From positions 836 through 64,835 of the forward strand of contig JANYAU010000115.1 in NCBI GenBank assembly GCA_025361165.1: a stretch of DNA of 64,000 nt, in the 5' to 3' direction. This document shows positions 1 through 64,000 of the stretch, one piece after another. This DNA comes from Betaproteobacteria bacterium. Its GTDB lineage: Bacteria > Pseudomonadota > Gammaproteobacteria > Burkholderiales > Thiobacteraceae. Numbering within the stretch: position 1 is the stretch's first letter; each line of letters opens with the position of its first letter. The notes below the pieces were generated by a model. That model did no database searches, was not told the DNA's origin, and saw only the letters and a list, made by a program, of their open reading frames with translations. A program made the position numbers and the translations under genes.

Positions 1-304
1 AAAGCGAAACAAATCTCAGCAACAAAAAAATTAGCTTCCCAATTTCGTTGCGAATTGATTCACTATTAAGATCATCTTTTGTTAGAAGGCGCTTATTAAC
101 AAGGAACCCATATCGAAATACGCCTGCCATTCCCAAAACAAACGCTCCAATAGCAAACAACCCCCAAAAGAGATTCCACATCGGCTGGAACAATTCAGAA
201 AAAGAGCCTTTCAAGCCATCACTTATAAAAAATAGCGACGAGCCTGCAACAATGGTGAAAGAGACCACATGAGAGAGAAGAGTTTTGGCCTGCCCCGATA
301 GCAT
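1..304 (-). CDS. small hydrophobic membrane protein; only the N-terminal 101 codons are visible and the 3' end runs off the window
   Basis: ATG at 304-302 is preceded by AAGGTG. The minus-strand frame stays open to position 2. Translation MLSGQAKTLLSHVVSFTIVAGSSLFFISDGLKGSFSELFQPMWNLFWGLFAIGAFVLGMAGVFRYGF... has hydrophobic spans. The region is AT-rich. It is absent from the ORF track because there is no stop inside the window. Confidence 0.45.
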   Translation of the reverse strand, partial: MLSGQAKTLLSHVVSFTIVAGSSLFFISDGLKGSFSELFQPMWNLFWGLFAIGAFVLGMAGVFRYGFLVNKRLLTKDDLNSESIRNEIGKLIFLLLRFVSL

Positions 305-317
305 AAGAATCACCTTT

Positions 318-530
318 TTATGGACATGTGCAAGGTTGTTTTGATCCTAAATATGCTCCAGCAACGAATCCGAGACCCGCAGCTACTGGATTGGCAAATT
401 TTCCAGTCACAGCAGCTACAGCAACGCCCGCGTATGCTTTCGCGGCGCCTCCACCGGAAGAAATGGGGTTAGACTCGATTTTTCACCCCGCACCACCATT
501 CGCGGCGCTGTTTATTGGTTTTGTCTTCAT
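318..530 (-). pseudogene. Gly/Ala-rich (glycine-zipper / class II bacteriocin-like) small peptide frame interrupted by an in-frame TGA
   Basis: GGGAGAG lies 3 nt upstream of the ATG (530-528). The frame reads MKTKPINSAANGGAG, then TGA (485-483), then continues in the same frame as KIESNPISSGGGAAKAYAGVAVAAVTGKFANPVAAGLGFVAGAYLGSKQPCTCP to TAA (320-318). There is no canonical start codon after the TGA. Confidence 0.3.
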
Positions 531-830
531 GATCTCTCCCTGTGCTTGCATAGTGCTCTTAGCTTTTTCTCTTTCCATCCATTGTGACGAAAAACCGATG
601 GGCCATTTTTTGGCTTCCGATGGTCTCATCATTTCGCAGCCTAAGCGGCTTTGCGCACGGTGAGCTTTATGCGCATGCCAGCCTTGGCCAGCATGTTCGC
701 CAGCGCAAAACAAAAGGGGGCACTTGTATCTCAACAACGCCAACAAATTTGATTTGCGGCGAGTCACCTTTCCAAAAAAGAAATCAAAGCGGAACAATGA
801 AGCGCGTAACGGCGCAGACAGAACCTGCAT
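483..830 (-). CDS. hypothetical ORF whose first 36 codons are paralogous to the 45-codon ORF at 25257-25394
   Basis: AGGGAGAG RBS and ATG at 830. N-terminus MQVLSAPLRASLFRFDFFFGKVTRRKSNLLALLRYK versus MQVLYALLRALSFCFDFFSGKLARIKSNFASLLKYK in copy B. The part after codon 36 has no counterpart in copy B. Confidence 0.3.
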   Translation of the reverse strand: MQVLSAPLRASLFRFDFFFGKVTRRKSNLLALLRYKCPLLFCAGEHAGQGWHAHKAHRAQSRLGCEMMRPSEAKKWPIGFSSQWMEREKAKSTMQAQGEIMKTKPINSAANGGAG

Positions 831-946
831 AATCTCTCCCTTGGATTTGGCGTGCTGCGCGGCCGGATTTCTTAGCGAATCATTTAGCAGCGCGCACGAT
901 GACATTATTCTTGTCCAATGACAAAAGGATTGTCAAGGGCATGATT
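721..946 (-). repeat. copy A of a ~230-bp module (promoter + conserved 5' leader + small-ORF N-terminus); copy B is at 25275-25515
   Basis: Manual alignment shows long shared blocks, for example GATTGTCAA, GCGCACGATGAC, CCTTGGATTTGGCGTG.TGCGCGGCCGG and AAAGAAATCAAAGC.GAAC. Confidence 0.8.
907..936 (-). promoter_or_regulatory. sigma70-like promoter of module copy A
   Basis: On the minus strand, TTGACA (936-931), an 18-nt spacer, then AAGAAT (912-907). Copy B has the same geometry. Confidence 0.4.
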
Positions 947-1040
947 CAGCGGCAGCGAAATCGCTCGCTCCCGGTTGTTTGAAAAAGAGGGGGGGGGTTA
1001 ACCATGCCGTCCAGTACAAGACGGGTGCACAGATGTCCCT

Positions 1041-2003
1041 CTAAACAATACCCGGGGTATTCATAATATTATTATGGGGTAACAATGCCGCTTGCTGATC
1101 TGCGTGGTATGAAGAACGTACCATCGGTCCGCATGCGGCATTAAGAAAACCTATTTCTTTTGCCGCCGCTTCCAGCACCTTAAATTCATCCGGCGTGACA
1201 AAACGCTTCACCGGCAAATGATGCTGGCTCGGTTGCAGGTATTGACCGACAGTGAGCATTTCCACAGCGTGCGCGCGCAAGTCGCGCATCACGCCGAGGA
1301 TTTCTTCGTCGGTTTCACCCAAGCCCACCATCAAGCCGGACTTGGTTGGCACTCCCGGATGCTTGGCTTTAAACGCTTTTAATAACTGCAAGGAATTGCT
1401 GTAGTCGGCACCCGGGCGCGCGGCTTTGTACAAGCGCGGCACGGTTTCGAGATTGTGATTCATCACGTCCGGCGGCGCCATGCTGAGGATCTCCAGCGCC
1501 ACATCCAAGCGCCCGCGAAAATCCGGCACTAAAATTTCGATGCGCGTCGCGGGCGAGTGGGCGCGCACAGCACGTATGCAATCGACAAAATGTTGCGCGC
1601 CGCCATCGCGCAGATCGTCGCGATCGACGCTGGTGATCACGACATATTTCAACTGCATCGCGGCGATGGTGATGGCTAGGTTTTCCGGTTCGCTCACGTC
1701 CGGCGCGTGCGGCTTGCCGTGGGCCACGTCGCAGAACGGGCAGCGCCGCGTGCACACATCGCCCAAAATCATGAAGGTCGCAGTGCCGTGGGAGAAACAT
1801 TCGCCGATATTGGGGCAAGAGGCTTCCTCGCACACCGTGTGCAATTGATGTTCGCGCAGAATTTTTTTGATCTCGAAAAAGCGCGGGCTATTCGGCGATT
1901 TCGCGCGGATCCAACTCGGCTTGCGCGCCGGCGCTTCAGGCACGATCTTGATCGGGATGCGGGCGGTTTTCAGTTGACCTTTTTGGCGCGACTCGGTGCT
2001 CAT
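1041..2003 (-). CDS. lipA: lipoyl synthase
   Basis: 320 aa with the radical-SAM CxxxCxxC motif ([10 protein letters not shown]) plus the N-terminal [12 protein letters not shown] cluster motif. Confidence 0.96.
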
Positions 2004-2132
2004 AGTGTGCTTTCATTCACATTAACCAACCTTATTTCACGATAAGGGTAGTTAATTAGTTCATTCGTTGCCGTAAGGCGCGCTTACCGGTTAAAATTGC
2101 AGACTTTTCACCGGAATTTTAGGGCTTTAGCA

Positions 2133-7992
<5,860 letters not shown>

Positions 7993-8000
7993 TTTTTTTT

Positions 8001-8070
8001 CACCACGGAGTACACGGAGGTCACGGAGAAGTTTTTTCTCAAGCCTCCGTGTACTCCGTGTACCCCGTGG
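8001..8070. repeat. REP-like long hairpin built from tandem 9-mers (ACACGGAGN units)
   Basis: CCACGGAGTACACGGAGGTCACGGAG (8003-8028) pairs with CTCCGTGTACTCCGTGTACCCCGTGG (8045-8070). It fills the gltD-hemE spacer. Confidence 0.7.
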
Positions 8071-8077
8071 TTCATAA

Positions 8078-9136
8078 ATGAAACTTAAAAACGATACCTT
8101 TCTCCGCGCCTTGCTCAAGCAGCCGGTGCCCTACACGCCGATCTGGATCATGCGCCAAGCCGGGCGCTATCTGCCGGAGTACAACCAAACCCGCGCCCGC
8201 GCCGGCAACTTTCTCAATCTGTGCAAGAACCCGGATTACGCCACGGAAGTGACGCTGCAACCGATCGCGCGTTTTGGTTTAGATGCGGCAATTTTGTTCT
8301 CCGACATTCTCACTATTCCCGATGCGATGGGCTTAGGGCTGTATTTCGCCGACGGCGAAGGCCCCAAATTCGAGCGCCCCTTGCGCGAAGAATGGGCGAT
8401 CCGCGATTTAACCGCGCCCGATCCGGAAGAGCACCTGGGTTATGTGTTGGATGCGGTGCGCCAAATCCGCAAGGCGTTGGACAACACTGTGCCGCTGATC
8501 GGCTTCTCCGGCAGCCCATTCACGCTGGCCTGCTACATGATCGAAGGCGGCGGCTCAGATGATTTTCGCACCACCAAAACCATGCTCTACCAGCGCCCGG
8601 AACTGCTGCACCACATTCTGCAAGTGAATGCGAAAGCCGTTACCGATTACCTCAACGCGCAAATTTTAGCCGGCGCGCAAGCCGTTCAGATATTCGATAC
8701 CTGGGGCGGCATGCTATCCAGCCGTGCCTACGAAGAATTCTCGCTCGCCTATTTGCGCCAAGTGGTGCAAGGTTTGATCCGTGAACACGATGGCGCGCGC
8801 ATCCCCTCTATCGTATTCACCAAAGGCGGTGGCGTGTGGCTGGAAAAAATTGCCGCCATCGGTTGCGATGCAGTGGGCTTGGATTGGATGTGCAGCATCG
8901 GCCAAGCGCGCGGTCGCGTCGGTGGCCATGTCGCTTTGCAGGGCAATATGGATCCGATGGTGCTGTTTTCCGATCCGCAAACTATCCGCGGCGAAGTGGG
9001 TAAAATTCTCGACAGCTACGGCCAAGGTTCCGGCCATGTTTTTAATCTTGGCCATGGCATTTCGCAATTCACGCCGCCAGAAAATGTCGGCGTGCTGGTG
9101 GATGCGGTGCATGAGTTGTCACGCGGGTTTCACTAA
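8078..9136 (+). CDS. hemE: uroporphyrinogen decarboxylase
   Basis: 352 aa with a typical HemE N-terminus ([15 protein letters not shown]). Confidence 0.96.
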
Positions 9137-9143
9137 GCGGACG

Positions 9144-9596
9144 TTATTGCATCGTGGTCGTCGCGATGAATAGTAGTTCATTCGAGCGACGCACGAATTC
9201 ATCTGCCTTTTGATCGTCGATTAGCAGCTTGATGAGCTTTTTGCACTGTTCTGCGGTGTGCGCCAAATCCTGGGGATTGTCATTTGTTTCCTGAATTTTC
9301 TTTACCACCCGCGCACCTTGCTTGCCGAGCAAATTTTGTGCGAGCAATATCATTTTCCCTTTTGGATCTTGCAACTGCACGCCTGCGCGTTGTACCTCTT
9401 CCGTAGTGCGGATGTAGCCGCCGCGCGCCAGCTCTTCCAGCGTCGCGGGAATGTTTGGCAGCCTGGCGCCTTTATCTAAAATGCGGCTTACCGGGGACTT
9501 ACCGTCTACGAGAATCAGCACAAAACGCAGCCCATGCACGAGGCCGTGGGCGCGCTTGGAAAAAGCGCGCGGTTGACTTTTCACTTTAATAATCAA
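9144..9596 (-). CDS. hypothetical protein
   Basis: 150-codon ORF with a TTG start and no ATG until codon 82. I do not recognise a family. It is convergent with hemE and flanked by an AT-rich region. Confidence 0.45.
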   Translation of the reverse strand: MIIKVKSQPRAFSKRAHGLVHGLRFVLILVDGKSPVSRILDKGARLPNIPATLEELARGGYIRTTEEVQRAGVQLQDPKGKMILLAQNLLGKQGARVVKKIQETNDNPQDLAHTAEQCKKLIKLLIDDQKADEFVRRSNELLFIATTTMQ

Positions 9597-10054
9597 TAGT
9601 ATGTCGCCATATTGTTGCTTGCAAGGGCTTGGTGATTAAGATGCAGCGAAAAGTATGCTAGTTTTAACGGGCTGCTGAAATTGGTATTTTTATACCTAGT
9701 TTGAGAGTTTTGAGAACGCGGGTTTTGAATTTTTGATGCCCCGCAATCCAGAGCGGGCTAGGTTTTCGCAATCATCCTCAGCGAATTGCGCTTTATCGGG
9801 CCTTGCCAAGCCCACTTATGCACAAAATTGATTTGCTGTATAGATACATAATAAAATCAAATGGATCGCTTCTATTAATTTTTATCTATATGATTAATAA
9901 TAACTATATTAAATTTCCCGCGCACTATTGAGCGCTCATATCTTGACATTTAAAATGATTTGCGCCTTCCCTAAAAACAATATGCACAAAGTTACCCACA
10001 GCACTGGAACTGCATGAAAATCGGCCGTTTTAGCCGCCCCGGCCTGATGCCCCT
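9597..10054. other. AT-rich intergenic region with DnaA-box-like 9-mers
   Basis: TTATGCACA at 9816-9824 fits TTATNCACA. ATATGCACA at 9980-9988 and TTACCCACA at 9992-10000 each have one mismatch. The core at 9840-9915 is very AT-rich. Confidence 0.35.
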
Positions 10055-12250
10055 GTGAAAATCGCCCAAATCGCCATTGATGTTCCGCTCAACACCTATT
10101 TTGACTATATCGCGGACGATGTAAGCGTAGAAGATATCGGCCGGCGCGCGCTGCTGCCTTTCGGCCGACGGCTTGTGGTCGGTGTGATCGTAGGGGTGGC
10201 GAGCGAAGTTGCAGACCCGAAATTTAAGCTGAAGTCGGTGCGGGAAATTTTGCGCGACGCGCCGCCTCTGCCGCCGCACATTCTCGATCTCGCGCGTTTT
10301 TGTAGTACCTACTATCACCACCCCTTGGGCCAAGTGCTTGCGGCTCTCCTGCCGCAGCGCTTACGCCGCACGCAAGCCTTGAGTCCGATAACGGAGGCTT
10401 GCTACAACGTGACGGAAGCAGGACTCGCTATTGTGGTCGGCGACTTGCCGCAGCGCGCGGCGGTAAAACGCAAACTGCTGGCGGCATTGCAAACAAAGCG
10501 CACGCTTGCGCGCCGCGAGCTGTTGCAGATTTCAGGCAGCGCGGGCAGTGTGATACGTGAATTTATCGCTGGCGGCTGGGTACGCGAATCAGCCATGCCG
10601 CTCACCGTCACGCGCAACGCCGCTGCACTCCCGGCGCAAGCAGCAGCGCATGCGCTCAATGCTGATCAACAAACCGCGGTAGAGGCGATTCTTGGCACGC
10701 CGCCCGGATTCGCGCCTTGGCTGCTGCATGGCGTCACCGGCAGCGGCAAGACCGAGGTTTATTTGCGTGCTATCGCCGCGGTGCTGGCACGTGGCGGACA
10801 AACGCTGGTACTGGTACCGGAGATAAATCTCACGCCACAATTGGAAGCGCGCTTTCAAGCGCGTTTTCCGCAAGCGACGATAGTCAGTTTGCACAGCAAC
10901 CTGAGTGAAGGGGAGCGGCTCAAGCATTGGTTGATGGCCCAAGCCGGGAACGCACACATCGTACTCGGCACGCGCTTAGCGGTGTTCACGCCGCTGCCGC
11001 TGCTGCAACTCATCGTGGTCGATGAAGAACACGACAGCTCATTCAAGCAACAAGACGGCATGCGTTACTCGGCGCGTGATGTGGCTGTGTTTCGTGCCCG
11101 GGAAGCGCGTATTCCGGTTATTCTCGGCTCGGCCACGCCGGCACTGGAGACTTACCACAATGCGCTGCACGGGCGCTACAAACTGCTTGAGTTGAAAGCG
11201 CGTGCAGTACGCGACGCAGCGCCGCCCACGGTGCGCTACATCGATCTCAAACGCGAGAAGCTGATGGAAGGGTTCAGCGCACCACTCATCACCGCCATCA
11301 AGCAACGTGTGAAGCGTGGCGAACAAAGCCTGCTGTTCATCAACCGCCGTGGCTTTGCGCCGGTGCTCCTATGCGACGAATGCGGCTGGCTCTCGGGCTG
11401 CCCCCGTTGCACTAGTCGCCTAGTGGTGCATTTGAAAGAACAGCGCTTGCGCTGCCATCACTGCGGGCACGAAGAGCGCATGCCGCATCATTGCCCCAGT
11501 TGCGGCAATGTCGATCTCGCTCCGGTGGGGCAGGGTACCCAGCGCCTGGAAGCAGCGTTGACGCGGCTCTTCCCCGAGGCGCGCATTTTGCGCGTGGATC
11601 GCGATAGCACACGGCGCAAAAACGCGCTGGCGGAAATGCTGGAGAAGGTGCATGCCGAGGAAATCGATATTCTGGTTGGCACGCAAATGCTGGCCAAGGG
11701 ACACGACTTTCCTAAGCTGACTTTGGTTGGCGTGCTGAATGCCGATGGCGGGCTGTATAGCGCGGACTTTCGCGCTACCGAACATTTGTTCGCGCAATTA
11801 TTGCAAGTGGCCGGGCGCGCCGGGCGCGCCGCACTCAACGGCGAAGTGCTGGTGCAAACCGCGTTTCCGCAACATCCTTTATTCGCCGCTTTGCAGCACG
11901 GTGATTATGCGCAGTTCGCCCAAACCGCCCTAGCCGAACGCGAGCAAGCGGGGCTGCCGCCATTCACGTTTCAAGCGATGCTGCGCGCGGAAGCGGCAAC
12001 GCTGGACAGCGCAATGAAATTTCTGCGCGCCGCAGTAACACTCGCGCCCGCCGCCACACAAGTCCAAGTGTATGACCCGGTGCCGGCACTGATGGCGCGG
12101 CTGGCGGGGAAAGAGCGCGCGCAATTGCTGATCGAATCGCGCTCGCGCGGCGCCCTACAGCAGTTCTTGAGCGCTTGGATAATCGCCTTGCAAGCCCACA
12201 AGACGCGCAATGTGCGTTGGGCGCTGGATGTGGATCCGATTGATACGTGA
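10055..12250 (+). CDS. priA: primosomal replication protein N' (helicase PriA)
   Basis: 731 aa. Walker A GVTGSGKT, DEEH box and a Cys-rich zinc region (CDECGW...CPRC...CHHCG...CPSCG). GTG start. Confidence 0.95.
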   Translation: MKIAQIAIDVPLNTYFDYIADDVSVEDIGRRALLPFGRRLVVGVIVGVASEVADPKFKLKSVREILRDAPPLPPHILDLARFCSTYYHHPLGQVLAALLPQRLRRTQALSPITEACYNVTEAGLAIVVGDLPQRAAVKRKLLAALQTKRTLARRELLQISGSAGSVIREFIAGGWVRESAMPLTVTRNAAALPAQAAAHALNADQQTAVEAILGTPPGFAPWLLHGVTGSGKTEVYLRAIAAVLARGGQTLVLVPEINLTPQLEARFQARFPQATIVSLHSNLSEGERLKHWLMAQAGNAHIVLGTRLAVFTPLPLLQLIVVDEEHDSSFKQQDGMRYSARDVAVFRAREARIPVILGSATPALETYHNALHGRYKLLELKARAVRDAAPPTVRYIDLKREKLMEGFSAPLITAIKQRVKRGEQSLLFINRRGFAPVLLCDECGWLSGCPRCTSRLVVHLKEQRLRCHHCGHEERMPHHCPSCGNVDLAPVGQGTQRLEAALTRLFPEARILRVDRDSTRRKNALAEMLEKVHAEEIDILVGTQMLAKGHDFPKLTLVGVLNADGGLYSADFRATEHLFAQLLQVAGRAGRAALNGEVLVQTAFPQHPLFAALQHGDYAQFAQTALAEREQAGLPPFTFQAMLRAEAATLDSAMKFLRAAVTLAPAATQVQVYDPVPALMARLAGKERAQLLIESRSRGALQQFLSAWIIALQAHKTRNVRWALDVDPIDT

Positions 12251-12264
12251 ATTTGAACTGGATT

Positions 12265-12292
12265 GGAATAAGGCGGCCTGCCGCTACGTCTT
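12265..12292 (+). promoter_or_regulatory. candidate ECF-type promoter (GGAAT-N17-CGTC)
   Basis: GGAATA at 12265-12270 and CGTCTT at 12287-12292, about 45-70 nt upstream of the ECF sigma gene. ECF sigma genes are commonly autoregulated. Confidence 0.4.
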
Positions 12293-12336
12293 AAGCTAAA
12301 GCATGTTGTTTAAGGGACCCTATTTTTTCTACCTTC

Positions 12337-12873
12337 TTGCATGTCCGAGAATTAAAAGCGCGCATGGCGCAGAGCCGAAGCCGGCTCTACCGCGTGGCTT
12401 ATTCCTGGTGCCACGATCCCTGCCTCGCCGACGATTTGGTGCAGGAGACGCTATTGAAAGGGCTCAAACACGCGCATCAAATTAAAGACGGCGGGGCGCT
12501 CGATAGCTGGCTGTTCAGTATCTTGGCGAATTGTCTGCGCGATCACTTCCGGCGCCAGCATCCCACAGCCGATGTTGAGGAAATCATGGAGCTTGCCGCG
12601 CCCGATGCCTCTCCCGAAGAACGCCACACAGAAAATGAGTTGGTGGGCCGGGTGCGGCGCGCGGTAGCCACGCTACCACTCGGCCAGCGCCAAGTGATCA
12701 CCTTGGTGGATTTGGAAGAGCAGTCCTATAGCCAAACCGCAACCGCGCTCGGCATCCCGGTGGGTACGGTGATGAGCCGCCTGTGTCGCGCGCGCCAGGC
12801 CTTGCGTGCGCGCTTGCATGAAACGCCGTCCTCCTTGCATGTGCTCACCCCCAAGATACGGAGCGTGGAATGA
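12337..12873 (+). CDS. ECF (sigma-70 family group 4) RNA polymerase sigma factor
   Basis: Region 2 (DDLVQETLLK...WLFSILAN) and region 4 HTH (YSQTATALGIPVGTVMSRLCRAR) are present. The track start is TTG 12337; ATG 12364 is an alternative. Confidence 0.9.
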   Translation: MHVRELKARMAQSRSRLYRVAYSWCHDPCLADDLVQETLLKGLKHAHQIKDGGALDSWLFSILANCLRDHFRRQHPTADVEEIMELAAPDASPEERHTENELVGRVRRAVATLPLGQRQVITLVDLEEQSYSQTATALGIPVGTVMSRLCRARQALRARLHETPSSLHVLTPKIRSVE

Positions 12874-13514
12874 GCGACCCCAATCTTTCCGAAGAAGAAT
12901 TGAACGCGTTTGTGGACGATCAGTTGAATCCCGCCGATCGCAGCCGGGTGCTTGACGCGATCAATCGCGATGCGGCACTGCAACGGCGTGTCGCCGAATA
13001 TCAGCAAATCCAAAATCTGGTGCGGCACGCTTATCAGCGTCCGCCCGAACCGTTGCGCGCCACCGATGCCACACCCGCCAAAGCCAGGGTGATGCTGGCT
13101 GCCGGTTTGCTGCTGGGCCTGGGTCTCGGCGCGGGCTGGCTGCTGCATGGATTCAAGGACAGTAGCGTGACGCCTTCGGGCGTGGTGATTCAAGTGAGCG
13201 AGAACGATCCGGCCAAGTGGGAGATGGCGCTCATCAATGCGCGCAATGTGCGTAAGGCCTACGGCGACAAAAAAATGGGCATCGAAATCGTCGCCTATGG
13301 ACCGGGGCTCAACATGTTTCGCGCCGACTCACCGGCCGCCAGCGGCATGAACGAAGCTGCGCAGCAAGGGGTAAAACTGCTGGCCTGCGGTAACACCATG
13401 AGCCTGATGCACACCACGCAACAGGAGCTAAATCCCCGGGTTGGCGTGGTGCCGGCCGGCATTGTCGAGATCATGCAGAAACAAAAGGAGGGTTACGCCT
13501 ACGTGCGGCCTTAA
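12870..13514 (+). CDS. anti-sigma factor (N-terminal domain + one TM) fused to a DsrE/DsrF-like (COG1416-type) domain
   Basis: ATGA overlap with the sigma gene. The N-terminus EEELNAFVDDQLNPADR is typical of anti-sigma N-domains. TM segment ARVMLAAGLLLGLGLGAGWLL. The C-terminal domain carries LACGNTM and a terminal EGYAYVRP, as in COG1416 proteins. Confidence 0.7.
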   Translation: MSDPNLSEEELNAFVDDQLNPADRSRVLDAINRDAALQRRVAEYQQIQNLVRHAYQRPPEPLRATDATPAKARVMLAAGLLLGLGLGAGWLLHGFKDSSVTPSGVVIQVSENDPAKWEMALINARNVRKAYGDKKMGIEIVAYGPGLNMFRADSPAASGMNEAAQQGVKLLACGNTMSLMHTTQQELNPRVGVVPAGIVEIMQKQKEGYAYVRP

Positions 13515-14131
13515 TGTGGCGTGAGATAGCCGCGCCAGTTTTTCTCTATGCCGTCGAAGCACGCTTTATAGTCCGCGGATGCAGTCGTAGTGGGATCGAT
13601 ATCTGCACCATCCAGCGCGATGTGTATTTTGCGGCCTTGCAACATGCCGTCGCAGGCTTCGTAGCCAACCTCGCCGTAAATATCGTATTGACGAAAGCTG
13701 TGCAGATCGCCATGGTAGTGGTGCAAGTTAATGAAGGTGCGATCCGGATTTTGTGGCGCCCAAGGCATCGCGATGGAACCGTAGTCGCGCACAATTCTGC
13801 CCGCCGCATCGTAAATATTTACCTCGCTAATGTGAATCGCATCCGGTACCCGCGCATCGCGCCGCACGCGGCCGAGTGGCCGTCCGGTTTGGGCATCGAA
13901 ATAGCGCGTTTCATCGTAACGGTAGCGTCCGGCCGCCGACCCAATATAAGCGCCTTCGGTCTCTTCGGTACGGGTGGGCCGCTGGCTCACCACCTGTTGC
14001 AGCAGCGCGTACACGGCGCGATGGAATTCCGCACCGGATGGCGTCGCGGCGAAACTGGTGGCGGGCACACTAGCGAGGCACAGGGCCCAAGCTAAAGCGA
14101 TTTGCCGCCAGGTAATTTTTCGCGGATACAT
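13511..14131 (-). CDS. secreted hypothetical protein
   Basis: ATG 14131 follows GGGGAGAA. Signal peptide MYPRKITWRQIALAWALCLASVPATSFA. The longer track ORF (to 14338) overlaps the upstream TPR gene. Confidence 0.6.
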   Translation of the reverse strand: MYPRKITWRQIALAWALCLASVPATSFAATPSGAEFHRAVYALLQQVVSQRPTRTEETEGAYIGSAAGRYRYDETRYFDAQTGRPLGRVRRDARVPDAIHISEVNIYDAAGRIVRDYGSIAMPWAPQNPDRTFINLHHYHGDLHSFRQYDIYGEVGYEACDGMLQGRKIHIALDGADIDPTTTASADYKACFDGIEKNWRGYLTPH

Positions 14132-14159
14132 TTTCTCCCCTTCATTTTGAATTAGCCCG

Positions 14160-14978
14160 CTAGGGCTGCGTATTTGCACTCTCGCGTAAAGTCGAGCGCT
14201 CAGTCCAATTATCTTCGGGCAAAAATTCGGCGTCATCAATCGTTTTCTGCGCTTCGGTTTTACGCCCCAGCGCCGCCAGAATCGCCGCCTTGAGCACGAG
14301 CGAACTGCGGTTCTCCGCGTCCAATTGCAAACCTGCATCCACCACCTCTAGCGCGGCCTGATACTGGTTGCTGATATAGAAGCAAATGCCGAGGTTGTGA
14401 TAGGCCTTTTGATAGCTGGGGTCGAGCTCGATGGCGGTAGCGAAGTGCGTCACTGCCAAGTCACATCGCTGGCGTTTGGCAAAGACTACGCCGAGATCGT
14501 CGTGCGCTTCGGCATTGTGGGCATCCAATGCCACTGCGCGCTTGAGGTCCTGTTCGGCGGCATCCAGATCGCCTTTCCAGATAAGGCGCACGCCGCGCTT
14601 GGTATAAGCTACCGAGCTGTCCTGATGGCGCTGGATATATACCCCGAGATCCGCGATGCTCGCGTCGAGAAACCCTAGACGCGCCAGCGCCATACCGCGC
14701 CCAAAATACGCCGCATCCTGTTGCGGGTCGATGCGCAGCGCGCTCGAAAAATCGTCGACCGCATGCTGTAAGTCGTTGAGCAAATAGTACGCTTCAGCGC
14801 GTTGCACATAGTGCGCCGCGCGCTGTGGTTCCTTGGCGATCAGTTGATCCTGCTGCCGGATGGCTGCTTCGGCCGCTTCCCGGGTTTTGAGTTCGGCTAT
14901 GGCGGCAGTGGGCGCCAGAAACAAAAGAGCCACAGCTAACAGTAGAGGCTTTTGCGCTAAATGTTTGAAAAATGACAT
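14160..14978 (-). CDS. TPR-repeat protein with signal peptide
   Basis: 272 aa, with an N-terminal signal sequence and repeated A..Y...G/A..A...F TPR pattern. Confidence 0.8.
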   Translation of the reverse strand: MSFFKHLAQKPLLLAVALLFLAPTAAIAELKTREAAEAAIRQQDQLIAKEPQRAAHYVQRAEAYYLLNDLQHAVDDFSSALRIDPQQDAAYFGRGMALARLGFLDASIADLGVYIQRHQDSSVAYTKRGVRLIWKGDLDAAEQDLKRAVALDAHNAEAHDDLGVVFAKRQRCDLAVTHFATAIELDPSYQKAYHNLGICFYISNQYQAALEVVDAGLQLDAENRSSLVLKAAILAALGRKTEAQKTIDDAEFLPEDNWTERSTLRESANTQP

Positions 14979-15084
14979 GCTACTCCCCGGCTTTGATGTA
15001 AGACGCAGCGGGTGCGGAGTTTATTCCCGCTTTAAACTGCCATGCGCCAATTAGCGCGAAGCCGTATAATTAAGCCTTTTCCCT

Positions 15085-16815
15085 ATGTCCGACATTAAAT
15101 CACATCTTACCGAATTACTTGCCGCTGCGCTGGCCGCCATCGGCTCCGACTTGCCGCGTGCCGCTATTGAGCTGACGCGCACCAAGCAAGTGGCGCATGG
15201 GGATTTCGCGTGCAATGCGGCGATGCAGTTGGCGAAATCCCTGAAGCGCAATCCACGCCAGGTGGCGAAAGATATCGTCGACGCGTTGCCGCCGTCACCG
15301 TGGGTGGAAAAAACCGAAATCGCCGGCGCGGGCTTCATCAATTTTTTTCTGAGTAACGCCTCCAAGCAACGTGTCGTTTCCGAGATTCTCAACGCAGGCC
15401 ATGCCTTCGGCCGAGCGCCATCAAACGGCCAACGCGTGCAGGTGGAATTTGTCTCCGCTAATCCTACCGGCCCGCTACACGTCGGGCATGGACGCGGCGC
15501 GGCTTTCGGCGCGTCCTTGTGCAATGTGCTCGCCGCCGCCGGCTATGAAGTTGCGCGCGAATATTATGTGAACGATGCCGGACGCCAAATGGATATTTTG
15601 GCGCTCTCGACCTGGCTGCGCTACTTGGAACTCAGCGGCATCAATGTGCCATTCCCGCCCAATGCTTATCAGGGGGATTACGTCCGCGACATGGCAAAGC
15701 TGGTGCAGGTGGCGCACGCTGACCGCTATGTGCACGAGCCGTGGCGCGTGTTGGATGGCGCGCCCACGGTCGAAGAGGATAAAGACGGCCACCTCGATCA
15801 ATTGATCGCCAACGCAAAAACGCTGCTGGGTGAGGATTACGCGTACATCCATAACTTGGTGCTCACCGAGCAACTCGGCGATTGCCGCAACGACCTCACC
15901 GAATTTGGCGTAACCTTCGACACCTGGTTCTCGGAAAAATCCTTGTTCGATAGCGCGTTGGTGGACAAGGCGCTGGCCAAGCTCGAACAGAACGGCTATC
16001 TCTATAAACAAGACGGCGCGACCTGGTTCCGTTCCACGCAATTCGGCGATGAAAAAGACCGGGTAGTGAAACGCGAGAACGGCCAGTTCACTTATTTCGC
16101 TTCCGACATCGCCTATCACCTGAATAAATTCGAGCGCGGTTTCGATCAAGCGATCGACATCTGGGGCGCGGATCATCACGGTTACATCGCACGGGTGAAA
16201 GGCGCGCTTACGGCGATGGGCCTCGATGCAGAAAAGCTCGTCATTTCCTTAGTGCAGTTCGCGGTGCTATATCGCGGCGGCGAAAAGGTCTCGATGTCCA
16301 CCCGCTCCGGCGATTTCGTCACCTTACGCGAACTGCGTAGTGAAGTCGGCAACGATGCGGCGCGTTTTTTCTACGTGCTGCGCAAGAGCGATCAGCATCT
16401 GGATTTCGACCTCGATCTCGCCACCTCGCAAAGCAACGACAATCCGGTGTATTACATCCAATATGCTTATGCACGGTGTTGTTCGGTGCTCGCAAAATGG
16501 GGGGGCGATAGCGCGATGTTGGGCCAGGTGGCGGAACTCGCCCGCCTCGCCACACCCTATGAACTAGATTTATTGCAGCACCTCGAAGCTTACCCGGAGT
16601 CGGTGGAGGTCGCGGCGCGGGAACTTGCGCCGCATCATATTGCCTACTACTTGAGGGAATTGGCGGGGAGTTTCCATAGCTACTATAATGCTGAGCAATT
16701 CCTGGTAGAAGACGAGTCAACGCGTTTTGCACGCCTGGCTTTAGTGAACGCAACCCGCCAAGCGCTCAAGAATGGACTTGAGTTGTTAGGCGTTTCCGCA
16801 CCCGAGAAAATGTGA
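15085..16815 (+). CDS. argS: arginine--tRNA ligase
   Basis: 576 aa with ANPTGPLHVGHGR (HIGH motif) and a class I ArgRS C-terminal anticodon-binding domain. Confidence 0.97.
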   Translation: MSDIKSHLTELLAAALAAIGSDLPRAAIELTRTKQVAHGDFACNAAMQLAKSLKRNPRQVAKDIVDALPPSPWVEKTEIAGAGFINFFLSNASKQRVVSEILNAGHAFGRAPSNGQRVQVEFVSANPTGPLHVGHGRGAAFGASLCNVLAAAGYEVAREYYVNDAGRQMDILALSTWLRYLELSGINVPFPPNAYQGDYVRDMAKLVQVAHADRYVHEPWRVLDGAPTVEEDKDGHLDQLIANAKTLLGEDYAYIHNLVLTEQLGDCRNDLTEFGVTFDTWFSEKSLFDSALVDKALAKLEQNGYLYKQDGATWFRSTQFGDEKDRVVKRENGQFTYFASDIAYHLNKFERGFDQAIDIWGADHHGYIARVKGALTAMGLDAEKLVISLVQFAVLYRGGEKVSMSTRSGDFVTLRELRSEVGNDAARFFYVLRKSDQHLDFDLDLATSQSNDNPVYYIQYAYARCCSVLAKWGGDSAMLGQVAELARLATPYELDLLQHLEAYPESVEVAARELAPHHIAYYLRELAGSFHSYYNAEQFLVEDESTRFARLALVNATRQALKNGLELLGVSAPEKM

Positions 16816-16816
16816 G

Positions 16817-17392
16817 ATGGCTATTAATCGCGACTACAAAAAAAGAGTTACCGACGGTTTCAAATCCAACAACCCGATGGTCACCGGCATCGTGATCGGC
16901 GTCTTGATCGGTCTGGCGATCGCGTTGATGGTGGCGCTCTATATCAACGCTGCTCCTAGCCCGTTTAGGCAACAGGCAAGCACATCTGCCGCAGGCAAAG
17001 CGGCGGCGAGCCCCAATGGGCAAAAGCCGAACGCGAAAGCAGAGTCGCAGAAAAACCGCTTCACCTATTACGACATCCTCCCCGGCACTGAGCGGCCAGT
17101 GACGGAACAGGAAATCAAGCAAGCCCCGCAAGGCAGCAAAGATCAGTATTACTTGCAAGCAGGGTCGTTCCCAAACGAGACCGATGCGAACAACCTCAAA
17201 GCCAAGCTCGCGTTGATGGGTATCGAAGCCACCATCCAGACGGTCAGCGTGCCGGATAAGGGCGTGTGGCACCGGGTACGCGTTGGCCCATTTAGTGATG
17301 CCGAAGACATGAACACAGCACGTACCACGCTGGCGCAAAACGGCATGCAACCTAGTTTGATTAAAGTGCAAACCACGCCCGCCAAAAACTAA
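16817..17392 (+). CDS. SPOR domain-containing cell division protein
   Basis: 191 aa: N-terminal TM, a low-complexity linker and a C-terminal SPOR-like domain (YYLQAGSF...A..L.A.L...G). Confidence 0.8.
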   Translation: MAINRDYKKRVTDGFKSNNPMVTGIVIGVLIGLAIALMVALYINAAPSPFRQQASTSAAGKAAASPNGQKPNAKAESQKNRFTYYDILPGTERPVTEQEIKQAPQGSKDQYYLQAGSFPNETDANNLKAKLALMGIEATIQTVSVPDKGVWHRVRVGPFSDAEDMNTARTTLAQNGMQPSLIKVQTTPAKN

Positions 17393-17398
17393 GGACTC

Positions 17399-18040
17399 AT
17401 GATGCTTACTCGCCGTCATTTTTTGTTCACCGCTGCCGCGTTGCCCTTTATTCCCGGCGCAGCGCACGCGCTGACCCCAGGCAAAGAATATCTGCTGGTG
17501 CAACCGCCGCTCAAAACCTTGGATCCAAAGCGCGTCGAAGTGCTGGAATTTTTCTGGTATGGTTGTCCTCATTGCTTCGCGCTGGAGCCGGATATCCATG
17601 CGTGGGTAAAAACCTTACCCAAGAACGCCTACTTTCGCCGCGTGCCGGCGGTATTTCCCCTAACCCCGCATTGGATGCCGCTCGCACGCGCCTACTACGC
17701 CGCGGAGATGCTGGGCTTGGCGGAGAAACTGCACTATGACATTTTTAACGGTATCCACTTGTCGGGGCAGAATCTCAATGACAAGGAAACACTGCTCAAT
17801 TTTGTGCAGAAGCTCGGTGTGAATCGCAAGCAGTTCGGCCAAGCGCTGGATTCGCCGGAAGTCCAAAACCGCGTGGCGGAGGCTCAGAAGCTGAGCGTCG
17901 CTGCCGGTATACAAGGCGTGCCGGCGCTAGTGATAGATGGCAAATACCAAACTTCGGTGACCCAAACCGGCAGCCCGGAAAAGCTTTTCGCCACGCTAAA
18001 CGAATTGATTTCCCAAGCCCAGCAAAGCAAGAAACGCTAG
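17399..18040 (+). CDS. dsbA: thiol:disulfide interchange protein DsbA
   Basis: 213 aa with a signal peptide and the CPHC active site. Confidence 0.92.
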   Translation: MMLTRRHFLFTAAALPFIPGAAHALTPGKEYLLVQPPLKTLDPKRVEVLEFFWYGCPHCFALEPDIHAWVKTLPKNAYFRRVPAVFPLTPHWMPLARAYYAAEMLGLAEKLHYDIFNGIHLSGQNLNDKETLLNFVQKLGVNRKQFGQALDSPEVQNRVAEAQKLSVAAGIQGVPALVIDGKYQTSVTQTGSPEKLFATLNELISQAQQSKKR

Positions 18041-18081
18041 CCCGCGAAGCCGGCAGCGCCATAATAAAGCGAGCTCATAAA

Positions 18082-18720
18082 TTGACCATTAGCGTCGTAG
18101 TAGTAGACGACCATCCGCTGTTTCGCAAGGGCTTGGAGCATTTGCTCACAGCGTCGGCGGAAGTGAAAATCGCTGCTCAGTTTGCTGATATCGAGAGCAC
18201 CCGCGCGTGGTTGGCGGCCAAGGGCACTGCCGATGTCGTGTTGCTCGATCGCAGTCTGCGCGATGCCGACGGCTTGGCTTTGGTACCGGATTTTAAAGCG
18301 CGCGGCATCAAGGTCATCATGCTTACCATCGCTGAGGAAGATCACGAGATTCGCGACGCCATCGAGCGTGGTGTCGATGGGTATATTCTGAAATCCAGCG
18401 AGCCGGAACAAATTATCCAAGCTATTCACTCGGTACACGGCGGCAATAGCATGTTGCCTTCGCACATCATGCAAAAAATGGCGCGTGGCGAATTGATGCA
18501 AGGCGCTTTCGATAAGCTATCGCAGCGTGAACTGGAGATTGTCAGCTATGTTGCACGCGGCCTTTCCAATCGCGCGATTGGCGAAACCCTAGGGCTCTCC
18601 GAAAACACTGTGCGCAATCATTTGCGCAGCATTCTCGACAAGCTCGGCCTGAAAAACCGGGTCCAAGTCGCCACTCTTGCCTTGAAGCAAGGTCTTTTCC
18701 GGCACCCGGATAAAGTATAA
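18082..18720 (+). CDS. NarL/FixJ (LuxR-type HTH) response regulator
   Basis: 212 aa with a receiver domain (VVVVDDHPLFR...D) and a C-terminal LuxR HTH (LSQRELEIVSYVARGLSNRAIGETLGLSENTVRNH). Confidence 0.92.
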   Translation: MTISVVVVDDHPLFRKGLEHLLTASAEVKIAAQFADIESTRAWLAAKGTADVVLLDRSLRDADGLALVPDFKARGIKVIMLTIAEEDHEIRDAIERGVDGYILKSSEPEQIIQAIHSVHGGNSMLPSHIMQKMARGELMQGAFDKLSQRELEIVSYVARGLSNRAIGETLGLSENTVRNHLRSILDKLGLKNRVQVATLALKQGLFRHPDKV

Positions 18721-18830
18721 TTCTTAGTACCTTTAGACTTTTATGATGGTTAAAAAGTACTAGACGAATTGGACGTTTATGTTACACTGCGCCTGCAAGT
18801 GTGATGCTTGTTTCTGTTCAATAGCGCTTA

Positions 18831-18859
18831 AGCCCCGACTTCCCTCGGGGCTTTTTTTT
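18831..18859 (+). terminator. rho-independent terminator
   Basis: 8-bp stem AGCCCCGA/TCGGGGCT, loop CTTCCC, then a run of 8 T. It lies about 110 nt downstream of the response-regulator stop. Confidence 0.8.
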
Positions 18860-19140
18860 GGCCCTAAGGCTGCTTCGCATTAAGCTTCGGTGGCCGCCGC
18901 CGCTAAATCCTCATCTAATTGACTGGTGGTTTGGCCTGTGCCAGCAGCGCTATTAAACGCCTGGCGCAACTTCTGCAAGTAAGGTCCGCCAAATCAAACA
19001 ATAGTTGCGTGGGCTAGTGGCGGAATTCCGTTTTACACGCTCCGGCTTGCGCTACACTGCAATTGGGGCTGCTGCAGACTAAGTGCGCCATCTGAACGCG
19101 GCACTTAATCGAGGCTGAGCAATACACTCATGAGGGCAAA

Positions 19141-20775
19141 ATGCGCGCTGCTACTTTATTTGTAAAATGCCTGGAAGCAGAAGGCGTGGAATTTATCTAC
19201 GGTATCCCTGGCGAGGAAAACCTCGACATCATGGATGCGTTGTTGGATTCGCCCATCACTTTTATCACCACGCGCCACGAGCAGGGTGCCGCCTTCATGG
19301 CGGATGTGCAAGGCCGCCTCACCGGCAAAGCCGGGGTGTGCTTGGCCACCCTCGGGCCAGGTGCGACCAATCTGGTCACTGGCGTCGCCGATGCCAATAT
19401 GGATCACGCGCCGGTAGTCGCCATCGCGGGCCAAGCGCCGACCAATCGCCTACATAAGGAATCGCACCAAGTGCTGGATCTGGTAAATTTATTCCAGCCT
19501 ATCACGCGCTACGCCTCGCAAATTCTCAACCCCGAGGTGATTCCCGAGGTGGTGCGCAAGGCGTTCAAGGTAGCGCAGGGCGCGAAGCCCGGTGCAGCAT
19601 TTATCGACTTTCCCGAGAACATCGCAAGAATTGAAGATATCGGTCTCAAACCGATTCTGCCACGTCCGGTTACCACGCCCTATCCCTCCGAAGTGCGGCT
19701 GGTGGCGGTGGCGAAGATCATCAGCGACGCCGAGTTCCCGCTGATACTTGCAGGCAATGGGCTGGTGCGCGCCAATGCTTGCGATGCTTTGGTGGCTTTT
19801 GCTGAAAAACTCAATATCCCGGTCGCCACCACTTTTATGGCGAAGGGTGCGATACCTTCTTCGCATCCCTTGAGCTTGGGTACGGTCGGATTGCAAGCGC
19901 ACGACTACGTTTCCTGCGGTTTCGACCGCGCGGATGTGGTGATCTGCGTCGGCTACGACTTAGTGGAATATCCGCCTAAGTTGTGGCACCAAACCGGCGA
20001 CCGCAAAATCATCCACATCGATACGCTGCCAGCGGAAGTCGATGCTTATTACAATCTTACTGACGGCGTACTGGGAGACTTTAATGTCACGTTGTCGGAG
20101 CTTGCGAAGCGTGCGTCGCACCACCGCAACAATGGGTATGAGAGTCTGCGCACCGCGATTCTGCATGAGTTGCATGATATGGATGACGACCCGGGATTCC
20201 CAGTCAAACCGCAGCGGATTATCGCCGACTTGCGCCGCGCTTTAGCCCCGGACGACATCGTGATTTGCGACGTGGGCGCGCACAAAATGTGGATGGCGCG
20301 TATGTTTCCGTGCGAAAAGCCCAACACCTGCATCATTTCTAATGGTTTTGCCAGCATGGGTATCGCGGTACCCGGCGCGGTTGCCGCCAAACTGAATTTT
20401 CCGAATCGCAAAGTCGTCGCGGTCACGGGCGATGCCGGGTTCCTGATGAACTCGCAGGAAATAGAAACTGCCATGCGGGTACAAACGCCGTTCGTGATTT
20501 TAATTTGGAACGACGCGAGCTATGGCTTGATCGAATGGAAGCAGCAAAATAATTTTGGACGCTTATCCAACGTAAAATTCAACAACCCCGATTTTGTGAA
20601 GTACGCAGAAGCCTTCGGCGCCACCGGCTACCGCATCACCCGCGCCGAAGATTTGTTACCCACGCTGACCCAGGCGCTGCAACAAAATACAGTGACGATT
20701 ATCGATTGCCCGGTGGATTACAGCGAAAATTTAAAGCTGACCGCCAAATTGGGTGAGATGGTTTGTCCGATTTAG
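19141..20775 (+). CDS. thiamine-diphosphate-dependent acetolactate synthase-like enzyme (large subunit type)
   Basis: 544 aa with N-terminal GIPGEENLDIMDAL...RHEQGAAFMA and a ThDP motif GDAGFLMNSQEIET. No small-subunit gene is adjacent. Confidence 0.88.
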   Translation: MRAATLFVKCLEAEGVEFIYGIPGEENLDIMDALLDSPITFITTRHEQGAAFMADVQGRLTGKAGVCLATLGPGATNLVTGVADANMDHAPVVAIAGQAPTNRLHKESHQVLDLVNLFQPITRYASQILNPEVIPEVVRKAFKVAQGAKPGAAFIDFPENIARIEDIGLKPILPRPVTTPYPSEVRLVAVAKIISDAEFPLILAGNGLVRANACDALVAFAEKLNIPVATTFMAKGAIPSSHPLSLGTVGLQAHDYVSCGFDRADVVICVGYDLVEYPPKLWHQTGDRKIIHIDTLPAEVDAYYNLTDGVLGDFNVTLSELAKRASHHRNNGYESLRTAILHELHDMDDDPGFPVKPQRIIADLRRALAPDDIVICDVGAHKMWMARMFPCEKPNTCIISNGFASMGIAVPGAVAAKLNFPNRKVVAVTGDAGFLMNSQEIETAMRVQTPFVILIWNDASYGLIEWKQQNNFGRLSNVKFNNPDFVKYAEAFGATGYRITRAEDLLPTLTQALQQNTVTIIDCPVDYSENLKLTAKLGEMVCPI

Positions 20776-20797
20776 GGCTGGTTTGGATTTCCGGCGG

Positions 20798-21775
20798 CTA
20801 TTTAGCCGCCGCCAGCTTTTCCAGTTCTGGCGCATAGCAGGTAACGCAATTCCGCCCGGCCGCCTTAGAGGCGTAGAGCGCTATGTCAGATTGGTGGGTT
20901 AGGGTGGCATAGCCCGGCATACCGGCATGATGTTCGGTCACCCCCATGCTGATAGTGACCCGAATCGGGGTATCATCAAAGATCACGGGTTCCAATGCAA
21001 CCGCTTCGCGTAGCCGTTCGGCGAATTGACGCGCGCCATCAAGCGGCGTTTCGGGCAAGATGAGCACGAACTCTTCCCCGCCATAACGCCCGATGACGTC
21101 CGATGAGCGCAGCTTATCCCGCACCCGTGCCGCGATTTCCACTAACACCTTGTCGCCTGCCAGGTGGCCATACGTATCATTCACTTTTTTGAAGAAATCC
21201 AAGTCGAATAAAATCATCGAGAACGTGCCGCCATAACGCCGCGTCCGATCAAATTCACTGGAAAGCCGGTTTTCCAGGTAGCGCCGGTTGTAGATGCCGG
21301 TCAGGCCGTCGCGGTTGCTAATCTCGGAAATAGTTTCGAGTGCTTGTTTCAGTAGGTTTTGCGCAATCGCGGTATCGGTTGCATCGAATACCATCACGCA
21401 CACGGCTTCCGGTTTTCCCTGTTCTGCTTTCAACGGTAACAGCATGCAATTTTGGTACATGTGATCCGCGCCGCCGGTAATCGGGCGGTTATGCGCGAAG
21501 CGGAATAGATAAGGCCGGTTTTCCCAGGAAATAAATGCAAAATTATTGAGCAGGAATACCGTGTTCACTTTTTTGGTAAACCACGGTTTGGGCAAATCCG
21601 GAAAAGCTTCGAACAGATTCTTGCCGACGACATCTTCCGTCAAGCGGCCGCTATGGTGCGCCATGAAGTTGTTCCAGAGCTGCACCTCGAAGTTTTTATT
21701 CAACACGAAGATGCCGACATCAACCCATTTGACGACGGTTTCAGCGAGGTTGAAAGAGGGCGCGCTGTCGCTCAT
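20798..21775 (-). CDS. PAS-domain diguanylate cyclase (GGDEF)
   Basis: 325 aa with GGEEF and RxxD-type GGDEF domain features, and an N-terminal PAS-like region. Confidence 0.9.
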   Translation of the reverse strand: MSDSAPSFNLAETVVKWVDVGIFVLNKNFEVQLWNNFMAHHSGRLTEDVVGKNLFEAFPDLPKPWFTKKVNTVFLLNNFAFISWENRPYLFRFAHNRPITGGADHMYQNCMLLPLKAEQGKPEAVCVMVFDATDTAIAQNLLKQALETISEISNRDGLTGIYNRRYLENRLSSEFDRTRRYGGTFSMILFDLDFFKKVNDTYGHLAGDKVLVEIAARVRDKLRSSDVIGRYGGEEFVLILPETPLDGARQFAERLREAVALEPVIFDDTPIRVTISMGVTEHHAGMPGYATLTHQSDIALYASKAAGRNCVTCYAPELEKLAAAK

Positions 21776-21786
21776 GGCAATTTGAT

Positions 21787-22425
21787 TTAGAACGCCGCGA
21801 TAAATTCGTCAATGATGCCGCGGATCTTTTCGATGCCGTCTTCCGGCATGAGCATGGTGAGATGCGCAATGAAGTTCCGGTTCTGGATAGTGAAGTTCAC
21901 TTCCAGCAAGAGCGCGTGACTCCATCGGACTTTTCCCGGATCGATTAACTGTGCCGCCATCACTTGGCGCGCCATGATGGAGGGCATGGAAAAACCGAGT
22001 TCGGTCGAGCCGGTCGTCTCGGTGAATTTGCGAATTTGCTCCATCATGCCACCCAGGCATGCACCCGATAGCACGTTCGCCACATCGAGCAGGAGTTCGG
22101 TTTCGCCGTGTTCACCCAATTCGCCCTCAAAGCCCATTAGATCGGCCAGCGCCTGACAGCCGGGTTCTCCGAAAATGATAATGGCCTCACCCCGCAAATA
22201 ACCTTGAAAAGACTGGCGTGCCGCGCTAACTAAATTATTTTTGCCGACCAGTTCGGCCAATACCGGTGGCAGATCAATGACCGCCACGATGCGGATGCGC
22301 GGCACCGACAAGTCGACGAATTCGTCTAATAGCGTTGCCAGCGACGCCCCGGCCTGACCCATCGCAATGTTGGTCAGTTCTTGTAGTGCATCGTGCTGGT
22401 CGTTAGTGAGGGCAGCTAAATTCAT
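21787..22425 (-). CDS. CheC/CheX-like CheY-P phosphatase family protein
   Basis: 212 aa. The first CheC motif D-x3-E-x2-N-x22-P is seen exactly (DALQELTN + 22 aa + P). The second site is degenerate (ELLLDVAN). Confidence 0.75.
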   Translation of the reverse strand: MNLAALTNDQHDALQELTNIAMGQAGASLATLLDEFVDLSVPRIRIVAVIDLPPVLAELVGKNNLVSAARQSFQGYLRGEAIIIFGEPGCQALADLMGFEGELGEHGETELLLDVANVLSGACLGGMMEQIRKFTETTGSTELGFSMPSIMARQVMAAQLIDPGKVRWSHALLLEVNFTIQNRNFIAHLTMLMPEDGIEKIRGIIDEFIAAF

Positions 22426-22787
22426 ATCACACCATATTGCTTGAGAACGGCGTTCAATACATCTGCCGAAACGGGTTTTTTCACGAAAGCGATTGCCCCC
22501 AAGGACATGACGCGTTCCTGCGCCACCGTTTGAATGTCTGCGGAAACCACGATCACCATGCTGTTGAGTTCCTCTTGGCGCAAAGCTTCCAGCACCTGAA
22601 AGCCGTCCATGTCCGGCATGGTCAGATCGAGAAACATCACGGCGGCTTTGCCTGCGCGATAGGCTGCGATCGCTTCTATACCATTGGCGGCCTGGGAAAT
22701 ATCGACATCCCAGTCGGGTGGTAGCGATTTAATCAGCATCTTGCGCGCCATGGCCGAATCGTCGACGACGAGAATAGGCAGTGACAT
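22422..22787 (-). CDS. CheY-like single-domain response regulator
   Basis: MSLPILVVDDSAMARK...D...K receiver domain. ATG at 22787; the track ORF extends to 22865. It overlaps the next gene by 4 nt. Confidence 0.9.
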   Translation of the reverse strand: MSLPILVVDDSAMARKMLIKSLPPDWDVDISQAANGIEAIAAYRAGKAAVMFLDLTMPDMDGFQVLEALRQEELNSMVIVVSADIQTVAQERVMSLGAIAFVKKPVSADVLNAVLKQYGVI

Positions 22788-22928
22788 GATTATTCCAAGG
22801 ACCCCAAGTTTTCTAAAAGCTTTAACTGTATCGGCATCCAGACTAAGAAGCTTGAGGACTCGCAAACTAGATGGTTCCCCGTACTAAAGTACGGTTTGGC
22901 ATTGACCACGCGCTATTTTTGCATAGCG

Positions 22929-23693
22929 TCAGTCGAAAAACCCAGCTTCCACCAGTTCCAGTACAAGTTTCGCATAGTCCCGTGCACCGGGACTGGACGG
23001 CGCGAAGGCAAACACGTCTTTGGCCTGGGTGGGGCTAGCGGCTAGCGCGACGTTTTCCACTACCCGGGTTTCGCACAATTGCGCGCCATAGCGCTTTTTG
23101 AGTTGGTCGTAAATATCGAACGACAGCTTGCGCCGGGCATCGAAGCGGGTAAGCAAGATGCGTTTTTCGATTTTGCGGTTGAGCGGGCCTTCCAGGGCTT
23201 TCAGTGCCAAATCGAGTTTGTTCACGCTTTGCAGCGATAAAAAATCCGCCGACACGGGCACCAGTATCCGGTCTGCCGCCAGCACTGCGTTCAGCGATAA
23301 CACGCCCAGCGTGGGGCAGCAATCGATCAAAATCGGCACGCCTTGCTGTGCCAGCGATTCATCTAATCCAGTTTTTAATTTGCGTGCGGCGGCGGCGTTT
23401 TTGCTCTGCAGGGCTTCGATTTTGGAGAGCTCCATATGCGCCGGAATCATGCGCACACCGGACTCCAGTTCCCGCATGAGTGCGGGCAAGGGGGTATTGT
23501 CGCGAAAAAAAGCAGCAATGGATTCGTCGCCGGTAATATGGGTGACGCCTAGAGTAAGGGTCAGGTGCGCTTGCGGGTCGAGATCGATGGCGATTGGGCG
23601 TTTACCCATGCGCGCGAGACCTGCTGTCAGATTAAGCGTGGTGGTGGTTTTGCCGACACCGCCTTTTTGATTGAAGATCGCGATGACGGCCAC
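22929..23693 (-). CDS. ParA/MinD-family ATPase (orphan, chemotaxis-cluster type)
   Basis: 254 aa with the deviant Walker A NQKGGVGKTTT. GTG start with a GGAG RBS. Confidence 0.9.
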   Translation of the reverse strand: MAVIAIFNQKGGVGKTTTTLNLTAGLARMGKRPIAIDLDPQAHLTLTLGVTHITGDESIAAFFRDNTPLPALMRELESGVRMIPAHMELSKIEALQSKNAAAARKLKTGLDESLAQQGVPILIDCCPTLGVLSLNAVLAADRILVPVSADFLSLQSVNKLDLALKALEGPLNRKIEKRILLTRFDARRKLSFDIYDQLKKRYGAQLCETRVVENVALAASPTQAKDVFAFAPSSPGARDYAKLVLELVEAGFFD

Positions 23694-23757
23694 GGACTAC
23701 TCCAGCGGAGGGATGGGTGCGCGATGGCGCGATAGAACGGCTTGTTTCAGCTGTTCG

Positions 23758-23900
23758 CACAAAATAAAGTTGGATCGTAAAAACGCGTTAAGTAATTGAC
23801 TCTTATTAACCAGTATTAAATTCGGGAAAAATAAAGTTGTATCGTGAAGCGGCGATCTGATCACAAATATCCCTGGAAACACAAAATAAAGTTGTACCGT
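23758..23900 (+). repeat. three direct 21-bp repeats CACAAAATAAAGTTGKAYCGT (TnsB-binding-site-like), in a Tn7L-type arrangement
   Basis: Copies at 23758-23778, 23825-23845 (first 3 nt differ) and 23880-23900. They resemble the Tn7 sites GACAAAATAGTTGGGAAC and GACAATAAAGTCTTAAAC. Confidence 0.75.
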
Positions 23901-23962
23901 GGCCGTAAGAATAATCTACTTCCTGATGTGGTAGTTACCTGCCTGAAAACAAAATTTCTATT

Positions 23963-24124
23963 GAGCCGGCATCCGGGGTAAATGGCCTATCGGCCATTAA
24001 ACATAACCACGACTTATGCAAAGTGCGGGCAGTCGCCAATCGAGTTGGCTTGATGCCCGCACCGCTCTGCGTCCTCCGGGTTCGCATAAGGGATGGTTAT
24101 GTCTGGTGCCCCGGATGCCTGCTC
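23963..24124. other. 160-nt multi-stem palindromic element (candidate structured RNA or MITE-like repeat)
   Basis: Outer stem 23963-23978 / 24109-24124 (15 of 16 bp). Hairpin 23981-23998. Stem 24001-24009 / 24094-24102 plus 24013-24019 / 24084-24090. Stem 24023-24030 / 24055-24062 enclosing 24035-24039 / 24045-24049. Confidence 0.5.
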
Positions 24125-24207
24125 GCACGCAAGACTTTGCCAGGCAGTATGTACGTGGCCATGGCGCATACCGTCGCCGCGTTAGGTTTTAAATGCTAGC
24201 GCTCATC

Positions 24208-24558
24208 TTAGCTACGTGCGGCCCCCTTCGCCGAACGCGCCATCTTCCCCAGCCACGAAAAAAGCATCGCAACCAAGGTCGGCAGATAGAACCACCATAT
24301 AGTTCCAAATATTCCATGAACAATATGAGGAAGCCACGTACGCAAGAATGCGCCTGCAGGCAGTGTATCGAGAATCCTCTCCAAGCCGACTATCACCGCA
24401 TAGGAGACAGGGAAGTCTATGGGCAACCAAAGAGCCCAAAGTAAGCGCGCCTGGCCATCTCCGGATGCGAGGTAGATGACGAACAAGCTAAACATCAATA
24501 GGTGAATTCCAGACAAGACCTGACACCGCGCTTTTGTGCGCGTTGGGCTGCATTTCAT
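24208..24558 (-). CDS. small integral membrane protein (cargo of the mini-element)
   Basis: 116-codon ORF with about 3 hydrophobic spans (LLMFSLFVIYL, FPVSYAVIVGL, IFGTIWWFYLPTLVAMLF). No family recognised. Confidence 0.5.
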   Translation of the reverse strand: MKCSPTRTKARCQVLSGIHLLMFSLFVIYLASGDGQARLLWALWLPIDFPVSYAVIVGLERILDTLPAGAFLRTWLPHIVHGIFGTIWWFYLPTLVAMLFSWLGKMARSAKGAARS

Positions 24559-24724
24559 TTAGCCCAACCTACGCGGGCTGAGACAGCAACGCCCGCAAGG
24601 GCGGGCGTTGGGTGAGATTTTTTATTCTTCAAATAGCAATAACACAATAACCAAAGCCTGACCCTCTTTCTCTCTTTCTTTTGACCCTTTCTGTTGCCAC
24701 AGCGGAGCGACCGGGGTTTTATTT

Positions 24725-25183
24725 CTAAAAGGAAGAACGGCGTTGACTGGCATCGGGGACGAGCCATGTGTCGATGATTTTGCCAACAACTGCAGGTGCC
24801 GCCACAAGCAATAACATATTGAGAAGATGAGGTGGGCTACGAAATATGCCGAAATAGACCAATACGTAATTGTGGCCATACGGATTATAGATGTAGTAGT
24901 AACCGAATATGGCCAACCCAATGAGCAAGCCTAGCCTGTAAAATAAGGCACGAACTATGGCGTAATTCAATAAGAAGAAGAAAGCGATATTTGCAGTTAC
25001 CGCGAGCAACATACGGGATATATACACAAGGTCTGACCTACCCTCACCCCAAAGCGCTACTTCTAATGCTAAGAGTTGCCGCATGATCACCACATAAGCC
25101 ACAGCAAGAGCCAGCTGAATGATGATCTGAATAGATGGATTGTTTAGCCGTGTGTGAGTCATATGCATAGCGATTTTTGGCAT
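24725..25183 (-). CDS. small integral membrane protein (cargo of the mini-element)
   Basis: 152-codon ORF with about 4 hydrophobic spans and visibly AT-rich codon usage relative to neighbouring core genes. No family recognised. Confidence 0.55.
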   Translation of the reverse strand: MPKIAMHMTHTRLNNPSIQIIIQLALAVAYVVIMRQLLALEVALWGEGRSDLVYISRMLLAVTANIAFFFLLNYAIVRALFYRLGLLIGLAIFGYYYIYNPYGHNYVLVYFGIFRSPPHLLNMLLLVAAPAVVGKIIDTWLVPDASQRRSSF

Positions 25184-25256
25184 TCTAATAAAATATGGTC
25201 TAGTTTGAACTTTGCCGCCTTAACTAGCCCTCGATATATCGGAAAAACTAGTATGA

Positions 25257-25394
25257 TCATAAAGCGGTAGGGGTCACATCTTGTATCTTGTATTTTAACA
25301 ACGATGCAAAATTTGATTTGATGCGAGCTAGCTTGCCGGAAAAGAAATCAAAGCAGAACGATAGCGCGCGCAGCAGCGCATACAAAACTTGCAT
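25257..25394 (-). CDS. 45-codon ORF, paralog of the N-terminus of ORF 483-830
   Basis: GGGGAGGG RBS, ATG 25394, TGA 25259-25257. Sequence MQVLYALLRALSFCFDFFSGKLARIKSNFASLLKYKIQDVTPTAL. By manual alignment, 23 of the first 36 residues match copy A, and six of those identical residues use synonymous codons. Confidence 0.4.
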   Translation of the reverse strand: MQVLYALLRALSFCFDFFSGKLARIKSNFASLLKYKIQDVTPTAL

Positions 25395-25515
25395 GATCCC
25401 TCCCCTGGATTTGGCGTGATGCGCGGCCGGGCTTCTTTTTGCTGAACCGGGTGGCCAGTGCGCACGATGACGTTATTCTCGGGCCATGCCGACGGGATTG
25501 TCAATGGGGATGATT
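25275..25515 (-). repeat. copy B of the promoter/leader/small-ORF module (copy A is at 721-946)
   Basis: See copy A. It lies inside the mini-element, reading inward from the glmS-proximal end. Confidence 0.8.
25475..25504 (-). promoter_or_regulatory. sigma70-like promoter of module copy B
   Basis: On the minus strand, TTGACA (25504-25499), an 18-nt spacer, then GAGAAT (25480-25475). Confidence 0.4.
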
Positions 25516-25621
25516 TAGGTATATTGTCAAAGAACAGCGTGTGAGACCGTTCTCTATCAATCGCTCAGGGAATTTTGCAAGAGGCGCAAGGAATAAAGGG
25601 GCTCTTGGCACCCCTTGGCCT

Positions 25622-25648
25622 ACGCGCCAACTTTATTTTGCGTCAACA
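25622..25648 (-). repeat. glmS-proximal terminal repeat of the mini-element (TGT terminus plus one intact TnsB-site-like repeat)
   Basis: The reverse complement reads TGTTGACGCAAAATAAAGTTGGCGCGT. A degenerate second site is at 25562-25580 and an oppositely oriented degenerate copy at 25586-25608. Confidence 0.7.
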
Positions 25649-25673
25649 AATCAGCTTCATACGCGCAACGAGT

Positions 25674-27500
25674 TTACTCCACCGTCACCGACTTGGCCAA
25701 GTTGCGCGGCTTGTCCACATCGGTGCCTTTTTTCAGCGCCGCATGATAGGCCAGCAACTGCACCGGCACCGCATGCACCACCGGCGACAACACGCCCATG
25801 TGGCGCGGCGTGCGGATCACGTGCACGCCTTCGGCTTCACCGAAGTGGCTGTCGAGATCGGCGAACACATACAACTCGCCGCCGCGCGCATGCACTTCCT
25901 GCATATTCGATTTTACTTTTTCCAACAACACGTCGTTGGGGGCGATCACCACCACCGGCATATCGCTGTCCACGAGCGCCAGCGGGCCATGCTTCAACTC
26001 GCCGGCGGGATAGGCTTCGGCGTGGATATAGGAAATTTCCTTGAGCTTGAGCGCGCCTTCGAGTGCGATCGGATAATGCAGTCCGCGCCCGAGAAACAGC
26101 GCGTGTTCTTTATGCGCAAAGCGCTCCGCCCAAGCTTGAATTTGCGGCTCCAAATTCAACGCATGTTGCACGCTGCCGGGCAGATGGCGCAAGGCCTCGA
26201 GGTGATCATGTTCTTGCTGCGGCGTGAGCCGGCCGCGGGTTTTCGCTAGCACCAGGGTCAGGATGAACAAGGCCGCCAATTGCGTGGTGAAAGCCTTGGT
26301 CGAGGCCACGCCGATCTCGGCCCCGGCGCGGGTGAAGAACGTCAACTTGGAGGCGCGTGGAATGGCGCTTTCGCGTACGTTACAAATCGAGAGCGTCTTG
26401 GTGTGGCCCAATTCTTTGGCGCGCTTTAAGGCTTCCATGGTGTCCAGCGTCTCGCCGGATTGCGAAATAGTGACGATGAGCTGCTTCGGATTCGGGATCG
26501 AATCGCGGTAGCGGTATTCATGTCCCAGTTCGACGTTGCACGGGATTTTTGCGATCGATTCCACCCATAAGCGCGCAACTTGTCCGGCGTAAAAACTGGT
26601 GCCCGCGGCGAGTATCAGCACGCTGTCCGCATCGCGCAACACCTCCTCGGCATCCGGACCGAACAAAGCTGGCGTCACGCCCTCGGCCAATACGCCTTCC
26701 AAGGTATCGGTCAGCGCGCGCGGCTGCTCGTGGATTTCTTTTTGCATGTAGTGCTGATACGGGCCGAGATCGACCGCATCGGCGGAAATTTCGGAGATGC
26801 GCACCGGGCGAGTGACAGCGTGGCCATCGCGATCGACGATGGTGATGGACTCGCTCGTGACTAAGGCCACGTCGCCTTCATCCAGATAGATGACCTTGCG
26901 CGTGGCGGAAATAATCGCGGAGACATCAGAGGCGAAAAAGTTTTCACCTTCTCCTACGCCGATCAGCAAGGGGCAGCCGACGCGCGCGCAACATACGATG
27001 CCGGGCATCTGTGGCGTGACCACACCAATGGCGTAGGCGCCCTCAAGCTCGCTCACAGCCTGGCGCGTAGCCGCGAACAAATCGTTCGATTGCTTGAAAT
27101 AATAATGAATCAGATGCGCGATGACTTCGGTATCGGTTTGCGACTCGAACACATAACCCAGCGCTTTCAAGCGCGCGCGCTGTTCCTCGTGATTTTCGAT
27201 GATGCCGTTATGCACCACGGCGATTTCGTTTTGCGAAAAATGCGGATGCGCGTTGTCTTCAGTGACGCCGCCGTGAGTGGCCCAGCGCGTGTGGCCGATG
27301 CCGATGAAGCCGGTCAATTGCTGCGCTTTGGCCTCGTTTTCCATTTCCACGACGCGCCCTACGCGCCGCACGCGCTGCAAGCCGCCATTGAGTACGGCGA
27401 TACCGGCGGAATCGTAGCCGCGGTATTCGAGGCGCTTTAAGCCTTCGATCAAAACCGGAACCACATCGCGCTTGGCGATGGCGCCAACTATGCCGCACAT
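25674..27500 (-). CDS. glmS: glutamine--fructose-6-phosphate aminotransferase
   Basis: 608 aa with an MCGIVG N-terminal nucleophile, SIS domains and the C-terminal KSVTVE. Confidence 0.98.
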
Positions 27501-27502
27501 AA

Positions 27503-28882
27503 TTATTCTCCCTTAGGCTTCTTCACCGGCCGCTGCCAGCCCGCAATCGTCAATTGTTTTATTCGGGAAATCGTCAGCTCGCCCGCCGGCGCATCGCGCG
27601 TGATGGTCGATCCCGCGCCGATGGTGGCGCCGCGACCCACCGTCACCGGCGCCACCAATTGCGTGGCGGAACCAATGAACACCTCGTCTTCGATCACCGT
27701 ACGATACTTGTTCGCGCCATCGTAATTACAAGTGATGGTACCTGCGCCGATGTTCACTTTATTGCCTACCGTGGCGTCACCCACATAACTGAGATGGTTC
27801 ACCTTGCTGCCGGTGCCTATCTGGCTGTTTTTGATTTCGACGAAATTCCCGATATGCGCATCCGAAGCCAAAGCCGTGCCAGGGCGAATACGCGAGAAGG
27901 GTCCAATGCGGCAATCTGCCCCGATTTGCGCTTCTTCAATGTGGGTAAAGGGTTGGATTCGGGTACCGGTCGCGACCGTGACATTTTTCAACACGCAGTT
28001 TGCGCCGATGGCGACGTTATCACCCAGCGTTACCTGGCCTTCGAACACACAATTGACGTCAATGACAACATCTCGGCCACAACTTAATGCGCCGCGCACA
28101 TCCAGGCGGGCCGGATCCATGATCGTGACGCCAAGACCGGCGAGGGTTGAAGCATAGTTGCGCTGATAGATGCGCTCGAGTTCGGCCAATTGCAATTTAC
28201 TGTTCACGCCCAACACTTCCCATTCATGATGCGGATGCGCGGTCGCAACCGGCACGCCTTGTGCCACCGCCATGGCGATGGTGTCGGTGAGATAGTATTC
28301 ACCCTGCGCATTGTTGTTGGAGAGCTGCGCCAGCCAGCGCACCAGTTTTTCCGTGGGCGCGGCGATAATGCCGGTGTTTACTTCGTTAATTTTTTTCTCC
28401 ACGTCGGACGCGTCTTTTTGCTCGACGATACGCGTCACGCGTCCAGCGTTGTCGCGCACGATGCGGCCATAGCCCGTCGGGTCGGATAGCGCCACCGTCA
28501 ACACCGCCATGCCGTCGCTGCCCGCATGCCCCAACAGCCGCTGCAAGGTGTCTTGTCGCGTCAGCGGCACATCACCATACAACACCAATGTGACGCCATT
28601 CGTATCCAGGTGCGGCATGGCTTGCTGCAAGGCATGGCCGGTACCGAGCTGCTCCGCTTGCAGCGCCCAAGCGATATCGTCGCCTTGAATTGCCTGCGGC
28701 AGCGCATCGCCGCCGTAGCCATATACTACGCACAACTTGGCGGGCTTAAGCACCCGCGCCATATCCAATACATGCTCAAGCAGGGGCTTACCCGCGAGCG
28801 GGTGCAACACCTTGGGCAGATCGGAATGCATGCGCGTGCCCTTACCGGCGGCCAGGATCACAATGTTTAGTGGGGAAGTCAT
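27503..28882 (-). CDS. glmU: bifunctional UDP-N-acetylglucosamine pyrophosphorylase / glucosamine-1-phosphate N-acetyltransferase
   Basis: LAAGKGTRM motif and left-handed beta-helix hexapeptide repeats. ATG 28882 is preferred over the track start 28900. Confidence 0.97.
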
Positions 28883-28922
28883 AAAAATAGCGGCGCACAA
28901 ACGGATTAAGTTTCAGGATTAT

Positions 28923-28952
28923 AAACAAAAAAGGCAGCGTTGCCGCTGCCTT
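28923..28952 (-). terminator. rho-independent terminator after atpC
   Basis: On the minus strand, AAGGCAGCG-GCAA-CGCTGCCTT followed by TTTTTTGTTT. Confidence 0.8.
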
Positions 28953-28981
28953 TGGTGTCATGCGCTGACGCAGGAGTGGAA

Positions 28982-29404
28982 CTACTTTATCTTGCGCAAT
29001 TTGTGAATCGCGGCGAGTTGCGCCACGGCTTGCGCGAGTTCGATTTGGGCTTGGGCGATTTCCATTGCGCCGGTTTGGTTTTTCATCGCTTCTTCGGCTT
29101 GGCGCTTAGCTTCCAGTGCTTTGGCTTCGTCCAAGTCCTTGCCGCGAATACCGGTGTCGGACAGGATAGTCACCACGTCGGGCTGAATTTCCACTAGCCC
29201 GCCGTTGACGTAGATTAATTCTTCTTCCACCTGATCCGGCACTTTGACGCGCACCGAGCCGGGTTTGAGCCGCGTTACCAGCGGCGCGTGGCGCGGATAC
29301 ACGCCGAGTTCACCGCTCTCGCCGGGCACAATCACGAATTCCGCCGTGCCGGAGTAGAGCAGCGCTTCCGCGCTTACCACATCCACATGTATTGTCATGG
29401 CCAT
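28982..29404 (-). CDS. atpC: F0F1 ATP synthase subunit epsilon
   Basis: 140 aa, at the position after atpD, with a typical epsilon N-terminus. Confidence 0.95.
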
Positions 29405-29415
29405 AGCTCCTGCCT

Positions 29416-30804
<1,389 letters not shown>

Positions 30805-30843
30805 CTAAATGACTAAGTTTGAATTCGTTAAAGCCGCTGCTGT

Positions 30844-31740
30844 TTATACCGCGGCTGCGCCGCCGACAATCTCGGACAGCTCTTTGGTGATCGCCGCTTG
30901 GCGTGTCTTGTTGTAGACCAGCGTCAACTCATCGATCAAGGTACCGGCGTTGTCTGAGGCCGCCTTCATCGCCACCATGCGCGCACTTTGTTCCGATGCC
31001 ATGTGCTCGGCCACCGCTTGATACACGGTGTATTCGACATAGCGGCGCAACAGCGTGTCGAGAATTTCTTTCGCATCCGGCTCGTAAATATAGTCCCAGT
31101 GATGTTCCCAGATGCCGAGCTTTTCATCGGTCTCGGTTTTGGACATGGCGTCCGGCCGATCGACGATCGGGGCCAACTGCAACACCACCGGCTCTTGCTT
31201 CATGGTGTTCACGAATACCGTGGAAACCAAATGCAGCTCGTCGATCTCGCCCTTGAGAAAATTCTCCAACATGACTGTCACCGGTGGCAGCAGTTTTTCC
31301 ATGTGCGGCGTGTCGCCCATGTGCGTGAGATAAGAGGCAATGTTGGCGTTCATGCGCTGCATGAAACCAAAGCCCTTGCCGCCGATGGCGCACACTTGGA
31401 CTTTTTTACCGGCTTGATCCCACTCTTTGTACTTGTTCAAGGCCAAACGCAACACGTTGGTGTTCAATCCGCCGCACAAACCTTTGTCGGAGGTGACTAC
31501 AATCAGGCCAACATTTTTCACCTGCTCGCGCTGTTGCAACAAGGGGTGGTGATATTCCGTTTTCGCGTGGCTCATGCGCCGCATCACAGCACGGATCTTG
31601 GCGCCATAGGGGCGCGCGGCGCGCATCCGTTCCTGCGCTTTGCGCATTTTGGAGGCGGCCACCATTTCCATGGCCTTAGTGATTTTCTTCGTGTTCTTGA
31701 CGCTATTGATCTTGACACGAATTTCACGACTGCTCGCCAT
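30844..31740 (-). CDS. atpG: F0F1 ATP synthase subunit gamma
   Basis: 298 aa with N-terminal [23 protein letters not shown]. Confidence 0.97.
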
Positions 31741-31752
31741 CGCCGTAATCCT

Positions 31753-33294
31753 TTAGTAGCTGCCGGTGATCTTGAACTCGTCGAGCGCGGCGATGAGTTC
31801 TTTTTCCGTCGCTTCGTCGAGATCTTTAGTGCTGGTGATCTTGTCGAGAATGTTCGGATACTTGCTCTTGATGAAAGCGTACACCGCGGACTCGTAGGCC
31901 AGCACCTTCTTCACGTCCACCGCGTCGATATAACCACGGTTCACTGAGAACAGCGACACCGCCATTTGCGCCACGCCCATGGGCGAGAACTGCGCTTGCT
32001 TCATTAACTCCGTGACGCGCTTGCCGCGCTCCAACTGGTTGCGGGTCGCTTCGTCCAAGTCGGAGGCGAATTGCGCAAACGCCGCCAACTCGCGGTATTG
32101 CGCCAGCGACAGACGCACGCCGCCGCCCAGTTTTTTAATCACTTTAGTTTGCGCTGCGCCACCCACGCGCGACACCGAAATACCGGCGTTGATCGCGGGC
32201 CGCACACCGGCGTTGAACAAGTCGGTTTCCAAGAAAATCTGGCCGTCGGTAATCGAAATCACGTTGGTCGGCACGAAAGCGGTCACGTCACCGGCTTGGG
32301 TTTCGATCACCGGCAGCGCGGTGAGCGAGCCAGTCTTACCTTTAACCGCGCCCTTGGTGAATTTCTCCACATATTCTTCGTTCACCCGCGCGGCGCGCTC
32401 CAACAAGCGGCTGTGCAGATAGAACACGTCGCCGGGATAGGCTTCGCGGCCCGGCGGGCGGCGCAGCAGCAGGGAAATTTGGCGATACGCCCAGGCTTGC
32501 TTGGTCAGATCGTCATAGATGATCAGTGCGTCTTGGCCGCGGTCGCGGAAGTATTCGCCCATGGCGCAACCGGCGTAAGGCGCGATGTATTGCATCGCGG
32601 CAGAGTCGGACGCGGTGGCGGCGACGACGATGGTATATTCCATCGCGCCGTATTGTTCGAGCTTGCGCACCACGTTAGCGACGGTCGAGGCCTTCTGCCC
32701 GATCGCCACGTAGATGCACATCATGTCCTGGCCTTTTTGGTTGATGATGGCATCCACCGCCACCGCCGTTTTACCGGTTTGACGATCCCCAATAATCAAT
32801 TCGCGCTGGCCGCGGCCGATCGGCACCATGGAGTCGATGGCTTTCAAGCCGGTTTGCACCGGCTGCGACACCGATTTGCGCTCGATTACGCCCGGCGCAA
32901 TTTTTTCCACCGGCGAAGTTTCTTTGGCGTTGATCGGGCCTTTGCCGTCAATCGGCTGCCCCAACGCGTTGACTACACGCCCCATGAGTTCCGGGCCGAC
33001 CGGCACTTCCAGAATGCGGCCGGTGCATTTCACCGTGTCGCCTTCGGTAATATGTTCGTATTCGCCCAACACTACCGCGCCCACCGAATCGCGCTCCAGG
33101 TTCAGCGCCAGGCCGAAAGTGTTGCCAGGGAACTCCAGCATTTCCATCGCCATCACATCGGACAAGCCGTGCACGCGCACGATGCCGTCGGTGACGGAAA
33201 CGATAGAACCTTGGGTGCGGGTGTCCGCGCCAGTTTCCAGGCCTTGGATTTTATTTTTAATCAGCTCGCTGATTTCAGACGGATTGAGTTGCAT
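31753..33294 (-). CDS. atpA: F0F1 ATP synthase subunit alpha
   Basis: 513 aa with GDRQTGKT Walker A. Confidence 0.98.
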
Positions 33295-33302
33295 AGCTAC
33301 TC

Positions 33303-33839
33303 CTAAGATTTAAGCGCAAACGCCATTTTTTGGAGCTGACCGGCTACCGAGCCGTCAATCACCACATCGCCGACCGTAATGCGCGCGCCGCCGAGCAGGC
33401 TGGCATCCACTTCGGTCGTCGCTTTTACCTTGCGACCGAAACGATGCTCGAGACCCGCGACCAGTTCTTGCTTTTGCGCGTCGCTAAGCGGAAAGGCGGA
33501 GGCGATCATGGCCTCCACTTCGCCTTGATGCGCACGCTTTAATTCTTCATACAGCGCGGCGATCTGGGGCAACGGTTGCACGCGATCGTTCTCGATCAGC
33601 AGCTTGACGAAATTTTTACCCTGCTCGTTGAGCTCGGTATCGCACACCCCGAGAAACACCCGCGTCACATCCGCCGCGCCCATATTGGGGTCAGCGATGA
33701 GCGCAGTCATTTGCGGGTCTTGCGCCACCGCGGCCGCCACTTGCAGCATGCGCGACCAGGCATCGAAAGCGTTGGCTTCCTGCGCCAAACGGAACACCGC
33801 TTCGGCGTAGGGGCGCGCGATGGTGACCAATTCAGCCAT
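33303..33839 (-). CDS. atpH: F0F1 ATP synthase subunit delta
   Basis: 178 aa, OSCP-like, at the expected operon position. Confidence 0.93.
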
Positions 33840-34309
33840 TACAGTTCCTTCTTAATGGCTTCGAGCAATTCGGCGTGGGCTTTGGCATCAATTTCGCGGC
33901 GCAGGATTTTTTCCGCACCGGCCACGGCGAGTTGCGCGACGCTCTCGCGCAGTGTTTCGCGGGCGCGGGTGGCTTCCTGGTCGATTTCGGCGTGGGCAGC
34001 CACGATCAGGCGATCGCCTTCGGCTTTCGCGTTGCCTTTGGCTTCGTCGACGATCTGGGCCGCGCGTTTTTCCGCTTGCGCGATCACTTCCGCCGCTTTT
34101 TCCTTGGCTTCGCGCAGGCTGTCGGTGGCGCGCTTGGCGGCCAACTCCAACTCGGTCTTGCCGCGTTCACCGGCGGCCAGGCCGTCGGCGATTTGCTTTT
34201 TGCGGGCGGCCAGGGCGTTCATGATGGGCGGCCACACGAACTTCATGCAGAACATCACGAACACGAAAAACGTGATCGTCTGTCCGATGAGAGTGGCGTT
34301 AATGTTCAT
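33839..34309 (-). CDS. atpF: F0F1 ATP synthase subunit B
   Basis: 156 aa with an N-terminal TM and a long charged helix. Confidence 0.93.
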
Positions 34310-34318
34310 GCTCTACCC

Positions 34319-34603
<285 letters not shown>

Positions 34604-34614
34604 TTAAATCGGGA

Positions 34615-35861
<1,247 letters not shown>

Positions 35862-35970
35862 TCGAGCCAGGCCTTAAAGCGCCCGGGCTAGGAAAAGCCC
35901 AAGATTATAGTTCGAAGAGGGGTTTAGCGTCAAACCGGCCGGGGTTTTACTGCCCGGCTTTGCCGCCGCA

Positions 35971-36390
35971 TTATTTGCTTTTGGGCCGATGCTCAAATGC
36001 GCCCGGCATCGGGCTGGTTGGTTCGCGGCTGGCGCCGGCTTCTTTTAGACGTTCTAAGTAGCGTTCCCACAGTGTCGTTTGCTGCGTACCCAACTCGTAG
36101 AGGTAGACCCAGGAATAAATGCCGGTGTTGTGACCATCGGCAAAGGCCAAGTTTACGGCATAGGTGCCGACTGGCTCGACCTGGGTGATTTCCGCGTCAA
36201 TTTTGCCGATTTGCAGCACTTCTTGGCCAGGGCCGTGGCCGCGGACTTCGGCCGAAGGCGAGTACACGCGTAAGAATTCGCAGGGTAAGTTAAAGCGGCT
36301 ACCGTCAGCAAAAGCGATTTCCAGCAGGCGAGATTTTTGGTGCAGCTTGATTTCAGTGGGCTGCGGCGTTGCTTGATCCAATCCAGCCAT
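35971..36390 (-). CDS. DUF971 (gamma-butyrobetaine hydroxylase N-terminal-like) protein
   Basis: 139 aa with L.I.F.DG....L..E.LR..SPSAEV and Y.W..LY, typical of DUF971. Confidence 0.8.
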   Translation of the reverse strand: MAGLDQATPQPTEIKLHQKSRLLEIAFADGSRFNLPCEFLRVYSPSAEVRGHGPGQEVLQIGKIDAEITQVEPVGTYAVNLAFADGHNTGIYSWVYLYELGTQQTTLWERYLERLKEAGASREPTSPMPGAFEHRPKSK

Positions 36391-36483
36391 GACAATTCCT
36401 TCTCAAACAAAACAATATGATACCCGAGACCGGGTGCGGCCGAAAACGATACGGCCAATAGGGATTTGCCCATCCACAGCCCG

Positions 36484-36517
36484 TTGTCACGCAAGCGTCA
36501 CATTAGCGTCATAATAT
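36484..36517 (+). promoter_or_regulatory. Pho box plus -10 element of the phoBR promoter
   Basis: TTGTCAC-gcaa-GCGTCAC-atta-GCGTCAT gives 7-bp direct repeats with 11-bp periodicity. TAATAT is at 36512-36517. Confidence 0.65.
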
Positions 36518-36530
36518 GGTCGGCGTTCCC

Positions 36531-36595
36531 TGTAGGGGCGGGGATATATCCCGCCCGAATCGTTAGCTGCGGGCGAGGCTTGTCTCGCCCCTACA
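36531..36595. repeat. REP-like palindromic doublet in the phoB leader
   Basis: TGTAGGGGCG...CGCCCCTACA forms a 10-bp outer stem. It encloses two hairpins, GGGCGGG-GATATAT-CCCGCCC and GGGCGAG-GCTTGT-CTCGCCC, which compete with the outer stem. Confidence 0.65.
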
Positions 36596-36615
36596 TCACG
36601 CATAGGAGTAAAGCC

Positions 36616-37305
36616 ATGCCCGCAACTGTATTGGTAGTCGAAGACGAACCTGCGATCCAGGAGTTGATCGCGTTTAACCTGAAGCAAGCCGGCCACATCG
36701 TGATGGCCGCACCCAGCGCCGAGCTCGCCAGCCGGATGATTAAGGACGCGCTGCCGGATTTGATTTTGCTCGATTGGATGTTGCCCGGTATGAGCGGCAT
36801 CGAGTTTGCGCGCAAATTAAAAGGCGACGGTTATACCAAGGCGATTCCGGTGATCATGCTCACTGCGCGCGGCGAGGAGCAAGATAAGGTAAAAGGGCTC
36901 GAAACCGGCGCTGACGACTATGTCACCAAACCGTTTTCGCCGCGCGAGTTAAATGCGCGCATCAAGGCGGTGTTGCGCCGTCGCGCGCCGCAAATGACAG
37001 ATGAGCAGGTGGAGATGGCCGGGCTGGCGCTCGATCCCATTACCCATCGCGTGACCGGCGATGGCGCCTCAGTCGATCTCGGTCCGACCGAATTCCGCTT
37101 GTTGCATTTCCTCATGACGCATCCCGAGCGTGTGCATTCGCGCGCGCAACTGCTGGACAGCGTGTGGGGGAATCAAGTGTATGTGGAGGAGCGTACGGTC
37201 GATGTACACATCCGGCGTCTGCGCCGGGCGCTGGAACCGACGCAGCACGATGTCCTGGTGCAAACGGTGCGCGGCGCGGGCTACCGGCTATCGCAGCGCG
37301 CGTAA
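36616..37305 (+). CDS. phoB: phosphate regulon response regulator PhoB
   Basis: AGGAG RBS and ATG 36616. OmpR-family receiver plus winged helix. Adjacent to phoR and preceded by a Pho box. Confidence 0.95.
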
Positions 37306-37377
37306 AGAGCTTGCGCGCGCCTAGGCCGGCGGCGATTCATGCCATAATGTTCCCTCTTTTTTTCTGCCCGCCGCCGC

Positions 37378-38688
37378 ATGCCTGAATTCTGGTCGCGCTT
37401 GCTTGGCCGTTTTGGTCTGATCGCGCTAATCGCGTTGATCGCATGGCCTATCGCTGGCGCGGTGTGGGCGCTCGGGCTGCTCAGCCTGGGCCTGCTCGGC
37501 GAGCTTATTTTCCACTTGCGGCAACTGCAACAGCTCAATCAGTGGCTCGCCAATCCGCTGGTGCGCGCGGTGCCGGAAGGCCGGGGTGTGTGGGAGGACA
37601 CATTCGTCGCCTTGTACCACCTCGCACGCCGGCAATCAGCCAGCCAGCAGCAACTCTCCAAAGCGCTCTCCCGCTTTCAGCGCGCCGGCGAGGCGATGCC
37701 CGACGGCGTCGTGATGCTCGACGCCGGTGACCAGATCGAATGGTTCAATCCCATTGCCGCACAGCAATTCGGCTTGCATTTAGAAACCGATATCGGCCAC
37801 CCGATTACTTATTTGCTGCGCCAGAGTCAATTTAACGAATACTTGAGCGCGCACAATTATGGTGAACCGCTGATCTTGAAATCGACGCGTAGCACGGATG
37901 CCACGCTCGCGATCCAATTGGTACCGTTTGGCGATGATTTGAAACTGCTGATATCGCGCGATATTACCCGCTTCGAACAAGTCGAAACCATGCGCCGCGA
38001 TTTCATTGCCAATGTCTCGCACGAACTGCGCACGCCCTTGACGGTGGTCGGCGGCTTTCTCGAATCGCTGCAAGACTACACCGATTTAAGTGAAGAAAAT
38101 CGTGCGCATTTCTTCGCCTTGATGCGCGACCAAACCTTACGCATGCAGCGCCTGGTGGAAGATTTGCTCACGCTCTCGCGTTTGGAGAGCGCGGCCAATC
38201 CGCTGCAAGAAGAATCGGTGGATGTGCCGAAACTGATTCAGCAACTGCACCAAGAAGCGCAGAGTCTGAGCCAAGGGCGACATAAAATCCGGCTGGAAAT
38301 GGCGAGCGATACTGGCTTGCTCGGCAGCGAGAGTGAGCTGCGCAGCGGCTTGGGTAACTTAATCAGCAACGCGGTGCGTTATACGCCGTTGGGCGGCGAA
38401 ATTGTGGTGCGTTGGGAGGAAGTGAATGGCGAGGCGCGGTTTTCAGTCAAGGATAGCGGTATCGGTATCGAACCGCAGCATATCCCGCGACTGACCGAGC
38501 GCTTTTACCGCGTGGATCGCAGCCGCTCGCGTGAAACCGGCGGCACCGGCCTCGGGCTGTCGATCGTGAAGCACGTACTGACGCGTCATCAGTCGCGGCT
38601 CGAAATTGCCAGTGAGGTGGGACAGGGTAGTACTTTTAGCGCGGTGTTTCCGGCAAGCCGCTTGGTGAAAACGGTGGCAGCGGCTTGA
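37378..38688 (+). CDS. phoR: phosphate regulon sensor histidine kinase PhoR
   Basis: 436 aa with two N-terminal TM segments, a PAS region, H-box FIANVSHELRTPLT and an HATPase domain. Confidence 0.95.
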   Translation: MPEFWSRLLGRFGLIALIALIAWPIAGAVWALGLLSLGLLGELIFHLRQLQQLNQWLANPLVRAVPEGRGVWEDTFVALYHLARRQSASQQQLSKALSRFQRAGEAMPDGVVMLDAGDQIEWFNPIAAQQFGLHLETDIGHPITYLLRQSQFNEYLSAHNYGEPLILKSTRSTDATLAIQLVPFGDDLKLLISRDITRFEQVETMRRDFIANVSHELRTPLTVVGGFLESLQDYTDLSEENRAHFFALMRDQTLRMQRLVEDLLTLSRLESAANPLQEESVDVPKLIQQLHQEAQSLSQGRHKIRLEMASDTGLLGSESELRSGLGNLISNAVRYTPLGGEIVVRWEEVNGEARFSVKDSGIGIEPQHIPRLTERFYRVDRSRSRETGGTGLGLSIVKHVLTRHQSRLEIASEVGQGSTFSAVFPASRLVKTVAAA

Positions 38689-40323
38689 TTATTTGAGGCT
38701 GAACGTAACGCGCTCAAAATCGACGCCGCGTTCGATTACTTGGGAAAGCCGTACCGTCAACGTATTGTCGATGTGCAGCTCGAGTCGTTTATTTTGACCA
38801 TACCAGCCATGCGGCAGTACCAGCGTGGCGGGTTCTTTGAGGGCGGGGATTTCGGGCAGTAAAAACCCCTGCAAAAACTTGTTTTGCAGCGACGCAATGA
38901 GCACCGGTGCGCGAATTCCCACTGCCATCGGGATGCCGGGAAAGGCGCGGATGCCGATGTTCAAATCGCCATTCGGATCGAATCGCATCCAGCGTATCAT
39001 GCCGATCGCAAAATGTTTGGCTTGCGGATGCCGAATGGCGACTAACTGATTCAAGGCCACGCGCGCCGCGTGCAAGCCGTCCGCCGCTAGCTTAAAACCC
39101 AGCGCGGATTCATCCTGAATTTGCCAATTCTCTGCGGCATAACCCAATTGTGAAGCGTTGAGTTTTTTCGTCTGGTTGGTGACCTGACCGAAGATTTGTA
39201 AATCTTGCATCTCGCGCCAACCCAAGTCTTGCTGATCACGCTGGCCCGGCTGACGAAACGGTTTGCCACCGTTGCAGAAGAAGTGGATAGCCGCGATGGT
39301 GAAGGAGACCTGCGCTTTTTCTCCGCCCGCCCGCCGCTCGTACGCGCGGTTTTGGGGCGGCTCGCACCATTGTTGGTAGAGCTGGCTTAGCAGCGCTTCG
39401 CAGGCCGGTTGCTGGCAGTCGTCACCCATATCCAGCTCGCTGGGCGCACCCCCTTTACGTAAATGCCGGATGCGCTTCGCCAGCGTTACGGCAAGTAGGT
39501 TGATATCCAGGTGGCGTACGCTTGCACTCGCTTCAAAAGACATGCCGTATTGAATGCCGGTAGTGCGGTTTAAATCGACCACGAGGACGGGCAGCTTGAG
39601 TTCCGGATACGGTGCGCCGGGCATTTTAGTGATAACGACGCGCGACGCCCACTTGTCCAACCAACGATCGATCTGGCCGCGATGTTTGGGGTTGTGGTGG
39701 AAGGGATCCGCCAAATCAATTAACAGCGCTTGCACGTAGGCGGACTCGGGCCGCGTGCCTTCCACCATGCGATTCAAGGAATCCTTCACCGGAATTTTTT
39801 CCACTCCCAACTCTTCGGCGCTGGCATATGTTTTATGCAGTTGTTTCCACAGCGCCTCGGGCACATTTTGGTAGAGGCTATAGTATTCCAGCATCTGCTG
39901 CCCGGTCAGGCGAAGAATTCGCTGCACCATCACCGGCGCGAAACTGGTCAAGGCTTTATCGTTATCCAAATAATTTTGTAGGCAGATCTGGTAGCCCTGG
40001 GTAAAACTTTGCCACAGCGTGAGGGCTTTTTTCCACAACGCAATTTCGTTGCCGTCTAGCGGCACCGGCTTGCCGGCGTATTTTTTCGCCACTTCGCTTT
40101 GTACAAAGTGGATCGACTCGCGCAAGTGTTCGAGAATACGCCAGCGCTCGACGCCGGACAGGGCGGACGTGTGATTCAACAGGTCGAGCTGGAGTTGGAG
40201 TTCGGTGTGCGCCGCGGGCGCATTAGTTAACGGTAGCGCGGCGAGCCACTGCTGGCAGGATTTGGCATCCGAGATAATGGGGCGGTGCGCGCCGGTAATG
40301 GATGGCTGGTCAATCGAAAGCAT
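38689..40323 (-). CDS. hypothetical protein with a possible atypical PilZ-like C-terminal region
   Basis: 544 aa. RAYERR (RxxxR) and QDESALG (DxSxxG) motifs are present but 73 residues apart. No other family recognised. Confidence 0.5.
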   Translation of the reverse strand: MLSIDQPSITGAHRPIISDAKSCQQWLAALPLTNAPAAHTELQLQLDLLNHTSALSGVERWRILEHLRESIHFVQSEVAKKYAGKPVPLDGNEIALWKKALTLWQSFTQGYQICLQNYLDNDKALTSFAPVMVQRILRLTGQQMLEYYSLYQNVPEALWKQLHKTYASAEELGVEKIPVKDSLNRMVEGTRPESAYVQALLIDLADPFHHNPKHRGQIDRWLDKWASRVVITKMPGAPYPELKLPVLVVDLNRTTGIQYGMSFEASASVRHLDINLLAVTLAKRIRHLRKGGAPSELDMGDDCQQPACEALLSQLYQQWCEPPQNRAYERRAGGEKAQVSFTIAAIHFFCNGGKPFRQPGQRDQQDLGWREMQDLQIFGQVTNQTKKLNASQLGYAAENWQIQDESALGFKLAADGLHAARVALNQLVAIRHPQAKHFAIGMIRWMRFDPNGDLNIGIRAFPGIPMAVGIRAPVLIASLQNKFLQGFLLPEIPALKEPATLVLPHGWYGQNKRLELHIDNTLTVRLSQVIERGVDFERVTFSLK

Positions 40324-40348
40324 GACACCCTGCCGCTAGTGATTTTTG

Positions 40349-40765
40349 TTAATCGTATGAGATTTGGAGCAACTCATCAAGTCTAATGCGAAGTGTACCC
40401 GAGTCCGGCGCCGTCCGGCTACCACCAGCGCGCACTGGGGTAGCCCAAATCGGATGAGGGAAATGTGCGTCGTCGGTAAACCGCGGAATCACATGCCAAT
40501 GCACGTGCGGCACGACATTGCCTAGGCTGGCGAGGTTGATTTTGTCCGGATGCATAAGCCTGGTAAGCGCTTGCTCCACCGCGAACACCACACGCATCAG
40601 TTGTTGCTGCTCGGCGTGGGGGAGATCAGCCATCTCTTTGATGTGTCGATTAAGTATCACGCGGCAAAAACCGGGGTAGCCGGGGTCTTTAACCAGCACC
40701 ACGCGGCACAGCGCGTCTTGCCAAAGCAACTCGCCGCCGGGGGTATCGCAGAGTTCGCAGGGCAT
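40349..40765 (-). CDS. HIT family hydrolase
   Basis: 138 aa with the histidine triad HVHWHVIPR. Confidence 0.9.
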   Translation of the reverse strand: MPCELCDTPGGELLWQDALCRVVLVKDPGYPGFCRVILNRHIKEMADLPHAEQQQLMRVVFAVEQALTRLMHPDKINLASLGNVVPHVHWHVIPRFTDDAHFPHPIWATPVRAGGSRTAPDSGTLRIRLDELLQISYD

Positions 40766-43700
40766 TAGAGCAACACCCGCTCAATCCCGCCCCGATTCAC
40801 CTGGGCGATATAGTCTTGCATCCAGGATTCGCCCAGCAAGCGCCGCGCCAGTTCCACCACGATATAGTCGGCCTCGACGCCGGTGTCGTCGCGATAGCGC
40901 GCCAAGCCTTGCAGGCAAGAGGGGCATGAGGTGAGGGTTTTCACTTGAACACCGGGCGTGACGGCCTGGATCTTGGCTAGGCCGTTTTCCAGTTCTTCTA
41001 GCTTGCGGAAGCGGATTTGGGTGGAAATATCGGGCCGCGACACCGCCAGCGTACCGGCTTCACCGCAGCAGCGGTCGGTGAGTTGTACCGCGCTTCCCAT
41101 CAGCGTGCTCGTTACGGTGAGCGGGTTGTGTTGCTTCATCGGCGTATGGCAGGGGTCGTGGTAGAGATATTTCACGCCCGGCACATCGTCCAGCGCCACG
41201 CCTTTTTCCATCAGGTATTCGTGGATGTCGAGCAGACGGCAGCCGGGAAAGATTTTCTCGAACTGGTATTTTTGCAACTGATCCATGCAGGTGCCGCAGG
41301 AGACCAGCACGGTTTTGATGTCGAGATAATTGAGCGTATTCGCCACGCGATGGAACAGCACTTGGTTGGTGGAACTGATCTGCTGGCCCTTATCCTGATT
41401 GCCGGCCGCGGTCTGCGGGTAGCCGCAGCACAAATAGCCCGGTGGCAGCACGGTGATCGCGCCCACGTGGTACAGCATGGCTTGAGTGGCAAGGCCCACT
41501 TGTGAAAACAAGCGCTCCGAGCCGCAACCGGGAAAATAAAACACCGCATCGGCGTCCTCGGCGGTTTTTTGCGGATCGCGGATTACCGGGACGGTGTTGG
41601 GATCTTCCAGACCCAAGAGTGCGCGCGAGGTGCGTTTCGGCAGCCCACCCGGCATCGGCTTGTTGATGAAGTGGATGACTTGTGTACTGATCTTGGCCGG
41701 TTCATGCGTGGCAGGCGGGTGAGCGCCTTGCTCGCGCAATAAGCCGAAATATTTGGCCGCGCCATAGCCCAGGCGCTGCGCTTTGTAGCCCCATTCGATC
41801 ATGACTTTACGCGTAAATTTGATCATGCCGGCATCGGTGCTGTTGAGAAACAGCATGGAAAGCGCGCTGCCGGGGTTGAATTTTTTCTGCCCGCGCTTAC
41901 GCAAAAAATTGCGCATCGCGATCGATACATCGCCGAAGTCGATGTCCACCGGGCACGGGTTCAAACACTTATGGCAGATCGTGCAGTGATCGGCCACGTC
42001 ATTGAATTCGTCGAAATGCTTGAGCGAAATGCCGCGCCGGGTTTGTTCTTCGTATAAAAATGCCTCGATCAAGAGGCTGGTGCCGAGCACTTTGTTGCGC
42101 GGGCTGTATAACAAATTCGCGCGCGGAATATGCGTGTTGCACACCGGTTTGCACTTCCCGCAACGCAGGCAGTCTTTGATTGAGTCGGCGATCTCGCCGA
42201 TTTCCGACTGCTCCATGATCAGCGATTCCACTTCCAGCAAATTGAAGCTGGGGGTGTAAGCGTTGTGCAGATCGGCGCCGGGCAGCAGCTTGCCTCGATT
42301 GAAATGCCCGTGCGGGTCGATCTTGTGTTTGTAAGCGGCGAACGGCGCAATTTCTTCCGGCGTCAGAAATTGCAGCTTGGTGATGCCGATGCCGTGCTCG
42401 CCCGAGATCACGCCGCCGAGCTGGGTGGCCAGCGCCATGATGCGCTCCACCGCTTGATTCGCCGCTTGCAGCATGGCGTAGTCGTCGGAGTTTACCGGGA
42501 TGTTGGTGTGCACATTGCCGTCACCGGCGTGCATATGCAGCGCGATGAATACCCGGCTGCGCAATATTTCTTGATGAATTGCATCGAGCTTGGCCAGCAC
42601 CGGCTGAAACTCGCGGCCAGTGAAAAGTTGATGCAGGGGTTCGCGTACTTCGCGCTTCCACGACACGCGAATGGCGTGGTCTTGCAAGGCATGAAACACC
42701 GTGTCGAGTTTCGAGTCTCGGGCTTCGAGTCGCAGTTCAGCGGCATCCGTGTCGAGATTCGCTAACAACCACTGCCAGCGGGCGCGCACCTGGGCAATCA
42801 ATTCCAATGCGCGGGTGCGTCGGCTCTCGGTGAGTTCAGGATCGGGCACGGTTTCTGGATCGCGATGCAGTGGCAGTTCACCTTTTAGAAATGTTTCCAA
42901 GGCATCGAGCAAAGCGAGTTTGTTGCGCGTGGATAATTCGATATTGATGCGTTCCACGCCCTCGGTGTAATCGGCCAGCCGTGGCAGCGGAATCACCACA
43001 TCCTCGTTGATCTTGAAGGCGTTGGTATGCGCGGCAATTGCTGCGGTGCGCGCGCGATCCAGCCAGAATTTGCGCCGCGCTTCCGGACTCACGGCGATGA
43101 AGCCTTCGCCGCCGCGCGCATTCGCCAGACGCACGATGTGGGACGCGGCTTCGCCCACCGCATTTTCATCGTCGGACGCGATATCAGCGACCAGCACCAT
43201 ATTCGGGCGCTGCGGGCGATTGGCTTTAGTGGCGTAGCCCACCGCCTTCACATAGCGCACATCCAGGTGCTCCAGTCCCGCGAGCTGTGTGCCGGGACGT
43301 TGATCAATATAATTCTTGATTTCGACAATGGCCGGCACCGCTGCGCGCGCCTGGCCGAAAAACTCCAAACATATCGTGCGCACATGCGCTGGCATCTTGT
43401 GCAGAATGAAGCGCGCGGAAGTGATGATGCCGTCGCAACCTTCTTTTTGGATACCCGGCAGCCCGGCTAAAAATTTATCGGTGACGTCTTTACCCAATCC
43501 CGCTTTGCGAAACTGCGCTCCCGGAATTTCCAGTATTTCCGGCGGCTCTTGCGGTGTGCCATCCGCCGCAAAGCGCGTGACGCGAAAGCGCGCAAGCTGC
43601 GCATCGTGAATCTTGCCCAGATTGTGCTCGAGTCGCGTCACTTCCATCCACTCGCCATCGGGCGTGACCATGCGCCAGGACACCAAATTGTCGATGGCGG

Positions 43701-44583
43701 TGCCCCACAACACGGCTTTTTTGCCGCCGGCGTTCATCGCCACATTGCCGCCGATGCAGGAGGCGTCGGCCGAGGTGGGATCGACCGCGAACACTAAACC
43801 GGCCTCGTCGGCCGCTTCCATCACGCGTTTGGTGACCACGCCTGCGCCGCAGTGGATAGTGGCTACTTCGCGCACCACGCCGGGCAGCGCAATGTGCTCG
43901 ACGGCGCCCAGCGTATCGAGTTTCTCGGTATTAATCACCGCCGAGAGTTTGGTCAGTGGCACGGCGCCGCCGGTGTAGCCGGTGCCGCCGCCACGCGGGA
44001 TGATAGTGAGGCCGAGTTCGATCAGCGTGCGCACCATAGGCGCGATTTCTTCCTCGGTATCGGGCGCGAGTACAACAAACGGATACTCCACACGCCAGTC
44101 GGTGGCGTCGGTGACATGCGAAACGCGCGATAGCCCATCGAACTGAATGTTGTCGCGGCGCGTTATGCGGCTGAGTTTGTCCAGCGCACGCTTACGCAAT
44201 AAGCGCGTGTGCTCGAATTCCGCCGCGAAGGCGTTTACCGCTTCGTGCGCGGCGTCGAGTAGTTGCGCAACACTTTCATTGCCCTGGCGTCGCGTCTCGA
44301 TCGCGTTGAGCCGGTGCCGCAGTGCGCCGATCAAAGCCTCGCGCCGCTTCGGGTTGGCCAGCAGATCGTCTTCCAGATAGGGATTGCGCGAAATTACCCA
44401 CAGATCGCCCAGCACCTCGAATAACATGCGCGCCGAACGGCCGGTACGACGCTCGCCACGCAATGCGTCGAGCACGCGCCACATCTCCGTGCCGAGAAAG
44501 CGCATCACGATCTCGCGGTCGGAGAACGACGTGTAGTTGTAGGGGATTTCGCGCAGGCGGGTGGACATGGGGTAATCGGCCAA
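40765..44583 (-). CDS. large FAD-linked oxidase fused to an Fe-S / CCG-domain oxidoreductase (GlcD-GlcF-like fusion with an N-terminal extension)
   Basis: 1272 aa. It has an FAD-binding PCMH region ([13 protein letters not shown]), 4Fe-4S Cys motifs ([23 protein letters not shown]) and C-terminal CCG repeats. Its TAA overlaps the HIT ATG by 1 nt. The true start may be ATG 44568. Confidence 0.85.
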
Positions 44584-44668
44584 AAAGAGCGCACATTCTA
44601 GCGCATCGGCCGATGCACCGCACCCAAGCGCCTGTCAACGGTAGGGGTTTGGCCGCCTAATGCGTTCC

Positions 44669-45010
44669 TTAGGATTCCTGAATATGGAAGTGGTGCATCA
44701 AGCGATGCACGAGCGGAGCGAGTAAGACGCTGGCTGCGCCAATGAACACCAAGCCGCTGAACAAGGCATAAAAGGATGCGAATAGTTTGCCGGCGACAGT
44801 GTGCAGCCCGTCCACCGGCCCCATGCCGCCAAGGATCATCGAAGCGTTCAGCAAGGCATCGAGCCAGGATAGGTGTTCCGTGAAGTGATAACCGGCGATG
44901 CCGATGCCGAGCGCAACCACCACAATGGCAGCCGAAAATAAGGCGCTGCGCAGTATCCGCCGAATAAAAGCGCGGAAAGGGAGTAACTTTTCGTGACGTT
45001 TTTCGTACAT
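44669..45010 (-). CDS. small membrane protein with an ion-channel pore-loop-like segment
   Basis: 113 aa with two TM segments flanking SWLDALLNASMILGGMGPVD. This resembles a K-channel pore helix and filter region but lacks TVGYG. Confidence 0.45.
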   Translation of the reverse strand: MYEKRHEKLLPFRAFIRRILRSALFSAAIVVVALGIGIAGYHFTEHLSWLDALLNASMILGGMGPVDGLHTVAGKLFASFYALFSGLVFIGAASVLLAPLVHRLMHHFHIQES

Positions 45011-45017
45011 CGTGCGC

Positions 45018-45569
45018 TTACTTTTCCTTTCGGTTGGCGCTGGGCCGGGCCAGCAGCGGATCGACTAAATCGCTCATGCGCCCATAGTAGACTTGGCCGT
45101 GGACTTTGTGGCGGAGATGTCCGTCACGGTCGATTACCATCGACATCGGCACTTGGTCGATGGGACCGAAAGTCTGCCGCAGTTCGTCATCCGCCATTGC
45201 CGCAGGGAAAGTATAGCCATGTTCGCGCATGTATTGCAGCGCTTTGGCCGGATCGTCGTCGAGGCTGATGGCGATCATTTCAAATCCCTTGGCGTGGTAA
45301 TCCCGGTAGAACTTTTCAATCGCCGGCATTTCCTTGAGGCAGTAGGGGCACCACGTGGCCCAGAAATTCACCAATACGACTTTGCCGCGCAGGCTTCCTA
45401 GTGTACCCATACGGCCATCGAGCGTGGTGAACGGGAGATTGGGCAAGGCTTCATTCATATCCGCGACCTGCGCCGGCGGGCGGAACCAAATATAGGCTAT
45501 CAGCCCAATCAAGATCAGGGTGACGACATTGCTTTTTAAATGCTTCTTGATGCGCTCAGTCAGATTCAT
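45018..45569 (-). CDS. TlpA/ResA-family thiol-disulfide oxidoreductase
   Basis: 183 aa with an N-terminal anchor and WATWCPYC. Confidence 0.9.
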   Translation of the reverse strand: MNLTERIKKHLKSNVVTLILIGLIAYIWFRPPAQVADMNEALPNLPFTTLDGRMGTLGSLRGKVVLVNFWATWCPYCLKEMPAIEKFYRDYHAKGFEMIAISLDDDPAKALQYMREHGYTFPAAMADDELRQTFGPIDQVPMSMVIDRDGHLRHKVHGQVYYGRMSDLVDPLLARPSANRKEK

Positions 45570-45607
45570 GGATACTCTAAGTAATTAGTGGATGCCGAGG
45601 AAGTGAC

Positions 45608-46021
45608 ATGCTGTGGGTCAAATCGTTTCATATCATTTTCATGGTTACTTGGTTCGCGGGACTATTCTATTTACCGCGGCTGTATGTGTATCACGCCCTG
45701 AGCGACGATGCGCCGAGTATCGCGCGCTTTAAAATCATGGAGCGCAAATTGTTCTATGGCATTATGACCCCCGGCGGAATAATCACGATTGCACTCGGCC
45801 TCTGGCTATGGCTCGGCTACGGTATCACGGGCGGCTGGTTGATGGCGAAGCTGGCGCTGGTGGCTGTGCTCATCGTTTATCACCTCTATTGCGGAAAATT
45901 GCTGCTGGATTTTAAGCATGACCGCAACACGCATAGCCATGTATGGTATCGCTGGTTCAATGAACTGCCAGTATTGATCTTGATCGCCGTGGTTATCCTG
46001 GTCGTCGTCAAACCCTTTTAA
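45608..46021 (+). CDS. hemJ: protoporphyrinogen IX oxidase HemJ family
   Basis: 137 aa with the N-terminus LWVKSFHIIFMVTWFAGLFYLPRLYVYHA characteristic of HemJ (UPF0093). Confidence 0.85.
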   Translation: MLWVKSFHIIFMVTWFAGLFYLPRLYVYHALSDDAPSIARFKIMERKLFYGIMTPGGIITIALGLWLWLGYGITGGWLMAKLALVAVLIVYHLYCGKLLLDFKHDRNTHSHVWYRWFNELPVLILIAVVILVVVKPF

Positions 46022-46060
46022 ACTTTAGCGCCGGCATGCCCTGCCCTCAATAGGAAACCC

Positions 46061-47200
46061 ATGAATCAATTTTTCGCCACCTGCCCGCGCGGGCTGGAAG
46101 CCGTACTGGCGCAAGAGCTCACCACCCTCGGCGCGCATCAAGTCAAAGCCACCGATGGCGGCGCGAGTTTCAGCGGGCCGATGGCGCTGTGCTATCGGGT
46201 TAACTTGGAAAGCCGTGTCGCCAGCCGCGTGCTGTGGCAGATCGACAGCGCGCCGTATCGCATCGAAGAAGACGTGTATCAGCGCACCCGTGGCTTGCCG
46301 TGGGAAAACTGGTTCACGCCGCATCAAACCATCGCGGTCAAAGTTACCGCGCAACATTGCGCGCTGAAGAGCTTGGAGTTCATCACGCTGCGCATCAAAG
46401 ACGCGGTGTGCGATCACTTTCGCGACCTCACCGGCATTCGTCCCAGCGTCGATACGCGCTTACCGGATGTGCGCATCCACGCCTATTTCGACGCGCAGCA
46501 ATTCACGCTTTACCTCGATACCTCCGGCGAAACGCTGTTCAAGCGCGGCTACCGCCAATTCACCGGTGAAGCGCCGCTGCGCGAAAACCTCGCTGCCGGT
46601 ATCCTTAAACTCACCGGCTGGGAGCCCGGCGTGCCGCTGTTCGACCCCATGTGCGGCAGCGGCACCTTTGTCTTGGAAGCAGCGCTAATGGCCTTGCACA
46701 TTCCGCCCGGCAGCAAGCGGCCTTTTGGTTTCGAGCGCCTCAAAAATTTCGAGCACCAAGCGTGGGATCAGATACGCGCCGATGCCGCAGCTCAACCTTT
46801 ACCGTCGACCGCTTTGCCCATTTACGGCAGTGATCACGATAAGTGGGCGGTCATGGATGCGCACAAAAATTTGGAGAATGCCGGATTGACTGGCGTAGCC
46901 ACGGTGGAGGAGAAAGACATTCTCGACATCACGGCACCCGCAGCAAGCGGGGTGCTGGTGATGAACCCGCCCTATGGCGAGCGCATCGGCGAGGCGGACG
47001 AATTGGCCGAGCTATATCCCAAGCTAGGCAGCGTGTTGAAGCAACGCTTCGCGGGATGGAAAGTGGGCATCATCACCGCCGACACGCGGCTACCGAAACT
47101 GATGCGGCTCAAGCCCTCGCGCAAGATACCGCTCTTCAATGGGCCGATTGAATGCCGCTTGTATTTATTCGAAATGGTGGCGGGGTCGAATCGGGGTTGA
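46061..47200 (+). CDS. THUMP-domain class I SAM-dependent RNA methyltransferase (RlmL-like)
   Basis: 379 aa with an N-terminal THUMP-like region, the SAM motif DPMCGSGTF and catalytic NPPYGERIG. Confidence 0.85.
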   Translation: MNQFFATCPRGLEAVLAQELTTLGAHQVKATDGGASFSGPMALCYRVNLESRVASRVLWQIDSAPYRIEEDVYQRTRGLPWENWFTPHQTIAVKVTAQHCALKSLEFITLRIKDAVCDHFRDLTGIRPSVDTRLPDVRIHAYFDAQQFTLYLDTSGETLFKRGYRQFTGEAPLRENLAAGILKLTGWEPGVPLFDPMCGSGTFVLEAALMALHIPPGSKRPFGFERLKNFEHQAWDQIRADAAAQPLPSTALPIYGSDHDKWAVMDAHKNLENAGLTGVATVEEKDILDITAPAASGVLVMNPPYGERIGEADELAELYPKLGSVLKQRFAGWKVGIITADTRLPKLMRLKPSRKIPLFNGPIECRLYLFEMVAGSNRG

Positions 47201-47406
47201 CGGGCCATAGGCAGGGCTGGGTGGAAGGAAGGCTCTTTTTTACTGTCAAGCGGAGCGGGCGCCACCGAGCGCCGCGCGACACAGGCTCACCATCAATATA
47301 ACCCCGCAGCCCGATTGGGGCTCCGGCGGATACGCGCTCAGCAATTGCTTCTGTGCCCAGAATAACTTCGAACGTTTGAATCAATTAGGCAAACAGAACG
47401 TCATAC

Positions 47407-48798
47407 TCACTGCACGACGACTCGATTGCGTCCTTCTCGCTTTGCCCGATACATGCGGCTATCTGCAACCTCGATAACAGATTCATACGTGGTGCCATCG
47501 GGACCGTATTGCGCAGCACCGAAGCTTACCGTGAACCGTAAGCGTGCGCTGCCAACCGTAACAATCTTGCTCTCAACCATGCTTCGCAGCCGTTCAGCCA
47601 CTATTCCGGCAGTCTCGCAGGTAGCGTCAGGAAGTAACAGGGCGAATTCTTCACCGCCGAGCCGGCCAATAAAATCGCTTGGACGTAGAGCCTCTTTTGC
47701 TGTCGCCACAAACACCTCCAGCACCTTATCCCCGGCCTGATGACCGTAGTTGTCGTTAATATGCTTGAAATGATCGAGATCCGCCATGAGCATGGCAAGA
47801 GGTGCCCCACTACGCACAGCGCGCGAGATTTCCTCCGCGGACCGAGCCAGAAATTCCCGGCGGTTCGCGGCTCCCGTTAACGGATCTATCGCGGCCAGAT
47901 TTTCGAGATCTTTGTGGGCGCGCTGCAGCTCAAGCAAAGCGTCCTCCGCACGCGCCTTTTCGGATTTGATCTGATCCATCAGCTCTGTCTGGCTGTATAC
48001 CTTGCTAAAGGATCTGGTGGTCAGGAAAGCCTGGATAACGCCATAGCTCAATGCCATGAAGCCGGACGCAAAAATAACGTGCGCGAGCCACCATTGGTGG
48101 TTCCATATGTGACTCAATATGAAGGAGAGAGACGATTGGGCAAAAAACAGGAGAGACAGCGCGTAAATCGTCATAAGCGGTGACCGAATTCGGCGTGCAA
48201 TGATTATCACGACACAGATCAGCGAAATGCACAAAGCGGCAATTTCCATCACCATGCGCGCCCATGATGCCCATGCCGAGTCCGCCAAAAAGAAGACAAA
48301 GACATTGATTAGCATGAACACGCTAATCCAGAACAGCCAGTAGCTGCCATGCGACCGTTTTCCGATTGCTATTACCTGTCTTTTATAAGTCATCAAGGCT
48401 GCCAGCAAGCAGGTAGCCATGGTGAGGCGAGAGGCGGGACCATACAAGATAAATAGCCAGACGTGATCGTGTGCGCTGCCGGTAAATGCGCCGTGTAGGC
48501 CATAGATGAGGGTAAATCCGAGAAAGGCGAGTGTGAGCCAGCGCAGAAATGCTTCCCCGGAATGCAGATAACAGCGCCACGTGACATACGAAATGAATCC
48601 GCTCTGCAACACCGAAACGCCGATCGCGATTTCGTGGAAAGTGTGGTGTTCGAATCGAAGACCCGGATCTTGGAAAAAATACAAATAGGCAATTGCGAAA
48701 GACGGACTGAGGCCCAAGATAGCCAGTATCAGCGTCGCGTATCCCTTGCTTAGGGTGCGAACGAAATCTCGAGGTTCGCGAGCATGAGTTATTGACAT
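47407..48798 (-). CDS. membrane-anchored diguanylate cyclase (multi-TM N-terminal sensor + GGDEF)
   Basis: 463 aa with about 8 hydrophobic spans, a coiled linker, then a GGDEF domain with GGEEF. Confidence 0.9.
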   Translation of the reverse strand: MSITHAREPRDFVRTLSKGYATLILAILGLSPSFAIAYLYFFQDPGLRFEHHTFHEIAIGVSVLQSGFISYVTWRCYLHSGEAFLRWLTLAFLGFTLIYGLHGAFTGSAHDHVWLFILYGPASRLTMATCLLAALMTYKRQVIAIGKRSHGSYWLFWISVFMLINVFVFFLADSAWASWARMVMEIAALCISLICVVIIIARRIRSPLMTIYALSLLFFAQSSLSFILSHIWNHQWWLAHVIFASGFMALSYGVIQAFLTTRSFSKVYSQTELMDQIKSEKARAEDALLELQRAHKDLENLAAIDPLTGAANRREFLARSAEEISRAVRSGAPLAMLMADLDHFKHINDNYGHQAGDKVLEVFVATAKEALRPSDFIGRLGGEEFALLLPDATCETAGIVAERLRSMVESKIVTVGSARLRFTVSFGAAQYGPDGTTYESVIEVADSRMYRAKREGRNRVVVQ

Positions 48799-48898
48799 GC
48801 TATTGCCTAGGGCTCATACGGCGGTCTCCAGCCTAACATAAAGTGTGCCGCCCTATAGAGGGTGAGTGGTGGCGAAGCGCAACACGCTCCCATTTTGC

Positions 48899-50035
48899 TT
48901 ACACAATATCGAGATGATCAAGCCCGGACATGATGTCCCGATCTTTCGATTCCTGTCCGTGCAGTTTGATCTTAAGCCGCAGGTCGTTGAGCGAGTCGGC
49001 GTTTCTGAGTGCGTCTTCGTAGGTAATGAGTCCCGCTTCGTAGAGTTCGAACAAGTGCTGGTCGAAGGTTTGCATACCGAGTTCGCGCGATTTGGCCATG
49101 ACTTCTTTGATTTCGTGCACCGCGCCTTTGAAAATCAAGTCGGCGATGAAGGGCGAGTTGAGCATGACTTCCACGGCGGCGACGCGGCCTTTACCTTCGC
49201 GGCGCGGGATTAGGCGCTGCGAGATGAAGGCTTTGAGGTTGAGCGATAAATCCATCAGTAACTGTGAGCGGCGCTCTTCGGGGAAGAAGTTAATAATCCG
49301 ATCCAACGCTTGGTTTGCGCTGTTGGCGTGCAGCGTGGACAGGCACAAGTGGCCGGTTTCGGCGAAGGCGATGGCGTAATCCATGGTCTCGCGGTCACGG
49401 ATCTCGCCGATCAAAATCACATCCGGCGCTTGACGCAGGGTATTTTTCAGCGCCGAGAACCAGCCGTCGGTATCTACGCCGACTTCGCGCTGGGTGATGA
49501 TGCTTTTTTTGTGCTCATGCACGTATTCGATCGGATCTTCGATGGTGATGATGTGATCCTGCGCATGCTCGTTGCGAAAGCCGACCATGGCCGCGAGCGA
49601 AGTGGATTTGCCGGAGCCGGTGCCACCGACGAAAATCACCAGGCCGCGCTTGGTCATGGACACGTCGCGCAGCACTTCCGGCAAGTTCAGTTCTTCAAAC
49701 GAGGGAATAGTGGAATTGATCTGGCGCAGCACGACGCCCACCCGCGCTTGTTGGATGAAAGTGTTGACGCGAAAACGCCCGATATCCGGCGGGGCGATGG
49801 CGAAGTTGCATTCCTTGGTCGACTCGAACTCGTTGGCCTGTTTGTCGTTCATGATGGAGCGCGCCAGTTCCATCGTGTGCTGCGGGGTGAGAGTTTGGTT
49901 GGAGACGGGCGTGATGCGGCCATCGATTTTCAGCGCCGGCGGAAAGCCGGCGGTGATGAATAGGTCAGAGGATTTCTTGCTGACCATGAGGCGCAGCAAG
50001 TCGTGAATAAATTTCTGTGCTTGTTCCCGATCCAT
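48899..50035 (-). CDS. pilU: type IV pilus retraction ATPase PilU
   Basis: 378 aa PilT-family member with Walker A GGTGSGKST, immediately downstream of pilT. Confidence 0.9.
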   Translation of the reverse strand: MDREQAQKFIHDLLRLMVSKKSSDLFITAGFPPALKIDGRITPVSNQTLTPQHTMELARSIMNDKQANEFESTKECNFAIAPPDIGRFRVNTFIQQARVGVVLRQINSTIPSFEELNLPEVLRDVSMTKRGLVIFVGGTGSGKSTSLAAMVGFRNEHAQDHIITIEDPIEYVHEHKKSIITQREVGVDTDGWFSALKNTLRQAPDVILIGEIRDRETMDYAIAFAETGHLCLSTLHANSANQALDRIINFFPEERRSQLLMDLSLNLKAFISQRLIPRREGKGRVAAVEVMLNSPFIADLIFKGAVHEIKEVMAKSRELGMQTFDQHLFELYEAGLITYEDALRNADSLNDLRLKIKLHGQESKDRDIMSGLDHLDIV

Positions 50036-50082
50036 GATGCTCTCCTAGGTGCCCCTGCGCCGCGACGGGAAGGGGCGGTATC

Positions 50083-51120
50083 TTATATTTTCGCGTCTTT
50101 GCGCGCCGCTTTGCGTGCTTCCGTTTCGGTAATAACGTTGCGCCGCACCATGTCTTGCAGGCATTGCTCCATGGTCTGCATCCCGAGCGCTTGGCCGGTT
50201 TGAATCGAGGAATACATTTGCGCGACTTTATTTTCGCGAATCAGGTTGCGGATCGCCGGGGTGCCGATCATGATCTCGTGCGCAGCGACGCGGCCGCTAC
50301 CGTCCTTGGTTTTGAGTAGCGTTTGCGCGATTACCGAACGCAAACTTTCCGATAGCATGGCGCGCACCATGTCTTTTTCCGCTGCGGGGAACACGTCCAC
50401 GATACGGTCCACGGTTTTCGCCGCGGAGCTGGTGTGCAGCGTGGCGAATACTAAGTGGCCGGTTTCGGCCGCGGTAAGCGCCAAACGGATGGTTTCCAAA
50501 TCGCGCAATTCGCCCACCAAAATCACGTCCGGGTCTTCGCGTAGCGCGGAGCGCAGGGCGTTGGTGAAGGATAAGGTGTGCGGGCCGACTTCGCGCTGGT
50601 TGATCAAACACTTTTTGCTTTCATGCACGAATTCGATCGGATCTTCCAGGGTCAGGATATGGCCATAATCGTCCTCGTTCACCTGGTTGACCATCGCCGC
50701 CAGCGTGGTGGATTTGCCGGAGCCGGTGGGGCCGGTCACGAGCACGATGCCGTTGGGTTGCTGGCACAGTTCTTTAAAGATGGGCGGTGAGTTCAACTGC
50801 TCCAGCGTCAGCACTTTAGAGGGAATGGTACGGAAGGCCGCCGCCGCACCGCGTTGCTGGTTGAAAGCGTTGACGCGGAAGCGCGCCAGGTTGGGAATCT
50901 CGAACGAGAAATCGACTTCGAGATTTTCTTCGAAGTGTTTGCGTTGCCCGTCGTTCATGATGTCGTACACCATGCCATGCACGCCCTTGTGGTCGAGCGG
51001 CTCGACGTTGATACGGCGAATATCGCCGTTTACTCGGATCAGCGGTGGCAGACCTGCCGAGAGATGCAGGTCGGAGGCCTTGTTTTTGACCGAGAAGGCC
51101 AGCAGATCGGCGATTTCCAT
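50083..51120 (-). CDS. pilT: type IV pilus twitching motility ATPase PilT
   Basis: 345 aa with GPTGSGKSTT and the AIRNLIRE motif. Confidence 0.95.
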   Translation of the reverse strand: MEIADLLAFSVKNKASDLHLSAGLPPLIRVNGDIRRINVEPLDHKGVHGMVYDIMNDGQRKHFEENLEVDFSFEIPNLARFRVNAFNQQRGAAAAFRTIPSKVLTLEQLNSPPIFKELCQQPNGIVLVTGPTGSGKSTTLAAMVNQVNEDDYGHILTLEDPIEFVHESKKCLINQREVGPHTLSFTNALRSALREDPDVILVGELRDLETIRLALTAAETGHLVFATLHTSSAAKTVDRIVDVFPAAEKDMVRAMLSESLRSVIAQTLLKTKDGSGRVAAHEIMIGTPAIRNLIRENKVAQMYSSIQTGQALGMQTMEQCLQDMVRRNVITETEARKAARKDAKI

Positions 51121-51206
51121 TTATAATCCCTTCCAGTTTTGCGAGTGCACTGCGCGGATGAGTTTACGGCAACAATGCTGCGCGCTTGAGCCTCGGCCGA
51201 CTCATT

Positions 51207-51896
51207 ATGACAACAATCTCAAACGCATTGCAAGCTGCACGGACGCGGATTTCAGCCGCGGCGGCACAATGTGGCCGCGATCCGGAATCGATTATCTTGC
51301 TAGCGGTCTCCAAGACCGTCAGTCCGGAGACGATCCGCATTGCTTATGGCGTCGGTCAGCGCGCCTTCGGCGAGAGCTATGCGCAGGAGGCCCTGGATAA
51401 AATCGCGGCGCTCCCGGATCTGGATATTGTGTGGCATTTCATCGGCCCGCTACAAAGCAATAAGACCAAATTGATCGCGGAAAACTTCGCTTGGGCGCAT
51501 AGTGTGGAGCGCGTGAAAATCGCGCAGCGCTTATCCGATCAACGGCCTGACAGCTTGCCACCGCTAAATTTGTGCTTGCAAGTGAATGTGAGTGGCGAGG
51601 GGAGTAAAAGCGGGGTTGCAGCGTCGGAAGTGGCGGCATTGGCGCAAGCCGTCGCCACATTACCCAAAATTAAACTGCGTGGTTTGATGGCAATTCCCGA
51701 AGCAACTGGAGATAGCGCCAAACAGCATGCGCAATTTCGTTTGCTGCGCGAACTGTACGGTCAACTGATTGCGCAGGGTCACGCGCTGGATACGCTGTCG
51801 ATGGGCATGTCCGGCGATTTGGAAGCGGCGATCGCCGGGGGCGCGACTATCGTGCGCTTGGGATCGGCGATTTTTGGGGAACGAAAAAAAGCATGA
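51207..51896 (+). CDS. yggS: YggS-family pyridoxal-phosphate homeostasis protein
   Basis: LLAVSKT lysine motif and a C-terminal VRLGSAIFG. ATG 51207 is preferred over TTG 51186. Confidence 0.92.
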   Translation: MTTISNALQAARTRISAAAAQCGRDPESIILLAVSKTVSPETIRIAYGVGQRAFGESYAQEALDKIAALPDLDIVWHFIGPLQSNKTKLIAENFAWAHSVERVKIAQRLSDQRPDSLPPLNLCLQVNVSGEGSKSGVAASEVAALAQAVATLPKIKLRGLMAIPEATGDSAKQHAQFRLLRELYGQLIAQGHALDTLSMGMSGDLEAAIAGGATIVRLGSAIFGERKKA

Positions 51897-51898
51897 AA

Positions 51899-51962
51899 CG
51901 CGAAGGACGCAAAGGAAAAACTTTCATTTCATTTTCCTTTGCGTACCTTTGCGTCCTTCGCG
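51899..51962. repeat. REP-like hairpin built from tandem 9-mers (CGCRAAGGA units)
   Basis: A perfect 17-bp inverted repeat, CGCGAAGGACGCAAAGG (51899-51915) with CCTTTGCGTCCTTCGCG (51946-51962). An additional CCTTTGCGT unit allows register slippage. Confidence 0.75.
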
Positions 51963-51981
51963 GTAAAAATAGGAACTTAAA

Positions 51982-52797
51982 ATGAAAATTACTTTTATCG
52001 GCGGCGGCAATATGGCCGGCGCCTTGATCGGCGGTTTGGTGCAGCAAGGCTTCAATCCCAGCGATGTGCGGGTGGTGGAAGTCGACTCCGATACGCGCGC
52101 TTCGCTCACGCGTGCCTTCGAGCTGAAGACGTATTCCAAAATCAGTGCTGAAGCGGTAAACACAAATCTCATCGTGTTGGCGGTGAAGCCGCAGCAGTTA
52201 TGCGCGGTGGCGGGGGAGTTGCAGCCCTTGTTGCGCGAGCAGTTGGTGATTTCGATTGCCGCCGGCGTGCGCACCCAAGACTTGGCGCGCTGGCTGGGTG
52301 GTTATGCGCGCATCGTGCGGGCTATGCCGAATACGCCGGCCTTGGTGCGTGCTGGTGTCACCGGTTTGTATGCGCTTCCGGGCGTGAACGCAGAGGGTCG
52401 CCAACAGGCGCAACAAGTAATGGAAGCGGTCGGCGCCTGCGTGTGGTTCGCGGACGAAGCACATATGGATGCGGTGACGGCGGTTTCCGGCAGCGGCCCG
52501 GCCTATGTGTTTTATTTTATCGAGGCGCTGGAGGCGGCGGCGGTCGAGTTGGGCTTAAGTCCTGAGCAGGGGCGCGAATTGGCGCTGACAACCTTCCTCG
52601 GTGCAGCGCAACTCGCGCGTTCCAGCCACGATGATCCGGCGACGCTACGCGCCAAAGTCACTTCAAAAGGCGGTACCACAGAACGGGCGATTCAAGCTCT
52701 GGAGGAATCGGGCGTTAAGGATTTGATTCGCGGCGCGGTGCGCGCCGCAGCCCAACGTTCCCATGAGTTGGGCGATGAACTCGGAAAACAAGGCTAA
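51982..52797 (+). CDS. proC: pyrroline-5-carboxylate reductase
   Basis: 271 aa with N-terminal FIGGGNMA and C-terminal SKGGTTE. Confidence 0.96.
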   Translation: MKITFIGGGNMAGALIGGLVQQGFNPSDVRVVEVDSDTRASLTRAFELKTYSKISAEAVNTNLIVLAVKPQQLCAVAGELQPLLREQLVISIAAGVRTQDLARWLGGYARIVRAMPNTPALVRAGVTGLYALPGVNAEGRQQAQQVMEAVGACVWFADEAHMDAVTAVSGSGPAYVFYFIEALEAAAVELGLSPEQGRELALTTFLGAAQLARSSHDDPATLRAKVTSKGGTTERAIQALEESGVKDLIRGAVRAAAQRSHELGDELGKQG

Positions 52798-52838
52798 TCC
52801 CTTGAGTTATCTGGCTAATACTGTGAAAATATCAAATC

Positions 52839-53414
52839 ATGCTCATCGACGCCCTGATTTTTCTTCTCGACAGCGTGGCCACCGCATTCGTGGCGGTGCT
52901 GCTATTGCGGTTTCACTTACAAGTGACGCGCGCACCGTTTAACAATCCGCTTTCCCAATTTGCCATGGCGCTCACCGATTTCGCAGTGAAACCGGTGCGG
53001 CGCGTGGTGCCTGGTTTGTGGGGCATGGATCTGGCTACGCTCGTGATTGCGTGGCTGACCGAGTGCGTGTTGATCTTACTCGTGGTGGCGCTCGCGGGTC
53101 GCTTCGGGGGCTTGGGTGTGGCCGCGCTCGCCGGCATTGCGCTGATTGGTTTGTTGGAGGTGGCTAAAATTGCGCTGTGGATGGTGATCTTGTTGCAATT
53201 CATGCTATTCGTGGTGAGCTTCGCCAATCCTCATAGCCCTTATATGTCGCTGCTCAACGCGATGAACCGCCCGTTTGCGCGCCGGATTCAAAAAATTCTG
53301 CCGCCGATAGGCAATATCGATTTGTCGCCCATGGTGGTCGTGTTGCTTTGCTCCGTGTTGTTGAACTTCATCCTGCCCTGGCTCGCCGGGCAGGTTCGCG
53401 TGGGGTTAATGTGA
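52839..53414 (+). CDS. yggT: YggT family membrane protein
   Basis: 191 aa multi-TM protein, after proC as in yggS-proC-yggT clusters. Confidence 0.85.
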   Translation: MLIDALIFLLDSVATAFVAVLLLRFHLQVTRAPFNNPLSQFAMALTDFAVKPVRRVVPGLWGMDLATLVIAWLTECVLILLVVALAGRFGGLGVAALAGIALIGLLEVAKIALWMVILLQFMLFVVSFANPHSPYMSLLNAMNRPFARRIQKILPPIGNIDLSPMVVVLLCSVLLNFILPWLAGQVRVGLM

Positions 53415-53415
53415 C

Positions 53416-53712
53416 GTGGCAAGCTGGTATCGGCGTGATGATAAGCGAGGTTGTCTCGTGCTGACCTTGCACCTACAACCTGGCGCGCGTGCGACCCAGG
53501 TGGTGGGCCCATACGCCGATGCGCTCAAGATCCAAGTGCAGTCGGCGCCCATTGAAGGTCAGGCGAATGCGTCGTTGGTGAAATTCTTAGCGCAGGCCTT
53601 TCAAGTGCCCACTAGCCAAGTAGTGTTGAAGCAAGGTAGCCGCAGCCGGCGCAAAGTGGTGGAAATTTACGCTTCCGCAATCGTGCCGGACGCTTTATGG
53701 GCGAGTGTATGA
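53416..53712 (+). CDS. yggU: DUF167 (YggU) family protein
   Basis: 98 aa with P.A.......G.....LK..V.A.P..G.AN..L..FLA typical of DUF167. Confidence 0.85.
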   Translation: MASWYRRDDKRGCLVLTLHLQPGARATQVVGPYADALKIQVQSAPIEGQANASLVKFLAQAFQVPTSQVVLKQGSRSRRKVVEIYASAIVPDALWASV

Positions 53713-55652
53713 GCGCACGGTTGGAACAGCAGGTTCAAGATTACCAGCAGTGGCGCGACGAGCTCGTAACCGCGATTACCAGCTATCAAGCGTGGCTCGA
53801 CGACCACAGTGAATTTGAGGCGCAGCAATCGCTCAAGATCTTCGACTTAGTGGAAAGCTTGAAGCAAGATCATGTCACGCTGGCGTTCGTGGCCGAGTTC
53901 TCGCGTGGCAAGAGTGAACTGATTAATGCCTTGTTCTTCGCCGATTTTAAGCAGCGTTTGCTGCCTTCGGACGCCGGACGCACTACCATGTGTCCGACGG
54001 AGCTGTTCTACGATCCGCGTGAAGAGCCTTTTATTCGCCTGTTGCCGATCGAGACGCGCTATCGCGACGAGACCATCAGTCAGCTCAAGCGCAAACCCAT
54101 TGAATGGGTGAGCACCAAGCTGAATCTCGGCTCCGCCAGCGAGATGATGGAGGCGCTGCAAAGTCTAACCCAAACCAAACTCGTGGCTAAAGTCGAGGCC
54201 CGCACCTTGGGTTTATGGGACGACCAAGACCCGGCGCTGCAAGATATGCTGCGCCCCGGTGACAGAGTGGAGATCCCGGCCTGGCGTCACGCGTTAATTA
54301 ATTACCCACACCCCTTGCTGAAAAGCGGGCTGGCGATTCTGGATACGCCGGGGCTGAATGCCTTGGGCGCGGAACCGGAATTGACGCTCTCCATGATCCC
54401 CAATGCGCATGCGGTGCTGTTCCTGCTCGCGCTCGATACCGGCGTCACTAAATCCGATATGGAAATTTGGCAAAAGCACGTGCGGGCACAGGCCAAACAC
54501 ACCATCGCCGTGTTGAATAAAATCGATGTGCTGTGGGATGATCTTAAGCCGTGGGAAAAAATTCAGGAGAGTGTGCAGCGCCAGCAGCAGGCCACTGCGC
54601 AGATGCTCGGCTTGCCGATCGCCAATGTGCTGGCGCTTTCGGCGCAGAAGGCGCTGGTCGCTAAAATCAAAGGCGATGCAGCCTTGCTCGCCAAGAGCGG
54701 TATCGAGCGCTTGGAACAGATGCTCGCCAACGATATCATTCCCCGGCGGCGTGAAATTTTGCGCAAGAGCGTCACCCAGGAAATCGGCGCGATGGTGCTC
54801 GCGTCCTACAATAGCGTACGCCAACAGCTTGTCGCCACGCGCCACGAGCAAAAAGAGTTGTCCTCGCTCTCCGGCAAGAACAAAGAAGTCATTCACAAAA
54901 TGCTCACCATGCTGGATCAAGACCGTGGCAGCTACGACGAAACAGTGAAATCCTTTAATGTCACGCGCGGTGTAATCACCCAGCAAGGGCGCATGCTGCT
55001 CAATAATTTGAGCATCAATCGTTTGGACGAAATTCTGGAAAAAGCCCACGGTTCGATCAAAGGTAGTTGGACGACCTCGGGTTTATCGCGTGGCATGCAA
55101 CAACTCATCCGGCAGACCGCGCACCAATATCAACACATTCACAAACACGCCAAACAGATCAAAGGCCTGGTAGATGCGGCCTATATTCGCTTTCATGTGA
55201 AGCACGGCTTCGAGCGCTGCAATGCGCCAGAATTCAGCATCGATCAACATATGGAAGCGATTCGCAGTCTCGCGCAGCGTTCCGAGGAATTTTGCCGCGA
55301 CCCGATCAATATCATGACCGAGAAGCACTTCCTGATTCGCAAATTCTTCTTAAGCGTGGCGGGCGAGGCGCGGGTCATTTTCGAACGCACCCACGTCGAA
55401 TGCGAAGCCTGGCTCAGGAACGTGCTCGCCCCGCTCATCACGCAGATCAACGATCACAAAATCCAGATCGAGCGCCGCTTGGATAATATCAAAAAAATCC
55501 ACGACAACATCGATTCGCTGCAAGACCGTTTGGCCGAACTGGAGTCCATACAATCCACACTTAGTACGCAACTCACCGTGCTCGAAGGTATCCTCACTAA
55601 GTTGCAACGGCCGCGCGATCCGGAACCGGTTCCGCAGAGGACAGGAACCTAG
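53709..55652 (+). CDS. bacterial dynamin-like GTPase
   Basis: Walker A/G1 AEFSRGKS, G3 LDTPG and G4 NKID, followed by a long helical C-terminal half. An ATGA overlap with the yggU stop favours ATG 53709 over 53697. Confidence 0.8.
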   Translation: MSARLEQQVQDYQQWRDELVTAITSYQAWLDDHSEFEAQQSLKIFDLVESLKQDHVTLAFVAEFSRGKSELINALFFADFKQRLLPSDAGRTTMCPTELFYDPREEPFIRLLPIETRYRDETISQLKRKPIEWVSTKLNLGSASEMMEALQSLTQTKLVAKVEARTLGLWDDQDPALQDMLRPGDRVEIPAWRHALINYPHPLLKSGLAILDTPGLNALGAEPELTLSMIPNAHAVLFLLALDTGVTKSDMEIWQKHVRAQAKHTIAVLNKIDVLWDDLKPWEKIQESVQRQQQATAQMLGLPIANVLALSAQKALVAKIKGDAALLAKSGIERLEQMLANDIIPRRREILRKSVTQEIGAMVLASYNSVRQQLVATRHEQKELSSLSGKNKEVIHKMLTMLDQDRGSYDETVKSFNVTRGVITQQGRMLLNNLSINRLDEILEKAHGSIKGSWTTSGLSRGMQQLIRQTAHQYQHIHKHAKQIKGLVDAAYIRFHVKHGFERCNAPEFSIDQHMEAIRSLAQRSEEFCRDPINIMTEKHFLIRKFFLSVAGEARVIFERTHVECEAWLRNVLAPLITQINDHKIQIERRLDNIKKIHDNIDSLQDRLAELESIQSTLSTQLTVLEGILTKLQRPRDPEPVPQRTGT

Positions 55653-55715
55653 GAAAGTGGGTGCCTCAGCGAGCCCTGACGCAACTTACGGGGTGGCCGC
55701 CGCAGGCGCTACTGA

Positions 55716-56321
55716 TCAAAGTGTATTTTCGAGCCTTACGACAAGTTCACGTGCGACTATTTCCAGGCTTGTTTCTATCCCCAGCACGGACAGTTGCGTC
55801 ACTTCCAGCCCTTCGTAGCCACAAGGATTGATGTGGCTGAAAGGCGTGAGATCCATATCCACGTTCAATGCCAGTCCATGGTAGCTCATGCCGTGCTTGA
55901 TACGTAGGCCGAGCGCGGCGATTTTGGCATGGGCGACGTAGACGCCGGGAGCTTTGGCGCGACGTGTGGCTGGGATACCGTAGCCGGCAAGTAAGTCGAT
56001 GATCGCTTGCTCCATGCGATTGACTAACTCCCGCACGCCGTAGCCGCGGCGTTTTAAATCCAGCAGCAGATACGCCACGAGTTGCCCTGGGCCATGATAG
56101 GTGACTTGCCCGCCACGGTCGATGGCGATGACGGGAATAGTGGATTCGCGCAGAAGGTGCTCGCGTTTTCCGGCAAGGCCGAGAGTGAACACCGGAGCAT
56201 GTTGCAGCAGCCAAATTTCATCTGGTGTGTCGTCAGTGCGCGCCGCGGTAAAGGTTTGCATCGCACGCCAGGTAGGCTCTAGGTCGACCAGGCCGAGATG
56301 TTTCACTTGTAAATTGATCAC
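55716..56321 (-). CDS. lipB: lipoyl(octanoyl) transferase
   Basis: 201 aa with [12 protein letters not shown] and the catalytic region PCG. Confidence 0.95.
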
Positions 56322-56324
56322 GCG

Positions 56325-56588
56325 CTAAAGAACCATTTTTACCAAAGGATGCGCACCCAGTTCGCGGTACAGCGCATCGAGCTGGGCTTGTGAAGTCGCC
56401 GTGATGGTGCAGGTGATGCCGAGATAACGCCCCTGCTTGCTCGGGCGCATTTCGGTGCTGGCGGCGTCGAAATCGGGGACATGCTTGACGACGATAGAGA
56501 CGATAGCCTGAACGAAACCGTGTTGCGCCTCACCCATTATTTTGATGGGGAAGGAAGTGGGGAATTCGAGTAAGGTGGTTTTTTCCAA
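56325..56588 (-). CDS. ybeD: DUF493 (YbeD) family protein
   Basis: 87 aa with FPIKIMG, upstream of lipB as in many proteobacteria. Confidence 0.88.
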   Translation of the reverse strand: MEKTTLLEFPTSFPIKIMGEAQHGFVQAIVSIVVKHVPDFDAASTEMRPSKQGRYLGITCTITATSQAQLDALYRELGAHPLVKMVL

Positions 56589-56628
56589 AATTCGCTTCTC
56601 CGCGTCTTCCGCGGTTAAGAACGGAGAT

Positions 56629-57480
56629 TTAATCCGCTTGCCGCATCACCGTTGCTTTGTAGTTCTGATACAGCGCATCCATGCGCTTGAACAACGGCCC
56701 CGGCTGCCCCTTGCCCACGGGCTGGCCGTCGAGCACCGTAATCGGCAGCACTTCGCGCGTGGAAGACGTGAGCCAGAGCTCGTTGGCGCTACGCAGGGCG
56801 GCTTCCGGCACGGGGCCGACTTGGGTGGGAATGCCCTCGGCTTGCGCTAATTCCAATACCAAATCGTAGGTGATGCCGGGCAGCATCAAGTGGTTTTTCG
56901 GCGGTGCGAGCACGACGCCGTTTTGCACCACGAAAATATTACTCGCCGCACCTTCGGTCATGAAGCCCTCGCGCAGCAGCACTGCTTCCATGGTACCGGC
57001 TTCCACCGCGGATTGGCGCAGCAGGACGTTGGGCAGTAGCGAAATCGATTTGATGTCGCAGCGCAGCCAGCGGTTGTCGATGGTGGTGATGGCGGCCACG
57101 CCGCTGCTTTTCAATTCTGCGGCGGGCGGCAGCAGCGGGCTACTCATCATAAACACCGTGGGCGTTACCACTTTGGGAAAAGCATGGTCGCGCTTGGCCA
57201 CGCCGCGCGTGATGTGCAAGTAGAGATATTGATCCGCCCCCTCGTTGCAAGCGATCAATTCCTCGATCAGCGCGCCCCATTCGGCATCGGTATGCGGGTT
57301 TTTCAGGCTGATTGCGTCGAGACTATTTTGCAGCCGGCGTAAATGTTCGGCCAGACGAAATGGCCGGCGCGAATAAACGGGAATGACTTCATACACACCA
57401 TCGCCGAAAATGAAGCCGCGATCCAGCACCGGGATCGTCGCCTCTTCCAGCGGCATGAAACGGCCGTTGAGGTGGATCAT
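56629..57480 (-). CDS. dat: D-amino-acid (class IV) aminotransferase
   Basis: RGFIFGDGVYEV and class IV fold motifs. ATG 57480 forms an ATGA overlap with the dacC stop. Confidence 0.88.
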   Translation of the reverse strand: MIHLNGRFMPLEEATIPVLDRGFIFGDGVYEVIPVYSRRPFRLAEHLRRLQNSLDAISLKNPHTDAEWGALIEELIACNEGADQYLYLHITRGVAKRDHAFPKVVTPTVFMMSSPLLPPAAELKSSGVAAITTIDNRWLRCDIKSISLLPNVLLRQSAVEAGTMEAVLLREGFMTEGAASNIFVVQNGVVLAPPKNHLMLPGITYDLVLELAQAEGIPTQVGPVPEAALRSANELWLTSSTREVLPITVLDGQPVGKGQPGPLFKRMDALYQNYKATVMRQAD

Positions 57481-58616
57481 TTGAACCACAATTTCATGCT
57501 GTCCCAGGTGCGGCCGAATAGCCCCGCCACGTTCACATTTTCCAGTGATTGCAAAGGCAAAGTGACGATCGGTTTACCTTCTACGTTTACTGTGACGGTG
57601 CCTACGGCTTGTCCCGGAATTAAAGGCGCAAGCAACGGTTGGCGGCTGGTGAGAGTGACCTTGGCGTGCGCGTAGTAGCCCTTGGGCAGGGACAGGAACA
57701 CGTCATGGGTGAACCCGGTTTTGACGCTATTTTCGCTACCTTTATATACCGGCAGCGTGGCGATGGTTTGCCCCTTTTGATATAGGCGATAGGTTTCATA
57801 GAATTGGAAGCCGTAGTTGAGCAGCTTCTGGCTTTCCGCAGTGCGCGCGTTGTCGGAATTGGCGCCGAGCACCACCGAGATCAGCCGCATTTCGCTGCGC
57901 TTGGCGGAAGTGATGAGGCAGAAGCCGGCTGATTCAGTGTGGCCGGTTTTCATGCCATCCACAAACGGGTCTTGCCACAACAAGCGGTTGCGGTTGGGTT
58001 GCGTGATGTTGTTGTAGCGATATTCCTTGATCGAATACAGCGGGTAGTACTCGGGAAAATCACGAATCAGCGCCGCCGCGAGCACTGCCAAATCGCGCGC
58101 GGTGGAGTAGTGCTGCGCATGCGGCAGGCCGGTGGCATTCATGAAGTGTGTATTGCTCATGCCGAGGCGCTGCGCTTCGCGGTTCATCACCACCACGAAG
58201 GCATCCTCGCTCCCGGCGATGCCTTCGGCAAGCGTGATGCAGGCATCGTTGCCGGATTGCACGATCATACCTTTCATCAAATCCGCGACGGCTACTTGCG
58301 TATTCAGTTTGATGAACATGCGTGAACCTTCCGTGCGCCAGGCTTTTTCTGACACCGGTAAGGTCTGATCCAATTTCAATCGGCCCTGCTTGAGCGCGGT
58401 GAATGTCACATAGGCTGTCATCAGCTTGGTCAGCGACGCGGGCTCTACCCGCTCGTCGGGTTTTTGCGCTTGCAATACTTGGCCGCTTTGAAAATCCATG
58501 AGCACAAATGCGCGCGCGGCCACGTCGGGTGCGGGCGGTGGCGGCAGGAGTTGTGAATCAGCAGCGTGGACGAGACTAGCGAACCAAAAGGACAATACAA
58601 GGAAGAGTGTTTTCAT
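57477..58616 (-). CDS. dacC: D-alanyl-D-alanine carboxypeptidase (PBP5/6 family)
   Basis: 379 aa with a signal peptide and the SLTK (SxxK), SGN and KTG motifs. Confidence 0.93.
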   Translation of the reverse strand: MKTLFLVLSFWFASLVHAADSQLLPPPPAPDVAARAFVLMDFQSGQVLQAQKPDERVEPASLTKLMTAYVTFTALKQGRLKLDQTLPVSEKAWRTEGSRMFIKLNTQVAVADLMKGMIVQSGNDACITLAEGIAGSEDAFVVVMNREAQRLGMSNTHFMNATGLPHAQHYSTARDLAVLAAALIRDFPEYYPLYSIKEYRYNNITQPNRNRLLWQDPFVDGMKTGHTESAGFCLITSAKRSEMRLISVVLGANSDNARTAESQKLLNYGFQFYETYRLYQKGQTIATLPVYKGSENSVKTGFTHDVFLSLPKGYYAHAKVTLTSRQPLLAPLIPGQAVGTVTVNVEGKPIVTLPLQSLENVNVAGLFGRTWDSMKLWFK

Positions 58617-58666
58617 GGGCCTGTCTAGAAAATAAAAATTATAAGGTGGCGCGAACCGGCTCCAGC

Positions 58667-60397
58667 TTAAATGCTGTTTAGCCGCGCCAATAAACTGTGC
58701 ATTTTTTCGGATTCTTCGGTCTTCAACATTTTGGCCACGAGGCTGTGAATTTCCGGCAAGTTGGTTTTAAGCACTTGTTGCTTCACTGCCAGCAAATGCG
58801 CAGGATGCATGGAAAACTCGCGCAAGCCGAAGCCGAGCAGCAGGCGCGTGAGCTTGGGGTCGCCGCCCATCTCGCCGCATACCGCGACCGGCGTACCGAC
58901 GCGGTTCGCCGTGCGGATGGTGTGCGCCACCAATTGCAATACCGCCGGATGCAGCGGATCGTATAGATGCGCTACGGCGTCGTCGGTGCGGTCGATGGCG
59001 AGCGTGTATTGGATCAAGTCGTTGGTGCCGATCGACAGAAAATCTAATTTCTTGGCAAAGCTCTGCACCATGAGCGCGGCGGCGGGAATTTCGATCATGC
59101 CACCGACCTTGATGGCCTTGTCGTAGGGCGCGCCCTCTACATCCAAGCTCTCCTTGGCGGCGCGGATATGGTGCAGCGTCTGCTCCAGTTCCGAGAGCGT
59201 CGAGAGCATCGGCACCAGGATGTGAACCCGGCCGTAATGCGAGGCGCGCAAAATGGCGCGGATCTGGGTGCGGAACAAATGCGGTTCGGCTAGACATAAG
59301 CGAATCGCGCGCAGGCCCAGCGCCGGGTTCGCGCTTTGTCCGTGCTCCATTTGCGTGAGTTGTTTGTCCGCGCCCAAATCCAGCGTGCGGATGGTCACCG
59401 GCAAGCCTTTCAGCCCTTCCGCCACGGAACGGTAGGCGAGAAACTGCTCTTCCTCGTCCGGCAAGTCGGGCCGATTCATAAACAAAAATTCGCTGCGAAA
59501 TAAGCCGATACCGGCCGCGCCGTTGTCGCGCACCAGTGGCACGTCTTGCGGCAGTTCGATGTTGGCGTGCAACTCCACTGTTGTACCGTCGAGGGTGCGG
59601 GTCGCAGCGCTCGCCAGGCGCTTGAGTTTTTGCTGATCGATTTCCCATTGATTTTGCTTAATGCGGTATTCAGCCAGCACATGCTGGTCGGGATTGACGA
59701 TCACCACGCCTTGGCCGCCGTCCACAATCAGCAACTCGCGTTCGCGAATCAATTGCCGCGCATGGTGCAGCGCCACTACCGAGGGAATATTGAGGCTGCG
59801 CGCAAGAATCGCGGTGTGCGATGTGGCGCCGCCGACATCGGTGACGAAGGCCGCGAACTGGTGGCGCTTGAACAAGATCATGTCCGCCGGGGAGAGATCG
59901 TGCGCCACTAAAATACTGGCTTCCTCCGGTGTCGTGACGTTGGTCGGCACGCCGGGATGGCCGAGGAGCGCTTTCAGTACCCGCTCCACCACCTGAATCA
60001 CATCATTCTGGCGCTCGCGCAAATACGTGTCTTCGATGTTTTCGAATTGATCGAGCAGGTTTTCTAGCTGCTGCGTCAGCGCCCATTCCGCATTGCATTG
60101 CTGCGCTTCGAGCAACTGTCGCGGCACTTTGGACAGCGAGGAATCATTGAGTATCATCAAATGCACATCGAGGAAGGCTTCCACTTCCGGCGGCGCATTG
60201 GCGGGAATATGCGCGCGCATCGATTCCATCTCGTGGCGTGTGGCCTGAATCGCGCTATCGAAGCGCGCGGCTTCGGCGCTGATTAAGTGCTTGGGAAGTA
60301 CGTAATGCGGCACTTCGAGCGTGGCGTGCGAAACCAGATGCGCAAAGCCGATGGCGATGCCACCCGAGACGGCGACACCATGCATGGTAAAGCTCAT
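58667..60397 (-). CDS. ptsI: phosphoenolpyruvate--protein phosphotransferase (Enzyme I)
   Basis: 576 aa with the GGATSHTAILARS active-site His region and a PEP-utilising C-terminal domain. Confidence 0.96.
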   Translation of the reverse strand: MSFTMHGVAVSGGIAIGFAHLVSHATLEVPHYVLPKHLISAEAARFDSAIQATRHEMESMRAHIPANAPPEVEAFLDVHLMILNDSSLSKVPRQLLEAQQCNAEWALTQQLENLLDQFENIEDTYLRERQNDVIQVVERVLKALLGHPGVPTNVTTPEEASILVAHDLSPADMILFKRHQFAAFVTDVGGATSHTAILARSLNIPSVVALHHARQLIRERELLIVDGGQGVVIVNPDQHVLAEYRIKQNQWEIDQQKLKRLASAATRTLDGTTVELHANIELPQDVPLVRDNGAAGIGLFRSEFLFMNRPDLPDEEEQFLAYRSVAEGLKGLPVTIRTLDLGADKQLTQMEHGQSANPALGLRAIRLCLAEPHLFRTQIRAILRASHYGRVHILVPMLSTLSELEQTLHHIRAAKESLDVEGAPYDKAIKVGGMIEIPAAALMVQSFAKKLDFLSIGTNDLIQYTLAIDRTDDAVAHLYDPLHPAVLQLVAHTIRTANRVGTPVAVCGEMGGDPKLTRLLLGFGLREFSMHPAHLLAVKQQVLKTNLPEIHSLVAKMLKTEESEKMHSLLARLNSI

Positions 60398-60422
60398 GCG
60401 CTTCCTGACTGGGGGGAGGAGC

Positions 60423-60692
60423 TCATTCGCCCTCGCCGAATTTGTCGTTGATCAAAGTCAAAACGGCATGCATGGCGTCCGCTTCATCTGGGCCGTCGGT
60501 CTCGATGGCGATGGTGGTGCCTTTGGCGGCGGCCAGCATCATGACACCCATGATGCTTTTCGCGTTGACTTTGTTGCCGTTGCGCCCGAGATTGACTTCG
60601 CTCTTGAACTGATTCGCGATCTGCGACAGCTTGGCCGAGGCGCGCGCATGCAACCCCAGCTTATTGGTGATTTCAACGTCCTGTTGCAACAC
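60423..60692 (-). CDS. ptsH: HPr family phosphocarrier protein
   Basis: 89 aa with the GLHARAS His-15 region and the KS..G.M Ser-46 region. Confidence 0.93.
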   Translation of the reverse strand: MLQQDVEITNKLGLHARASAKLSQIANQFKSEVNLGRNGNKVNAKSIMGVMMLAAAKGTTIAIETDGPDEADAMHAVLTLINDKFGEGE

Positions 60693-61086
60693 GGCATGCT
60701 TCCTTTGACACTTCGATCACTCCTTCGCGTCCCCCGCTGATGGCTTTTTCCACTAGCACCGACAGCGGCTCATTACGGTAAGTGAGCACGCGTACCAACA
60801 TCGGCAAGTTCACGCCTGCTACCACTTCCAACTTCCCCGGTTGCATCATACGGCAGCACACATTACAAGGCGTGGCGCCGTACATATCGCTCAGCACCAG
60901 CACGCCGTCGCCCTGATCCAGTTCTTCAATCAAGGCCTCTGCGCGCGGCAAGAGCGTGCCGGGCTCGTCGTGCAGCGCGACACCCATTTGCGCCAAATGC
61001 GGCGGATGTCCGCCAAAGACGTGATTGGCACAGTGAATCAAGCTTTCGCCCAATGTGCCGTGGGCGATAATCAGAATCCCGATCAT
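60673..61086 (-). CDS. PTS EIIA component, mannose/fructose family
   Basis: MIGILIIAHG N-terminus with an active-site His. ATG 61086 follows AGGTG. It overlaps ptsH by 20 nt. Confidence 0.88.
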   Translation of the reverse strand: MIGILIIAHGTLGESLIHCANHVFGGHPPHLAQMGVALHDEPGTLLPRAEALIEELDQGDGVLVLSDMYGATPCNVCCRMMQPGKLEVVAGVNLPMLVRVLTYRNEPLSVLVEKAISGGREGVIEVSKEACRVATGR

Positions 61087-61131
61087 GAGAGACACCTGCT
61101 TTCTGTTCCGCGTTTCGCCGGTATTGCTTTT

Positions 61132-62154
61132 TTAGGGGCGCACCGGCTGGGCGCGCTGGGCCATGGTTTCCGACAAGGCTATTTTACCGCTTTCATCCAC
61201 GCGCATCGCGGCTTTGATGCCAAGGCGCAGGAGTTGGGTTTCCCAGCCGCTTGCATCGGCGATAAAGCCGGGCTTGGACGCAACATCCGAGAGCACGCCG
61301 GCATGGGGCCCGGGCGGTGCAAGCACGGTCAACGATTGGGTCTGGGATGCAGGATAGCCGGTGCGCGGATCGATGATGTGACAATAGCGCTTGCCATCAA
61401 GTTCAAAAAAACGCTGGTAATCGCCGGAAGTGCCAATCGCTTCGCCGTCACGCAAATCCAATTCGACGATTGCGCCCGGCTGACGCGGATGTTGCACCCC
61501 GATATGCCAAGGGTGCGCCCCGTGTTGCCCCAGCGCAATGAGATTGCCGCCGATGTTGACCAGCGCATTGTGGATGCCGTGGGCGCGCAAAATTTGCAGC
61601 GCATGATCCAACGCCAATCCCTTAGCATAGCCGCCAAAATCGAGTTGTACCGCGCGATTGCGACTGCTTGCCCAGCCCGCCGCGTCGATGCTGATATCGC
61701 TCATGCGTGGGTTAGCTTGGACTAAGGCCACGATTTTTTCCGGCGCCGGTTTGACCGGCTTGAACTCGTCGGATTGAAACCCCCACAAGGCAATCAACTG
61801 GCCAATGGCAGGGTTGAATAAATTATCCGAAGCTTTTGCATAATGGGTCGCGTCGCGAATCGCCGCCGCCAATTCGGGCGAGATCCGGTGTCGCTCGCCA
61901 CGGGCGAACGCCGCATTGAGTTCGGTCACCGGGCTCGGCTTCCAAGCGTGAAACGCATGGTGCAGTCGGTCGAATTCTTGCAGCACCGCGGCGCTGGCAG
62001 CGCGGGCTTGAGCGTTATTCACGCCGTAGATGCTGATCTCGACTTGGGTGCCGAAGACGAAGGATTGTTGCTGGTAGAGCGCTTCTTTGCTACAGCCACT
62101 GAAAGCCACGCACATGAACAAGGAAAAAATTGTGGTTAAAACGCCTTTCAGCAT
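61132..62154 (-). CDS. apbE: FAD:protein FMN transferase ApbE (lipoprotein)
   Basis: 340 aa with lipobox AFSGC and ApbE motifs (GGYAKG, TSGDYQR). Confidence 0.92.
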   Translation of the reverse strand: MLKGVLTTIFSLFMCVAFSGCSKEALYQQQSFVFGTQVEISIYGVNNAQARAASAAVLQEFDRLHHAFHAWKPSPVTELNAAFARGERHRISPELAAAIRDATHYAKASDNLFNPAIGQLIALWGFQSDEFKPVKPAPEKIVALVQANPRMSDISIDAAGWASSRNRAVQLDFGGYAKGLALDHALQILRAHGIHNALVNIGGNLIALGQHGAHPWHIGVQHPRQPGAIVELDLRDGEAIGTSGDYQRFFELDGKRYCHIIDPRTGYPASQTQSLTVLAPPGPHAGVLSDVASKPGFIADASGWETQLLRLGIKAAMRVDESGKIALSETMAQRAQPVRP

Positions 62155-63086
62155 TGCCGCTCTAGCGCGTCCACAAACATGCCCGCCACGTCGAACCCGG
62201 TCTGCGCGCTAATTTCTTGCATGCCGGTGGGGCTGGTGACATTGATTTCAGTGAGGTAATCGCCGATCACATCCAGGCCAACTAAGAATAAGCCGGCCGC
62301 TTTGAGCACGGGGCCGAGGGTCGCGGCGATGTCGCGGTCGCGTGGGGTGAGCGGTTGCGCCACGCCTTTGCCGCCGGCGGCCAGATTGCCACGCGTCTCG
62401 CCCGCTTTTGGGATGCGCGCCAGCGCATAAGGCACGGCCTCACCGTCGATGATTAAAATACGTTTATCGCCCTGGGCGATTTCCGGAATAAAGCGCTGCG
62501 CCATGATCGTGCGGTGGCCCAGCTCGGTCATGGTTTCCACGATGACATTCAGATTGACATCGGTGGCGGTGACGCGAAACACGCTCGCGCCGCCCATGGC
62601 GTCGAGCGGCTTCACGATCACGTCTTGGTGTTCGGTGATGAAGGCGTGAATCAACGCCGGCTGACGGGTCACCAGCGTCGGCGCCATGAATTGCGGAAAT
62701 TTGGCGATGGCCAGCTTCTCGTTGTAATCGCGAATCGCCGCGGGCTGGTTCAAAATATGCGCGCCCTGCGCTTCGGCCAGCTCCAGTAAGTAGGTGCTGA
62801 ACACATACTCCATATCGAAGGGCGGATCCTTGCGCATCAGCACCGCGTCGAACTCGGTGAGTGGCGTAGCGACAGCCTCTTCGAGCGCATACCAGCGCTT
62901 GGCGTCGTCCAGCATATCCAGTTTGCGTGCAAAGCCGATGACTTGATGATCGCGCAGTATGACATCGCCTTGCGCCATCACAGCTAGCGCATGTCCACGC
63001 TTTGCCGCTTCGCGCATGATGGCGAAGGTGGAATCCTTGTAGCTTTTGATGTGCTCGATCGGGTCGAGAATAATCGCGATGCGCAT
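62148..63086 (-). CDS. gshB: glutathione synthetase
   Basis: 312 aa with an ATP-grasp fold and N-terminus MRIAIILDPIE.IK..KDST. Confidence 0.96.
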   Translation of the reverse strand: MRIAIILDPIEHIKSYKDSTFAIMREAAKRGHALAVMAQGDVILRDHQVIGFARKLDMLDDAKRWYALEEAVATPLTEFDAVLMRKDPPFDMEYVFSTYLLELAEAQGAHILNQPAAIRDYNEKLAIAKFPQFMAPTLVTRQPALIHAFITEHQDVIVKPLDAMGGASVFRVTATDVNLNVIVETMTELGHRTIMAQRFIPEIAQGDKRILIIDGEAVPYALARIPKAGETRGNLAAGGKGVAQPLTPRDRDIAATLGPVLKAAGLFLVGLDVIGDYLTEINVTSPTGMQEISAQTGFDVAGMFVDALERQC

Positions 63087-63095
63087 CGGCTCGTT

Positions 63096-64000
63096 TTAAG
63101 CGGCGGCTTGTTCGAGATTGAGCGGATCGGTGCGCGCCAACTCAAGCGAGGCCGCGAGCAATGCCAAACGCGCCACCACGCCGTAAGTGTAAAAGCGATT
63201 CGGCGGCGCATCGGGGCGGCCGCCGCAGTCGGGCATGGAGCAAGGGGTCTCGAATGCGAGTGGCACGAAGTGCATGCCCGGCGCGTTGAGGTTTTCGTCC
63301 ACGCCGCGGCTGGTGTGCACGCGGTAGAAGCCGCCGACCACGAAGCGGTCGATCATGTATACCACCGGCTCGGCAACGGCTTCGTTGATGTTCTCGAAGG
63401 TGTACACGCCTTCTTGAATAATCACATCCGAGACATGCAAGCCTTCTTTCACCACCGACATTTTGTTGCGTTGTTTGCGGTTCAAGTCGCGCACATCATC
63501 CGGCGATTTGGCGGTCATGATGCCCATGCCGTAGGTACCGGCATCGGCTTTGACGATCACGAACGGCTCTTCTTGGATGTCGTGTTCTTTATATTTTACG
63601 CGGATCGAATCGAGCAAATGGGCGACGTGCTCGGCCAGACATTCTTCGCCTTCGCGCGTCTGAAAATCCACCCGGCCGCAGGTTTCGAAATACGGGTTGA
63701 TCATCCACGGATCGATACCAATCAATGCCGCGAAATTTTCCGCGACTTTGTTGTAAGCCGCGAAGTGGTTCGATTTGAGGCGCGTGGCCCAACCGGCATG
63801 CAGCGGCGGGATCACCGGCTGATCCAAGCCTTGCAGAATCGCCGGAATACCGGCCGACAAATCGTTGTTGAGGATAATGGCGCAGGGGTCGAAGCCATCG
63901 AGTTTCACGCGATTGCCATCGCGGATCAAGGGTTCGAGCACGAGTTGCTCGCCGTTCGGCAAGTCGATAGGGGTAGGCGCGGTGATCTCGGGAATCAGCG
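63096..64000 (-). CDS. gshA: glutamate--cysteine ligase (betaproteobacterial / T. ferrooxidans-type), N-terminus outside the window
   Basis: The frame is open to the window edge. It lies immediately upstream of gshB. From memory, the C-terminal sequence is typical of the family usually found next to gshB in betaproteobacteria. Confidence 0.8.
   Translation of the reverse strand, partial: LIPEITAPTPIDLPNGEQLVLEPLIRDGNRVKLDGFDPCAIILNNDLSAGIPAILQGLDQPVIPPLHAGWATRLKSNHFAAYNKVAENFAALIGIDPWMINPYFETCGRVDFQTREGEECLAEHVAHLLDSIRVKYKEHDIQEEPFVIVKADAGTYGMGIMTAKSPDDVRDLNRKQRNKMSVVKEGLHVSDVIIQEGVYTFENINEAVAEPVVYMIDRFVVGGFYRVHTSRGVDENLNAPGMHFVPLAFETPCSMPDCGGRPDAPPNRFYTYGVVARLALLAASLELARTDPLNLEQAAA

Follow-up and report, generated by a model that had tools for sequence, protein, structure and literature searches.

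A 1.9-kb Tn7-family insertion without transposition genes at the glmS attachment site of a betaproteobacterium, probably a deletion fossil

Tn7 uses its attTn7 pathway, which depends on TnsABC and TnsD, to insert past the glmS gene, with the right end of the transposon proximal to glmS (PMC2918618). The ends of these elements have a characteristic layout, and site offsets in the Tn7 of plasmid R721 (L092) are 9/73/129 for the left end and 9/29/50/70 for the right end. Degraded Tn7-like remnants have been described at the attachment sites nrdB and comM of Acinetobacter baumannii (PMC11014353). Among other transposon families, the inverted-repeat miniature elements derived from Tn3 (TIMEs) provide a natural analogue of transposase-less derivatives (PMC4133298). 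Natural Tn7-derived miniature elements were not described in the literature that we searched, including a 2024 review of prokaryotic MITEs, although the coverage of that search was incomplete and this is a weak absence.

Here we analyze a segment of 1,897 bp (positions 23752-25648) in a 64-kb stretch of DNA from an uncultured betaproteobacterium, hereafter called the window. The segment shares with prototypic Tn7 the TGT/ACA termini, a 5-bp target duplication, a position ~20 bp beyond the stop codon of glmS, and a left end with spaced sites distal to glmS. Left-end site offsets are also close (9/73/129 in Tn7L versus ~8/75/130 in the window, with spacings of 64/56 versus 67/55), and AATAAAGT, counted from the terminus, spans nucleotides 12-19 both in Tn7R and in the window ends. 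In contrast to prototypic Tn7, the segment lacks tnsA-E, has a single right-end site where Tn7 has four, measures 1.9 kb against 14 kb, and has two extra nucleotides at its right junction. In addition, its repeated site, CAAAATAAAGTTGKAYCGT, is just loosely like the sites of Tn7. The A. baumannii remnants are comparable in occupying a dedicated attachment site and in the loss of transposition functions or recognizable ends by deletion (PMC11014353), yet the window element differs from them in that its two termini and entire left end are sharply preserved, all tns genes are gone, and the host is an uncultured betaproteobacterium. Laboratory mini-Tn7 constructs and TIMEs likewise consist of transposon ends around cargo with no transposase, and move only with proteins supplied in trans. 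In functional mini-Tn7 constructs, however, the retained right end measures at least ~70-90 bp and has several TnsB sites, while the window element has ~28 bp and one site.

A lineage-specific insertion between glmS and parA

The target gene, glmS (25674-27500, minus strand), was identified as a 608-aa open reading frame in synteny with the atp-glmU-glmS cluster of relatives, in which Pfam assigns GATase and SIS domains. This reading frame ends with TAA at 25676-25674, as a first-pass annotation made from the sequence had proposed. The last 87 nt of glmS have ~82% identity to the 3′ end of the Escherichia coli gene, and this conserved end is presumed to be the TnsD/TniQ recognition region. On the other side of the segment lies a parA-like ATPase gene (22929-23693, minus strand), supported by Pfam families AAA_31 and CbiA and by synteny. 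Exact-protein look-ups for glmS and for the 152-aa version of a reading frame inside the segment returned no record.

Three close relatives, with ParA proteins 90-93% identical to that of the window, have a glmS-parA gap of just 70-76 bp, after which their parA copy starts. In relatives (L005, L008-L010 and L093) the spacer is uninterrupted and free of the repeats described below, which makes the segment a lineage-specific insertion. BLAST alignments break at window positions 23752 and 25651, and the size balance is complete: the 1,980-nt glmS-parA spacer of the window exceeds the 76 nt found in relatives by 1,897 + 5 + 2 nt. Among the fetched loci, the 1.9-kb element is limited to contigs of the same lineage, and no second copy of it was detected in the 64-kb window or in any fetched locus. 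GC content in the element (41-53%) is lower than in its flanks (55-60%).

The element is bounded by a 28-nt inverted repeat (23752-23779 and 25621-25648) with arms that are 82% complementary, each beginning with TGT, so the terminal inverted repeats reported by the first-pass annotation hold. TCAGC flanks it on both sides, with the parA-side copy at 23747-23751 and the glmS-side copy at 25651-25655 (GCTGA in glmS orientation). The empty sites of relatives contain a single GCTGA, exactly where the two junctions of the window meet (L008, L005 and L093 for the glmS-side copy), which identifies an insertion with a 5-bp target duplication located 19-23 nt after the glmS stop codon. TCAGC is thus a genuine target-site duplication and not a chance 5-mer. 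Between the right terminus and the duplication are two extra nucleotides, AA (25649-25650), that occur in none of the relatives' empty sites and are not accounted for by simple cut-and-paste transposition. A comparable 2-nt offset is present at one end of a 297-bp element in another genome (L086).

Ends of the element and their relatives in other genomes

The 19-mer CAAAATAAAGTTGKAYCGT occurs four times, on the plus strand at 23760, 23827 and 23882 (start-to-start spacing of 67 and 55) and on the minus strand at 25640-25622. These copies are confined to the two ends of the element, and 0.02 would be expected by chance in the 64-kb window. One further match to the 19-mer at 61635 and one weight-matrix match at 20544 are isolated and located inside housekeeping genes, and were therefore regarded as chance. 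The left, glmS-distal end (23752-23905, plus strand) is composed of the terminus TGTTCGCA and three spaced sites (23759-23780, 23826-23847 and 23881-23902), in agreement with the three direct copies noted in the first pass. The right, glmS-proximal end (25620-25648, minus strand) consists of the terminus TGTTGACG and one site, past which homology to the right ends of relatives stops. We take the repeats to be putative TnsB-type sites.

A weight matrix trained on the sites of relatives, with the window excluded, gave ~30 bits to each left-end site and 17 bits to the right-end site; across the whole window, scores of at least 15 bits were obtained at exactly these four positions. With the same matrix, no second or degenerate right-end site was found above chance in 25400-25620, where the best scores fall at the 0.5% quantile of the background, equivalent to ~1 match expected per 200 positions. 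The first-pass annotation had described one intact copy at the proximal end together with degenerate ones; the intact copy was recovered while the degenerate copies were not. The left end is complete, and the right end is cut back to one, weaker site in place of the three to four packed sites of relatives. A different matrix, built from the seven TnsB sites of prototypic Tn7, ranked the window sites 4th-14th of 128,000 positions, below the best random match. This similarity is not significant alone, and our argument therefore rests on the link to a family of related ends and on their architecture.

The same end sequences, with Tn7-like left and right layouts, were found in other genomes and metagenomes. 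The genome scan with the end motif returned 55 matches, mostly single chance matches in unrelated phyla, and only loci with several sites in a Tn7-like layout were kept. Matches in viral contigs were isolated single sites with no tns genes and were dismissed as chance, and none of 72,556 plasmids searched by BLAST matched the left end. Elements with TGTTNNCNCAAAATAAAGTTG ends (L042, L081, L089, L084/L091, L074, L056 and L025) share the terminal motif and a core 12-mer with the window element. Left-type ends with three sites at the identical 67/55 spacing are found in L042, L081 and L089, and right-type ends with three to four contiguous sites at a period of 20-22 nt in L084, L091, L086, L074, L077 and L056. 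Two of the ends (L073 and L074) are located 24 nt past a glmS stop codon, and thus mark insertions at the target gene of the window element. The hosts include a Nitrosomonadales metagenome-assembled genome (MAG; L042) and a Geobacteraceae MAG (L056), and the motif CAAAATAAAGTTG was observed in beta- and deltaproteobacterial MAGs. The ends most closely related to those of the window are on the contigs of L042 (JACPEI010000091.1, 16.9 kb) and L081 (Ga0307374_10005430, 20.6 kb).

The genes next to some of its ends relate this family to Tn7. In L056, homologues of TnsA (39% identity, E = 2e-52), TnsB (33%, E = 4e-97) and TnsC come after an end with four AAAATAAAGTYGGTAACT sites, and in L025 a left-type end adjoins a TnsD-like protein. 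Together with the end family and its architecture, these adjacent genes bear out the proposal of a Tn7-family insertion at glmS. The window element differs from such relatives in having neither their three to four contiguous right-end sites nor the tns genes of L056 and L025. tblastn searches, with TnsA-E of Tn7 and the proteins of L056 and L025 as queries, found no tns genes in the element or in the 64-kb window, as the first-pass annotation had stated for tnsA/B/C/D and tniQ, and no tns pseudogene fragments were found in the element; the large open reading frames of the window are housekeeping genes. With no tns homology in the element or window, the element is a derivative and not an autonomous member of the Tn7 family.

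Other members of the family are also small or separated from tns genes. Right ends without an adjacent tnsA were seen in L073, L074 and L091. The 297-bp element in L086 consists solely of a left and a right end with three sites each, is flanked by a CGACC duplication and has no tns genes, and a ~1.1-kb element in L090 has a higBA-like pair as its sole cargo. L084 and L091 have 100% identical interiors in different flanks, and the same right end with 642 nt of adjoining sequence is present at glmS in L074 and at another place in L082. In L083 and L056, ends stand back to back ~5-6 nt apart. Cargo beside the family ends is of defence, toxin-antitoxin or immunity type, as is probably the case in the window. 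L042 has a Wadjet system (and its repeats also adjoin purA), L081 has a reverse transcriptase, and both L074 and L090 have toxin-antitoxin pairs. The TGTTNNCNCAAAATAAAGTTG end family is uncharacterized and seems to yield very small tns-less derivatives.

Cargo genes and internal features

Two small genes on the minus strand make up the coding cargo. The first, orf116 (24208-24558), is predicted to encode a small conserved membrane protein with homologues in 113 clusters and invariant residues H19, W41, D48, P50 and G85. In L103, a gene for a 1,623-aa RHS/YD-shell toxin is followed at 15 nt by the start of one homologue (P0276, 56% identity). This is the canonical position of an immunity gene, whereas orf116 itself has no toxin gene beside it. 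The second, orf152 (24725-25183), is predicted to encode a small conserved membrane protein of four to five helices, with 18 homologues at 43-73% identity that retain invariant motifs. Two paralogues are found in L071 within an array of small unannotated reading frames, and a copy 97.6% identical occurs in a different context in L094. The AlphaFold model of orf152 has a mean pLDDT of 73 and no fold match in the PDB.

The position of the orf116 homologue directly after an Rhs toxin gene suggests that the cargo consists of orphan immunity genes. orf116 is likely to encode an Rhs-type toxin immunity protein, and orf152, with homologues in the small-ORF array only, is a candidate orphan immunity gene. 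Judged solely from the gene neighborhoods of their homologues, the most probable role of the two cargo genes is orphan immunity to polymorphic (Rhs-type) toxins. They resemble the orphan immunity genes of polymorphic Rhs or contact-dependent toxin systems in being small and without a toxin partner, and are unlike described immunity genes in that neither matches Pfam, NCBIfam or PADLOC and both products are predicted integral membrane proteins. The cargo was originally considered uncharacterized; its two membrane proteins can now be given this probable role.

The remainder of the element contains several features read from the sequence. Just inside the right end, a terminator-like hairpin (AAGGGGTGCCAAGAGCCCCTT, followed by a TATT tail; 25596-25616, minus strand) faces the reading direction of glmS and may act as its terminator. 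Upstream of the cargo genes is a promoter-like site with a leader segment (25287-25518, minus strand), in which TTGACA and GAGAAT are separated by 18 nt (25504-25475), and a paralogue 76% identical to this segment is present at window positions 723-949. A doubtful 45-aa reading frame (25257-25394) was placed inside this feature. Mismatches to the paralogue show no preference for any codon position in either candidate frame, and the leader segment and the reading frame are therefore probably non-coding. Between the two cargo genes is a GC-rich hairpin (CAACGCCCGC...GCGGGCGTTG) followed by a T-run (24578-24616, plus strand). A near-palindromic, highly structured region of 165 nt (23962-24127) has a minimum free energy of -95 to -98 kcal/mol and a z-score of about -8.4 on both strands. 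It has no other copy in the window and one plasmid match at chance level. Rfam searches returned no hit, either for the whole window at the gathering threshold or for the element at an E-value threshold.

Origin and meaning of the element

The element is a decayed mobile element of an already known class, and we consider it probable that it is an internally deleted Tn7-family fossil that can no longer move. By analogy with Tn7, a TnsD/TniQ-type selector would have bound the conserved 3′ end of glmS, and TnsC would have recruited the TnsA/TnsB transposase. The element would then have been pasted ~20 bp past the stop codon with its right end toward glmS, duplicating 5 bp (GCTGA). An internal deletion or an equivalent rearrangement may subsequently have taken right-end sites 2-4 together with tnsA/B/C/tniQ, leaving a 28-bp right terminus with one site and a complete left end with three, with ~1.7 kb of cargo between them. 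Such a remnant would not be self-mobile, and with a one-site right end it would probably not be mobilizable; the number of right-end sites needed in this family is an extrapolation from Tn7. The element parts glmS from parA, puts the terminator-like hairpin past glmS, and carries the two membrane-protein genes behind their own promoter-like site. Four TnsB-type sites within the attachment site could still give target immunity against cognate elements. A full-length parent carrying this cargo was not found among the loci, and the deletion is a proposed event.

The first-pass annotation had left the choice between a deletion fossil and an element mobilized in trans. The single right-end site with no degenerate copies makes the deletion fossil the better fit. 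The competing possibility, which we judge unlikely, is that a non-autonomous mini-Tn7 that never had tns genes at glmS was delivered in trans by cognate TnsABC and TnsD. Its autonomous partner would be elsewhere in the genome, on a plasmid, or since lost, and the mini-element might still be mobilizable or might have lost its inner right-end sites later. Small tns-less members such as L086, with both ends and a duplication, and L090 do exist, and the window element could therefore have come already without tns. The identical interiors of L084 and L091 in different flanks, the right end shared by L074 and L082 at different places, and the intact TGT/ACA termini and complete left end of the window element also speak for delivery in trans. 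Against it, the window retains one weaker right-end site where the mini-elements of relatives keep three, the right junction is irregular, there are no tns genes within the 64-kb window, and copies are limited to contigs of the same lineage. The broader proposal that the TGTTNNCNCAAAATAAAGTTG family includes mobile tns-less mini-Tn7s, with the window element among them, placed in trans and blocking the site by target immunity, is in our view similarly doubtful.

Still less probable is an origin from two related elements in tandem at glmS, in which a deletion joined the right terminus of the proximal element to the interior of the distal one so that the two window ends never belonged to one transposon. 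The back-to-back ends in L083 and L056 are what repeated insertion would give. The two window termini differ at 3/9 positions (TGTTCGCAC versus TGTTGACGC) compared with 1/9 for the L086 pair, and the right-end site differs slightly in type (GGCGCGT versus GKAYCGT). However, no internal end or extra duplication is present within 23752-25648, left and right ends also differ inside single Tn7-like elements, and such a hybrid would be a variant of the fossil rather than another kind of object. Finally, the reading of the repeats as host regulatory or centromere-like iterons of the parA-like gene, with the inverted repeat and TCAGC coincidental, has three direct repeats ~60-190 bp upstream of a ParA-family gene in its favor, but is rejected by the empty sites, in which relatives with the same parA lack both the repeats and the 1.9 kb, as well as by the recurrence of the repeats with their spacing beside purA and Wadjet in L042 and at many unrelated loci and by the fourth, inverted copy at the opposite boundary next to the duplicated 5-mer.

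Taken alone, the element is routine genome archaeology, a probably dead Tn7-like insertion in a classical attachment site. It is nevertheless a clean example, in which empty site, duplication and both termini are all legible, of how an attachment-site island decays to cargo and ends. Orphan toxin-immunity cargo would explain the retention of a deletion fossil, which may persist owing to these genes. If mobile mini-elements do exist in the family and the window element is one of them, it would represent site-squatting at glmS, with carriage of orphan immunity genes and later insertions blocked by target immunity. The very small derivatives of the CAAAATAAAGTTG end family could be used as natural test cases for minimal end requirements and target immunity, both in Tn7-like systems and in the CAST tools derived from them.

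Insertion between glmS and the parA-like gene

The stop codon (TAA) of the 608-aa minus-strand glmS gene is at 25676-25674, as the first-pass annotation had read it, and the last 87 nt of the gene share ~82% identity with E. coli glmS. With the 254-aa parA-like gene (Pfam AAA_31 and CbiA) beginning at 23693, the spacer measures 1,980 nt. The TGT terminal inverted repeats proposed within this spacer were recovered by a repeat finder as a 28-nt repeat (23752-23779 and 25621-25648, 82% complementary), with each arm starting TGTT... when seen from outside. Allowing up to two mismatches, the 19-mer CAAAATAAAGTTGKAYCGT occurs on the plus strand at 23760, 23827 and 23882, the three direct copies already described at the glmS-distal end, and once inverted at 25640-25622, compared with 0.02 matches expected per whole window from shuffles. 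A fifth match with three mismatches, at 61635, is solitary and lies within a gene. As also noted earlier, TCAGC is found on both sides, directly against the left terminus at 23747-23751 and, separated from the right terminus by two bases (AA), at 25651-25655. The GC content of the element is 41-53%, versus 55-60% in the flanks.

Comparison with related genomes shows that the element is an insertion. Using the ParA protein as the query, we found same-lineage contigs (99.97-100% identical) that all have the element, together with the empty site that the first-pass annotation had suggested looking for. In three relatives, parA directly follows glmS: 70 bp after it in L093 (ParA 93% identical), and 76 bp after it in both L008-L010 (91%) and L005-L007 (90%; an NCBI MAG among them). 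In the glmS direction, the empty site reads ...GCGTATGAAGCTGAAACAA... and the occupied site in the window reads ...GCGTATGAAGCTGA-tt-[TGTTGACGC ... GCGAACA]-GCTGAAACAAG... Because this comparison, the BLAST breakpoints at 23752 and 25651, and the size difference of 1,904 nt (1,897 + 5 + 2) all agree, TCAGC/GCTGA is a genuine target duplication of 5 bp that lies 19-23 nt past the glmS stop codon. The empty site of the closest relative (L093:355-375) has a 6-nt deletion (TGAAGC) that takes out part of the duplicated pentamer. In a more distant relative (L011:9997-10001; ParA 81% identical), just 3 nt separate the glmS stop from the parA start, and Tn7 inserting at its customary distance of ~20 bp beyond glmS would land within parA.

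A family of Tn7-like ends

We scanned species-representative genomes and JGI metagenomes with the motif TGTTNNCNCAAAATAAAGTTG(KNNC). Most hits were single chance matches, yet a subset of loci have multiple sites arranged as a transposon end. Left-type ends in which the terminal site is followed by two others, at +67 and +122, identical to the window spacing, were found in L042, L081 and L089; the one in L042, a Nitrosomonadales MAG, adjoins purA and has a Wadjet system as adjacent cargo. L049/L085 have a terminal site and one further at +71. Right-type ends consist of three to four sites with a 20-22 nt period (L084/L091, L086, L074, L077, L083, L090 and L056), and such an end is located 24 nt past the glmS stop codon in L073 and L074. 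With proteins of the real Tn7 from plasmid R721 as tblastn queries, TnsA (39% identity, E = 2e-52), TnsB (33%, E = 4e-97) and TnsC were identified directly inside the four-site end of L056, and a TnsD-like gene adjoining the left-type end of L025. The window ends are members of this family of Tn7-like ends.

Several of these loci have features of their own. L075 repeats the glmS 3′ end (...KSVTVE, stop) at 2318-2400, ~1.8 kb beyond the genuine one. A 262-aa ORF and, by eye, a possible small toxin-antitoxin pair occupy the interval, and a left-type end of the same family lies 20 nt after the second copy, which could be a duplicate of the attachment site or a decoy for it. In L056:3590-3790, two back-to-back ends lie 3 nt apart beside an apparent tRNA gene 3′ end, and the end of the tnsABC element apparently begins with TGA, not TGT. 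A Glaciimonas sp. MAG (L030:3915-3937) has a solitary 23-nt match identical to the window right terminus (T+TGTTGACGCAAAATAAAGTTGG), flanked by genes for a phosphoesterase and an outer-membrane efflux protein and without further sites, which may be another isolated end remnant.

Prototypic Tn7 has sites at 9/73/129 in its left end and 9/29/50/70 in its right end, an architecture matching that of the end family, and the octamer AATAAAGT at nt 12-19 from the terminus is common to Tn7R and the window ends. With a weight matrix built from the seven Tn7 sites only, the window sites rank 4th to 14th of 128,000 positions but score below the best random match, so the sequence likeness to Tn7 quoted in the first-pass annotation is not significant alone. 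The case for kinship is one of family link plus geometry. In its mode of action, present or past, the element resembles Tn7 at attTn7. Structurally, it is a derivative without tns genes that lacks two features by which Tn7 is defined: genes for TnsABC plus TniQ, and a right end with multiple sites.

When Tn7 TnsA-E and the proteins of L056 and L025 were used as tblastn queries, no tns homology was detected in the element even at E = 10, nor any in the 64-kb window, in line with the reported absence of tns genes; housekeeping genes account for the large ORFs of the window. A family weight matrix built from the relatives' sites, with the window left out, gives exactly four window matches of at least 15 bits: three left-end sites of ~30 bits each and one right-end site of 17 bits. 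Since the best scores in 25400-25620 are at the 0.5% background quantile, as expected by chance, the degenerate copies that had been described at the glmS-proximal end are absent. Likeness to the relatives' right ends ceases just past site 1 (~25620), and a terminator-like hairpin in the glmS direction (25616-25596) lies directly inside the right end.

Origin of the element and its right junction

We favor, with moderate confidence, the reading that the element is a Tn7-family fossil. In the simplest history, a full Tn7-like element would have inserted through the TnsD pathway, and a deletion starting immediately internal to right-end site 1 and taking in the tns operon would then have left the cargo and the left end. 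With one right-end site the element is probably immobile, by extrapolation from the needs of Tn7 mini-elements, as working ones retain at least ~70 bp of the right end (e.g. PMC11014353). Degraded Tn7-like elements at attachment sites are already known, and immobile mini-elements give strong target immunity (PMC11014353).

Arrival of a tns-less mini-element in trans is considerably less probable, and we keep it in view because small elements that lack tns genes but have complete ends occur in the end family. A 297-bp element flanked by a CGACC duplication (L086:4275-4573; JGI Ga0194063_10006402) consists only of a left-type end of three spaced sites and a right-type end of three contiguous sites, making it a candidate natural Tn7-derived MITE. 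An element of ~1.1 kb (L090:1-1046; VFSW01 metagenome) combines a three-site right end with left-type sites, has no tns genes and carries only a higB/higA-like toxin-antitoxin pair as cargo. Interiors beside the right end are identical between L084 and L091 (1,451 nt at 100%) and nearly so between L074, at glmS, and L082, located elsewhere (642 nt at 96.7%), whereas the sequences beyond the ends differ, which suggests that these modules moved recently; no tnsA was found within 3.5-4.5 kb of these right ends. That the family spawns natural, mobile Tn7 ‘MITEs’ occupying attachment sites is a tentative idea that we rate as unlikely, and no description of such elements was found in the literature searched, the coverage of which was incomplete.

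A tandem insertion followed by deletion is improbable, although back-to-back ends occur in L056 and L083 and the two window termini differ at 3/9 positions. In L083:1-230 (VFSW01 metagenome), the right end of L090 abuts the left end of another element, tandem or back-to-back, across a 6-nt spacer (ACTTTT). That the element is not a transposon at all is very hard to credit.

The two extra bases at the right junction of the presumed fossil are in no empty site examined. Small junction irregularities recur in this end family, given the 2-nt offset (TG) at the left end of the L086 element and the L083 spacer of 6 rather than 5 nt. The offset could come from a later indel, or from donor-flank nucleotides retained from the TnsA cut, which in Tn7 is made 3 nt outside the 5′ ends. 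It is also possible that the true terminus is 2 nt further out with its TGT mutated (TGTGTTGAC to TTTGTTGAC).

Internal features and cargo genes

A segment of 232 nt (25287-25518) bearing a promoter-like site on the minus strand is 76% identical to a paralogue at window 723-949, which precedes other small membrane ORFs. The substitutions between the two have no codon bias, so a 45-aa ORF in the segment is doubtful. The paralogue adjoins lipA close to the window start. Downstream of it on the minus strand are a 30-aa glycine-rich ORF (410-318) and, by eye, what looks like a hydrophobic ORF truncated at the window start; window 1-660 is possibly another islet of small membrane proteins behind the same type of leader. 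Downstream of orf116, a near-palindromic region of 165 nt (23962-24127) folds far better than shuffles on both strands (z about -8.4), with no Rfam family match and no similar sequence in plasmids or the rest of the window.

The cargo gene orf152 (24725-25183, minus strand) has 18 homologues with 43-73% identity and invariant motifs YYYxYNPxGH and RSPPHLxNM. Its predicted structure is a 4-5-helix bundle (pLDDT 73) with no match in the PDB. In L071, two orf152 paralogues are part of an array of small same-strand ORFs without annotation, among them one for a DUF6869 protein. Movement or recombination of the gene as a cassette is suggested by a copy in L094:927-1785 (ENA ERZ27314309) that is 97.6% identical at the nucleotide level to window 24756-25176 but comes after vapBC and a sequence homologous to window 460-633, a context that is not Tn7-like.

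The second cargo gene, orf116 (24208-24558, minus strand), has 113 homologous clusters of ~110-aa proteins with invariant H19, W41, D48, P50 and G85. In L103:282-5482 (Logan SRR30503386), a homologue with 56% identity (P0276, 104 aa) begins 15 nt past the end of an RHS/YD-shell toxin gene of 1,623 aa. The position directly after a toxin gene is the classical one for an immunity gene, and orf116 is therefore a putative immunity-type gene. Neither orf152 nor orf116 matches a family in Pfam, NCBIfam or PADLOC. We infer that both are orphan immunity genes, which, if true, would give the host a reason to retain the remnant.

Follow-up and report, generated by a model that had tools for sequence, protein, structure and literature searches.

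The window, the whole 64-kb stretch of DNA analysed here, contains two homologous segments on the minus strand, copy A at approximately 716–946 and copy B at approximately 25261–25515, which are about 79% identical. A repeat search over the window pairs 723–873 with 25287–25437 (151 nt, 79%) and 888–939 with 25456–25507 (52 nt, 79%). The two copies can be aligned with MAFFT from about AATCAT(G/C)CCC through GTG(C/A)CCCC, and BLASTN of copy A against copy B gives E = 5e-40. A family profile run against the 64 kb finds copies A and B only (E = 1e-55 and 6e-49), the next match having E = 0.4. All four comparisons agree with an earlier note on this DNA, which had described a duplicated module of about 230 bp.

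In copy B, a promoter-like site (25475–25504) consists of a -35 TTGACA at 25499–25504, an 18-nt spacer and a -10 GAGAAT at 25475–25480. The leader, a predicted 5' UTR of about 73 nt (25395–25468), carries a 5' stem-loop according to alignments and RNAalifold, and AAGAA.CCCGGCCGCGCA.CACGCCAAATCCA.GGGAG is its most conserved block. The Shine-Dalgarno (SD) sequence GGGGAGGG (25398–25405), read from the sequence, lies 3 nt 5' of the ATG at 25392–25394, where a short ORF of 45 aa (25257–25394) begins. A U-rich tract, GAUUUCUUUUCCGG (25336–25348, codons 15–19), is predicted to pair with the SD region. The terminal repeat arm ('TE', 25270–25312; core AAATACAAGATACAAGATGTGACCCC at 25270–25295) adjoins a variable slot at 24517–25269 of about 0.75 kb and 45.7% GC, which holds a membrane-protein ORF of 152 aa (24725–25183). 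All of these features lie on the minus strand.

Copy A has the same layout on the same strand. Its promoter-like site (907–936) reads TTGACA (931–936), 18 nt and AAGAAT (907–912), and its leader (831–900) includes the SD AAGGGAGAG at 834–842, with the ATG at 828–830. The leaders of the two copies are about 67–73 nt long, and the leader of some 70 nt, strong ribosome-binding site and ATG described earlier are present in both. The 36 codons common with copy B span 723–830, and the ORF continues to 483 through unrelated sequence. Similarity to copy B stops at a degenerate terminal arm (716–745) ending ...GTTGAGATACAAGTGCCCCC, with one ATACAAG unit and GTGCCCCC in place of GTGACCCC. The cargo of copy A (1–715, 46.5% GC) includes a second SD-ATG unit, GGGAGAGATCATG (approximately 528–540), which ends at an X-type site, GAGTCTAACCCC (465–476), then a Gly-rich ORF of 30 aa (318–410), and a membrane-protein ORF running past the left edge of the window. 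The cargo behind both copies is AT-rich, at 44–46% GC versus 56.5% for the window.

A promoter scan matched the hexamers at 10 of 12 positions in each window copy, in keeping with the TTGACA-18-(AAGAAT/GAGAAT) arrangement proposed earlier. Both hexamers are retained in most of 16 family sequences, and the spacer sequence is variable. One or both hexamers are missing in the related loci L067, L079 and L089, and L094 carries an insertion following a CAGTAT -10. Judging from these sequences, the module promoter probably fires and reads into the cargo. The sole 'RNA' run with shared words covers part of a cargo gene only and is possibly DNA.

Copy B lies inside a 1.9-kb non-autonomous Tn7-like element (23752–25648, minus strand). 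The element resembles Tn7 and mini-Tn7 in its insertion 25 nt after the glmS stop codon (stop at 25674–25676, right tip TGT at 25646–25648), in its TGT...ACA tips and in its repeated TnsB-type sites. These sites, ACAAAATAAAGTTGG, lie at 23759, 23826 and 23881 on the plus strand and at 25626 on the minus strand, three at the left end and one at the right (5 matches versus 0.28 expected). Both the glmS-adjacent tip and the TnsB-type repeats bear out the mini-Tn7 setting that had been given to copy B. The element differs from Tn7 in having no tnsABCDE genes, its two ORFs (116 and 152 aa) having no Pfam match, and its right end keeps one site where L001 has three. A putative 5-bp target duplication is offset by 2 nt, as GCTGA at 23747–23751 abuts the left tip and GCTGA at 25651–25655 sits 2 nt off the right tip. 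The same element is found in L001 and, with a different flank, in L082. It is a natural non-autonomous Tn7-like element at attTn7 with documented turnover of cargo.

At least 15 distinct copies of the module can be found in public metagenomes. They occupy about 10 genomic contexts and all come from uncultured Burkholderiales-like bacteria of sediments. The genes preceding them are lipA, glmS (in the case of the Tn7-like element), cysG, an lpqE-like gene, a phosphoesterase gene, a DUF433 gene and others. In every copy, similarity begins about 15 nt 5' of the TTGAC(A/C)-18-(G/A/C)AGAAT promoter. Its 3' limit is sharp, at ...GATGTGACCCC in most copies and at ...GTCTGACCCC in some variants. Mean pairwise identity is 0.37 in the upstream block, 0.70 in the promoter, 0.78 in the leader, 0.81 at SD-ATG and 0.77 in the ORF, and 0.26 in the next 40 nt. 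Part of this sharpness at the 3' side may just reflect where functional constraint ends.

The pattern CACGCCAAATCCANGGGAG gave 19 matches in genome contigs, about 17 being expected by chance and none alignable past the pattern, and 0 matches in viral contigs, where the arm pattern produced a single chance match in an AT-rich phage (L083). A pattern scan of metagenomes returned 55 matches, L067 alone being genuine, and BLASTN with the module found no match in plasmids. Copies A and B belong to a small, lineage-restricted family of dispersed repeats that occupy intergenic DNA and are each about 250 bp long. Its members consist of a predicted sigma-70-type promoter, a leader, some 70 nt in length, that is predicted to fold into a 5' stem-loop, an SD/ATG start whose SD is predicted to pair with a U-rich tract about 15 codons into the short ORF, and a terminal arm of 27–40 bp.

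The short ORF could be taken for a conserved small-protein or leader-peptide gene, encoding a product of about 40 aa or a constant N-terminal leader with variable C-termini. All 16 family sequences have the ATG and a near-invariant SD, and the frame is open in 15 of 15 copies, a count biased by the recovery of most additional copies via called ORFs. In addition, L089 has a second, diverged SD and ORF unit, and the ORF that it heads, 98 aa or longer, begins with a similar N-terminus; a protein search with this longer ORF found no homologues. The earlier note had seen a hint of peptide selection in the two window copies. Its description was accurate: both peptide sequences are correct, the ORF is 45 codons long in copy B and 115 in copy A, and 23 of the 36 shared residues are identical, six of them with different codons. 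The hint itself does not hold. Over the 36 common codons, the 26 nucleotide differences fall 9/8/9 at codon positions 1/2/3, so the six synonymous changes are as expected under neutral change.

The homologues give the same result. Among the 15 distinct copies, codon positions 1, 2 and 3 have 18, 16 and 20 variable columns, the lack of bias that the earlier note had named as a sign of conservation in the nucleotides only. The pooled pN/pS of 0.56 compares with 0.67–0.95 for the other five frames and with 0.77±0.18 for a column-permutation null, 39 of 500 permutations being equally low. Since the columns are spread in this way and pN/pS is near its null, selection on the peptide is not supported; the ORF is conserved like the leader (0.77 versus 0.78), at the nucleotide level, and its amino-acid sequence is under no detectable selection. 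When 1.84 billion representative proteins were scanned exhaustively with HMMER, just 15 short ORFs (at most 118 aa) with junk-like tails came up, and no longer protein family with this N-terminus. The tails of the module ORFs past the arm (2–70 aa) are unrelated and junk-like, and lie in another frame than the real cargo genes that they overlap. A unitig found at the DNA level in runs X1 and X2 carries a copy with an internal deletion that shifts the frame, which is thus not kept. On this evidence a conserved small-protein gene is quite improbable, and the case is a caution for small-protein annotation, as a tidy, repeatedly conserved ORF of 45 codons with a strong SD can owe its conservation to the nucleotide sequence and not to a protein. 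Translation of the leader ORF as such may matter, given its invariant start and near-invariant SD. An antisense ORF (MYFNN...) was rejected, as it meets stops in L067.

For the sense strand, RNAalifold gives a 5' hairpin and a helix between the SD and the U-rich tract. Its 32 pairs are kept in 95% of cells, versus 39–60% with the partners slid. Compensatory changes occur at 6 pairs and the covariation score exceeds 500 of 500 shuffles, a modest signal drawn from about 6–8 independent lineages, since relatedness alone can lift sequences above shuffles in the absence of structure. Helices 1–3 are 93–97% paired, with compensatory changes at 4 pairs. In helix 4, formed by the SD and the U-rich tract, 93.5% of cells over 12 pairs are paired, and at pair 75:141 seven sequences have A-U where five have G-C. 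The many G·U pairs of this helix mean that it can form in the sense RNA only. Folding of the whole module from single copies was uninformative (z = -0.2 and -1.6). An 8-bp inverted repeat within the ORF, TTTGATTT/AAATCAAA, had been described as conserved; it is present in both window copies, and over 14 members it does not exceed shuffled controls. The leader may regulate translation or stability.

It could then be asked whether the module is a purely cis-regulatory leader (an attenuator, a riboswitch-like element or a type I-toxin-like mRNA) before paralogous operons, with the arm as half of a terminator or stabiliser hairpin unrelated to recombination. The conserved fold with SD sequestration fits such a leader, and so does the long arm hairpin of L067, in which inverted arms about 230 nt apart fold at -146 kcal/mol (z = -6). 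However, the leader matches no curated Rfam family: no match reached the gathering score in the whole 64 kb, and a search at E up to 10 over 25150–25700 returned chance-level matches only (E 0.7–1.5). The cargo genes are also mutually unrelated. The likeness to hok-like type I toxin mRNAs lies in the short ORF, the long structured 5' UTR and the SD sequestered by a downstream tract. Here, in contrast, the peptide, with R, D and K in its N-terminal half, is neither a typical hydrophobic toxin nor a clean transmembrane helix and lacks constraint, and the module always heads other genes. No antisense RNA is seen, and the promoter scan found no promoter-like site for one inside the ORF. A purely regulatory leader further leaves unexplained the cargo replacement between identical flanks, the 22-nt repeats of L001 and the tip duplications, and we consider it distinctly unlikely as the whole explanation. 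A group II intron 5' end, a retron ncRNA, a TnpB omega-RNA, an IS110 bridge/seek RNA scaffold, a Xer/dif site and a Phe-attenuator leader peptide were dropped, no matching neighbour gene or motif being found.

The most telling feature of the module, absent from the earlier note, is the arm, a probable recombination breakpoint at the module's end. It occupies the 3' end of each copy, with AAATCGWGTCTGACCCC as the pattern of its short variant, and in copy B between-locus similarity is gone 0–10 nt past ...GACCCC. In L001, L067 and L094, the same 26–29 nt recur in inverted orientation on the far side of the cargo. The inverted arms of L001 (29 nt, 93% complementary) are 1661 nt apart and those of L094 (28 nt, 96% complementary) 408 nt apart, with their GGGG tips pointing inward to the cargo. 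A tandem duplication of TGACCCC and the next 8–9 nt is present in L067, L079, L084, L089 and L092, and in mirrored form in L094 and L090. In L001, 22-nt direct repeats flank one cassette. The window copies have no clear inverted arm past their cargo, that of copy A leaving the window; a possible degenerate one, GGTGTCAGGTCTTG (compare GGGGTCAGACTCGA in relatives), may lie at the far edge of the copy B slot (24514–24527, minus strand), a weak resemblance seen by eye.

Comparison of loci with common flanks reveals what changes at the arm. Between the window and L001 the flanks are 96–99% identical, whereas the 0.75-kb slot is replaced by an unrelated 1.95 kb, and L081 and L082 provide further junction variants of the slot. 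Elsewhere, L090, L092 and L094 have both flanks in common and three different cargos. Part of the copy A cargo is also found behind a module at another locus, in L084. Cargo genes are ORFans and conflict-type genes, among them an AAA_21/AbiEii-like ATPase, a SUKH-1 immunity protein and a HigB/Gp49 toxin. Downstream of the homologous copies the cargo varies across about 10 genomic contexts; the part of the earlier proposal in which a conserved promoter and leader heads variable, AT-rich, mostly small membrane genes therefore stands, and the part concerning selection on the peptide falls. It is these same-flank loci with wholly different genes after the arm, namely the Tn7-like element against two relatives and the three alleles elsewhere, that lead us to read the region as a slot.

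Dispersed repeats of this size raise the possibility of a transposon-end remnant or MITE with an outward promoter, comparable to Tn3-derived TIMEs or Correia elements, with ...GACCCC as the tip (GGGG... when read from outside, like the inverted repeats of the Tn3 family) and the varying DNA as no more than different insertion sites. TIMEs are 262 bp long and have a demonstrated promoter (PMC4133298). The module is likewise a dispersed, non-autonomous promoter unit of the kind (about 150–260 bp) proposed as 'gene capture and expression' devices; its tip reads GGGGTCA..., and its copies occupy many unrelated contexts. The same genomes also harbour a real 250-bp MITE with 37-nt inverted repeats beginning GGGGTCAGAC, which is inserted in one module (L085). 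The module differs from such elements in having the arm at one end only: no inverted repeat lies within the units, and the best local alignment of the arm in the 5' flank exceeds shuffles in 0 of 16 copies. No target duplication is seen, the flanks read having no common direct repeat. Orthologous loci keep both outer flanks and only the DNA beside the tip changes, so that variable DNA is bounded on both sides, a pattern that differing insertion sites cannot produce, and the inward GGGG tips of the inverted arms are opposite to transposon ends. A MITE origin is accordingly unlikely. An IS110-family gene in L079 is an insertion into a module, near the predicted transcription start.

Arms that bracket cargo are also expected of an invertible 'expression site' switch, in which a fixed promoter and 5' ORF end at a recombination site and inversion turns the cargo on or off, or swaps it. 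Mycoplasma vsa/vrs and phage Gin/Hin are known expression sites of this kind. The vsa-vrs system and the Gin G segment of Mu resemble the module in their promoter and constant 5' ORF ending in a site, with inverted copies downstream; L001, L067 and L094 have such bracketing arms, and the site lies inside the short ORF. Here, however, we see a single orientation in four independent L001-type contigs and in all peptide tails, no in-frame alternative C-termini, and no second arm at the window copies, and an inverted L001 would express nothing sensible. Nor is a recombinase nearby: no recombinase domain was found in the called genes within up to 10 kb in L001, L085, L067, L084, L088 and L094, or in the scanned window genes. 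We regard an inversion switch as highly improbable.

Our preferred reading, to which we give about an even chance of being correct, is that the module is a dispersed promoter-leader platform with a recombination-prone arm, heading a swappable slot for AT-rich accessory genes. The unit would be a fixed 'expression head', its promoter reading via leader and arm into a slot of small, AT-rich, horizontally acquired genes. The slot would act as a recombination hot spot: loci that are otherwise identical differ in what it contains, several have it bracketed by the arm and an inverted arm copy, and the arm tip with the next 8–9 nt is repeatedly duplicated in tandem. One copy is carried by a non-autonomous Tn7-like element at attTn7. 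Cargo was probably exchanged by recombination at or in the arms, of which an inverted copy lies past the cargo in related loci. As to the route, we are inclined to a combination in which an initial site-directed joining at the TGACCCC tip was followed by allele replacement via homologous recombination in the conserved arms.

This platform has two further points of comparison. Like an integron, whose Pc promoter and attI read into promoterless cassettes, it combines a fixed promoter and a precise recombination boundary with variable, often ORFan, AT-rich genes, and the 22-nt repeats around one L001 cassette add to the likeness. It differs in having no adjacent integrase and no attC sites (no R''/R' boxes, RYYYAAC/GTTRRRY, at the junctions read, whose boundaries are ...TGACCCC), in the many platforms per genome rather than one, in the cargo bracketed by inverted arms with inward tips, and in the translated leader ORF that separates the promoter from the site. 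Neisseria mosaic elements (dRS3/RS arrays) and 'minimal mobile elements' have been proposed as substrates of homologous or site-specific recombination (PMC1797815). Both systems show short, inverted-repeat intergenic repeats by hypervariable genes, alternative cargo within conserved flanks at syntenic sites, and arrays that grow by local duplication. The sequences are unrelated, however, and the present module brings a promoter, a folded leader and an ORF, on the upstream side only and in a fixed orientation.

A further proposal, speculative and in our view rather unlikely, is that the ...TGACCCC arms are sites of a dedicated recombinase or HUH-type nickase encoded elsewhere. The module would then be an analogue of a promoter plus attI in a distributed system that captures and expresses gene cassettes, with the integrase in trans and several platforms per chromosome, one of them hitch-hiking on a non-autonomous Tn7-like element and so gaining mobility between genomes, and the 15–22-bp tandem duplications at the tip would be scars of the enzyme.

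If the platform reading is true, uncultured Burkholderiales-like sediment bacteria use a small, portable promoter-leader unit to dock and express foreign genes, among them many small membrane ORFans as well as immunity, toxin and Abi-like genes. The unit would occupy numerous places in the chromosome and also ride on a mini Tn7-like vehicle. Gene flux in these bacteria would then be organised much as in integrons or Neisseria mosaics, without their sites or an adjacent recombinase.

Two homologous modules lie on the minus strand of the window, copy A (~716-946) downstream of lipA (1041-2003, minus) and copy B (~25261-25515) downstream of glmS (25674-27500, minus). A repeat search of the window returned them as two pairs, 723-873/25287-25437 (151 nt, 79%) and 888-939/25456-25507 (52 nt, 79%). 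BLASTN aligned them with E = 5e-40, and in a MAFFT alignment the similarity runs from AATCAT(G/C)CCC, just upstream of TTGACAAT, to GTG(C/A)CCCC. They are the only matches of the family profile in the window (E = 1e-55 and 6e-49; next match, E = 0.4). These results confirm the duplication of a promoter, leader and small ORF described in an earlier note, and its promoter-like hexamers and spacing, leader length, SD and ATG, both peptides, ORF lengths, 23 of 36 identical residues and six synonymous differences were all reproduced.

A 16-sequence alignment defines the anatomy of the module. Similarity begins ~15-20 nt upstream of the -35 (C(T)AAA...CC), and the hexamers TTGAC(A/C) and (G/A/C)AGAAT keep their 18-nt spacing in most copies despite differing spacer sequence; one or both are missing in the related contigs L067, L079 and L089, and L094 carries an insertion. 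The ATG is invariant and the SD nearly so, followed by ~27 codons common to the copies and then by either a long arm (...AAATTTTGC.TCGTTGTT.AAATACAAGATACAAGATGTGACCCC) or a short form (...TTAAATCG(T/A)GTCTGACCCC). L089 has both in series, and in L084 a 100-nt insertion separates the shared codons from the arm. Mean pairwise identity is 0.37 in the 40 nt upstream, 0.70 in the promoter, 0.78 in the leader, 0.81 at SD-ATG, 0.77 in the ORF and 0.26 in the 40 nt past the arm.

Additional SD-plus-ORF units were noticed at two places. L089 500-804 holds a second, diverged copy (nhmmer E = 5e-8) at the head of a ≥98-aa ORF whose N-terminus is similar (MLVRLTPLRSLIFCVGFLYSK...); a protein search with this ORF found no homologues. 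Behind copy A, window 318-540 (minus) contains another SD-ATG unit (GGGAGAGATCATG), its ORF 15 codons long, and, past the in-frame TGA, a Gly/Ala-rich, glycine-zipper-like peptide (...GGGAAKAYAGVAVAAVTGKFANPVAAGLGFVAGAYLGSKQPCTCP) with no Pfam match. Its homologue in L084 does not keep the frame; the unit may be non-coding, or its product may be a small peptide of membrane or bacteriocin-like type.

In ENA metagenome assemblies, a peptide search found five ORFs and a profile search 13 more, and the L067 module is the sole copy found purely through a DNA pattern. An exhaustive HMMER search of 1.84 billion representative proteins gave only 15 hits, all of at most 118 aa with unrelated tails, so the family is small and restricted. 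The runs containing the window are sediment metagenomes. The contigs examined hold 15 distinct module sequences in ~10 contexts: 3' of lipA, of glmS within a Tn7-like element (window, L001-4, L081), of cysG (L084), of an lpqE-like gene (L085-87), of a phosphoesterase gene (L088) and of a DUF433 gene (L090/92/94); at the same Tn7-like right end as in the window with another flank (L082); adjoining a divergent unknown gene (L067) or an ORF6N-like gene identified by eye (L080); and cut by an IS110-family element, identified by eye (L079), or by another gene (L089). In L079, the 3' part of an IS110-family-transposase-like gene (1-548, by eye) lies directly upstream of the module in place of the promoter, and comparison with L090 puts the junction at about the predicted transcription start. 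A 68-nt unitig of depth 13 (sequencing runs X1 and X2; window 25268-25300) passes from codon 8 to the terminal arm, out of frame, and then into an unrelated flank; it is an internally deleted third module copy somewhere in the same community.

Selection on the encoded peptide, which the earlier note had suggested, finds no support. Across 27 codons of 15 distinct copies, variable columns number 18/16/20 by codon position (minimum changes 24/19/30), and the 26 nucleotide differences between copies A and B in the 36 shared codons fall 9/8/9. Pooled pN/pS is 0.56 (five other frames, 0.67-0.95), within the range of column permutations (0.77±0.18; 39 of 500 at or below the observed value). Searches including the 1.84 billion representative proteins found the N-terminus in no longer protein. 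The antisense ORF is rejected, having stops in L067. We conclude that the conserved entity is the nucleotide sequence, not the peptide. Translation initiation per se may still be of importance, given how little the ATG and SD vary.

RNAalifold, applied to 14 copies, predicts a 5' stem-loop, a long helix pairing the SD region (CCA.GGGAG.GAU) with the U-rich tract of codons 15-19, and a small internal hairpin. Pairing on the predicted structure holds in 95.1% of cells, versus 39-60% with slid partners, with compensatory changes at six pairs. In covariation score the alignment beats all 500 shuffles, a result that related sequences can also give without structure. In the SD helix, G·U pairs are invariant at three positions and found in most copies at another three, so only the sense RNA suits it. 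It is the U-tract that gives the peptide its Phe-rich look. The 8-bp inverted repeat noted earlier within the ORF shows no excess over shuffles, and the proposed Rfam check of the leader gave no match for the module.

Past ...GACCCC, the sequence diverges within 0-10 nt in every locus, and we infer that the 3' boundary of the module is a recombination breakpoint. Both flanks are 96-99% identical between the window and L001, whereas the stretch from the arm to TCTGGAATTC is 0.75 kb with a 152-aa membrane ORF in the former and 1.95 kb with a 479-aa ORF (PEP-CTERM-like C-terminus, by eye) in the latter; L081 and L082 are two further junction variants. Likewise, the same upstream gene, module and downstream PP2C/kinase gene surround three unrelated cargos in L090, L092 and L094. 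Cargo domains include a SUKH-1 (SMI1/KNR4) immunity-type protein, an AAA_21 (AbiEii-like) ATPase and a HigB/Gp49-type toxin, with such cargo at L085 10055-10696, L080 868-1416 and L067 1928-2326, indicating conflict-system genes in at least some slots. The earlier reading is supported in part: the regulatory head and the variable cargo stand, the peptide selection fails. A stretch of the 152-aa cargo gene, window 24898-25083, recurs at ~98% identity in a contig of a glacier 'metagenomic RNA-Seq' run (X6), so this gene circulates beyond the sediment samples.

Copy B sits in a 1.9-kb element (23752-25648) whose TGT tip lies 25 nt past the glmS stop, at attTn7. It carries a single TnsB-type repeat at its right end and three at its left (5 matches versus 0.28 expected), and GCTGA flanks both sides, the right-end copy offset by 2 nt. 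No tns genes were found within it. It is a natural non-autonomous Tn7-like element, mobilisable now or formerly, which bears out the 'mini-Tn7' of the earlier note. The same element is present in L001, and L082 carries its right end in a non-glmS flank; right-end TnsB-type sites number one in the window, two in L081 and three in L001 and L082.

At three loci, an inverted arm lies beyond the cargo with its GGGG tip toward it: L001 (29 nt, 93% complementary, 1661 nt apart), L094 (28 nt, 96%, 408 nt apart) and L067 (~230 nt apart, the whole region folding at -146 kcal/mol, z = -6). Some 13 more nt beyond it are common to L001 and L094. Short-form inverted copies mark the right slot edge in L090, L092 and L094 (by eye), and in L001 direct repeats of 22 nt, AGTG(C/G)CATGAGTGTCTGACCCC, additionally enclose the cassette. 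The tip and next 8-9 nt are tandemly duplicated in 15-22 bp units, 2-5 times, in L067, L079, L084, L089 and L092, with mirrored duplications at the right arm of L094 and L090. These recurrent, locus-specific duplications are unexplained by any passive model considered. A REP-like motif with a hairpin after it (CCGCGTAGGTTGGGCT, then GTTGGGCT...AGCCCAAC) was noticed on the far side of the slot in the window (24541-24576, minus) and, in L067 (~2460-2495), immediately past the inverted arm.

A two-ended MITE is rejected, since no copy has a 5'-side inverted arm or a target duplication, and so is an integron, as intI is missing near every copy and attC boxes are missing from the junctions read. 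The genes scanned around the copies and the annotated parts of the window include no recombinase; those window parts have the content of an ordinary chromosome (hemE, priA, an ECF sigma factor, atpB (PF00119), phoB/phoR-like genes, a GGDEF protein), while glmU and the atp subunits, which lie upstream of glmS, and also argS were read from synteny with collinear L001. At window 48899-51120, two neighbouring same-strand ORFs (378 and 345 aa) are tandem paralogues, with patches of 73-77% nucleotide identity, among them a P-loop-like stretch, at a constant 1106-nt offset. A true 250-bp MITE does occur at L085 9623-9872 and in L087, with remnants at L001 6585-6626 and in L082 and L067. It has 37-nt Tn3-family-end-like inverted repeats (tip GGGGTCAGACAC..., end ...GGTTAAGG), is inserted in a module right after ~codon 26, and shares GTCTGACCCC at its tip with the short-form ending.

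Among known kinds, the module resembles promoter-bearing dispersed repeats and recombination-prone intergenic mosaics. The idea of a platform has a parallel in TIMEs, promoter-carrying elements that capture genes (PMC4133298), but their defining two-ended structure is absent here. New cargo would first be joined at the TGACCCC tip by a putative site-directed process. Later, strains would swap alleles through homologous recombination within the conserved arms and flanks, a route already proposed for minimal mobile elements and mosaic repeats in Neisseria (PMC1797815). On the favoured reading, the module is a dispersed promoter-leader platform ending in a recombination-prone arm, in which the predicted leader fold and translated short ORF would probably occlude the SD and thereby tune how strongly or when expression occurs, and whose predicted promoter would express whatever small accessory genes fill the adjacent slot.
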